Shown one piece after another: positions 1 to 38,236 of a stretch of DNA of 38,236 bases (the first letter of the stretch is position 1; each line of letters begins with the position of its first letter). The DNA is from a virus: the IMG/VR virus record IMGVR_UViG_3300029819_000014, positions 1 through 38,236 of that record, one strand, 5' to 3'. Both the position numbers and the translations under genes were made by a program. Below the pieces are notes generated by a model. The model ran no database searches, had not been told where the DNA came from, and saw nothing but the letters and a program-made list of their open reading frames with translations.

Positions 1-99
1 AGGTGGCAGCAGTAAGGAGAAAAGATGAAACCACAACACGCAGCAATAAAAATGGTGATTATAGAATACATACAAAAACATGGCTATCCACCAACAGTA
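1..99. repeat. Terminal overlap, identical to 38138..38236
   Basis: AGGTGGCAGCAGTAAGGAGAAAAGATGAAACC... is read identically at both ends. The offset is 38,137 nt (ATG 25 = ATG 38162). Confidence 0.95.
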
Positions 100-252
100 C
101 GCGAGATAGCCAAGATGACAGGATATAAGTCAGCATCAAGTGTACAAGGACATTTGGTAAGGATGTTCGAGCTTGGTATTTTGGAGACGGACGAAAAACC
201 GGGCGCATCAAGAGCGATAAGGGTTCCGGGGTATAAATTCGAAATGAGGTGA
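25..252 (+). CDS. LexA N-terminal winged-HTH DNA-binding domain protein (no S24 peptidase domain)
   Basis: 75 aa. YIQKHGYPPTVREIAKMTGYKSASSVQGHLVRMFELGIL...SRAIRV matches the LexA DNA-binding-domain signature (GYPP-VREI, S-V-HL). The ORF stops right after the wing. Its ATG overlaps the upstream stop (ATGA, across the circular junction). Confidence 0.85.
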   Translation: MKPQHAAIKMVIIEYIQKHGYPPTVREIAKMTGYKSASSVQGHLVRMFELGILETDEKPGASRAIRVPGYKFEMR

Positions 253-434
253 TAGAGTGATAGCATTAATTCAATTTCTATTATTAATATTTTGGGTATT
301 AGACATAACAAATATGCCGTTCATGGAGATGTTTGACACAACATATCCGATGAATGAGGTGTTTTGGCTGTTGATTTGGATTTTCGTATTGGGGTTTGAA
401 GTTAAAACAAAAAAAGAATGATGGAGGATTGAGC

Positions 435-941
435 GTGAGAAGATTAACTATAAGCAAAATAACGGAAGAAACAGGAACATATGAACTTGCACATAATTGT
501 ACCTTTATACGAGATGGAGAAACATGGTATAGAGATTTTGACAATGAAATCAGATTAAGAGATATGATGCGAGAAACCATAAAGAACCATTCACAGTACG
601 ATGAACAGTACGATGACGACGAGATTCTCGATGAAATTCTCTTCGAAAATCTGATGCATCCGGCAGGGAATGATATTGACGGATTGATAGCTGTGTTCAA
701 TATGCTTGCATGGAGTCATTCGGACCTAAGAGAAAGATTAAAAGCGTATGAAGACACCGGATTAACTCCGGAGCAAGTGCAGGAGCTAGCAGAGAGGGAT
801 ACGGCGAAGAAACCGATTATCATCGGGGTGAATGAAGCCATTGGATGCAGAGTGGGGGAATGTCCAAAATGCGGAGGAATACTTAGAAGTTATATGAGGT
901 TTTGCGACGAGTGCGGACAGAGGTTAGATTGGAGGGAGTAG
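435..941 (+). CDS. Hypothetical protein with C-terminal zinc ribbon
   Basis: GGAGG lies 8 nt upstream of GTG 435; the track start 396 has no RBS. C-terminus CPKCGG...x11...CDECG. Confidence 0.6.
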   Translation: MRRLTISKITEETGTYELAHNCTFIRDGETWYRDFDNEIRLRDMMRETIKNHSQYDEQYDDDEILDEILFENLMHPAGNDIDGLIAVFNMLAWSHSDLRERLKAYEDTGLTPEQVQELAERDTAKKPIIIGVNEAIGCRVGECPKCGGILRSYMRFCDECGQRLDWRE

Positions 942-943
942 AT

Positions 944-1177
944 ATGAAAGAATACGAAGTGATTGGGCATGCGACAGTTGTTTGTAGCATGCACGTTAAA
1001 GCGAACGATAAAACGGAAGCAATTAAAAAAGCAAACGAGGAATTCGGAGCTTTGACAAATTACGCAGGAATGGGAGGAACTGCACATATGTTAGGCGTAT
1101 GCGATAGTAGCGATGATAGATGCGTATTTCCGGATTCTGATCCGGAATTTGACGAGTGTCAGGAGGTGGAGCGATGA
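944..1177 (+). CDS. Hypothetical protein
   Basis: ATG 944 is preceded by GGAGGGAG and is in frame with track ORF 902..1177. It abuts the upstream stop. Confidence 0.55.
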   Translation: MKEYEVIGHATVVCSMHVKANDKTEAIKKANEEFGALTNYAGMGGTAHMLGVCDSSDDRCVFPDSDPEFDECQEVER

Positions 1178-1443
1178 AGGTTAGGGAAGCTATTGCTTTA
1201 ATGAGAGAATATGGCGCAAAAACAAATCTTGAAGAAGTGGTAAAAATAGTCCAAGGGAATAAAATCCATAGATGTCCTAAATGTGGAGGGGCTGGAACAG
1301 TAACAAAAAAGAGAAATAAAGCACAATATTGGGAGTGCAGCGATGATTGGGAATACTATGAAACTACATGTGACCTATGTGATGGTGATGGTTACACGGA
1401 ACATGAATACAAGCCTAAAATGATTCAGGATGGATGGGAGTAA
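1174..1443 (+). CDS. Small DnaJ-type (CxxCxGxG) zinc-finger protein
   Basis: ATG 1174 after GGAGGTGGAG, with ATGA overlap to the upstream stop. Motifs CPKCGGAG and CDLCDGDG. Confidence 0.65.
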   Translation: MKVREAIALMREYGAKTNLEEVVKIVQGNKIHRCPKCGGAGTVTKKRNKAQYWECSDDWEYYETTCDLCDGDGYTEHEYKPKMIQDGWE

Positions 1444-1446
1444 AAA

Positions 1447-2238
1447 ATGAACGTACTAGAGAAGATTTTGGAAGAGATAAAAGAGAAATGTGTGGAATTG
1501 AGCAAAAATCATTGGGGAGACGATGAATGTCATTTAGTTGGAAAAGGCATTCAATCTATGTATACTCAAACAGAAAAAATTATCCGATCTTACATGGGCG
1601 AAACTCCATTCACAAATGTCGAGAGTAATATAGATGAAATAGCAAGTATTGATTCTGCAATTAAAATTTTAAAAAATATGCAGAATCCTAGAATAGATTA
1701 TGCAGACATGGTGGGAGCACCAGCGTTTTGTCATGGGAAAAGATACGTGTTTCCAGAACCGAAAGATTACGCTATTCAAACAGCTCTTGTCGCATTGAAT
1801 GAGAAGAAAGAATGTAATATACATGAAAATAATGTCGTAGAGAAGAATATGGATAACAAGTGTTCTGAATGCAGCCAAAGAAAATGGTATCAAAAAGGAT
1901 ATGAAGGTGGTAAAAATTGTAATGTCAGTTGGATTCCAGTAGAGGACGGATTGCCGGAAGAGCATAAGTCGATGTTTGCGAAATTAAAAGGAACACATAT
2001 GTGGAATAACGCTATGTTTGAAAAGGTGTCTGATGAAGTTAATGTGACAATCGAACTAGAGGACGGTACACGCAAAACTACAACATCGCATACATTGGAC
2101 GGAAAATGGAAAGTTGAAAAAGAATGTGTTGTAAATAAAAAAGTAATCGCTTGGCGACCTCTTCCTGAACCGTACAAGCCTAAGAAAGATACATCAGCAA
2201 CAGAACATGTTATGAGCAGATTTATGAAAGTTGAGTAG
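1447..2238 (+). CDS. Hypothetical protein, DUF551-like C-terminal region
   Basis: 263 aa. The WIPVEDGLPEE motif is typical of phage DUF551 domains. Tightly packed after the upstream gene. Confidence 0.65.
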   Translation: MNVLEKILEEIKEKCVELSKNHWGDDECHLVGKGIQSMYTQTEKIIRSYMGETPFTNVESNIDEIASIDSAIKILKNMQNPRIDYADMVGAPAFCHGKRYVFPEPKDYAIQTALVALNEKKECNIHENNVVEKNMDNKCSECSQRKWYQKGYEGGKNCNVSWIPVEDGLPEEHKSMFAKLKGTHMWNNAMFEKVSDEVNVTIELEDGTRKTTTSHTLDGKWKVEKECVVNKKVIAWRPLPEPYKPKKDTSATEHVMSRFMKVE

Positions 2239-2302
2239 GAAATTTTAGAAAGGAGACCGAATCCCCGGCCGGGAGAGACATGTCGGATTCCTTTAGAAAA
2301 AA

Positions 2303-3178
2303 ATGGATAAAGAGCAAAAATCGATAGAACGAATCAAGATGGCATCTGAAATGAGTTTGCATCATTACGGAAAGCCTCTTATCTGTACATATTCCGGTGG
2401 GAAAGATTCGGATGTAATACTTGAGTTATTTAAGAGATCCGGAATCCCGTTTGAGGTACATAACAGCCATACTACGGCAGATGCGCCACAGACAGTATAC
2501 CATATCAGAGAAGTATTAAAAAAATTGGAATTACAAGGAATTAAATGCGAAATCGAAATGCCGACATACAAAGGAAAACCAACAAGTATGTGGAGATTAA
2601 TCCCACAAAAACTTATGCCACCTACAAGAATGGTGAGATACTGCTGCTCTGTCTTGAAAGAGACGGGGTGCGCAAATAGATATATAGCAACGGGAGTAAG
2701 GTGGGATGAATCGACTCAAAGGGCGACAAGAACAGAATTTGAGAAAATTGGGCGTACAAAATCTGATAAAGAACTTTTTTCATCGTTGATGCTAATGAAT
2801 GATAATGACAAGCGGAGAAGAATGACGGAATTATGTATGCAAAAAAATAAGATGGTAGTAAATCCTATAATCGATTGGACGCATTCAGACATTTGGCAAT
2901 ACATCGAATCGGAATATATAGAAGTATGCGATTTGTACAAACGTGGATATGATCGTGTGGGATGCATAGGATGTCCGATGGCAGGTAAGAAGCGTTACAA
3001 AGAATTTACGGATTTTCCGGAATACAAGAAACTGTATATCCACGCATTTGACAGAATGTTAGAAGAACGTAAAAGACGAGGGAAAGAATGTAAATGGAAG
3101 ACTGGAGAGGAAGTGTTCCTTTGGTGGATGGAAGATGAAAACATTCCGGGACAAATGAGCATAGAGGACTTTTTATAG
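2303..3178 (+). CDS. Phosphoadenosine phosphosulfate (PAPS) reductase family / PP-loop ATPase protein
   Basis: 291 aa. SGGKDS PP-loop motif near the N-terminus; Cys-rich C-terminal part (CIGCP). Confidence 0.85.
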   Translation: MDKEQKSIERIKMASEMSLHHYGKPLICTYSGGKDSDVILELFKRSGIPFEVHNSHTTADAPQTVYHIREVLKKLELQGIKCEIEMPTYKGKPTSMWRLIPQKLMPPTRMVRYCCSVLKETGCANRYIATGVRWDESTQRATRTEFEKIGRTKSDKELFSSLMLMNDNDKRRRMTELCMQKNKMVVNPIIDWTHSDIWQYIESEYIEVCDLYKRGYDRVGCIGCPMAGKKRYKEFTDFPEYKKLYIHAFDRMLEERKRRGKECKWKTGEEVFLWWMEDENIPGQMSIEDFL

Positions 3179-3306
3179 AGGACAGCGGAGCACGGTCTTA
3201 AGTGCCGTTGCCCCGACCTCATAAATAATTTCTCCTCTACTATATATACACATAAGTCGAGGAAATCTAACGCGATTTTTAGAAAAAATTTAAAGAAGGT
3301 GATAAT

Positions 3307-3447
3307 TTGTACTTTTTACAAACATTAGATTTTGTAGCAAGTGCTCTTACTGTCATAAGTGGATTTGTGGCAGCAGGCTACATAATTGCAAAAGGAGCAA
3401 GGATAATTTACAAGGAGATCAGATATGAAGAGAAAACACACCAGTGA
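3307..3447 (+). CDS. Putative 46-aa single-pass membrane peptide
   Basis: TTG start after GAAGGTGA. Hydrophobic stretch FVASALTVISGFVAAGYIIA. Below the track length cut-off and overlaps the next ORF by 23 nt. Confidence 0.3.
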   Translation: MYFLQTLDFVASALTVISGFVAAGYIIAKGARIIYKEIRYEEKTHQ

Positions 3448-3646
3448 CGAACGAAAGATTGAACGGAGCAGCCATCATGCCGAGATGGAGACGAGTAAGC
3501 CTCCTGATGATGCAAGTGCTGCATTTCATCGTCAGGCATATCAAAGCATCGAGGTAATGGACTACATCAGGAAAATACATAAGGGAGGTGGTGCCGGTGG
3601 ACAAGCAAAAACTGAAAAAGTACATACCGAACAAAGCGAGACTTGA
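3425..3646 (+). CDS. Hypothetical hydrophilic protein
   Basis: AAGGAG lies 7 nt upstream of ATG 3425. No recognisable motif. The 3' end overlaps the next gene. Confidence 0.35.
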   Translation: MKRKHTSDERKIERSSHHAEMETSKPPDDASAAFHRQAYQSIEVMDYIRKIHKGGGAGGQAKTEKVHTEQSET

Positions 3647-4028
3647 GCGTATAGAAGAGAGGATATCAGAACTCTGTGAGACTGAGCCGGCAGGAGAAGT
3701 GATGGGAAAGGTTCGTGGGTCAAGTAAAGATTTTCCCTATACGGAAGTTAGGACATCTGTGATGATACCTGATCCGGATGAACAGGAGCGAATAAACAAG
3801 CAGATCAGGAAAAAAGAAGCAGAACGCCTGCATGTGTTGGCAGAGATTCAAGAGGTGGAAGAGTTTCTTGACGGGATAGAGGATGCGGAAATAAAAGAGA
3901 TTTTTGAATTGCTGTATGTAGAAGGGAAAAAGCAGAGAGAGGTTGCAAAACAGTTCAATATAGACCGAAGTTATGTATCAAAAAAAATCAATGGATATTT
4001 GAAACTTTCACACTTTTCACAAAAATAG
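3597..4028 (+). CDS. Sigma-70 region-4-like HTH protein, probable late-gene transcriptional regulator
   Basis: AAGGGAGG lies 8 nt upstream of GTG 3597 (track start GTG 3588 is in frame). C-terminal HTH EIFELLYVEGKKQREVAKQFNIDRSYVSKKI. Position immediately upstream of the terminase genes. Confidence 0.7.
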   Translation: MDKQKLKKYIPNKARLERIEERISELCETEPAGEVMGKVRGSSKDFPYTEVRTSVMIPDPDEQERINKQIRKKEAERLHVLAEIQEVEEFLDGIEDAEIKEIFELLYVEGKKQREVAKQFNIDRSYVSKKINGYLKLSHFSQK

Positions 4029-4103
4029 TATGCTATAATTATTTTAGAGAAGTTGGAATTAACTTTTCGACTTTCCCCTCGTAACTTTGGTAGAATCAAA
4101 AAG

Positions 4104-4132
4104 ACGTCATGGCAATAGCTGTGGCGTTTTTT
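4104..4132 (+). terminator. Rho-independent terminator
   Basis: ACGTCAT / GTGGCGT 7-bp stem (two G-U pairs), 10-nt loop, followed by TTTTTT. Confidence 0.5.
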
Positions 4133-4147
4133 CGTGGGAATAAATAT

Positions 4148-4221
4148 GGATACATAGCTCAGCTGGTTAGAGTAGCCGCCTCATAAGCGGAAGGTCGCAG
4201 GTTCAAGTCCTGCTGTATCCA
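4148..4221 (+). tRNA. tRNA with CAU anticodon (Met, or Ile2 if lysidine-modified)
   Basis: Hand-folded cloverleaf. Perfect 7-bp acceptor stem GGATACA/TGTATCC; D arm GCTC-AGCTGGTTA-GAGT; anticodon loop CTCATAA; T arm GCAGG-TTCAAGT-CCTGC. Confidence 0.9.
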
Positions 4222-4240
4222 GATAGAGAAAAATGACAGA

Positions 4241-4720
4241 TTGGAAGGTGGTGAAGTGGCAGGTTATGAAAACATAAAAGATGCAAATAACAATCGAACT
4301 CCGAGCGAACGCCGAGAATTAGCAAGAATTGCCGGCATCGAGTCGGGGAAAGCGAGAAGAAGAAAGGCTGCCATGCGAGATACAATGAATAGGTGTTTGA
4401 CTATGCAGGCGCACGTTGATGGACTATCCGATGTGTTAATTGCAGACGGAGGAGAAAGTACCTACGAGGAAATCATTACGATGGCAATCATCAATCAGGC
4501 AGCGATGGGAGATGTAAAAGCCTATAATGCGATTATGAAAGTCGTGGGACAGACGGATAAATCAGACATGGATTTAGAAAATCAGAAAGCCGACACTGAG
4601 TTGAAACAGGCACGAAAACAGGCAGTTACCGGAGAAAGTGAAACAGATGAAGCAATTGATAGATTAGACAGTATCTTGGAGGAATTGAGGAACAATGCAG
4701 TTAAGCAAGAAACAGAATGA
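4241..4720 (+). CDS. terS: Terminase small subunit (putative)
   Basis: 159 aa directly upstream of, and overlapping, terL. Basic N-terminal region RRELARIAGIESGKARRRK is typical of small terminases. The start codon is uncertain (TTG 4241 or GTG 4256). Confidence 0.7.
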   Translation: MEGGEVAGYENIKDANNNRTPSERRELARIAGIESGKARRRKAAMRDTMNRCLTMQAHVDGLSDVLIADGGESTYEEIITMAIINQAAMGDVKAYNAIMKVVGQTDKSDMDLENQKADTELKQARKQAVTGESETDEAIDRLDSILEELRNNAVKQETE

Positions 4721-6023
4721 GTATATTGTAAACGCGACACACCGTTGGAATTTTAAGTCCGGTGCGGTACGTTCCGGAAAGTCTTATGTAGATACTGCAT
4801 TCGTTATACCGTTTCGAATCCGGGAGAGAGCTGGCAAGCCGGGACTAAACGTCATCCTTGGAGTGTCAAAAAGCTCCATCGAGCGAAATGTGTTAGCTCC
4901 AATGCGAGAAATCTACACAGATAAGCTCATTGGAACAATTAACAGTCAAAACATAGCAATGGTTTGCGGAGAGCCTGTATATTGCCTTGGCGCAGAAAAG
5001 GTAAGCCAAGTGGCAAAGATTCAAGGTGCGTCAATTAAATACTGCTACGGAGATGAGGTGGCAAAGTGGAACAAGGAGGTATTCCAAATGCTTAAATCTC
5101 GTCTTGATAAGCCGTATAGCTGCTTCGATGGAAGTTGCAATCCTGAGCATCCAACACATTGGCTAAAAGAGTTCTTAGACAACGATGAACTGGATATCTA
5201 CTTGCAGAGATACACAATATTCGACAATCCGTTTCTCCCGAAAGAATTTGTTGAGCAACTCTGCAAAGAGTATGAGGGTACGATTTACTACGACCGTTTA
5301 ATTGTTGGTCTATGGAAGAGGGCAGATGGAGCAATTTATAAGAAATTTGCAGACAATCCGGATGCGTTCCGATGTGAAGTGGTGGACGAGCTGAAAGATG
5401 ATCCGGAAGTAAAGCAGTTCCGGAAAGAGGATATCACATCTATTGAAATAGGGTTAGACTTTGGTGGAAACCAGTCCGGGCACTCCTTTGTTGCAAGAGG
5501 ATATACAGATGATTATAGAGATGTGATTGCGTTAAAGTCTCGCAGAATCATGGCAAAGGATGAAAATGAGGATATTGACAGTAATATGCTGGACAAGTTG
5601 TTTTGTGAGTTTGTACAGGAAGTGATTGATCAATATTCGGTTATCGACAAACATGGAGATTATGTGAGATATTGCAACGTAGAAGGAGTTTACTACGATA
5701 ATGCAGAGACTGTACTTGGCAATTCTATTCGCAATGCAGTAGAGAAAAAGTTTCCGTGGATATCGGTTCGCAAGGCAAGAAAAGCAGCAATAAATGACAG
5801 AATCAGATGTACCGTCAGGCTTATGGGAGCAGGGCGGTTTTTTATTACGAGTGATTGTGAAAGTTTAGAAACAGCCTTTGAAGATGCAGTATGGGATAAA
5901 GAAGTAAAGGACAAAGACGAACGCTTGGATGATGGCAGTACAGATATCGACAGTTTGGATGCATTTGAATACACGATAGAACGAGATATGAAATATCTGA
6001 TACAAGAGGTGGAAGATGATTGA
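4695..6023 (+). CDS. terL: Terminase large subunit, PBSX/Terminase_3-like
   Basis: 442 aa. Walker A GAVRSGKS near the N-terminus. N-terminal LSKKQNEYI...RWNF pattern of PBSX-family terminases. C-terminal nuclease-region acidic residues. Confidence 0.95.
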   Translation: MQLSKKQNEYIVNATHRWNFKSGAVRSGKSYVDTAFVIPFRIRERAGKPGLNVILGVSKSSIERNVLAPMREIYTDKLIGTINSQNIAMVCGEPVYCLGAEKVSQVAKIQGASIKYCYGDEVAKWNKEVFQMLKSRLDKPYSCFDGSCNPEHPTHWLKEFLDNDELDIYLQRYTIFDNPFLPKEFVEQLCKEYEGTIYYDRLIVGLWKRADGAIYKKFADNPDAFRCEVVDELKDDPEVKQFRKEDITSIEIGLDFGGNQSGHSFVARGYTDDYRDVIALKSRRIMAKDENEDIDSNMLDKLFCEFVQEVIDQYSVIDKHGDYVRYCNVEGVYYDNAETVLGNSIRNAVEKKFPWISVRKARKAAINDRIRCTVRLMGAGRFFITSDCESLETAFEDAVWDKEVKDKDERLDDGSTDIDSLDAFEYTIERDMKYLIQEVEDD

Positions 6024-7371
6024 AAAAATATGGAATTGGATTAAGGGGGTGACACAGATGTTCACGATGACTACAGTACAGAGATTGGTCGGCGGAGAGG
6101 TCGCCTTAACAGAGAAGATGTCAGTTAAAATAAATGAATGGAATGCAATGGTTGCTGGGAATGCACCTTGGTGTGAAAACAGTGATTATATCACATCGCT
6201 CCGTATTGAACAGGGGATTTGCAGAGAATTTGCAGATGTTGTTTTGAACGAAATGGAAGTGTCGGTCAACGATGAAAAAATGAATGAGATTCTGCAGAAT
6301 GCGATTGAAGATTTGAACGAGAATCTTCAAGATGGACTTGCGCTTGGCTCTTTTATCATTAAACCGATAGGGACTGATAAAGTCGAGTATGTTACCGCGG
6401 ATAAGTTTATACCGATTCACTTTGATGATACTGGAAAGCCTGATGATTGCATGTTTATTCAAGTGAAAAGACGTGGCGTATCGAATTATTACATCAGAAC
6501 AGAAAGGCATGATATCAGAGGCGGAAATCTCCGGATTCGCAATAAAGCCTATAAGAGTACATCACCAAGTACGGTTGGCATGGAAATCCCACTTGCATAT
6601 GTGAAAGAATGGGAGAATTACCCGGAAGATGTTACGTACAACGGTATGAAAGAGATGGATTTTGGCTATTTCAGAGTGCCATTAAAAAATAAAATTGACG
6701 ATTCTCCTTGCGGGGTATCTATTTTTGAATCTGCTGTTGAACGTATTAAAAAGGCAGACGTACAAGGGGCAAGACTTGACTGGGAATTTGAATCGGGAGA
6801 GCGTGCGATACATGTAGATGATCGTGCATTAAATAACGCAAATGGAAAGGGTAAAGGTTTTCTTGCAAAGCTGAATAAACGATTATATCGCGGTTTTAAA
6901 CTTGATGCAGGAAAAGACGCTGAACTTTTCAAAGAATTTTCTCCGGAGTTAAGAGAAGAAGGATTCATTAACGGTTTGGAAAAGTATTACAGGCAGATTG
7001 AGTTCTCTGTTGGTTTGGCTTACGGAGATCTGTCTGACGTGCAATATGTCGATAAAACGGCAACAGAAATCAAGACATCAAAGTCAAGGAAGTATAATCG
7101 CGTAACTGCAATACAAGATAAGTTAAAGACGTGTCTGGAAGACTTAGTAGCAGGCTTTGCGTTTTACAATGGATTATACACTTCTAAATATGAATTTAAC
7201 TGTAAGTTCAATGATTCTATTCTGACAGATGAAGAGGCTGAAAGAAAACAAGATATGGCGGATGTAGCAGCGGGATTCATGCATCATTGGGAATACCGTA
7301 TGAAATGGTATGGTGAGGATGAAGAGACAGCAAAGTCGAATGTTCCGGCGCAGAATAATGTCATGGAGTAG
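6016..7371 (+). CDS. Portal protein, SPP1 gp6-like
   Basis: 451 aa immediately after terL and overlapping its stop. Size and position fit a portal. Alternative start at ATG 6058. Confidence 0.85.
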   Translation: MIEKIWNWIKGVTQMFTMTTVQRLVGGEVALTEKMSVKINEWNAMVAGNAPWCENSDYITSLRIEQGICREFADVVLNEMEVSVNDEKMNEILQNAIEDLNENLQDGLALGSFIIKPIGTDKVEYVTADKFIPIHFDDTGKPDDCMFIQVKRRGVSNYYIRTERHDIRGGNLRIRNKAYKSTSPSTVGMEIPLAYVKEWENYPEDVTYNGMKEMDFGYFRVPLKNKIDDSPCGVSIFESAVERIKKADVQGARLDWEFESGERAIHVDDRALNNANGKGKGFLAKLNKRLYRGFKLDAGKDAELFKEFSPELREEGFINGLEKYYRQIEFSVGLAYGDLSDVQYVDKTATEIKTSKSRKYNRVTAIQDKLKTCLEDLVAGFAFYNGLYTSKYEFNCKFNDSILTDEEAERKQDMADVAAGFMHHWEYRMKWYGEDEETAKSNVPAQNNVME

Positions 7372-7380
7372 GTGATCTGA

Positions 7381-9051
7381 TTGAGGGAAGATTACAAGAA
7401 ACAATTATCTAGTCAGATTGAGAAACACTTCTCTGATTTGGAAATGCGGATCATGGAAGATATTGTTCGACGAATCAGACAAACTGGGGAAATTACAAGC
7501 ACAGCAGACTGGCAGATAAACCGGTTACGAGTTTTAGGGTATTCCTCAGAAGATATCGAGAAAATGCTAAAAGAGACTCTAAATAAATCCTATCCGGAGA
7601 TGTTTGAACTGTATGATAAAGTCATTGACTGGGAATATGTTCGAAATAAAGACGTATACGAACAGATCAATGCAGAGTTTACCCCTTTTGAGGATAACGA
7701 GGAGTTGCAGCAGATTACAGAAGCTCTGATTCGTCAGAGTGAAGATGAGTTGCAGAATATTACAAAGTCTCTTGGTTTCTATCTTGATTATGGAACCGGG
7801 AAAAAGGTTCTTACACCACTTGCACAGGTTTATCAAAAGTATCTTGATGCTGCCTGTATGGATATTGTGTCTGGGGCGTTTGATTATAACAGTGTCTTAC
7901 GAAGAGTTGTAACGCAGCTGACTAACAGCGGACTGAGACAGATAGAGTATGCATCTGGCAGAGCAAACCGAGTTGATGTGGCAGCACGTAGAGCGGTTAT
8001 GACAGGGGTATCACAATTGTCTGGAAAAATATCCGAAATGAACGCTAAAAAACTTGGAACAGAGCATTTTGAGGTGGAATGGCATGCTGGAGCCCGTCCA
8101 ACTCATGCGGTGTGGCAAGGAAGAGTTTGGAGCAAAGAAGAGCTTAGAACTGTATGTGGACTGGGAAGTGTTACCGGATTACTTGGAGCAAACTGTTATC
8201 ACACTTATTATCCTTTTATTCTTGGGATATCTGCAAGAAACTGGACTGACGAGTGGTTGGAAGAGCAGAATCGCAAGGAGAATACTCCAAAGACATTTAA
8301 CGACAAAGAATACACCTTGTATGAAGCAAAACAGCGTCAGAGACAGATGGAAACATGTATGAGAGCACAGCGAGAAAAAGTGCAGCTATTAAAGCGTGGC
8401 GGTGCTGATCAGGATGATATCATGATTGCGAAAGCAAAATATCAAGGACAGCTCAATGAATATTCAAGATTCTGCCGAAAGATGGGTCTGACAGAAGAAC
8501 GTGAGCGTATATATTATGATATGCGTGGAAGAATAGCAACGAATACGAAGATGCAAAATGCACGGTACATTTCTGATATGATTCGGAATGCTGACAGAGA
8601 TTCAAAACAGTATTATCGGTACAAAAATATCATCGGAGACGATGCGGGAAGTCTTGCAGATTTCCGTCAGATGAAGTACAATAATCCTAAGAAATTTGAA
8701 ATTTTGAGCAAGAAAGTTGATACTTACTCGGAAATCAATAAAAAGGACTGGACGGCAGAGTTTAAGCAGAAATCAAAAGAAGCATACGACAGATTTAGCG
8801 AGGAAGATATTTATTTGTCGGTTCACGCTTTGAGTCGACTTCCAAGGTTAAATAAGCCGGGTCTTCCGGTTGTTACAGAGGAAGAACTGGTGAAGTTTAT
8901 TAAAGGGAAGCCGAAATATACAGAAGGTGAGAGCAAGTTGATATATTTCGATGCAGAGAGACAATTGGTAGTAATAAAGAACAAAAATACTCAAGATATA
9001 GTATCGGTCGTGCGAAGTAAAAACTTGAAAGGGGAATGGAAAAATGTTTGA
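7381..9051 (+). CDS. Head morphogenesis protein (SPP1 gp7 / Mu F family) with C-terminal toxin-like extension
   Basis: 556 aa. HAGARPTHAVWQGRVW is the MuF/gp7 signature. A roughly 270-aa extension follows, ending in an approximately 83-aa module (HALSRLPRLN...VVIKNKNTQDIVSVV). Confidence 0.9.
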   Translation: MREDYKKQLSSQIEKHFSDLEMRIMEDIVRRIRQTGEITSTADWQINRLRVLGYSSEDIEKMLKETLNKSYPEMFELYDKVIDWEYVRNKDVYEQINAEFTPFEDNEELQQITEALIRQSEDELQNITKSLGFYLDYGTGKKVLTPLAQVYQKYLDAACMDIVSGAFDYNSVLRRVVTQLTNSGLRQIEYASGRANRVDVAARRAVMTGVSQLSGKISEMNAKKLGTEHFEVEWHAGARPTHAVWQGRVWSKEELRTVCGLGSVTGLLGANCYHTYYPFILGISARNWTDEWLEEQNRKENTPKTFNDKEYTLYEAKQRQRQMETCMRAQREKVQLLKRGGADQDDIMIAKAKYQGQLNEYSRFCRKMGLTEERERIYYDMRGRIATNTKMQNARYISDMIRNADRDSKQYYRYKNIIGDDAGSLADFRQMKYNNPKKFEILSKKVDTYSEINKKDWTAEFKQKSKEAYDRFSEEDIYLSVHALSRLPRLNKPGLPVVTEEELVKFIKGKPKYTEGESKLIYFDAERQLVVIKNKNTQDIVSVVRSKNLKGEWKNV

Positions 9052-9310
9052 AAAAATGATGGATTATATTAAAGATTTTTTAGATAATACGCCAGACGAT
9101 ATCTATGATTTTTCCTGTGATTTAGAAGGTCTTTTGATTGTGCATTATGATGAAATGTATGCGGAACAGCCAAGAGCAACAGAGATACTGAATGATGAAA
9201 CCCCTTATATATGTGCATTAGGAGAACCAGGTATGAAACCAGAAGAAATTGAGGATTTCAAAAGAAAATTGAAGATTGAATACGATAGAGCAATGAAAGC
9301 AGTTGTATAG
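9044..9310 (+). CDS. Small acidic protein, putative immunity partner of the MuF C-terminal domain
   Basis: 88 aa. ATG overlaps the MuF stop region by 8 nt. Followed by a terminator. Confidence 0.6.
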   Translation: MFEKMMDYIKDFLDNTPDDIYDFSCDLEGLLIVHYDEMYAEQPRATEILNDETPYICALGEPGMKPEEIEDFKRKLKIEYDRAMKAVV

Positions 9311-9346
9311 ATACCACCCATTCTTCGGAGTGAGTGGTATTTTTAT
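9311..9346 (+). terminator. Rho-independent terminator
   Basis: ATACCAC...GTGGTAT 7-bp stem with an inner CT/AG pair, followed by TTTTTAT. Confidence 0.6.
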
Positions 9347-9369
9347 ACTCATTTTTAAGGTGGATGCCT

Positions 9370-9579
9370 ATGAAACAATATTATACAGTACCAAAAGATG
9401 CGGATATGTTAGCGCCAAAGTGGCTGACTACCCGCATTAATTATTATTCGATAAAATTTGTCTATCACATAGATGATGGAATATCAAAATTGAAAGGGGT
9501 GAGGATAGGTGATCAGATTGCAAAAGTCGGAGACGTGCTTATGTTTGACGGTAAGAGGATATCCATAGAAAGGCGGTGA
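9370..9579 (+). CDS. Hypothetical protein (69 aa)
   Basis: AAGGTGGA lies upstream of ATG 9370. The track start 9334 lies inside the terminator stem. Confidence 0.5.
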   Translation: MKQYYTVPKDADMLAPKWLTTRINYYSIKFVYHIDDGISKLKGVRIGDQIAKVGDVLMFDGKRISIERR

Positions 9580-9596
9580 TCCAAACATCTCCCATT

Positions 9597-9626
9597 GAGG
9601 CGCAGGGTTATGCGTCTTATTTTATT
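9597..9626 (+). terminator. Putative rho-independent terminator
   Basis: GAGGCGCA/TGCGTCTT stem (with G-U pairs), loop GGGTTA, followed by ATTTTATT. Confidence 0.45.
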
Positions 9627-9674
9627 GTCTTTTTCCGATAGACGTAAAAGAACGGAAGAAAGGAGTACGAGAAA

Positions 9675-10220
9675 ATGAAGAAAGAAGAGTTGATTGCACT
9701 AGGAGTATCAGAAGAACAGGCAGAGAAGATTGTATCCTCTTGGAATGAAACACTAAAAGGATATATTTCAAAAGCAGAATTTGATACGAAGGTGCAGGAA
9801 TTAGAAACAACAAAACAGCAGCTTGACACAGCGAATCAGACAATTGAAGGATTCAAGGATTATGAGGATGTGAAAGCGCAAGTAAATGAGTACAAGACAA
9901 AGTTTGAACAGTCTGAGCAGGAAAAGGCTGATATTCAAGCGAATTACGAATTTACAGGGAAATTGCAGGAAGCAGCTAAAAAAGCAGGAGCAAGAGCTTT
10001 AAAAGCAGTTATGCCGTATTTAGATGTGGAATCATTGAAAAAGTCACAGAATCAGGATGCTGATATTGCAGCCGCATTTGAAACAGTGAAAAAAGAAAAT
10101 GCTTTTCTATTTGGCGTAGATGAACCTATCAACCATCCAACTGGTCCAACAGGTGGAGAGAATGGAAATCAGCAGACAACAGCAATTCGTGCAGCGATGG
10201 GATTGCCGGAAGAAAAATAA
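9675..10220 (+). CDS. Scaffolding protein (phage GP20-like)
   Basis: 181 aa, strongly helical/coiled-coil and acidic. Lies immediately upstream of the capsid gene. RBS GGAAGAAAGGAG. Confidence 0.8.
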   Translation: MKKEELIALGVSEEQAEKIVSSWNETLKGYISKAEFDTKVQELETTKQQLDTANQTIEGFKDYEDVKAQVNEYKTKFEQSEQEKADIQANYEFTGKLQEAAKKAGARALKAVMPYLDVESLKKSQNQDADIAAAFETVKKENAFLFGVDEPINHPTGPTGGENGNQQTTAIRAAMGLPEEK

Positions 10221-10240
10221 GAAAAGAGAGGTAGAAGAGA

Positions 10241-11098
10241 ATGAATAACATTGAATTATCAACAATTTATCTGCCAATGTTAGATGAAAAGTACAAGGCA
10301 GAGGCAAAGACATCGGTACTTGATGGAGACGAAACAGTTGCGAAAAAAGGCGGAAACGGAGAAATCAAGATTGCAAAACTTGATATGTCAGCTCTTGGAG
10401 ATTTTGACAGAAAAAGCGGATACACAAAGGGAAATACAACTTTGACATGGGAAACTGTGAAATACGATAAGGAACGTTCGCAGGATTTAAGAATTGACCG
10501 TTTGGACAATGCGGAATCATTGGGACTTCCATTTGCAAAGCTGTCAGGAGAGTTTATGAGACTTCATGTAGCACCTGAGACAGATGCGGCGAGAATTGCG
10601 AAGATTGCAGGAACAGCAGGAATTGGAAAGAAAGAAGAGACATTAGATACAGGAGATGCGGTAATAAAAGCTCTACGCGCATGTACAAATGAAATGGATG
10701 AAAACGAGGTTGTGGAAGGAAACAGAATTTTGTTTATTACACCAACACTTCTTGGCATGCTGGACGACATGGAATCGTACAAATCAAAAGGTGTGTTAAA
10801 CCGCTTTTCCCAAGTAATCAAAGTGCCACAGACGAGAATGTACACAAAGATTGATTTAAAAGATGGAAAAACGGAGTATGGATTTGTAAAAGCAGCAGAC
10901 GGAAAAGAAATCAACTTCCTTTGTGTGGAAAAATCAGCGGTTGTTTCTGCAATGGAACAGTTTGTTAAATATTTCAGTCCAGATCAGGATCAAGATGGTG
11001 ATTCTCACGTATTTAAGTACAGAAACTATAATCTGTATGCACATTGCTATGAGAATAAGCTGGCTGGCATCTATTGTTCATGCAAAGCGGGGGAATAG
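10241..11098 (+). CDS. Major capsid protein
   Basis: 285 aa following the scaffold gene. RBS AGAGAGGTAG. Call rests on position and size. Confidence 0.8.
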   Translation: MNNIELSTIYLPMLDEKYKAEAKTSVLDGDETVAKKGGNGEIKIAKLDMSALGDFDRKSGYTKGNTTLTWETVKYDKERSQDLRIDRLDNAESLGLPFAKLSGEFMRLHVAPETDAARIAKIAGTAGIGKKEETLDTGDAVIKALRACTNEMDENEVVEGNRILFITPTLLGMLDDMESYKSKGVLNRFSQVIKVPQTRMYTKIDLKDGKTEYGFVKAADGKEINFLCVEKSAVVSAMEQFVKYFSPDQDQDGDSHVFKYRNYNLYAHCYENKLAGIYCSCKAGE

Positions 11099-11180
11099 TA
11101 CCCGCTCCTGATGCAGCCTTAATTGGTAGCGGGGAAATTGGTAAGGCAAAGGTAGGAAAATCAAATAGGAGGTAAGTATT

Positions 11181-11423
11181 ATGGCTTATACAAAAACAAC
11201 ATGGAATGATGGGGATGTTATTACAAAGGAAAAAATGAATAATTTGGAAACAGGAGTAGAGACAGCCAATAATGGAATTCCATTGAATGCAACAAAATCA
11301 AAAGCAGGACTTGTAAGACAGGCTACATTGGTGGCTGAGGCGGCAGGGGAGAATGTAACAAAAGCGGAATTTAAGGCTTTGCTGGACGCGCTGAAAGCCG
11401 CTGGAATTATGGCAAGTACATAA
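11181..11423 (+). CDS. Head fibre / decoration-like protein (putative)
   Basis: 80 aa. N-terminal YTKTTWNDGDVITKEKMNNLETG motif is shared with phage fibre proteins. C-terminal EFKALLDALKAAGIM. RBS AGGAGG. Confidence 0.55.
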   Translation: MAYTKTTWNDGDVITKEKMNNLETGVETANNGIPLNATKSKAGLVRQATLVAEAAGENVTKAEFKALLDALKAAGIMAST

Positions 11424-11436
11424 GGGAGTTGATCGT

Positions 11437-11808
11437 ATGGCAATTGTAGATTACATCTATTATGTAGGAGAATATGGTGGAAATACTGTTCCAGAAGAAG
11501 AATTTTCAAAAAGTGAGAAGAAAGCAGAAGCATATTTAAAAAACATAACTCATGGGAAATTGACAGCAGAAAACGTTTCTGAGTATGAGAATGTAAAAGA
11601 TTGCATCTGCGAAATGGCGGAAACAGTGTTTCAATATTCTCACGAAAAGAAGGAAAAGAAATCTGAATCAATCGATGGATATTCTGTTAGCTATGTGACA
11701 GAGACTACAGACGGGGACAACTCTGTTGCAGTGATGAAAAGGAAATTGTATTCGATTGCGAGATATTGGCTCTTAAATACAGGACTTTTATATCTGGGGG
11801 TGGAATAA
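11437..11808 (+). CDS. Head-tail connector protein (gp6-like, putative)
   Basis: 123 aa. Call rests on position after the capsid genes. Confidence 0.6.
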   Translation: MAIVDYIYYVGEYGGNTVPEEEFSKSEKKAEAYLKNITHGKLTAENVSEYENVKDCICEMAETVFQYSHEKKEKKSESIDGYSVSYVTETTDGDNSVAVMKRKLYSIARYWLLNTGLLYLGVE

Positions 11809-12143
11809 TGCTGACGAATACAGATATTACCATTTACAGCCGAGAATATGACCCGTCTTCTTGGCTTGATAAGTGGAAGAGAACTTACATATCAGAAGCA
11901 TGGTGGTTTAAAGAAGAGAAGTCATCGGTTACTACAGACGGTTTGAAATCTGCAGATGTGTACACGGTGCGGGTACCTGGAACAAAAGTAAAAGTCAAGA
12001 AAGACGATTATATCGTAAAGGGAAATTGCCGAATTGACATGCAAACAGTAAAGGACTTGGATGGGTGCGAAAATATGCGAGTAACATCTGTAAATTACAA
12101 TGCATTCGGCGATACTCCTCATGTAAAGGTGGTAGGCGTGTAA
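11808..12143 (+). CDS. Head-tail joining / head closure protein (putative)
   Basis: ATG 11808 overlaps the upstream TAA (TAATG). In frame with track ORF 11766..12143. Confidence 0.55.
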   Translation: MLTNTDITIYSREYDPSSWLDKWKRTYISEAWWFKEEKSSVTTDGLKSADVYTVRVPGTKVKVKKDDYIVKGNCRIDMQTVKDLDGCENMRVTSVNYNAFGDTPHVKVVGV

Positions 12144-12532
12144 TGGCAAAGGGAAAGAAGAAATTCGAGATTGTAACACCTAGGGGAACAGTGTATGCAC
12201 AAGCCAGTAAAGGCGGAAAGGTTAGTTCAAAGTTGGAGTGGAATCCCGAATTTGCACCGGGCAAAGAGAAAGGATTTTCCAATGCGCAGGAGTTTGTTGA
12301 TTCCGAATGCATCCGTAGAATGAATCCGGAGACTCCACGGCGCACGGGTGTATTGATTAAGTCAGCTACGCTTGGAACGGTTATAGGCAGCGGAGAAATC
12401 AATCAGATTGCACCATATGCCCGTAGACAATATTATGAGCATAAAGAAAAGTCATATTGGTTCGAACGTATGAAAAACCGTCACAAAGATTCCATTTTGA
12501 AGGGAGCCGCACAGTATGTCAAAAATCATTGA
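12143..12532 (+). CDS. Neck / minor capsid (HK97 gp10-like) protein (putative)
   Basis: ATG 12143 overlaps the upstream TAA. The QIAPYARRQYYEH motif is typical of this family. Confidence 0.6.
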   Translation: MAKGKKKFEIVTPRGTVYAQASKGGKVSSKLEWNPEFAPGKEKGFSNAQEFVDSECIRRMNPETPRRTGVLIKSATLGTVIGSGEINQIAPYARRQYYEHKEKSYWFERMKNRHKDSILKGAAQYVKNH

Positions 12533-12935
12533 GAACATTAGGAGCTTTATTCTGGAGTGTCCGTTTCTTCAAGATTACCGAGTTAATGTAGATTATCTGG
12601 GAGAGAATATGGAGTATTCTATAGATCCTCTCCCGTGCGATCCGATTATTCAAAAATACGTTGATGGCGGTGCGAAGAAACAGTTTCAATTTGCTTTTAC
12701 CAGTCGAGAGCGATACGATCAGGACACTCGCATCAATATTGATAATAGTGGATTTTATCAAGAATTTGACGAATGGCTGGAAGAGAAAAGCTTCGCCGGA
12801 GAGCTGCCCTTACTAGAAAAAGGGAAAAGTCCGGTTAAAATAGAAACTTTAAACAGCGGTTATTTATACGATGTAGACGGAGACAATGCGAGATATCGTA
12901 TAGAGTGCCGCTTGATTTATATACAGGAGGTATGA
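12516..12935 (+). CDS. Tail completion / neck protein (putative)
   Basis: 139 aa between the neck gene and the major tail protein gene. Confidence 0.55.
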   Translation: MSKIIENIRSFILECPFLQDYRVNVDYLGENMEYSIDPLPCDPIIQKYVDGGAKKQFQFAFTSRERYDQDTRINIDNSGFYQEFDEWLEEKSFAGELPLLEKGKSPVKIETLNSGYLYDVDGDNARYRIECRLIYIQEV

Positions 12936-12937
12936 AA

Positions 12938-13468
12938 ATGGCAGTAACCAAAGAACAAAAATTGGTAAATCGTTCGCAGAGAGTTGCTTTCATGAATACG
13001 GATACAACTGGAGGAACTGCTAAATTCGAGAGAATGACAGGGTTTACGTCTATGACGAATGCAAAGAATCCGAAAGAGTATTCAAGGCAGTATGTAGATG
13101 AAGATTCTGAAAGAGCGGACGTAGTTGGCTATGCTCCGTCTATTGATTATTCATTTGACAGGTATTCAAATAACCCGGTGCACGAGAGAATTGCATCGAT
13201 CCACGATGGGGAAAAACTAGGAAGTGACACACATGTGGATATTATTGTCGTAGATCTTTTTAAAAAGAGTACGACGGGTGACAAATTTTACGCAATCAAA
13301 CGTACATATGCGGTAATTCCGGATTCTGATAGCGATGGAACGGATGCCCTTATTTATAGCGGTTCATTTAAGTCGGTATCTGAACTTGAGGAAGGTTATG
13401 TTACGTTTGCTGGAGAGGGTAGAAAAGAAGCAACATATACAAAAGGCGATTACAACACAGCAGAATAA
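12938..13468 (+). CDS. Major tail protein
   Basis: AGGAGG lies 7 nt upstream of ATG 12938. 176 aa. Lies before the chaperone and tape-measure genes. Confidence 0.75.
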   Translation: MAVTKEQKLVNRSQRVAFMNTDTTGGTAKFERMTGFTSMTNAKNPKEYSRQYVDEDSERADVVGYAPSIDYSFDRYSNNPVHERIASIHDGEKLGSDTHVDIIVVDLFKKSTTGDKFYAIKRTYAVIPDSDSDGTDALIYSGSFKSVSELEEGYVTFAGEGRKEATYTKGDYNTAE

Positions 13469-13480
13469 GGAGGAGAGCCA

Positions 13481-13834
13481 ATGAGCCAGTGGAAATATAA
13501 TAACGTGGAACTCGAAATCGATATGGAAGATGTAGAGTTCCAAGAAAGATATGAAAATGCATTTAACATAATGGAAGAGGAAGAGAAGAAGATTAAAAAA
13601 GACGGTAAAGTCTCAGAAATAACGAAAGCGTATTGTAACCTCTTTTGGAATTTATTTGATAATATCTTTGGATCAGGAACAGCCGACAAATTATTTGAAG
13701 GAAAGGTTAATTCCAGACTCTGTGACGAGTGCTACGATTCTTTTCTTTCTTTCTGCAAAGCACAAGTAGTTCAAGTTGGAAAGAAACGTGCGCAAAGGTT
13801 GTCTAAGTACAATGTTAATACTACAAGGAAGTGA
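13481..13834 (+). CDS. Tail assembly chaperone (putative)
   Basis: 117 aa, acidic N-terminal half, between the major tail protein and the tape measure. RBS AGGAGGAG. Confidence 0.6.
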   Translation: MSQWKYNNVELEIDMEDVEFQERYENAFNIMEEEEKKIKKDGKVSEITKAYCNLFWNLFDNIFGSGTADKLFEGKVNSRLCDECYDSFLSFCKAQVVQVGKKRAQRLSKYNVNTTRK

Positions 13835-13839
13835 TCTCT

Positions 13840-14388
13840 GTGAATTTATTCTATGAAGAATATCCGAAGACACTAGAGATATGTGGAGAACCAATCCCGA
13901 TTGTTACTGATTTTAGAGAGTATATAAAGCTGCTCGACATGATCAAGGACGAAGAGGTAAGTGACGAAGAAAAAGCATTCCTTTTGTCAGAATACTTCTT
14001 GTTGGAAGTTGGTGATTTTGAAGAAGCGATATTAAAATTGAGCAATTTCGTGGCTATGTGTGAAGTGAACGAAGGCGGAAATAGTAAAGGAAATGCTAAA
14101 CCGCTTTTCTCATTCCGTGCAGACTATCCATACATTATGGCGGGATTTTTACGCGATTACGGGATTGATTTAAGCGAAATAGAATATCTGCACTGGTGGA
14201 AATTTAGGATGCTGTTTGAGGGGTTATCCGAGGATACTGAGATTAAACAGCGCATTATGTACAGAGGGATAAATTTGGAGGAAATAAAGGATAAAGACGA
14301 GAAAAAGAGAATAAGGAAGATTCAAAATGCAATTCGCCTTCCGGAAGAGATTTTAACAGATTATGATATTGGAAATGCGTTTGCGTAA
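13840..14388 (+). CDS. Bacteriophage Gp15-family protein (tail assembly)
   Basis: EEYPKTLEICGEPIPIVTDFREYIKL is an N-terminus typical of the Gp15 family. GTG 13840 lies 9 nt after AAGGAA; the track start GTG 13831 has no spacer. Confidence 0.7.
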   Translation: MNLFYEEYPKTLEICGEPIPIVTDFREYIKLLDMIKDEEVSDEEKAFLLSEYFLLEVGDFEEAILKLSNFVAMCEVNEGGNSKGNAKPLFSFRADYPYIMAGFLRDYGIDLSEIEYLHWWKFRMLFEGLSEDTEIKQRIMYRGINLEEIKDKDEKKRIRKIQNAIRLPEEILTDYDIGNAFA

Positions 14389-14435
14389 GGGGTGATATTT
14401 TGAGAATAAAAACTCCAATTTTAAGGAGAGATTGG

Positions 14436-14549
14436 GTGAAGTGCCCATATTGTGGATGTAAACTCGCGATCGCAGACAATACCGCGAGATGTGAAGGTAT
14501 TTATATTAAATGCAGGGTATGTAAAAGAGAGATTGAGATAAAGAAATAA
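14436..14549 (+). CDS. 37-aa Com-like / Cys-rich zinc-ribbon peptide
   Basis: AAGGAGAG lies 5 nt upstream of GTG 14436. VKCPYCGCKLAIADNTARCEGIYIKCRVCKREIEIKK has CxxC...CxxC with the Mu Com-like pattern (KC-x2-C...L...IKC-x2-C). Below the track cut-off. Confidence 0.4.
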   Translation: MKCPYCGCKLAIADNTARCEGIYIKCRVCKREIEIKK

Positions 14550-14605
14550 AGCACTTTAAATTGAGCCATTGAGCCTGTGCTATTCGCAGAAAGGGAGTGA
14601 ATAGT

Positions 14606-16783
14606 ATGGGCTATGATGGCTCATTGAAATTTGATACAGAAATTAGTGAAAAAGGTTTTAACAAAGGAATAAAGAATTTAGGAAATATCGCACAAGGTGG
14701 TTTAAAGGTATTAGCTGGATCTGTTGCGGGAATTGCTGCAGGATTTGGAGTAATGACAAAATCTGCACTGGATTCGTTTGCGAGCTTAGAGCAGAATATC
14801 GGTGGAGTTGAAACCCTATTTAAAGACAGTGCGCAAAAAGTAATAGATAGTGCTGAGAATGCTTATAAAACTGCAGGACTTTCTGCTAATGCTTACATGG
14901 AAACGGTAACAAGTTTTTCGGCGTCGCTATTGCAGTCGTTGGGAAAAGATACCGAAAAAGCGGCGGATTATGCAGACAGAGCAATCATAGATATGTCCGA
15001 TAATGCCAACAAGATGGGCACAAGCATGGAGATGATCCAGAACGCCTATCAGGGATTTGCAAAGCAGAATTACACCATGTTGGATAATCTAAAACTTGGC
15101 TATGGTGGAACTGCATCTGAAATGTATAGACTTTTACAAGATGCAGCAAACTTGAACGAAGAATTTGCAAGCACTGCAAAATTTTCAATGGATTCAAAGG
15201 GACATTTAGAAGCTAATTTTGCAGATATTACAGAAGCGATTCACATCGTCCAAACAGAAATGGGGATTACCGGGACAACAGCAAAAGAAGCCTCAGAGAC
15301 AATATCCGGTTCTATCGCATCTGCGAAAGGAGCTTTTGATAATTTTCTAAATGGAACTGGATCGCCAGAGGCTCTTGCAGAATCTATGGTGACAGCTGGG
15401 AAAAATGTGCTGAGGGGGTTGGGTGAAATTGTTCCGCGGCTCTTGCAGACGTTGCCGGAAGTGGGAAAGTTAATCCAAGAAAACCTGGTTAATTCATTGT
15501 CCGGAGATAGTATGCAGAAGATAGTGGAAGCAGGAAAAAACGCTGTCATGTCTTTAATAGACGGGATGCTTGCTTCTGTTCCAACTATCATTCCAGTTGC
15601 TTTGAATTTTGTAAAGCTTATTGCGGATACTGTTATAACAAACGTTCCCACATTAATTCAAAAAGGTTATGAATTACTTAGTAATTTGGTTGATGGATTT
15701 GTGAAAGCAATTCCTGAAGCATTGCCAAAGATTCTTGATTTTGTCCAGGGAATAGGAGATAAGTTAGCAGAAGCTGCGCCGATATTAATTCAAAAAGGAT
15801 TTGAACTACTACAAAAACTGGTTGAAGGGATCATAACAGCGGTACCAATTTTAATTTCGCGCGTTCCGGAGATTATTTCTACATTCGCAAATATCATCAA
15901 CGATAATTTCCCGACTATATTGATGAAAGGCGCTCAACTTTTAGGTCAATTGGTACTTGGATTAATTCAATCGATTCCGACGCTGATTGCGAATATCCCG
16001 AAGATTATAAGCGCCATTGTGGACACGTTGATGGCATTTCAGTGGCTTAATCTTGGACGTGGCATTATTAAATTTTTAGGCGATGGAATTGGTGCAATGA
16101 AAGATTTTGTCGTCAAAAAAGGATTTGAAATTTTAATCGGTCTAAAAAATACACTGATGAATTTGCCGTCTACACTTGCAAATATCGGAAGAACTGCTGT
16201 TTCAGGTCTTGGAAATGCAATCTCGGCAGGAATTAGCTGGGTGAAGAATGCAGCAGGAAATATTGTTTCAGCGATTGTTAATACAATCAAATCAATACCA
16301 GGGGGAATGCTTTCTATAGGTAAAGATATTGTAAAAGGCTTGTGGAATGGTATTTCTGATATGACAGGATGGGTAATTGATAAAATCCAAGGTTTCGGAG
16401 AATCTGTGCTTGGTGGAATTAAAGACTTCTTTGGAATTCATTCTCCGTCAAGAGTTATGCGAGATGAAGTTGGAAAATATATGGCTCAAGGTGTTGGTGT
16501 TGGGTTTGAAAAAAATATACCTATAAAGCAAATGACTGCAGGCATGAAAAAAGCAATTGGCAAGATACAGACTGCAGCTATAGGAGTAACGTCTACGATG
16601 CCAATGACCGCGAAAGTTGCAACGAAAGCAGTGACAAACAACTACACGGATACGCAGATAGACTACAAAAAGATAAAGAAAGCTCAGCTAGAGGCTAATA
16701 ATGAGTCAAACGAACGACCTGTTATTTTAAATGGTAGACAAGTTAACAGAGCATTAAAGGATGGAGGTTATGTACTGGCATGA
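14606..16783 (+). CDS. Tape measure protein
   Basis: About 725 aa. Long Ala/Gly/Ile-rich helical repeats. Position downstream of the chaperones. AAGGGAG lies 8 nt upstream of ATG 14606. Confidence 0.9.
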   Translation: MGYDGSLKFDTEISEKGFNKGIKNLGNIAQGGLKVLAGSVAGIAAGFGVMTKSALDSFASLEQNIGGVETLFKDSAQKVIDSAENAYKTAGLSANAYMETVTSFSASLLQSLGKDTEKAADYADRAIIDMSDNANKMGTSMEMIQNAYQGFAKQNYTMLDNLKLGYGGTASEMYRLLQDAANLNEEFASTAKFSMDSKGHLEANFADITEAIHIVQTEMGITGTTAKEASETISGSIASAKGAFDNFLNGTGSPEALAESMVTAGKNVLRGLGEIVPRLLQTLPEVGKLIQENLVNSLSGDSMQKIVEAGKNAVMSLIDGMLASVPTIIPVALNFVKLIADTVITNVPTLIQKGYELLSNLVDGFVKAIPEALPKILDFVQGIGDKLAEAAPILIQKGFELLQKLVEGIITAVPILISRVPEIISTFANIINDNFPTILMKGAQLLGQLVLGLIQSIPTLIANIPKIISAIVDTLMAFQWLNLGRGIIKFLGDGIGAMKDFVVKKGFEILIGLKNTLMNLPSTLANIGRTAVSGLGNAISAGISWVKNAAGNIVSAIVNTIKSIPGGMLSIGKDIVKGLWNGISDMTGWVIDKIQGFGESVLGGIKDFFGIHSPSRVMRDEVGKYMAQGVGVGFEKNIPIKQMTAGMKKAIGKIQTAAIGVTSTMPMTAKVATKAVTNNYTDTQIDYKKIKKAQLEANNESNERPVILNGRQVNRALKDGGYVLA

Positions 16784-17595
16784 TAGTTAGATATGTAAAT
16801 CATAATGGCACAGAAGTGAATCTTAATAAAGAACCATATAAGATGCTGGTATCTGACCTTTTAGATTATGAATGGGAAGTGTCTACAACATCTAATAGAA
16901 TTGTCGGATTTGGATACACGGTAAGGGAAAAAGCATTAAATATTGATGTGCATCGCAGTAAATCAGCTGGAGCGCGAGAAAATATGAATGCTTTGACAGA
17001 AATCTTTGAAACAGATATTCTGTCGGGAATCCCCGGACGGTTATATATCAACGATCAGTACATGACTTGCTATATTAAGTCATCGGAAAAAGATAATTGG
17101 GGTGCAGATCAGATTATACAGTGTGAGTATGGAATTATAACCGATTTCCCATTTTGGATTACCGAAACCGAGTTCTCCTTCAAAATATCGGATATTACAT
17201 CTACGGATAACAAGCGATATCCTTATAAATATCCATACAGGTACGCAAACGGAATGAATAATACATATATTATCAATCCGCATTTTACAGAAGCAAACTT
17301 TAAACTGAGAATATATGGACCGGTTGTTAATCCACAGGTCGGCATCGGCGGATATCCGTATCTCGTAAATATCATGCTGGAAAAAGGAGAATATCTTGAA
17401 ATTAACAGCATGAAAGAAACAGTGGAGAAAGTAGCTGTAAATGGAGAGCGTGAAAGTGTTTTTCATAACCGTGCAAAAAAGAAGAGTATTTTTAAGAAAG
17501 TCCCTCCAGGAAAACAGGAAATCGTATGGCCAGGAACGTTTGATTTTGACTTGCTGATCTACGAAGAGAGGAGCGAACCAAAGTGTCAGAATTAA
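16780..17595 (+). CDS. Distal tail protein (Dit, siphovirus tail family)
   Basis: 271 aa. Overlaps the tape-measure stop (ATGA). Canonical position. Confidence 0.75.
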   Translation: MIVRYVNHNGTEVNLNKEPYKMLVSDLLDYEWEVSTTSNRIVGFGYTVREKALNIDVHRSKSAGARENMNALTEIFETDILSGIPGRLYINDQYMTCYIKSSEKDNWGADQIIQCEYGIITDFPFWITETEFSFKISDITSTDNKRYPYKYPYRYANGMNNTYIINPHFTEANFKLRIYGPVVNPQVGIGGYPYLVNIMLEKGEYLEINSMKETVEKVAVNGERESVFHNRAKKKSIFKKVPPGKQEIVWPGTFDFDLLIYEERSEPKCQN

Positions 17596-18578
17596 AATTT
17601 ATTGCAGCTACTCCCTTTGGAGAGGAAATTGACTACATGAGCGAGGTGTGTGAGATTGATGTTGATTTAGGTGATACGAATGACTTCCAATTCCAGTTGC
17701 CAGTTTCCGAATGGACAAAGAGAAAGTATTGGTATGAGAATCGTATTTTTATACCTGATACAGAGTACGGCGGGATCATTGACGATATACAGTCTGATGG
17801 ATATGAGCTGACCTTTGGTGGATTGACATGGAGAGGTCTGCTTACGAAAAAAATTGTAGAGCCACCGACTGGGAAAGACCACCTTGTGCTGAATGGAGAA
17901 TTAAATAGTATATTGAGAGAATTGATAAAGGACCGATTCGATGGTCTTTTTTTTGTTCCGGAAATCTCTACTGATGTAGCGGTTAAGGATTGGCAAGTGG
18001 ATAGGTATGTGACGTTATATGATGCAATTACAAAGCTACTGACAGCTTATAAGCATCGTTTACAGATATCTTATATAGAGCCTGATGGACTTGATTACGG
18101 ATATGTAAGCCTTCAAGCTGTTCCGATTACGGACTTTTCAGAAGAACTAGAGTATTCGCAGGAATCCGAACAGATATCTCTTACAATAGAAGATTACAGG
18201 GGCGGAATAAATCATTTGGTTTGTGCCGGCGAGGGACAAAACGAAGAACGTGTGGTATTACATCTTTACGTGCAAGAAGATGGTAGTATTGGCAAGACGC
18301 AGTTTTATAAAGGCTTGGCGGAGCGTGCAGCGGTTTATGATTTTTCAAGTGCAGATCTAGCACAACTGGAAAAAGATGGAACAAGCCGATTAAAAGAACT
18401 GCAGAACTACAAAAAATGCAATCTTGCAGTAGACGATGGAGACTACGAAATTGGAGACATTATCGCTGGTTACGACACCGTGACAGAAACATACGTACAA
18501 AAGCCGATTATCGGAAAGATACTGAATATACAAGGAAACACTGTGAAAATCGAATATAGAGTAAAAGGAGATGATTAG
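17583..18578 (+). CDS. Tail-associated / baseplate hub protein (Gp37-like, putative)
   Basis: 331 aa directly after Dit. GAGGAG lies 9 nt upstream of GTG 17583. Confidence 0.6.
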   Translation: MSELKFIAATPFGEEIDYMSEVCEIDVDLGDTNDFQFQLPVSEWTKRKYWYENRIFIPDTEYGGIIDDIQSDGYELTFGGLTWRGLLTKKIVEPPTGKDHLVLNGELNSILRELIKDRFDGLFFVPEISTDVAVKDWQVDRYVTLYDAITKLLTAYKHRLQISYIEPDGLDYGYVSLQAVPITDFSEELEYSQESEQISLTIEDYRGGINHLVCAGEGQNEERVVLHLYVQEDGSIGKTQFYKGLAERAAVYDFSSADLAQLEKDGTSRLKELQNYKKCNLAVDDGDYEIGDIIAGYDTVTETYVQKPIIGKILNIQGNTVKIEYRVKGDD

Positions 18579-19439
18579 ATGGGATTTAAAGGACTTACGT
18601 TAAATACACCGCCGGAAGAGACAGCACATATTTACGCAGAAGACGATGCTGCTATCTTCCAGTCTATTGTGGGGGGAGATGGAGTATTCACGCTCGGCCA
18701 GCAGTGTAAGGCAACTACACTCAGCAACAACAAAGTGAGAATTGCAGATGGTGTTCTGATTGTAGGTGGACATTTTGCGAGAATACCGTATGGAGAATAC
18801 GAGGACTGCGAAATTGAAAATGGAGAGTCAGGAAAGAAAAGAAATGACATTATTGTGGCAGTATTTGAAACAACCGGAACAGGCGGAATTGATAAGATGC
18901 ATTGCACTGTTAAAAAAGGAGTTGCAGGGTCTACCGCGGTAGATCCGGAGCTTAAGCAGGACGATATTTACAACAACGGAAAAATCAGAGAGTTACCTCT
19001 TTACAGGGTAAAAATCGAAGGATTAAGTATCGTTGCTGTAGAGCAAATGTTTAAACTAAAATCTGATATGTCTACGCTAAATAAAAGTTTGTCTGATATT
19101 AAAGACCACGTCACCGAGAGTGGCAAAACGCAAATAGGCTCTACCGGAAGGTATAACTACTACGAAAAGTACGCAAGTGGAAAGCTAGTGCAGTGGGGAG
19201 TAGCAAACTACTCGTATACGGAAGGTTTTGGAAGAATGACTTATCCAATACCTTTTTCCGGAAGTACAGATAATTATATGCTGTTTGTGCAAGGACAATA
19301 TATGTCCGGGAAAGTTGTCGAGATAATGGTAGCATCTAAACATTCAAACAGCCAAGGGTATGCGTATGCTCTATATTCCGATAACAAAAGACCCGATACA
19401 CATAATTTTGACTGGTACGCAATTGGACGATGGAAGTAG
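18579..19439 (+). CDS. Tail/baseplate structural protein (putative)
   Basis: 286 aa. ATG abuts the upstream stop. Call rests on structural-module context only. Confidence 0.5.
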   Translation: MGFKGLTLNTPPEETAHIYAEDDAAIFQSIVGGDGVFTLGQQCKATTLSNNKVRIADGVLIVGGHFARIPYGEYEDCEIENGESGKKRNDIIVAVFETTGTGGIDKMHCTVKKGVAGSTAVDPELKQDDIYNNGKIRELPLYRVKIEGLSIVAVEQMFKLKSDMSTLNKSLSDIKDHVTESGKTQIGSTGRYNYYEKYASGKLVQWGVANYSYTEGFGRMTYPIPFSGSTDNYMLFVQGQYMSGKVVEIMVASKHSNSQGYAYALYSDNKRPDTHNFDWYAIGRWK

Positions 19440-19452
19440 AAAGGAGAACAGT

Positions 19453-19845
19453 ATGGAATTAATTTTTGCAGATGCAACAAAAATACAAATTCAGTCAGCA
19501 CAGGAGACAGGCGAAAAATTAGAAATTAAGGTTATACAAGTTGCGCCAGCGCAATTGCGGGAACTCTTCACAGACCCGGTAAAGACAAAAATCATGCGCA
19601 TCACAGAACGCGAACAAAATATTGCCGAATACGAGGGCTATACGGAGTTTTACCGCACGGAAGAGTACACAGGTGGAATTTATGGTGTAGTTATTAATCA
19701 AGTTGGAAAGAGTTCGGAAGAACGGATAAAACAGCTTGAAACGGAAAACGCAGCGTTAAAAGAAGCCTTAGTAAATGCAAATACGCAGATTACAGACCTG
19801 CAGGGTGCCATCTGCGAACTATACGAAATGGGGGTGCAGAAATGA
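19453..19845 (+). CDS. Hypothetical tail-module protein with C-terminal coiled coil
   Basis: AAGGAGAA lies upstream of ATG 19453, in frame with track ORF 19360..19845. Confidence 0.5.
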   Translation: MELIFADATKIQIQSAQETGEKLEIKVIQVAPAQLRELFTDPVKTKIMRITEREQNIAEYEGYTEFYRTEEYTGGIYGVVINQVGKSSEERIKQLETENAALKEALVNANTQITDLQGAICELYEMGVQK

Positions 19846-19961
19846 TCTACATTGCGAAAGTGTATGCGGATTTAATCCGGAAAGAAGAAAAGAATATCGA
19901 AGACGTACCTGAGAAAATCCGAGAACAGGTAAGAGAGATTTTGGAGGCGGAACAAGGATGA
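19842..19961 (+). CDS. 39-aa XkdX/CD1375-like mini-protein
   Basis: ATGA overlaps at both ends. MIYIAKVYADLIRKEEKNIEDVPEKIREQVREIL resembles the small proteins found next to Firmicute phage fibres. Confidence 0.5.
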   Translation: MIYIAKVYADLIRKEEKNIEDVPEKIREQVREILEAEQG

Positions 19962-21799
19962 TAATCGTAGATTTTAAAGATGAAAACTATAAAAGTGTGA
20001 CTGGTCTATGGCAGTGTGACTACGGGCAAGTATTGCGTATACAAGGTTTAAATCTTCCAAAAGCCGTAGAAATACATTTCTCTCTGCAAGAATCCGGCGG
20101 AGAAGCTAAAAAGAGGGTTGGATTTACCAAAGACGGTGCGACTGATGTAGTGATTCCGGAATCCATGTTGGAAAATGAGGAACCCTTAGGAAATTATGAT
20201 ATTTTTGCTTTTATTTATTTGACGGACGACACAAGCGGACAGACGGAATACAAAATCTGTATGCCGGTTAAGGCGCGACCAAAGCCGGAGGCGTTTGACA
20301 AGCCGGAGGACGGAGAAATCTTCCGCGAAGCAATCAAGGCTGTCAATAACGCTGCTGATCGTGCAGAGACAGCAGAGAAACAAGCCGGAGAATATGCAGA
20401 GCAAACGAAAGCCGATGCAATTAAAACCGGAGAAGATAGAACGGCAATTGCAGAAATGGTCGAATCTGTATCCGGCATCGGAGAACAGGTCGAAACTGTA
20501 AAAGAGTATAAAGAACAGGCACAGACAGCCGCAACAAATGCTCTGTTATCCGAGCAAAAATCAGAGCGGGCAAAGGAATTAACTTTGCAAGCACAAGCAG
20601 GTGCAGAGACAATGGCAGACGAAGTAGAGCAACACGCTCTTGAAGTCGCAGGAGACAAGTCGGAAGTGGAACGACTAGCGACACAGGTGCGACAGGATAA
20701 ATCCTCTGCGGAGCAGACCGTGCAAGAATTTGGAAGTACGGTACAGCAAGCGGAGCAGTCTATAAATACAGCTAAAACAAAAGCAGTAGAAGCTGTAAAT
20801 GCTACCAAGACCGATGCGGTTAAAGCGGTACAAACGGAGGGAGCGAAGCAAGTACAAGCGGTACAGGCCAAAGGGCAAGAGGTTATTAATTCCATTCCAC
20901 AGGATTTCCCAACGCAGATGGCAACAAAGTTGGATAAGCAACAGGGGACTGAGAACGCTGGAAAAGCCCTTGTTGTTGGGAAAGACGGAAATGTCGTACC
21001 GGGAGAGGTGCAAAACGGTAGAATGAAATTACTTGTTAGGTATACGCACAAGGCGAATGGCTCGATGGAATTATCCAATTTGGACTTACAAACAGGCACA
21101 TTTACAACAAGTGAACCGCATGGATTAAAAGAAAATACCGCATTGTATATAAAACCCTTAGCAGGTTGCTTGCCGAAGCACATTCCGATTGAAATTTTTA
21201 AAAACAATCCTGGTCAGTGGGGAAGAGGTAATATATACGCACATGTTATAGACGATTTTAATTTTCAAGTTTTGTCCAAGAAAGATGGAGACATCTTACG
21301 GTTTACAAACGCCACAAACAGTGAAGTAGATGTAAAATACTTTACATTTGAGTACAGCATGAAAAAAATAACACTTGATAATATAAATAGTAGAGTAATA
21401 GATGTTGTCGCAAACGGAATATGTTCGGGAGGATATTTTGCAGTAAAGGCTACTACGAACTACGGAAATACTTATTCTACGAGAACAAGTTCGAATACGT
21501 ACTCATTTTTTAGTACTGGTCAAACGCCTGCACATTATCATTATGCCTGTAGAATGATGTTTGATAAAGGAATTGTAACCGCAACGATTCCAATCGTAGC
21601 AATGTCCCTAGATGGAACGTCATACTCAAACAACAATGTAAACAAGATTGGAAGAATGTACACACGTACGGTATTTGGAATGGGGATGGAAGCGAATCCA
21701 AACGCAGAAAAAGAAAATGGATATATAAAATCCATTCATCCATTTGCAGAAGAGGTTTATCCGTTTAATGGTGCTTACGTCGAAATATGGGGGGTATGA
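19958..21799 (+). CDS. Tail fibre / receptor-binding protein (BppU-N-like N-terminus, central coiled coil)
   Basis: 613 aa. Ala/Glu/Gln-rich helical segment at roughly aa 130-310. Distinct C-terminal globular part. Confidence 0.75.
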   Translation: MIIVDFKDENYKSVTGLWQCDYGQVLRIQGLNLPKAVEIHFSLQESGGEAKKRVGFTKDGATDVVIPESMLENEEPLGNYDIFAFIYLTDDTSGQTEYKICMPVKARPKPEAFDKPEDGEIFREAIKAVNNAADRAETAEKQAGEYAEQTKADAIKTGEDRTAIAEMVESVSGIGEQVETVKEYKEQAQTAATNALLSEQKSERAKELTLQAQAGAETMADEVEQHALEVAGDKSEVERLATQVRQDKSSAEQTVQEFGSTVQQAEQSINTAKTKAVEAVNATKTDAVKAVQTEGAKQVQAVQAKGQEVINSIPQDFPTQMATKLDKQQGTENAGKALVVGKDGNVVPGEVQNGRMKLLVRYTHKANGSMELSNLDLQTGTFTTSEPHGLKENTALYIKPLAGCLPKHIPIEIFKNNPGQWGRGNIYAHVIDDFNFQVLSKKDGDILRFTNATNSEVDVKYFTFEYSMKKITLDNINSRVIDVVANGICSGGYFAVKATTNYGNTYSTRTSSNTYSFFSTGQTPAHYHYACRMMFDKGIVTATIPIVAMSLDGTSYSNNNVNKIGRMYTRTVFGMGMEANPNAEKENGYIKSIHPFAEEVYPFNGAYVEIWGV

Positions 21800-21805
21800 T
21801 GAATA

Positions 21806-21991
21806 ATGGCTGAAATGATTGTATATGATGTGCAAACACAACGACAAGAAATTGTTGAATATGACGAACCTGTAATTGATGAACCGATTGAGCAAGAACC
21901 AACGCTGGAAGAAAAGGTTGCGGCACTGCAAGAAGAAAATACAATGCTGACTGCATGCATATTAGAGATGTCGGAGCTGGTGTATAAATGA
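21806..21991 (+). CDS. Hypothetical acidic protein
   Basis: 61 aa following the fibre gene. Confidence 0.5.
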   Translation: MAEMIVYDVQTQRQEIVEYDEPVIDEPIEQEPTLEEKVAALQEENTMLTACILEMSELVYK

Positions 21992-22032
21992 TAACAAATT
22001 TAATTTTATTTTTAAACAGAAAGGATGATTTT

Positions 22033-22161
22033 ATGATGGCAATGCTGTGGGCACAACAAATTATGTTAGGCAAAAAGGAGTTTAAGGACGTACCGAGACT
22101 GTTAAAAGAGCAAGTGAAAGAAATTCTGATTGATTCCGGCATGGGCGAACTTGCTGAGTAG
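22033..22161 (+). CDS. 42-aa XkdX/CD1375-like mini-protein (paralogue of 19842..19961)
   Basis: AAAGGA lies 8 nt upstream of ATG 22033. KEFKDVPRLLKEQVKEIL parallels IEDVPEKIREQVREIL in the other copy. Confidence 0.45.
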   Translation: MMAMLWAQQIMLGKKEFKDVPRLLKEQVKEILIDSGMGELAE

Positions 22162-22170
22162 GTGGCGTAA

Positions 22171-22254
22171 ATGGGATATGTATTGACTTTTGCCGCAGGG
22201 GCGCTATTTGGTGTGTTTGTAATGTGCCTAGTGCAGATCAATAAAGACGAGTAG
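22171..22254 (+). CDS. 27-aa hydrophobic peptide (putative)
   Basis: MGYVLTFAAGALFGVFVMCLVQINKDE. AGGTGG lies upstream. Very short. Confidence 0.3.
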   Translation: MGYVLTFAAGALFGVFVMCLVQINKDE

Positions 22255-22279
22255 AGGTGACAAATATGGAAATCAGAGC

Positions 22280-22303
22280 GAGACCGTAAGGGTCTTATTT
22301 TTA
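22280..22303 (+). terminator. Rho-independent terminator
   Basis: GAGACC-GTAAG-GGTCTT hairpin followed by ATTTTTAT. Confidence 0.6.
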
Positions 22304-22332
22304 TGGCATAAAATAGTAAAGGAGAAGAAGAA

Positions 22333-22629
22333 TTGGGAATCGTAGCAAATATTGCGATCGCAGTAATTACACCTCTTTTGGGATATATTGTATGGCTGTT
22401 AAAAAATCAGAAAAAGGACAGAGATGCGAATAGCCAAGGAACGATGATGCTATTGCGGGTGCAACTTATCGAATACCATGACAAGTACATGAAATTGGGG
22501 GAAATCCCGTCATACGCTTACGAGAACTTCTGTGAAATGTACAATGCGTATCATGCACTCGGTGGGAATGGAATGGTAACAAAAATGAAACAGGAAATCG
22601 AAGAATTACATTTAAAAAAGAAAGGTTGA
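22333..22629 (+). CDS. N-terminally membrane-anchored protein of the lysis module
   Basis: AAGGAG lies 8 nt upstream of TTG 22333. One N-terminal TM segment (IVANIAIAVITPLLGYIVWLL). Overlaps the holin start. Confidence 0.6.
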   Translation: MGIVANIAIAVITPLLGYIVWLLKNQKKDRDANSQGTMMLLRVQLIEYHDKYMKLGEIPSYAYENFCEMYNAYHALGGNGMVTKMKQEIEELHLKKKG

Positions 22630-22865
22630 TGAATATGTTTAAAAATAGCGTATTAAAAACAAGTGTAGACACAAAGAGATGGTTAAAGGCTGCCGGAATC
22701 CGTGCGGTTAAAACGATGGCACAGGCTGGTATTGCTGGAATCGGCGCAGCAGCTGCAATGGGACAAGTAGACTGGAAATATGTATGCTCGGCAGCTGTGC
22801 TTGCAGGAGTAGTTAGTGTACTTACATCGGTAGCAGGTATCCCGGAGGTTTCAGAGGGCGAGTAA
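22626..22865 (+). CDS. Holin (phi LC3-family-like)
   Basis: 79 aa. Two hydrophobic segments (AGIAGIGAAAAMG; AAVLAGVVSVLTSVAGIPE) and a charged C-terminus. Lies upstream of the endolysin. Confidence 0.75.
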   Translation: MMNMFKNSVLKTSVDTKRWLKAAGIRAVKTMAQAGIAGIGAAAAMGQVDWKYVCSAAVLAGVVSVLTSVAGIPEVSEGE

Positions 22866-22902
22866 TCGTCCTCGCACATAAAATGAAAGAGAGGAAAAGA
22901 AC

Positions 22903-23421
22903 ATGGGAATGAAATTTAAACAAGCACTTGAAGAAATGAAGAAAGGAATCCCGATGAAACTGCCATCATGGGGAGGATATTGGTGCTGGGATGATGAGAA
23001 ACAGACGATTATCATGTACACGAAAGACAATCAGAGATTAGATATCCGAGAAACGCAACGAGTTGAATATACGTTGCAGAACATTCTCTCGGAGGAATGG
23101 ATTCCAGCAGACGGCAATAATTGTCCAATACTTGGAGGAGAACTAAAAATGTCTTTCGGAGTAGCATTAGAATTGCTGAAAAAAGGAGTAAAAGTAGCAC
23201 GTGAAGGCTGGAATGGAAAAGGGTTATTTGTAGTTTATCAGAAAGCATACCCACAGGGAATTCCATGTAATAAGCAAACGGCAGAGGTGTGGGGATTAAA
23301 AGAAGGGGATTTATTCAAATGTGAACCGTACTTACAAATCAATACAGTGGATGGATCGCACGCAATGTGGGCTCCGAGTATTAGAGATTGTTTGGCGAAC
23401 GACTGGGTAATTGTAGAGTAG
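22903..23421 (+). CDS. Tandem DUF2829 (Tad2-like) protein
   Basis: 172 aa. The C-terminal half MSFGVALELLKKGVKVAREGWNGKG...WAPSIRDCLANDWVIVE fits the DUF2829 pattern. The N-terminal half FKQALEEMKKGIPMKLPSWGGYW...ILSEEWIP is a second, degenerate copy. Confidence 0.7.
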   Translation: MGMKFKQALEEMKKGIPMKLPSWGGYWCWDDEKQTIIMYTKDNQRLDIRETQRVEYTLQNILSEEWIPADGNNCPILGGELKMSFGVALELLKKGVKVAREGWNGKGLFVVYQKAYPQGIPCNKQTAEVWGLKEGDLFKCEPYLQINTVDGSHAMWAPSIRDCLANDWVIVE

Positions 23422-23435
23422 AAAGGAGAATTACT

Positions 23436-24356
23436 ATGGGAAGAACATATAACGTACATGCAGGACATTGTCCACAGGGGCAAGGAGCAAGTGGAGCAGT
23501 CGGCATCTTGCAGGAATCTGCAGAAGATCGTGCAGTAAAAAACGAAGTAATCCGTCTGTTAAGAGCAGAAGGGCACACGGTATATGACTGCACGTGCGAC
23601 GAAAATACAACAAAGCAAGGATGCCTGAACAAAATCGTTGCAAAGTGCAACCAACACAGCGTGGATTTAGATATCAGCCTACATTTAAACAGTGGGCGAA
23701 ACGATTATGGCGGAGACGGAAGTACAGGTGGTGTCGAGGTATGGAACTACGATACTGGAACACAGGAAATCTCGGACAGAATCTGTGAAGCGATTGCAAC
23801 AGAGTTAGGAATCCACAACAGAAGGACGAAATACGACAAGGACTTATTTGTACTGGCAAATACAAAGTCAAAGGCGTTGTTAGTAGAGTGTTGCTTTGTT
23901 GATGATGCAGACGATGCGAAAGTGTGGGATGCAAAGCGCTGCGCAAAAGCAATCGTAAGGGGTATTTTAAATAAAGAAATTAGTGGAACAACAGGAGGTA
24001 GTACAGTGAGTACAGTAAGAAGAATTGGACCAGGGTCAGCACATCTTAACAGTGACTGCCCTATTTATGATGCAACATGGAAAAATGTCATTATCAATGC
24101 CAAGCAAGGAGATCACATTACCGTACTTGATTCGGGTACAGAAGGTGTAAAAGTAAGACACAACAGCACAGTGGGATACATGCATTGCAAATATGTCATG
24201 CCGGACATCAAAAAAGGCGACAAGTTACGTGCGGTTGAGGACATAACGGTCACAATCAAAAAGGGGACTCAATTAGTATCTCAGGACGGCGGTTACATGG
24301 GCAATATCGTAAACGGCAACTTTATTATCAATTCAAAATCAGTCGAGAAAATCTAA
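23436..24356 (+). CDS. Endolysin: N-acetylmuramoyl-L-alanine amidase (Amidase_3-like) with C-terminal SH3-like wall-binding repeats
   Basis: AAGGAG lies 7 nt upstream of ATG 23436. N-terminal NVHAGHCPQGQGASG...ISLHLNSG...GVEVW pattern. Confidence 0.9.
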   Translation: MGRTYNVHAGHCPQGQGASGAVGILQESAEDRAVKNEVIRLLRAEGHTVYDCTCDENTTKQGCLNKIVAKCNQHSVDLDISLHLNSGRNDYGGDGSTGGVEVWNYDTGTQEISDRICEAIATELGIHNRRTKYDKDLFVLANTKSKALLVECCFVDDADDAKVWDAKRCAKAIVRGILNKEISGTTGGSTVSTVRRIGPGSAHLNSDCPIYDATWKNVIINAKQGDHITVLDSGTEGVKVRHNSTVGYMHCKYVMPDIKKGDKLRAVEDITVTIKKGTQLVSQDGGYMGNIVNGNFIINSKSVEKI

Positions 24357-24364
24357 ATAACACA

Positions 24365-24388
24365 GCCCCATCTCAGAAGAGGTGGGGC
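24365..24388. terminator. Bidirectional terminator hairpin between convergent operons
   Basis: GCCCCATCTC-AGAA-GAGGTGGGGC, a 10-bp stem with one G-U pair. Sits between the endolysin stop and the stop of the reverse-strand gene. Confidence 0.65.
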
Positions 24389-24394
24389 GAAATA

Positions 24395-24718
24395 TCAAAT
24401 ATCTGATCTATGCTTTTCACGAGATTGCTTGATCCTCAAAGCGTTTACAGACATATTCTCGTTATACACAGGCCTCTGCCTTGGGAGATACGCCTGTACT
24501 GTTTTTGGACTCAAGCTCATTTCTTTTGCTATTTCATCCGCATTTTTTCCCGCCTTGAATTTATTTAATATCTCGGCGTGCGTCTCGGACAATATGTATC
24601 CGTTGCTAGATAGAGCTTTTACAACGCGATTCCAAGAATATCCAGTATCTTTCGCAGTACCTTTTACGGACTGCAGTATTTTATATGATTCTAAAATTTT
24701 CTCCTCTGATTTCTCCAT
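24395..24718 (-). CDS. HTH DNA-binding protein (sigma-r4/resolvase-HTH-like)
   Basis: 107 aa. NADEIAKEMSLSPKTVQAYL helix-turn-helix. Last gene of the reverse-strand operon. Confidence 0.65.
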   Translation of the reverse strand: MEKSEEKILESYKILQSVKGTAKDTGYSWNRVVKALSSNGYILSETHAEILNKFKAGKNADEIAKEMSLSPKTVQAYLPRQRPVYNENMSVNALRIKQSREKHRSDI

Positions 24719-24719
24719 G

Positions 24720-24908
24720 TTAGAGGCCTTCCTTTTCTATTTTGTATTGTATTAAGCTTAATAAATAGTCCGGGCATTTCCTAGCCCCCGACTTCCAATC
24801 CTGCACCGTGCGGTACGGGATTTCAAAATAGTCGCTGAACTGCTTCATGTTCATGCCGGAATTTTCTAATACTTCCCGGAATTTTTCGTTATTAATTGGA
24901 TTTTTCAT
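24720..24908 (-). CDS. Small HTH protein (62 aa)
   Basis: ATG 24908 is in frame with track ORF 24720..25028. MNMKQFSDYFEIPYRTVQDWKSGARKCPDYLL is a typical short HTH. Confidence 0.65.
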   Translation of the reverse strand: MKNPINNEKFREVLENSGMNMKQFSDYFEIPYRTVQDWKSGARKCPDYLLSLIQYKIEKEGL

Positions 24909-25242
24909 CTTTTTTCTTCCTTTCCTCTTTTCTCTTCTTTTCTTCCAGTTCCTCAACCGTGTATAAATGTGCAATGTGCGGTCTTCCACTTTCGTCCATC
25001 GCCCGGAACGCTGGATGTCCATTAACATCTGTCAAAACATCATTAATTTCATAGCACCAACCCCACGGAGATTCTGCCATTATATTTCCCATTTGATTTT
25101 TATACAGTTCCCACTCATTCGGGACAAGAACCGTCATTTCATCAGAGCATGTAGCGTGCACATGCTCTCCACCATAAGTATAAACTTTTCTTTTTTCTGC
25201 GGCTAAAACGCCGTAATTTTTATAAATTTTAATTTCCTGCAT
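24892..25242 (-). CDS. Hypothetical protein with Lys/Glu-rich tail
   Basis: 116 aa. RBS AAAGGAGA. No recognisable motif. Confidence 0.6.
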   Translation of the reverse strand: MQEIKIYKNYGVLAAEKRKVYTYGGEHVHATCSDEMTVLVPNEWELYKNQMGNIMAESPWGWCYEINDVLTDVNGHPAFRAMDESGRPHIAHLYTVEELEEKKRKEERKKKDEKSN

Positions 25243-25260
25243 AAGTATGTCTCCTTTCTT

Positions 25261-25749
25261 TTAATACCATTCTTCAAATTCTTTGGAATCCTTGAAATGA
25301 ATTAGACGTTCATATTCATCGTATTCTTTCCAGTATTCATATCCGTCAGAACCTTTGTGATGAATTTCATTGCCATATTCATCGTATTCTTTCCAATATT
25401 CATATCCACTAGAATCTTGGAAGTGAATTATATTACCGTTTTCATCGTATTCCTTTGATTCTTTGCAACCATTAGAATCCTCGAAAAGAATTTCATTGCC
25501 ATTTTCATCGTATTTTCTAAAAGATTCATATCCGTCAGAACCTTTATAATGTATAAGGTTACCGTTTTCGTCGTATTTTCTAAAAGATTCATACCCCCAA
25601 GAATTTTTATAATTAATCATATTACCATTTTCATCAAATTCCTGATGATGTTCGTATCCATAAGGAGTCTTGCAATGAATTTCATTGCCGTTTCCATCGT
25701 ATTCATGTAAGTATCCGAATAATTCTTCTTTTCTTATTTCATTGCTCAT
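25261..25749 (-). CDS. Stand-alone repeat protein: 7 x 21-aa YD/RHS-like (or MORN-variant/YwqK-like) beta-hairpin repeats
   Basis: ATG 25749 after AGAGGAAAG. Repeat unit YDENGNxIHxKxSxGYExxxE occurs seven times back to back, mirrored by a 63-bp DNA periodicity. Confidence 0.75.
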   Translation of the reverse strand: MSNEIRKEELFGYLHEYDGNGNEIHCKTPYGYEHHQEFDENGNMINYKNSWGYESFRKYDENGNLIHYKGSDGYESFRKYDENGNEILFEDSNGCKESKEYDENGNIIHFQDSSGYEYWKEYDEYGNEIHHKGSDGYEYWKEYDEYERLIHFKDSKEFEEWY

Positions 25750-25796
25750 ATTCTTTCCTCTTTCTCCCCGTAGCCAATAGGTCAGCATTAGATTTA

Positions 25797-25988
25797 TTAA
25801 CCGATGTGTCTCACTGTGATGTTTTGTTCGATCACATATTCTGTGTCGATTTTCTCTACTTTGATTACTGCGTAGTTTTTATAGTCGTTCTGATCTATTT
25901 TTAATTCCTTTCCGCTCTCGTCAAAAAGGTTGCTCGGTCTCATTTCTTCTAAAAAAGTTTCTTCCATGTATTTTTCTAAGTTCATCAT
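25797..25988 (-). CDS. Hypothetical protein (63 aa)
   Basis: ORF in operon context. No recognisable motif. Confidence 0.5.
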   Translation of the reverse strand: MMNLEKYMEETFLEEMRPSNLFDESGKELKIDQNDYKNYAVIKVEKIDTEYVIEQNITVRHIG

Positions 25989-26024
25989 TTTTCTTTACCT
26001 TACTGCTTTCAGTAGTTCCTTTCT

Positions 26025-26450
26025 TTATTTTGCGTAAACTTCTTTTCTGATTCTTTCGCACATTTTGTCAGTTCCGTATTTTACATTTAAAAACAACTCT
26101 TTGTAATACTCCTGATATGTTGTTTTGTTAATGTTTTTTAATGTATCAATTACGCATCCAGCGTTTGATTCGTTCATAATTCTGTTGTAACCGCTTTTTG
26201 CGGCTTCCCATGCTCCAACTTTCTCCGGGTGTGCGTTTTTGCAATCTGTAATAATTGCATCAAACTGTTCGTTCATTTTCTCTACAAGTTTTTTCGCAAA
26301 TGCGATTTGTTTTTCTGTTCCTGTCATTTCTGATGTTCCTTTCTTCGCTTCCTTCCATGCTTTTTTAAGTGCTTCGGAGATTCCGAATCCTACTTTCTTA
26401 ACAAGATCCCATGCTCTTTTCATAATGTTTGATAAGTTGTATTTTTTCAT
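26025..26450 (-). CDS. Hypothetical protein (141 aa)
   Basis: RBS AAAGGAGAG. First gene after the consensus-like promoter. Motifs MKRAWDLVKK and GTEKQIAFAKKL. Confidence 0.65.
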   Translation of the reverse strand: MKKYNLSNIMKRAWDLVKKVGFGISEALKKAWKEAKKGTSEMTGTEKQIAFAKKLVEKMNEQFDAIITDCKNAHPEKVGAWEAAKSGYNRIMNESNAGCVIDTLKNINKTTYQEYYKELFLNVKYGTDKMCERIRKEVYAK

Positions 26451-26498
26451 TTTCGTTCTCTCCTTTGCTTTTGTTTGTTTCCTTTACCTTATACTTGC

Positions 26499-26527
26499 AT
26501 TATACACGCAATGCGTACATAAGTCAA
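26499..26527 (-). promoter_or_regulatory. Near-consensus sigma-A promoter of the reverse-strand accessory operon
   Basis: Reverse strand reads TTGACT-17 nt-TATAAT with a TGT extended -10. The spacer contains the palindrome ACGCA-A-TGCGT (26506..26516). Confidence 0.55.
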
Positions 26528-26545
26528 TAGCAAATTTAAAATAAT

Positions 26546-26574
26546 TTGACAAAATTACACACATGGAATATATT
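26546..26574 (+). promoter_or_regulatory. Candidate divergent promoter
   Basis: TTGACA-17 nt-TATATT on the plus strand, pointing towards the integrase 3' end. Confidence 0.4.
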
Positions 26575-26721
26575 GTAACCAAAGATACAAAAGAGACCGT
26601 TCCTTATTCAACGTAACCCGGAGAGATGAGGAGCGGTTTCTTCTATATTATATGTTTTAACAATTCGGAGGACGAAAATGCAATAACCTATAACATCTCA
26701 CAAAGCCTTTATTTTTAAGAC

Positions 26722-28149
26722 TTACGAGATGTAAAGAGTAAAAATCATCTTCCCGTTTTTCTTGTCATAGACAATGTCTTCCACTAAGCTGCGCATAAAA
26801 AACCCTTTTGTTTCGTAGTCGACAGTATCATCTCTGATAACATCGTAAACAGTGCGGACTTTATTCAGCACATCTTCTTTGGATGGAATAGCGACGGAAG
26901 TAGTGTTGGTATCAAGTGACATTAATTGCTGTTCCAAATCTACACGAACTGCTTTTAACCGCTTCTTATTTTCTTTATACTCTTCTAAAGTATCCACCTC
27001 GTTTTCGTATGCGAGTTTAATACGCTCCTCTCGTGTGGATAACTTCTTCAATTCCTCTTCCAAGTGTGCGCGCTTATCCGTTTGCTGCGGAGAATCAGGT
27101 GCATGGTACCGATATTCGAATTCCATTCCATCGAGTATCTTTTCAAAGTACTCGTAGACAGCAGCAGTTGCCTTAGAAGCACTCAAAGAACATGATTCTT
27201 TATGTAAGCCTTTAGAATATTTGTAACACTGGAATCCAGGAGAATGAGGGTTACCACCATTCCAAGCAAGTGTAGCACCACAGTAGCCACATTTAATCAG
27301 CCCGGACAGCCAATGCTTACAGGAAGAAACGTCTCTTCGGCGTGCCGGTTTAAAGTTTTTACGAATCTTTTCCATGCGTTTTTCAAATTGCTCTTTCGGT
27401 AAACGTGCTTCATGTGGTCCTATAAAAGAAATATCATTCCACTTTACAAGACCGTAATAAAAGGGATTTTCTAATATTCTCTTTACGGAGCGGGATTCGA
27501 AAGGATTCCCTCGTTGTGTTAAATATCCCATTTCGTTTAAGTTACGTGCGATCTTTGTACAATCTATGTTGTACTGGTCGAACTGTTCAAATATGTAGTC
27601 AACGATTTTATACTTTTCTTCATCGATCGTAAACGGAGCTCCATGACCTGCAGCTTGATACCCTAAAGGGGGCGCGGTCTGATAACCTTCTTTAAGTGCT
27701 TTTTCTGTCATGCCTCGCAAGACTTCGCCGGATAATCGGATGGAATAGTATTCATCCATCCACTCGATGATACGCTCGATCAGACTACCAAAAGGACCAT
27801 CTATGATTGGTTCAGAAATGCTTACAACGTCAACATTATGTTGCTTTCGCAGAAGAGATTTATAAACAATCGATTCCTCCTGATTACGTGCAAATCGACT
27901 AAACTTCCAAACAAGAATCAGATCCACCGGGTGTTCCTTTGATTTTGCCATACCAATCATTTTCTGAAATTCAGGGCGCTTGTCAGCTCTTCGACCGGAA
28001 ATACCGTGTTCAAAGAATGTATCCAAAATGATAATGTTGTTTTGCTTTGCGTAGTCCTTAAGAAGACGCTCTTGACTTTCAGGAGATAGTTCGTCTTGCT
28101 TCCCTGTTGACACACGAATGTATCCGTAAGCATATTTTAATTCTTCCAA
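26722..28149 (-). CDS. int: Large serine recombinase (phage integrase)
   Basis: 475 aa. YGYIRVSTGKQ catalytic-serine motif, recombinase domain, Cys zinc ribbon (CGYCGATL...C), C-terminal coiled coil. TTG start 8 nt after AAGGAG. Confidence 0.95.
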   Translation of the reverse strand: MEELKYAYGYIRVSTGKQDELSPESQERLLKDYAKQNNIIILDTFFEHGISGRRADKRPEFQKMIGMAKSKEHPVDLILVWKFSRFARNQEESIVYKSLLRKQHNVDVVSISEPIIDGPFGSLIERIIEWMDEYYSIRLSGEVLRGMTEKALKEGYQTAPPLGYQAAGHGAPFTIDEEKYKIVDYIFEQFDQYNIDCTKIARNLNEMGYLTQRGNPFESRSVKRILENPFYYGLVKWNDISFIGPHEARLPKEQFEKRMEKIRKNFKPARRRDVSSCKHWLSGLIKCGYCGATLAWNGGNPHSPGFQCYKYSKGLHKESCSLSASKATAAVYEYFEKILDGMEFEYRYHAPDSPQQTDKRAHLEEELKKLSTREERIKLAYENEVDTLEEYKENKKRLKAVRVDLEQQLMSLDTNTTSVAIPSKEDVLNKVRTVYDVIRDDTVDYETKGFFMRSLVEDIVYDKKNGKMIFTLYIS

Positions 28150-28218
28150 TTATATCACTCCTTCGTAAATTATATTAAAAAAATGTATAAAAATAACACC
28201 CAACGAAAATATGTTCCG

Positions 28219-28247
28219 TTGACGGGTGTTTCCGAAGATGATACAAT
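28219..28247 (+). promoter_or_regulatory. Candidate promoter in the int upstream spacer
   Basis: TTGACG-17 nt-TACAAT. CGAAAATATGTTCC (28204..28217), one mismatch from a LexA box, abuts the -35. Confidence 0.45.
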
Positions 28248-28277
28248 ATAACTTGCAATATGGATGTACATCTTCGG
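28232..28277. repeat. 46-bp element with 9-bp perfect inverted-repeat arms (candidate attP core)
   Basis: CCGAAGATG (28232..28240) and CATCTTCGG (28269..28277) flank 28 bp. The element ends 83 bp upstream of the serine-integrase start. Confidence 0.6.
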
Positions 28278-28288
28278 GTGTATGTAAG

Positions 28289-28320
28289 ACCGTTCGGTAT
28301 TGGAGTACCGGGCGGTTTTT
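28289..28320 (+). terminator. Plus-strand-specific rho-independent terminator
   Basis: ACCGTTCGGTA-TTGGAG-TACCGGGCGGT, an 11-bp stem with two G-U pairs that become C-A mismatches on the other strand. Followed by TTTTT. Confidence 0.6.
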
Positions 28321-28322
28321 AG

Positions 28323-28673
28323 TTATATTAATTCAATATTTCTTATTAATTTTACAACAAAAGACATGAAAGCAAAACCATATAGAAAACCGGTTATAAT
28401 GCGTTTTAAGTTATTGGATTCATAATTTGTAAAGTACTGCACAGTACCATCAACGGCAAGTGGTAAAATCAATACAGCTATTTTAAAACTAAAAGTATAA
28501 AAAGGCATTACAATAAGAGCGATTAGATGCCCTAAGGCAATTCCGGTGCACCTAGCGCAAATGGGTAATTGATATCCTTTTATAAAAAAGCTGCGATTAG
28601 GCATTTGGTGACACCCACAGTATTTTTTGCACCATTCCATTGACTTTATCCAATAACGTTCTTTAGTTGTCAT
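28323..28673 (-). CDS. DUF2085-family membrane protein
   Basis: 116 aa. CGCHQMPNRSFFIKGYQLPICARCTGIALG is the DUF2085 signature. Multiple TM segments. Confidence 0.8.
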   Translation of the reverse strand: MTTKERYWIKSMEWCKKYCGCHQMPNRSFFIKGYQLPICARCTGIALGHLIALIVMPFYTFSFKIAVLILPLAVDGTVQYFTNYESNNLKRIITGFLYGFAFMSFVVKLIRNIELI

Positions 28674-28879
28674 ACTTTAAATTTATTGCCACAATCTTGG
28701 CAAACCCAATAGTTTGTTGAGTTAATTTGCTTTCCTTTCCCACAGGCACCACATAAAATTCCTATTGGCCCCAATAAGGCAGCTCCGCAACAACCTTTTC
28801 CAGCTGAAAAATCTTTACCTTTTGATGTTGTTTCGGAAATAACTTGGCAGTGTTCTCCACCACATTTTGGACATCTCAT
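28670..28879 (-). CDS. LITAF-like zinc-ribbon membrane protein
   Basis: 69 aa. CPKC, then the hydrophobic stretch GCCGAALLGPIGILCGAC, then CQDC. 4-nt overlap with the DUF2085 gene. Confidence 0.7.
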   Translation of the reverse strand: MRCPKCGGEHCQVISETTSKGKDFSAGKGCCGAALLGPIGILCGACGKGKQINSTNYWVCQDCGNKFKV

Positions 28880-29016
28880 ATTTTGTTTCCTCTCTTTCTC
28901 TTTAGCTTACATCTTTTTAGGACAACCAGTCCTTTATATAAACGCCGTAGCGGTTATATCATTTCCATTATTTACCTGTATATCTCAACCATATAAGATA
29001 GTAAAATTAATCTGTT

Positions 29017-29214
29017 ATGAGAATACTACTTGATAAAATAATGATAAGTAAAAACTTAACAATTCGTCAAGTATCAAATCTAACTGGGATTTCAAAATCA
29101 TCAATCCAACGGATTATGAACAACGAAATTTCTCCCAGTGCTGATACTCTCGAACTCCTCGCCAAAGGTCTAAAAATCCATATTTCAGACCTTTTGGAAT
29201 CTCCGTATAAATAA
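29017..29214 (+). CDS. XRE-family HTH protein
   Basis: 65 aa. LTIRQVSNLTGISKSSIQRIMNNEISPSADTLELLAKGL is a canonical HTH_3. No obvious RBS, so possibly leaderless (TAAAAT at 29002..29007). Confidence 0.75.
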   Translation: MRILLDKIMISKNLTIRQVSNLTGISKSSIQRIMNNEISPSADTLELLAKGLKIHISDLLESPYK

Positions 29215-29307
29215 GTGTCCCACATCTGGGACAAATTCCTGAACCCGCGTTAGTTTTTTAAAAGTTATGTGTATATATAGTAAAAGGGTTAAGTAAAATA
29301 CTCTTTA

Positions 29308-29321
29308 AGAACAAATGTTCG
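29308..29321. promoter_or_regulatory. LexA (Cheo/SOS) box 1
   Basis: AGAACAAATGTTCG contains GAAC-N4-GTTC. Ends 10 bp upstream of the -35. Confidence 0.65.
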
Positions 29322-29330
29322 AAAAACTTC

Positions 29331-29359
29331 TTGAAATAAATTACGAAGAGTAGTATTAT
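29331..29359 (+). promoter_or_regulatory. Promoter flanked by LexA boxes
   Basis: TTGAAA-17 nt-TATTAT. Confidence 0.55.
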
Positions 29360-29374
29360 TTAAACAAGGAATTT

Positions 29375-29388
29375 CGAACGTGCGTTCC
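29375..29388. promoter_or_regulatory. LexA (Cheo/SOS) box 2
   Basis: CGAACGTGCGTTCC contains GAAC-N4-GTTC. Lies roughly +10 to +25 relative to the predicted transcription start. Confidence 0.65.
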
Positions 29389-29418
29389 ACACACAAAACG
29401 CAGGAGGGAATACATACC

Positions 29419-29532
29419 ATGAACACAACAGACATTAGAAAACACTTGCATGAGCTAATCGATAAGATGGAAGACAGTCAAATTGTCAAACTCTATCGAT
29501 TAATACAAGGGATTTTCGGGAAGGCTATTTAG
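29419..29532 (+). CDS. 37-aa helical peptide, candidate SOS-controlled antirepressor
   Basis: AGGAGG lies about 10 nt upstream of ATG 29419. MNTTDIRKHLHELIDKMEDSQIVKLYRLIQGIFGKAI. Its stop overlaps the convergent repressor stop. Below the track cut-off. Confidence 0.4.
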   Translation: MNTTDIRKHLHELIDKMEDSQIVKLYRLIQGIFGKAI

Positions 29533-29912
29533 CCTTCCTTTTTAATTTCGTCATATTGTTTCATAATCATATCCCATTGTTCGTCAGGGACGTTGTAAAG
29601 CAGTTCTAACAATACTGATAGGGCTGCTTTTTTTGATGGAGAAGAGTTCTCCATTATGTAACCAAAGCGGTTGTATGCTTGTTCATGCAGAGGTACTTCC
29701 GAGAATACTTCTCCTGTTCCATTTCTAAGCCATACTTCGTTTACATTAAATTCTCTGCATATAGATGCAATAACTCTTTCTGTTACAGAGACTTCTCCGG
29801 TTTCTATATTTCCCAAATTCGAACGAGATATATCTATTTTAGAAGCAAAAATGTTTTGAGTCATTTTCAATTCGTTCTTTCTGAGATGCCGGATTCTTTC
29901 ATTTATATTCAT
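29529..29912 (-). CDS. CI-like repressor (XRE HTH, no peptidase domain)
   Basis: 127 aa. MTQNIFASKIDISRSNLGNIETGEVSVTERVIASICREFNV is an HTH_3. Divergent from the operator/PR region. RBS GAGGTGG. Confidence 0.85.
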   Translation of the reverse strand: MNINERIRHLRKNELKMTQNIFASKIDISRSNLGNIETGEVSVTERVIASICREFNVNEVWLRNGTGEVFSEVPLHEQAYNRFGYIMENSSPSKKAALSVLLELLYNVPDEQWDMIMKQYDEIKKEG

Positions 29913-29936
29913 TAAACCACCTCTTTTGATATGTTA

Positions 29937-29965
29937 AGTATATCATATATGCAAATGCTTGTAAA
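29937..29965 (-). promoter_or_regulatory. Candidate repressor-maintenance promoter (PRM-like)
   Basis: Reverse strand reads TTTACA-17 nt-TATACT with a TGA extended -10. The -35 overlaps operator O1. Confidence 0.45.
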
Positions 29966-30041
29966 GGACAAAATTTACAAAAATAATTGTCAAAATGCTT
30001 GACAAGGACTTGAGTAAGATTTATAATGTCCTTAACAAGCA
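29956..30041. promoter_or_regulatory. Three copies of a 14-bp operator (O1 29956..29969, O2 29996..30009, O3 30028..30041 inverted)
   Basis: TGCTTGTAAAGGAC, TGCTTGACAAGGAC and the reverse complement of GTCCTTAACAAGCA (= TGCTTGTTAAGGAC). The core CTTG-N-CAAG is palindromic in O2. Confidence 0.7.
29999..30027 (+). promoter_or_regulatory. Early rightward promoter (PR-like), perfect consensus
   Basis: TTGACA-17 nt-TATAAT. O2 covers the -35 and O3 covers the predicted start site. Confidence 0.7.
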
Positions 30042-30061
30042 AGCGAAAGCGAGGAAATGAA

Positions 30062-30256
30062 ATGGAAAATTATAAAATACAAATTCATGAACGGAAGTAC
30101 ATCAATCAAGATGACGTCCAAGTGACAGTTTCCTTTCAATTGCCTTTCCGCGATTGGTTGACAATCGAAAAGTCAAATGAGTGGTGTCAGATTGAAAAAC
30201 TACTTCTGGAAATTCGAAATACACATAACCAGAAGTACCACCAAGACCAGAAATAA
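30062..30256 (+). CDS. First ORF behind PR (64 aa, no HTH)
   Basis: GAGGA lies 6 nt upstream of ATG 30062. Overlaps the 3' end of the convergent gene 30102..30620 by 155 nt, so it is uncertain whether it is coding. Confidence 0.35.
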   Translation: MENYKIQIHERKYINQDDVQVTVSFQLPFRDWLTIEKSNEWCQIEKLLLEIRNTHNQKYHQDQK

Positions 30257-30620
30257 CAATAGGCATTGGCAGGGACTTATATTCGTGATGTGAAATGATT
30301 TCATTTTTACAACGTGTTGTTTCTTCTAAGGCAACAATGGGAATTTCGATGCAAGAGTAAAAGGTGCTATTTATATAAACTCCAATATTAGTAATCGCAA
30401 TAGGTAAGCGGGATTTATTGGTAAACATCATGTATACCAAAAGAGAACTGTCGTCACAATAGCGTTGACCGACTATCTGAAAGTTTATATTTTTTCGATT
30501 TTTTATGAAGATGTAAACCCAGGAAGAGAAAGAACCTAATACACCTAAAATAGATAAAAATAAAGTTATGTTTTCTTTAGTGAGAAAAGGTTTGAGTAGT
30601 TCAAAATTAACGGTTTGCAT
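30102..30620 (-). CDS. Membrane-anchored protein (candidate superinfection-exclusion/abortive-infection moron)
   Basis: ATG 30620 after AAAGGA. N-terminal TM segment ITLFLSILGVLGSFSSWVYIFI. AT-rich. Has its own promoter. Confidence 0.65.
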   Translation of the reverse strand: MQTVNFELLKPFLTKENITLFLSILGVLGSFSSWVYIFIKNRKNINFQIVGQRYCDDSSLLVYMMFTNKSRLPIAITNIGVYINSTFYSCIEIPIVALEETTRCKNEIISHHEYKSLPMPIVISGLGGTSGYVYFEFPEVVFQSDTTHLTFRLSTNRGKAIERKLSLGRHLD

Positions 30621-30657
30621 AATAATTATCCTTTCTTGAATTGTATTTTGCAAAAAG

Positions 30658-30686
30658 ATTTTATCAAATATTTTGTGCGTGTACAA
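30658..30686 (-). promoter_or_regulatory. Candidate promoter of the membrane-protein gene
   Basis: Reverse strand reads TTGTAC-17 nt-TAAAAT with a TGA extended -10. Confidence 0.45.
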
Positions 30687-30774
30687 GTAGCCGAAACGCT
30701 TTTGAAAGTGTCAGCCGTGGGATGGTCTCCCGGCTCTGATGATGGCAGACCCAAAGAAAGAGAGGTGAAGATAA

Positions 30775-30942
30775 ATGAGTAAAGCAAACATTACAAAGGA
30801 ACAGGAAGAGAAAAGATTAGAAGATTTCAAACGCATTGCAGAAAACTGGGACAAGTTCCCGGAGCGGGTGCAGGGGAAAATTGACGGAGTTATTTCGATG
30901 GCTGCATCGGCATTTTTGAGCGAAAGTAAGAAAGCAGGATAG
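30775..30942 (+). CDS. Hypothetical protein (55 aa)
   Basis: GAGGTGA lies upstream of ATG 30775. Below the track cut-off. Confidence 0.55.
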   Translation: MSKANITKEQEEKRLEDFKRIAENWDKFPERVQGKIDGVISMAASAFLSESKKAG

Positions 30943-31007
30943 GAGATTTTAGTGGACAACGCAACAAGTACAAACAGCGGTACATACACTTAAGAGAGGT
31001 GATATAA

Positions 31008-31160
31008 ATGCAAAAAATAGAAATAGTCTGCATGGTGCGAGTAAATGGTGAAAAGGTACCGCAGGAAAGCATTCCGAGGGAAGAGTTTAACAAAATGCTG
31101 GAGAAAAAAATTGATGAAACTATGCAGAATCTATGTTTCGAAAGGATAAGAACCGCTTAG
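31008..31160 (+). CDS. Hypothetical protein (50 aa)
   Basis: GAGAGGTGA lies upstream of ATG 31008. Confidence 0.5.
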   Translation: MQKIEIVCMVRVNGEKVPQESIPREEFNKMLEKKIDETMQNLCFERIRTA

Positions 31161-31253
31161 GCGGTAAAGGAGGTGAGGACAAGCAGTAACATACAAAGAG
31201 TATCTAAGATACAAACGCAATAAAAATAGAGCAAAGAAAAGGAGAAGGAAGAA

Positions 31254-31427
31254 TTGAACTGGAACAGAAGAAAAGCACTCCCTGATTGGGAGAAACGTAG
31301 AATCCGTAACAGACATGAGAAATATTTGCGCAAGGAAAAGAGATCAGCTTGCGTAATGGCTCTTTTGGTACTGGCGATAATTGTCGTCGGGATTGTAGGG
31401 CAGATAATTTTGGTAGGAGGTGTGTAG
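31254..31427 (+). CDS. Small C-terminally membrane-anchored protein (57 aa)
   Basis: AAAGGAGAAGGAAG lies upstream of TTG 31254. Basic N-terminus, then ALLVLAIIVVGIVGQIILVGG. Confidence 0.4.
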   Translation: MNWNRRKALPDWEKRRIRNRHEKYLRKEKRSACVMALLVLAIIVVGIVGQIILVGGV

Positions 31428-31429
31428 CT

Positions 31430-31621
31430 ATGGAAGAAATCAAGGTGATGCAGTTCGAACGCTCGGATGTGTTAAGACAGAGAAGATTGAAGAATCAGTT
31501 GGCAGTAAAAGAGTTTCGAGACGAGTTGTTGTTCCGCAGAATTATGACAGGCGGTGTGATAGTAACACTTACAATGCTCGGTTTTTTAGCTGGAGAAATT
31601 ACAGCATCAATTTTACTATAA
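31430..31621 (+). CDS. Small C-terminally membrane-anchored protein (63 aa)
   Basis: GGAGG lies 9 nt upstream of ATG 31430, in frame with track ORF 31349..31621. TM segment GGVIVTLTMLGFLAGEITASILL. Confidence 0.5.
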   Translation: MEEIKVMQFERSDVLRQRRLKNQLAVKEFRDELLFRRIMTGGVIVTLTMLGFLAGEITASILL

Positions 31622-31710
31622 GAAAGAGCACCCACATGAGCCGGCAAGCTCCAAGGTGCCCAAACAAAAATCAACAATTAAATTGTAAAACAGAAGAGAG
31701 GGAAAGTCAA

Positions 31711-32424
31711 ATGAAAAAATTTGAGTTAACAAGTGAGTTTATCACTAATATTTTCGGGACAAAATTATTTCGTATTAAAGCATTAATCGAGTTTGGAAAC
31801 GTTAAAGCGGGTGAGCTTGGCGGTTTCACGGAAAAAGAAGAAAATCTAAGTCAGGATGGTAATGCTTGGGTGTACGATAATGCTCGTGTGTACGGTGATG
31901 CTTGTGTGTGCGGTGATGCTTGTGTGTGCGGTGATGCTTGTGTGTACGATAATGCTCGTGTGTACGGTGATGCTTGGGTGTACGATAATGCTCGTGTGTA
32001 CGGTGATGCTTGTGTGTGCGGTGATGCTCGTGTGTGCGGTGATGCTCGTGTGTGCGATAATGCTCGTGTGTACGGTAATGCTTGGGTGTACGGTGATGCT
32101 TGGGTGTACGATAATGCTCGTGTGTGCGGTGATGCTTGTGTGTACGATAATGCTCGTGTGTACGGTAATGCTTGGGTGTACGGTGATGCTTGTGTGTGCG
32201 GTGATGCTGGCTACGCCACGGTGCATGGTTTTGGCTCCGAATATCGTACAACTACATTTTTTAAAACAAAAGCAGGAGATATTGGTGTGAAATGCGGATG
32301 TTTTTATGGAAATTTATCAGAATTCCGAAAAAAGGTAGTAGAGACACATGGGGAAACGAAAAAGGCAAAGGAATACTTGATGCTTGCTGATCTGATGGAA
32401 TTTAGATTTTCGGATAACTCATAA
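31711..32424 (+). CDS. Hexapeptide-repeat (left-handed beta-helix-like) protein, Cys/Trp-rich
   Basis: ATG 31711 after AGAGGGAAAG. Contains 20 consecutive hexapeptides of the form [YC]-[GD]-[DN]-A-[CRW]-V. Confidence 0.8.
   Translation: MKKFELTSEFITNIFGTKLFRIKALIEFGNVKAGELGGFTEKEENLSQDGNAWVYDNARVYGDACVCGDACVCGDACVYDNARVYGDAWVYDNARVYGDACVCGDARVCGDARVCDNARVYGNAWVYGDAWVYDNARVCGDACVYDNARVYGNAWVYGDACVCGDAGYATVHGFGSEYRTTTFFKTKAGDIGVKCGCFYGNLSEFRKKVVETHGETKKAKEYLMLADLMEFRFSDNS
31855..32214 (+). repeat. 20 tandem 18-bp repeats (coding)
   Basis: Variants TACGATAATGCTCGTGTG, TACGGTGATGCTTGTGTG, TGCGGTGATGCTTGTGTG, TACGGTGATGCTTGGGTG and others are repeated head to tail. Four reading frames stay open across the block. 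Confidence 0.95.
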
Positions 32425-32444
32425 ATAGAAGAGAGGAAAAGTCA

Positions 32445-32729
32445 ATGGAACAATTAGAAGGAACGGTAACAATGCCGTTGATTACATATCAAAAAATGAG
32501 AAATGATACGAGTCAGATTTTCAATTCGCACGGAACTGACCATGATTCTGAGGATAAGAAGAAAGGGATTTGGCTCTATTTGAATCAAGAAAAACTCTTT
32601 GACCTTGCGTGGGAAGAGATGATCAGACGTGGTATTGATGTATCAAAGTACGACAAGGAGAAAGCAACGTACGAGCATGGATTTGTCAAGTTCGGGTTTA
32701 AAGAGAGTCAGGTAGATATAAATGTATAA
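32445..32729 (+). CDS. Hypothetical protein (94 aa)
   Basis: RBS GAGAGGAAAAG. Early-operon context. Confidence 0.6.
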   Translation: MEQLEGTVTMPLITYQKMRNDTSQIFNSHGTDHDSEDKKKGIWLYLNQEKLFDLAWEEMIRRGIDVSKYDKEKATYEHGFVKFGFKESQVDINV

Positions 32730-32883
32730 ATATGTGTGCCGAAGCTGTGGAGCAAATTTAGACCCGGGCGAAAAGTGTGACTGCATAGCAAAACGTAAAG
32801 AAACAGAGGAACAATACGAACAATTGCTTAAGCAGGAAAAAGACGGGCAATTTGCATTAAAGGAGTTGATTGCATGTACATAG
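32722..32883 (+). CDS. Small Cys-rich (CxxC...CxC) protein (53 aa)
   Basis: MYKYVCRSCGANLDPGEKCDC. Overlaps the upstream stop. Confidence 0.55.
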   Translation: MYKYVCRSCGANLDPGEKCDCIAKRKETEEQYEQLLKQEKDGQFALKELIACT

Positions 32884-33035
32884 GAATTGCAGGACAAGAG
32901 AAAGGGACATGCGTAAATGATTGCGACGCTTATCAATACGCATTAGAGCAGATGCAATGGGATGAGGAATTACAAAAAGAGTTTGTTGAGTGGTTTTACT
33001 CAGGAAACTATGTACACGAGGAGGAAGAAAATTAA
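32874..33035 (+). CDS. Hypothetical acidic protein (53 aa)
   Basis: AAGGAG lies 8 nt upstream of ATG 32874. Confidence 0.5.
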   Translation: MYIGIAGQEKGTCVNDCDAYQYALEQMQWDEELQKEFVEWFYSGNYVHEEEEN

Positions 33036-33062
33036 GTTTTGTAAGTAACAGGAGGTAAAGAT

Positions 33063-33902
33063 ATGAATGAAATAATGGTGCATGATGGTACAGGTATGCA
33101 GGTCAGAACATCTCAGACAGAGATGATGATGAGCAGGCAGGCACAAGAAGTACAGGGGGCTATTGTAATGGCCAAAAAATTTCCGAGAGACGAAGTGGAA
33201 AGTTTTAACCGTATTGTAAGAGCCTGCCAGAGAAAGGGACTCGCAGAAAATGCAATGTATGAATATCCTCGAGGAGGAACAAAGGTTGTAGGTCCATCAA
33301 TTCGATTAGCAGAAGCAATGGCACAAAATTGGGGAAATATTGATTTTGGCATTATTGAATTGGAGCAAAAAAATGGGGAAAGTCAAGTTATGGCTTATGC
33401 ATGGGATTTAGAAACAAACACAAGACAGACAAAGGTATTTACAGTTCCTCATATCAGATCAACAAAAAAAGGAAACGTTCCACTTACGGATCCGAGAGAT
33501 ATTTATGAAATGGTTGCAAATCAAGGAGCAAGACGAGTAAGAGCGTGCATACTTGGTGTAATTCCAGGAGATGTCCAAGATGCAGCAATAGATCAATGCA
33601 ATAAAACAATGTCGGAGGGAGAAAAAAAACCGGTAATTGATTTGGTAAGAGATATGGCTGCCATTTTCGAAAGAGAGTTTAGTGTGCCGATAGAGGCAAT
33701 AGAAAAGTATATTGGCTGCAAATCGGAAGCGTTCAGCATGAACGATCTTGTACGCTTAAAGAGAGTATACAAATCACTACATGATGGCATGGCAAAGAGA
33801 GAAGATTATTTCGATCTTCCACGGTTGAAAGGCGAAGGCGTAACGGATCCATTTAAGGAAACAGAAGGGGATGCTGAAACGGATGAATCTCGATCAAAAT
33901 AA
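33063..33902 (+). CDS. Single-strand annealing protein (RecT/Redbeta- or Rad52-like recombinase)
   Basis: 279 aa. AGGAGG RBS. Conserved-looking GPSIRLAEAMAQNWGNI region. Lies directly upstream of an exonuclease gene. The family assignment is not certain by eye. Confidence 0.7.
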   Translation: MNEIMVHDGTGMQVRTSQTEMMMSRQAQEVQGAIVMAKKFPRDEVESFNRIVRACQRKGLAENAMYEYPRGGTKVVGPSIRLAEAMAQNWGNIDFGIIELEQKNGESQVMAYAWDLETNTRQTKVFTVPHIRSTKKGNVPLTDPRDIYEMVANQGARRVRACILGVIPGDVQDAAIDQCNKTMSEGEKKPVIDLVRDMAAIFEREFSVPIEAIEKYIGCKSEAFSMNDLVRLKRVYKSLHDGMAKREDYFDLPRLKGEGVTDPFKETEGDAETDESRSK

Positions 33903-34620
33903 TTATTATTCGGAAGATGCGAATGCAAAGTATTTTTCCGTATCCCAGTATAAAGACTTTACAAAATGTGAAGCAATGGCAATGGCGAAAATTTCCGGTG
34001 CGTATAAGCCGGAAATGACGCGAGCAATGCTGATTGGTTCTTTTGTGGATTCTTACTTTGAGGGAACCTTGGATCAGTTTATTAAAGAGCATCCGGCAGT
34101 GTTCACAAGAAAGAATGAACTGCGAAGTGAATTTCGAAAAGCAAATGAAATCATCGGAAGAATTAAGAGCGATGAAACATTTACGAAATTTATGTCCGGT
34201 GAAAAGCAGAGAATTATGACATTTGAATTATTCGGAGTTCCTTGGAAGATGAAGATGGATAGTTATCTTCCAGGAATCTGTATTACAGATTTAAAGGTTG
34301 TTGCAAAATTTAAAAATCTTCCGCTTTGGAGATATGATCTGCAGGGAGCATTATATCAGAAAGGTGTGGAGATTGTAACTGGAGAGAAACTCCCGTTTTA
34401 CCTTGCAGTTGCTACAAAGGAAAGAGTGATTGATATAGATATTTTTCAGATTCCGCAGGATACGCTCGATGTGGCACTTTCCGAAATGGAAATAACCATG
34501 GAACGTTTTTCGGAAATCAAAGAGGGGTATCGGGAGCCGGAATATTGCGGTGTATGCGATTACTGCAAAAGTATCAAAAAAGCAAAAATACGGAATTACA
34601 ACGAACTTATGGAGGTTTAA
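33871..34620 (+). CDS. PD-(D/E)XK exonuclease (RecE/DUF3799-like)
   Basis: MDSYLPGICITDLKVV (D...D-x-K) and LQGALYQ (QxxxY) motifs. C-terminal CGVCDYC. Alternative start at ATG 33883. Confidence 0.75.
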   Translation: MLKRMNLDQNNYYSEDANAKYFSVSQYKDFTKCEAMAMAKISGAYKPEMTRAMLIGSFVDSYFEGTLDQFIKEHPAVFTRKNELRSEFRKANEIIGRIKSDETFTKFMSGEKQRIMTFELFGVPWKMKMDSYLPGICITDLKVVAKFKNLPLWRYDLQGALYQKGVEIVTGEKLPFYLAVATKERVIDIDIFQIPQDTLDVALSEMEITMERFSEIKEGYREPEYCGVCDYCKSIKKAKIRNYNELMEV

Positions 34621-34623
34621 ACA

Positions 34624-36180
34624 TTGAAACTGATAAAAATATTAAGTGACAAAATACAGATTAAATCAGACCGGTTTGAGTTTCGGGATATACGAATCAA
34701 CAGCCTGATTGCAGTATCTGATGGAGACGTAGAACTGGTAACGGTTGTGACATCTCTGATGGAAACAGATACCGGTGATTCTATCGGAGAAGAGGATTTC
34801 ATTTTTGAGAACGATGGAATCAAAGTGATAGAATGTTCCATCATTGGAAGTATTCGAAACGGTATCTTTCAAAAAGCAATTGACCGGTATCCAACAACGG
34901 ATATTCAATCGAGAGAAATCACTTCCGAAGAATTCCGGAAGATGCTTTCAAAGTATGAAGGCGGTGGATTCTATATTGGAAACTATGTGCAGCATAATTG
35001 TCCTGCATTTGTGGACGGGAATAAGTTTTTCCAACGTCATTCCTGTATTGTCGGAAACACCGGTTCCGGAAAATCTGAGACAGTTGCAAAAATTTTAGAG
35101 GAGTCAGCGAAGCTTTCCGGAACGAACATTATTGTATTTGATATCCACGGAGAGTATGGAAAGTTATCTTATGCAAGAAACATTAAGATTGGAAAAGATT
35201 TTTCATTTCCTATATGGCTGTTTGGATTTTCTAATATGGTAACAAATATCTTAAAAATCCGGGAGGAGAGTTCTTCAGTAGTGATGTCAGCTCTTCGAAA
35301 ATGCTATTACAGTATATGTTCAGACGGAAAAGAAAACAGGCCTGTTTATTTTGATTTTATGAATTTACTTGCGGAAATGGTGCGCTTGAATAATGAAGAA
35401 AAGCCGACTGGGGAAATTTATAAGACTGGAGATAAGGCAGGACTTGCTAAAACGGTAAAAGGGGACTTTAACGGAAAACTGACAGGTGTAATTAATACGA
35501 TGCAGGATAAATTACTTGATAAGAGATATACATTCCTGTTTGGAGATCATAAGCAGAAGTATTTATTCGAGGTGGTTGAGCAGATCATGAAAAATGATAA
35601 GCCGATAAAAAATATTGACTTGTCAGAGATTCCGCACGATGTAGCCATTCCGGTTATTGGAGTTATTACAAAATTAGTTTATGACATTCAAAGAACGTTT
35701 GAAAGCGACAAGGTTTGTCCGGTAGTGCTTGTGTGTGATGAAGCACATGTATATATCCCGAACAACTTTCAGTTGTCTGCATCGGAGAAGCGAATGGTTG
35801 AAATATTTGAAGATATTGCAAAAGAAGGGCGTAAGTTCGGAATCACGTTATTCCCAGCAAGTCAAAGGCCATCGGAATTGAATAAGACAATCATGGCACA
35901 ATGTGCAAACTTCATTGTATCGAAACTAAACAATGAGAACGATAAAACCATGGTCAAGGGAATGCTGCCGGATGGCAATGAAAACATTATCGACAGTACA
36001 ACGACTTTTAGCCCTGGAGAGGTTCTGATCATCGGCGATGCAGTACCGATTCCGTTAAAAATTCAAGTAGAGTTGGCGAATGAGCGCCCACAATCAAGAA
36101 CGATTGATTTTTGGGATAGATGGAGTGTAAATCCTACTGTTGATTTGAAACAGGGGATAGAGACATATATGGATTTATAA
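34624..36180 (+). CDS. HerA/FtsK-like (DUF87) P-loop ATPase
   Basis: 518 aa. GGAGG lies 8 nt upstream of TTG 34624. Walker A GNTGSGKS and Walker B VVLVCDEAH. ASQRPSELNKTIMAQCANFIVSKL is typical of HerA-type ATPases. Confidence 0.85.
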   Translation: MKLIKILSDKIQIKSDRFEFRDIRINSLIAVSDGDVELVTVVTSLMETDTGDSIGEEDFIFENDGIKVIECSIIGSIRNGIFQKAIDRYPTTDIQSREITSEEFRKMLSKYEGGGFYIGNYVQHNCPAFVDGNKFFQRHSCIVGNTGSGKSETVAKILEESAKLSGTNIIVFDIHGEYGKLSYARNIKIGKDFSFPIWLFGFSNMVTNILKIREESSSVVMSALRKCYYSICSDGKENRPVYFDFMNLLAEMVRLNNEEKPTGEIYKTGDKAGLAKTVKGDFNGKLTGVINTMQDKLLDKRYTFLFGDHKQKYLFEVVEQIMKNDKPIKNIDLSEIPHDVAIPVIGVITKLVYDIQRTFESDKVCPVVLVCDEAHVYIPNNFQLSASEKRMVEIFEDIAKEGRKFGITLFPASQRPSELNKTIMAQCANFIVSKLNNENDKTMVKGMLPDGNENIIDSTTTFSPGEVLIIGDAVPIPLKIQVELANERPQSRTIDFWDRWSVNPTVDLKQGIETYMDL

Positions 36181-36279
36181 TGGCATCTCCTTAAAAGGGA
36201 TAAAATCATATATCACAAATGAAACTATAAAACTTGTTTCAATGCCTCCTACTGAACGTGGGAGACGAAAAGGAGAAAT

Positions 36280-36720
36280 ATGAAATCAGTCAGTTTTCAC
36301 GTGCCAGGAAAACCACAAGGGAAGGCAAGAGCACGTACATTTTATAATCCGAATCTCGGCAGACATATGTCAGTAACACCAGATAATACGGTATTATACG
36401 AGAATCTGATTAAGACGATGTACATTCACGCTGCAAAAGGTTGTAAGTTCGAGAAAGGCGAACCGGTTACACTCTGCATCATTGCGAGATATATGCCGGC
36501 AAAGAGCACTTCTAAGAAAAAGCTGCAGCAGATGTTAGATGGAGAAATTCTTCCGCTTAAAAAGCCGGATATGGATAATATTGTAAAAGTAATTGCAGAT
36601 GCCCTGAATAGCGTTGCCTATCAGGACGATTCGCAAGTTGTATTGGTAAAAGCAAAGAAAGTTTATTCTGCACTGGAAGGTGTAGATGTGACGATTGAGG
36701 AATATAGAAAAGGAGAGTAG
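36280..36720 (+). CDS. rusA: RusA-family Holliday-junction resolvase
   Basis: 146 aa. FHVPGKPQGKARAR... and PDMDNIVKVIADALNSVAYQDDSQV are RusA signatures. Confidence 0.9.
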   Translation: MKSVSFHVPGKPQGKARARTFYNPNLGRHMSVTPDNTVLYENLIKTMYIHAAKGCKFEKGEPVTLCIIARYMPAKSTSKKKLQQMLDGEILPLKKPDMDNIVKVIADALNSVAYQDDSQVVLVKAKKVYSALEGVDVTIEEYRKGE

Positions 36721-37611
36721 GTGGTCCGTATGGGGCGTGGAGCTCCGAATAAACCGGGACTTACATATTATCCGAAGATGCTTGATTTCTACGAAGATGA
36801 TAAAATCTTCGAACTACTGGACGAATACGGTCCACTCGGAGTGACAATTTATGATTGTATACTCTGCATAGTTTATAAAAATGGCTATTATGCCGAGATC
36901 CCTTTGGATAAGCTATCGAGAATGATCACAAGGATGATTGGGAACAAATGGATCAAAAATAAAAAGGCTGTCGTGCAAGTGGTGCACTTTTGCTCTGAGA
37001 TAGGTCTCTTGGATGATGACCTCATGACGAAAAACATCATCACCTCTGTTGGAATTCAACGACGTTATTACGAGATAGCAGTAAAACGCATGAAAAGACA
37101 GCTCTATAGTGATAAGTATTGGCTCCTGGATAAAGAAAAGATGGAGGAGCCTGTATTAAAGTCACCCTTAAACGGAATTAGTTCGGAAGTTAATCGAATT
37201 AATTCGGAAGAAATTCGAGATACTTCGGAAGTAAGTCCTATAGAAATAAAAGAAAATAAAAAAGTATATATAGATGCCTTCGGCGATTCTGAGGTTGAGA
37301 GATATTTTCAGTTGTATGTAATGACTCGTAATAACAATGGAGACGACTTATCGGATACTCAGATACAGATGTTAAGAGAAGAATTACTTTCTATATCTGT
37401 TGATAGAGAAGAACAGCTTGCAATGCTGAGAAAAGCAACAACAGGTCTTTGGAAAGGTTTCTATCCATTATCAAAACCTAAAAAGAAGAAATCAGAGAGT
37501 GCACAGAAAGCAAAGAAGAAATCTTTTAATAACTTTGATGGAAGAAAATATGATATGGATGCATTAGAAGCTCAGATGCTTGCGGCAGATGAAGTGAGGG
37601 GGTGTAAATGA
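36721..37611 (+). CDS. Replisome organiser / DnaD-like protein (DUF4373, Lin1244/Lin1753-like N-terminal domain)
   Basis: 296 aa. LTYYPKMLDFYEDDKIFELLDEYGPLGVTIYDCILCIVYKNGYY is a typical DUF4373 N-terminus. Confidence 0.8.
   Translation: MVRMGRGAPNKPGLTYYPKMLDFYEDDKIFELLDEYGPLGVTIYDCILCIVYKNGYYAEIPLDKLSRMITRMIGNKWIKNKKAVVQVVHFCSEIGLLDDDLMTKNIITSVGIQRRYYEIAVKRMKRQLYSDKYWLLDKEKMEEPVLKSPLNGISSEVNRINSEEIRDTSEVSPIEIKENKKVYIDAFGDSEVERYFQLYVMTRNNNGDDLSDTQIQMLREELLSISVDREEQLAMLRKATTGLWKGFYPLSKPKKKKSESAQKAKKKSFNNFDGRKYDMDALEAQMLAADEVRGCK
37182..37231. repeat. Three TTCGGAAG iterons phased at exactly 21 bp (candidate origin)
   Basis: TTCGGAAG at 37182, 37203 and 37224, inside the linker of the replisome-organiser gene. 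Confidence 0.6.
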
Positions 37612-37835
37612 TACACACAGAATTGATTAAAAACAGATTCAACTCCCTCGAAGAATATGAGAAATTCGCAGCAGAATGGACAGAGGTATGCTGTATGGTG
37701 AATCAGAATAGTCGGAATATGGGGAACAGGGAGCGATTTAAGAAGATCAGGAACTGGAATGGATGCAGATATTTAAAAAGAATTATTTGGAGGCACCAAC
37801 TCTGTAAAGGGTTGATATATATCACAAAATTGTAA
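37608..37835 (+). CDS. Hypothetical protein (75 aa)
   Basis: ATGA overlap with the upstream stop. Confidence 0.45.
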   Translation: MIHTELIKNRFNSLEEYEKFAAEWTEVCCMVNQNSRNMGNRERFKKIRNWNGCRYLKRIIWRHQLCKGLIYITKL

Positions 37836-37874
37836 ATACCTCCTGGCTGAATGGCTGGGAGGAAAGGAGGTACC

Positions 37875-38165
37875 ATGGCACTATACAGAAAATTTGTCCG
37901 AAAAGGAGCGATAACAAACAAACTGATCTACAGAGGACATGAGTTTGTGGAAAGATGGGAAAAAGATGTTGTATTGATGTGCAAAGGAGATACAATCTCA
38001 AAACAAGTAAATAATACGTTCGATAACCTGAGTGTAAAAGAATTGGAAACCATAGAAAACTTAGGTTTTTATACAGATTTTGATTTGGAAGAAAAAATAA
38101 GTGAGCTGTCGGATTATGAGGCGTTATATGACGCCGAAGGTGGCAGCAGTAAGGAGAAAAGATGA
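37875..38165 (+). CDS. Hypothetical protein (96 aa)
   Basis: GGAAAGGAGG lies upstream of ATG 37875, in frame with track ORF 37851..38165. Its stop overlaps the LexA-like start. Confidence 0.55.
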   Translation: MALYRKFVRKGAITNKLIYRGHEFVERWEKDVVLMCKGDTISKQVNNTFDNLSVKELETIENLGFYTDFDLEEKISELSDYEALYDAEGGSSKEKR

Positions 38166-38236
38166 AACCACAACACGCAGCAATAAAAATGGTGATTATA
38201 GAATACATACAAAAACATGGCTATCCACCAACAGTA
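38138..38236. repeat. Terminal overlap, identical to 1..99 (contains a duplicated 5' fragment of the LexA-like CDS from 38162)
   Basis: Exact 99-nt identity with the window start. Confidence 0.95.

What the first reader, a model, noticed from the sequence alone, without database searches (positions are those of the whole stretch)
22903..23421. Tandem DUF2829 (Tad2-like) fusion inserted between holin and endolysin
Seen: residues 83-172 (MSFGVALELLKKGVKVAREGWNGKG...WAPSIRDCLANDWVIVE) fit the DUF2829 pattern. Residues 1-70 (FKQALEEMKKGIPMKLPSWGGYW...ILSEEWIP) look like a second, diverged copy. Established: DUF2829 proteins include Tad2, a phage anti-Thoeris sponge that sequesters the gcADPR immune signal. 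Characterised Tad2 proteins are single-domain oligomers. Inference: this is an anti-defence moron with a duplicated-domain architecture. It could have two different ligand pockets and therefore a broader range of sequestered signals. The gene splits the lysis cassette, which is a typical moron position.
Basis: partly seen in the sequence, partly recalled or inferred. Interest (0 to 1): 0.62.

Follow-up and report, generated by a model that had tools for sequence, protein, structure and literature searches.

The report
Two-domain Tad2-like sponge gene cassette
A temperate gut phage carries, as an optional insert between its holin and endolysin genes, a small protein that joins a standard Tad2 domain (which mops up bacterial alarm nucleotides) to a stripped-down second Tad2-like domain; the fused form is common in gut prophages, and I found no test or description of it in the papers I read.

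Summary
ORF 22903..23421 (+, 172 aa) is real. Residues 83-172 are a canonical Tad2/DUF2829 domain (PF11195, 81.9 bits), 49% identical to MoTad2, and keep 8 of 10 SPO1 Tad2 ligand-contact residues.

Residues 1-72 fail the Pfam cut-off (14 bits). Profile-profile alignment (95.5%), a profile search of the PDB and a confident fold model (top 15 PDB matches all Tad2, TM 0.65-0.72) show a short-form Tad2 fold. It lacks helix alpha2 and two of the four main pocket residues.

The gene is a true insert. Near-identical phages have holin and endolysin adjacent; window 22881-23421 (RBS plus ORF) replaces 11 bp there. It has no promoter or terminator of its own. In sister phages the ligand-pocket core of the C-domain (residues 105-165) is swapped for another Tad2 subtype.

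The architecture is not unique. It is phrog_1048, with more than 2,200 protein clusters, mainly in Lachnospiraceae and other Clostridia prophages. This scan has flagged it before on other DNA. The N-type domain is its own module: it occurs alone and fused to Tad2, Acb4 or Sequestin.

Most likely function: an immune-nucleotide sponge (anti-Thoeris type). The ligand and the N-domain role are inferred. I class it as a new variant of a known kind, of moderate interest.

The parts
22881..23421 (+). Insert cassette (541 bp): ribosome-binding site plus the whole ORF, including its stop codon
   Evidence: Phages L175 and L228 are 91-98% identical in the flanks. Their homology stops at window 22880 and resumes at 23422, with 11 unrelated bases in between. 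Eighteen related phages have the endolysin 7-55 bp after the holin.
22890..22895 (+). Shine-Dalgarno-like AGAGGA, with a 7-nt spacer (22896-22902) before the ATG at 22903
   Evidence: Read directly from the sequence. No promoter-like or terminator-like site lies on the + strand between 22297 and 24702.
22903..23421 (+). ORF of 172 aa: two-domain Tad2-like protein (phrog_1048)
   Evidence: phrog_1048, E 1.4e-57, residues 2-172. AF2 model with mean pLDDT 89.6.
22903..23118 (+). N-domain (residues 1-72): short-form Tad2-like fold without helix alpha2. Conserved W23, G25, W27, Y56, T57
   Evidence: dN/dS 0.20.
23119..23148 (+). Linker (residues 73-82), with family consensus N-x-P-x-LGG; pLDDT about 85-88
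23149..23418 (+). C-domain (residues 83-172): canonical Tad2/DUF2829 domain. Pocket residues W103, N104, I146, T148, D150, W156, S159, D162
   Evidence: SPO1 contact residues are taken from 10.1101/2023.05.01.538930.
23217..23396 (+). Swappable core of the C-domain (residues 105-165), replaced by a different Tad2 subtype in sister phages
   Evidence: Window against L164/L165/L166: 87-99% DNA identity up to 23216, none detectable across 23217-23396, then 85% from 23397. P0027 is identical to the window protein up to GWNGK and diverges after it.
22626..22865 (+). Holin (context, upstream boundary of the slot)
   Evidence: PF16945 Phage_r1t_holin, E 2.7e-15; phrog_443 holin
23436..24356 (+). Endolysin, N-acetylmuramoyl-L-alanine amidase (context, downstream boundary of the slot)
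   Evidence: PF01520 Amidase_3, E 2.7e-20; phrog_435 endolysin, E 6.8e-56

Best explanation
The gene is an optional cargo cassette of a temperate gut siphophage. It has no promoter of its own, so it is probably read from the late transcript together with the holin and endolysin (inferred).

Its product is a two-module member of the Tad2 family of immune-signal sponges. The C-terminal canonical Tad2 domain most likely oligomerises as Tad2 does. It would then form inter-protomer pockets that bind and sequester a TIR-made ADP-ribose-derived alarm molecule (His-ADPR or 3'cADPR). It may also bind cyclic pyrimidine mononucleotides, as its closest characterised relative MoTad2 does. Sequestration keeps Thoeris-type (and perhaps Pycsar-type) effectors switched off.

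The N-terminal domain is a short-form Tad2-like module under purifying selection. It lacks part of the canonical pocket and the alpha2 dimer element. It is either a second binding module of altered specificity or a fixed scaffold that sets the oligomeric state.

Shown here: the fold and homology of both halves, conservation of the pocket residues in the C-half, the insertion polymorphism, the swap of the C-core between sister phages, and purifying selection on both halves.
Inferred, not shown: oligomerisation, ligand identity, in vivo anti-defence activity, late expression and the role of the N-domain.
For: - The C-half scores 81.9 bits against PF11195.
- It is 49% identical over its full length to MoTad2, the His-ADPR and cUMP sponge, and 32-38% identical to other active Tad2s (activities from Table S2 of 10.1101/2025.08.24.671296).
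- Foldseek's top 24 PDB hits for the whole model are all Tad2.
- Eight of the ten SPO1 Tad2 gcADPR-contact residues are identical: W25, N26, I63, T65, D67, W73, S76, D79 correspond to W103, N104, I146, T148, D150, W156, S159, D162. W103, N104 and W156 are invariant, and S159 and D162 at least 90% conserved, in 40 homologues.
- dN/dS is 0.10 for the C-half and 0.20 for the N-half.
- A gene-sized presence/absence polymorphism separates phages with 91-98% identical flanks.
- The slot holds alternative cargo: a DUF4406-like gene in L180.
- The pocket-forming core is swapped between sister phages. This is what one expects of a gene under arms-race selection.
- The N-type domain is also fused to the known sponge families Acb4 (P0267) and Sequestin PF21825.
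- Possible targets exist in the host clade: ThsB_TIR (PF08937) scores above its cut-off in 39 of 201 sampled genomes of the family of a host (Blautia luti) that carries a homologue.
Against: - No binding or phage assay exists for this protein or for any N-type domain. None of the 17 Tad2 homologues listed in Table S2 of 10.1101/2025.08.24.671296 contains an N-type domain (N-HMM at most 21 bits, against at least 84 in the catalogued family members).
- By my reading of Table S2, five of those 17 (Tad2_69, 75, 78, 80, 81) blocked none of the seven systems used.
- H71 and T78 of SPO1 Tad2 are not conserved; the window protein has A154 and R161.
- Expression only from a late lysis transcript is not obviously ideal for a sponge.
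- The oligomeric state of a tandem protein is unknown. Model pTM is only 0.65, so the arrangement of the two domains is uncertain.
- The ThsB_TIR hits are not shown to belong to complete Thoeris systems; many lie in proteins of about 1,000 aa.
Confidence: 0.7

Rival explanations
1. Only the C-domain binds ligand. The N-domain is a ligand-blind scaffold: a degenerate Tad2 copy that replaces one partner in the Tad2 assembly or tunes oligomerisation or solubility, so the protein has one specificity. This is a sub-variant of the best explanation. The confidence given is conditional on the protein being a sponge, and is not additive with the other rivals.
For: - The N-half lacks the N26 equivalent (G24) and the W73 equivalent, and lacks helix alpha2, which forms the V-shaped dimer and the second pocket in Tad2 (10.1101/2023.05.01.538930).
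- The same N-half (identical in P0027) is combined with different C-core subtypes, so it does not appear to co-adapt with the ligand-binding core.
- The N-half is acidic (pI 5.0).
Against: - The most conserved N-type residues (W23, G25, W27 in the beta1-beta2 loop; Y56, T57 at the start of alpha3) map onto the elements that line the pocket in Tad2.
- The N-type domain exists alone (67-84 aa: P0169, P0236, P0243, P0251, P0262) and is fused to Acb4 and Sequestin. That argues for a function of its own.
Confidence: 0.45
2. AcrIIA7-like anti-CRISPR. The Tad2-fold oligomer binds structured RNA (tracrRNA) in a basic groove and blocks Cas9 assembly.
For: - The C-half matches AcrIIA7 chains (9kzr E 8.4e-13; 8kbi E 3.5e-14).
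- Two of the three residues essential for RNA binding in pdAcrIIA7 (K58, K71) are present as K93 and K106 (alignment; PMC13133391).
Against: - The third essential residue, K66, is Glu here (E101).
- K93 and R101 of pdAcrIIA7 lie in an insertion that this protein lacks.
- The protein is acidic overall (pI 5.6; C-half 6.6).
- The closest relative is MoTad2, not AcrIIA7.
- The nucleotide pocket residues are fully kept.
Confidence: 0.06
3. A lysis accessory protein: a regulator or chaperone of the holin or endolysin, given its place inside the lysis cassette.
For: The gene sits between holin and endolysin here, in R. gnavus phage phiRg507T2_3 (gp19), and in L164-L167, L178, L179 and L183. It has no promoter of its own.
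Against: - Near-identical phages lyse without it; the site is empty in L175 and L228.
- Most family members sit elsewhere: between the minor head protein and the scaffold, or among early genes.
- Roughly 6-9 of 55 downstream neighbours carry endolysin-type domains.
- The protein has no signal peptide or transmembrane segment (read from the sequence).
Confidence: 0.03

Closest known systems
MoTad2 / ModTad2 (Myroides odoratus prophage Tad2; PDB 8V3E, 9EIB), sponge for His-ADPR (type II Thoeris) and cUMP/cCMP (Pycsar)
   Same: - The C-half is 49% identical over the whole domain (79.7 bits) and is the best sequence and fold match.
- The GWNGKG and W-x-PS-x-x-D-x-LA-x-DW motifs are shared.
- Both are encoded by prophages.
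   Different: - MoTad2 is an 88-aa single domain that forms a homotetramer. This protein carries an extra 72-aa short-form Tad2-like domain and a linker in front.
- The alpha2 region differs in sequence.
- The ligand was not tested here.
SPO1 Tad2 (gp34.65; PDB 8SME/8SMF/8SMG), founder of PF11195, sponge for 3'cADPR (type I Thoeris)
   Same: - Both halves have the same fold.
- Eight of its ten ligand-contact residues are conserved in the C-half.
   Different: - 38% identity.
- H71 and T78 are not conserved.
- SPO1 Tad2 is a single domain, whereas this protein has two.
- SPO1 Tad2 belongs to a lytic myophage; the gene here sits in the lysis cassette of a temperate phage.
Sponge fusion proteins: Acb4-Tad2 (Pasteurella phage Pm86) and Tad2-Sequestin (PF21825) (10.1101/2025.07.12.664507)
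   Same: - One polypeptide joins a Tad2 domain to a second small module.
- The N-type domain of this family is itself found fused to Acb4 (P0267) and PF21825.
   Different: - Here the partner is a second, degenerate Tad2-fold domain rather than an unrelated sponge fold.
- Pfam does not detect it, so a Pfam-based fusion search such as the one in that paper would likely miss it.
- No activity data exist for it.
HgmTad2 / AcrIIA7 (PDB 8KBI-8KBM, 9KZR)
   Same: A DUF2829 core with an added N-terminal domain. The C-half matches at E 1e-12 to 1e-14.
   Different: - The AcrIIA7 head domain is helical and unrelated to the Tad2 fold.
- K66 of the RNA groove is Glu here.
- It has a long alpha2 insertion that is absent here.

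Membership tests
Tad2 / DUF2829 (Pfam PF11195) | Sequence scores above the curated Pfam cut-off (25 bits) | tested here: met
   The C-half scores 81.9 bits over profile positions 1-73. The N-half alone scores 14.3 bits and does not meet the cut-off, although stand-alone N-type relatives P0236 and P0243 do (33.7 and 34.6 bits).
Tad2 / DUF2829 (Pfam PF11195) | Tad2 fold: N-terminal helix alpha1, antiparallel beta sheet, short helix alpha3 before the last strand | tested here: met
   Whole model: the top 24 PDB hits are all Tad2. N-half model: the top 15 are all Tad2, TM 0.65-0.72. The N-half lacks alpha2.
Tad2 / DUF2829 (Pfam PF11195) | Ligand-pocket residues of SPO1 Tad2 (W25, N26, W73, D79, plus S76, I63, T65, D67) | tested here: met
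   C-half: W103, N104, W156, D162, S159, I146, T148, D150. N-half: only W23, T57 (equivalent to S76) and N60 (equivalent to D79, changed to N) are kept. N26 is G24, and the W73 equivalent is absent, so the feature is not met for the N-half.
Tad2 / DUF2829 (Pfam PF11195) | Homotetramer with pockets at protomer interfaces | not testable with these tools
   Only monomer prediction was available. pTM was 0.65 and no coordinates were returned.
Tad2 / DUF2829 (Pfam PF11195) | Binds and sequesters a TIR-, CBASS- or Pycsar-derived nucleotide and rescues phage from that system | not testable with these tools
   This needs biochemistry and plaque assays. No tested homologue contains the N-type domain.
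Moron (phage accessory gene with its own transcription signals) | Gene-sized presence/absence polymorphism between related phages | tested here: met
   Window 22881-23421 corresponds to 11 bp in L175 and L228. Eighteen related phages have an empty site.
Moron (phage accessory gene with its own transcription signals) | Own promoter and terminator; atypical base composition | tested here: not met
   No promoter-like or terminator-like site flanks the gene on the + strand. GC is 0.41 against 0.394 for the genome.
AcrIIA7 (tracrRNA-binding anti-CRISPR) | Basic groove residues K58, K66 and K71, essential for RNA binding | tested here: inconclusive
   K93 and K106 are present; the K66 equivalent is E101 (alignment; PMC13133391). 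The protein's pI is 5.6.

The most novel reading that the evidence does not exclude
The N-type short-form domain is an independent sponge module with its own, still unknown ligand. Candidates are immune nucleotides that canonical Tad2 does not cover, such as type III CRISPR cyclic oligoadenylates or another TIR product. It would bind through an aromatic and basic site built from W23, W27, Y56, T57, K19, K41 and R49. The protein would then be a two-specificity sponge. Phages would retarget it by swapping the C-core cassette while keeping the N-module constant.
Probability: 0.25. Interest if true: 0.65.

Novelty: new variant of a known kind. Interest (0 to 1): 0.42.

Why it matters
Tad2 sponges are a main way in which phages silence nucleotide-signalling immunity (Thoeris, Pycsar, CBASS). 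The fused form with a short Tad2-like domain is very common in prophages of human-gut Lachnospiraceae, yet it is missing from the experimental panels I could read.

Three things here give concrete handles for experiments:
- The N-type domain is a separate, conserved module (953 clusters at 50% identity). It also occurs alone and fused to Acb4 and Sequestin, which makes it a candidate new sponge subfamily.
- Natural 'isogenic' phages exist with the cassette, with an empty site, with a DUF4406-like gene instead, or with a swapped pocket core. They offer a ready-made comparison for what the gene does.
- The swap boundaries at the conserved GWNGK and LA-x-DW motifs show how specificity may be exchanged by recombination.

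If the protein simply behaves like MoTad2, the finding is a routine annotation.

Tried and rejected
- PADLOC gave no hit, as expected for an anti-defence gene.
- Pfam on the N-half alone was below the cut-off, so homology had to be shown by profile and fold methods.
- My own C-domain HMM was too narrow to classify partners of the N-type domain: many came out as 'N-X'. The Pfam tally was used instead.
- Some 'stand-alone' N-type representatives are truncated tandem genes (P0131, P0139). The count of 33 of 149 is therefore an upper bound.
- MoTad2 pocket residues for His-ADPR and cUMP are given only in figures, not in the text I could read. Specificity could not be argued residue by residue.
- Searches of the papers for a described tandem Tad2 found none. 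Absence from these texts does not prove the form is undescribed.
- No multimer prediction or model coordinates were available, so the arrangement of the two domains and any N-C pseudo-dimer could not be examined.
- A compositional anomaly was looked for and not found.
- The idea that the N-half is a decaying remnant was rejected on dN/dS of 0.20 and the invariant residues.

Full report
**What is there**

The window is a complete 38,236-bp viral record with direct terminal repeats. It is a temperate siphophage. It has a large serine recombinase (26722..28149, minus strand), a CI-like repressor, a replication and recombination module, and a structural module that ends in a 613-aa fibre protein.

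ORF 22903..23421 (+, 172 aa) is real. It lies 37 bp after an r1t-type holin (PF16945) and 14 bp before an Amidase_3 endolysin. An AGAGGA ribosome-binding site precedes the ATG by a 7-nt spacer. No promoter-like or terminator-like site flanks the gene on the + strand, and its GC content is typical (0.41 against 0.394).

**C-terminal half (residues 83-172)**

- It is a canonical Tad2/DUF2829 domain: PF11195, 81.9 bits, full profile coverage.
- It matches solved Tad2 chains: ModTad2 E 5e-20, HgmTad2/AcrIIA7 about 1e-13, SPO1 Tad2 1e-11, SptTad2 7e-10.
- The AF2 model of the whole protein has mean pLDDT 89.6. Its top 24 PDB matches are Tad2 only, and its BFVD matches are Tad2-like proteins.
- Against the experimentally characterised set, it is closest to MoTad2 (49% identity, 79.7 bits). 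It is 32-38% identical to SPO1 Tad2, HgmTad2 and Tad2_68/70/71/76/82/83 (sequences and activities from Table S2 of 10.1101/2025.08.24.671296).
- The SPO1 Tad2 contact residues for 3'cADPR are W25, N26, I63, T65, D67, H71, W73, S76, T78 and D79 (10.1101/2023.05.01.538930). Eight of them are identical here: W103, N104, I146, T148, D150, W156, S159, D162. H71 corresponds to A154 and T78 to R161.
- W103, N104 and W156 are invariant, and S159 and D162 at least 90% conserved, across 40 homologues.

**N-terminal half (residues 1-72)**

Pfam alone does not call it: 14.3 bits, E 0.06. Other evidence shows that it is a diverged Tad2-like domain.

- Profile-profile alignment of the N-type profile against the C-type profile gives 95.5% probability, E 1.6e-8. 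The alignment runs end to end (N 3-70 against 83-172), with the gap falling on the alpha2 insertion.
- The N-profile's six best hits in the whole PDB are Tad2 chains.
- The N-half modelled alone has pLDDT 94.3 and pTM 0.82. Its top 15 PDB matches are all Tad2 (TM 0.65-0.72, prob 0.99-1.00), followed by a sharp drop to prob 0.16.
- Its secondary structure is alpha1, four short strands, alpha3 and a last strand. Helix alpha2 of Tad2 is missing. In Tad2, alpha2 builds the V-shaped dimer and, in HgmTad2 and MoTad2, the second pocket (10.1101/2023.05.01.538930; 10.1101/2025.08.24.671296).
- Of the pocket motif it keeps W23 (equivalent to W25), T57 (S76) and N60 (D79, changed to N). N26 is replaced by G24, and the W73 equivalent is absent.
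- It is not decaying. M3, F5, G15, W23, G25, W27 and T57 are invariant, and K13, K19, K41 and Y56 are nearly so. Median dN/dS is 0.20, against 0.10 for the C-half.

**The N-type domain is its own module**

- A profile of N-halves finds 953 clusters (50% identity) at E up to 1e-3, and 480 at E up to 1e-10.
- Among the best 149, 96 also carry a PF11195 domain. One carries Acb4 (PF13876; P0267) and one carries Sequestin (PF21825). A few carry dUTPase, DUF4406, DUF6275 or RyR domains.
- Up to 33 are of stand-alone length. Some of these are truncated tandem genes (P0131, P0139). P0169, P0236, P0243, P0251 and P0262 (67-84 aa) end at the domain's natural C-terminus.
- P0236 and P0243 pass the PF11195 cut-off. 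The N-type is therefore a short-form Tad2 subfamily at the edge of the Pfam model.
- The protein is thus better described as a fusion of two Tad2 subfamilies than as a fresh internal duplication.
- None of the 17 Tad2 homologues listed in Table S2 is of the N-type (N-HMM at most 21 bits, against at least 84 in the catalogued family members).

**How common the architecture is**

- The whole protein is phrog_1048 (E 1.4e-57, both halves covered).
- A protein search found 2,227 clusters (90% identity). The best 120 are 56-99% identical, and nearly all are 163-205 aa.
- 572 viral-contig loci and 451 loci in species-representative bacterial genomes encode relatives. Most of the listed hits are two-domain proteins. 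Among the named records, the hosts are mostly Lachnospiraceae and other Clostridia: Blautia, Dorea, Roseburia, Coprococcus, Hungatella, Eubacterium ramulus, Ruminococcus.
- Cultured examples are Ruminococcus gnavus phage phiRg507T2_3 gp19 and a Dorea phage DO134P1 protein.
- This scan has noted the same architecture several times on other DNA.

**It is an insert, and the slot is a cargo slot**

- Among phages with a related holin, 18 have the homologous endolysin 7-55 bp after the holin. Three carry the 172-aa gene in between.
- L175 and L228 are 91-98% identical to the window in the flanks. Homology ends at 22880 and resumes at 23422. The 541 bp of RBS plus ORF plus stop codon correspond to 11 unrelated bases there.
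- L180 has a 99-aa gene in the same slot. It gives a sub-threshold DUF4406 match (19.7 bits, E 2.4e-5, profile 2-90 of 91).
- Elsewhere the family sits in other places: between the minor head protein and the scaffold, or among early genes such as Ant, methyltransferase, RDF and deoxyribosyltransferase-like genes. Only about 6-9 of 55 downstream neighbours carry endolysin-type domains.

**Swap of the pocket core**

A prophage in a 3.1-Mb chromosome (L164) and three metagenome contigs share the window's fibre-holin-X-endolysin backbone.

- Where they align, DNA identity to the window is about 87-99% up to 23216. It is undetectable across 23217-23396 and is 85% from 23397.
- Their protein (P0027) is identical to the window's through ...AREGWNGK. 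It then carries a different Tad2 core of the WLASQ type.
- The replaced stretch encodes residues 105-165, which carry every pocket-contact residue except the GWNG loop (W103, N104).
- The boundaries coincide with the two most conserved motifs, so homologous recombination between divergent Tad2 genes is the simplest cause (inference).

**Mechanism**

From the family's established behaviour, single-domain Tad2 homotetramers sequester 3'cADPR, His-ADPR, N7-cADPR, cUMP/cCMP or cyclic dinucleotides in two kinds of inter-protomer pocket (10.1101/2023.05.01.538930; 10.1101/2024.01.03.573942; 10.1101/2025.08.24.671296).

The C-domain most likely does the same, with a MoTad2-like or SPO1-like ligand. 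TIR signalling may exist in the host clade: ThsB_TIR scores above its cut-off in 39 of 201 sampled genomes of the family of a host that carries a homologue. Complete Thoeris operons were not verified.

The N-domain is either a scaffold or a second module with a changed site. For a site of its own: its conserved residues map to the pocket-forming loop and to alpha3, and the domain occurs alone and fused to other sponges. Against: it lacks N26, W73 and alpha2, it is acidic, and it tolerates any C-core.

**Rivals**

- AcrIIA7-like tracrRNA binding. Two of the three essential lysines are kept, but K66 is Glu and the protein is acidic.
- A lysis role. This is contradicted by the empty-site phages and by the other genomic positions of the family.

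**Comparison with the literature**

Fusions of Tad2 with Acb4 and with Sequestin are published and active (10.1101/2025.07.12.664507). I found no description of a Tad2 domain fused to a short Tad2-like domain in the texts searched. Pfam does not annotate the N-domain, which would hide it from a Pfam-based fusion search.

**Verdict**

This is a common but experimentally untested two-module variant of a known anti-defence family, sitting in a demonstrably polymorphic cargo slot.

Noticed in passing
L100:3812-4276, L102:3806-4270, L126, L020-L022, L031-L034, L039: The same Tad2 core subtype as the window's C-half (70-80% identical) is fused in other prophages to a different N-terminal domain of about 65 aa. 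Its pattern is MKKYIGTK..A.PM.RG.YN.YRGW.IP..ENP.DEGYLV.Y.DGYESWSPK..FE..Y and it has no Pfam family. It is probably phrog_872. By the fusion logic used for Sequestin, it is another candidate sponge partner.
   Followed up: partly
L180:2772-3071: A sister phage carries a 99-aa gene in the same holin-endolysin slot instead of the Tad2-like gene. It gives a sub-threshold DUF4406 (PF14359) match: 19.7 bits, E 2.4e-5, full profile length. DUF4406 and deoxyribosyltransferase-like genes also appear as neighbours or fusion partners of this family.
   Followed up: partly
window 23659-23879: The endolysin is itself mosaic. This stretch has no detectable DNA homology to L164, L165 or L166, although both of its flanks do.
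   Followed up: no
window 24395-26450 (minus strand): A low-GC (0.36) accessory cluster lies between the endolysin and the integrase. It contains a GerE/LuxR-type HTH protein (24395..24718), several unknown ORFs, and a 175-aa protein made of repeated YDENGN.I.. units that hits RHS_repeat (25261..25788).
   Followed up: no
window 2303-3178: A PAPS-reductase-like gene (phrog_424, E 3e-43) lies upstream of the packaging genes. This type is often linked to DNA modification in phages.
   Followed up: no
window 28323-28673 (minus strand): A DUF2085 membrane protein is encoded next to the serine integrase. It is a possible lysogeny-expressed cargo gene.
   Followed up: no
P0121, P0189, P0210 (protein ids): Other combinations of the short-form domain exist: N-N tandems (P0189, P0210) and a three-domain protein (P0121).
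   Followed up: no
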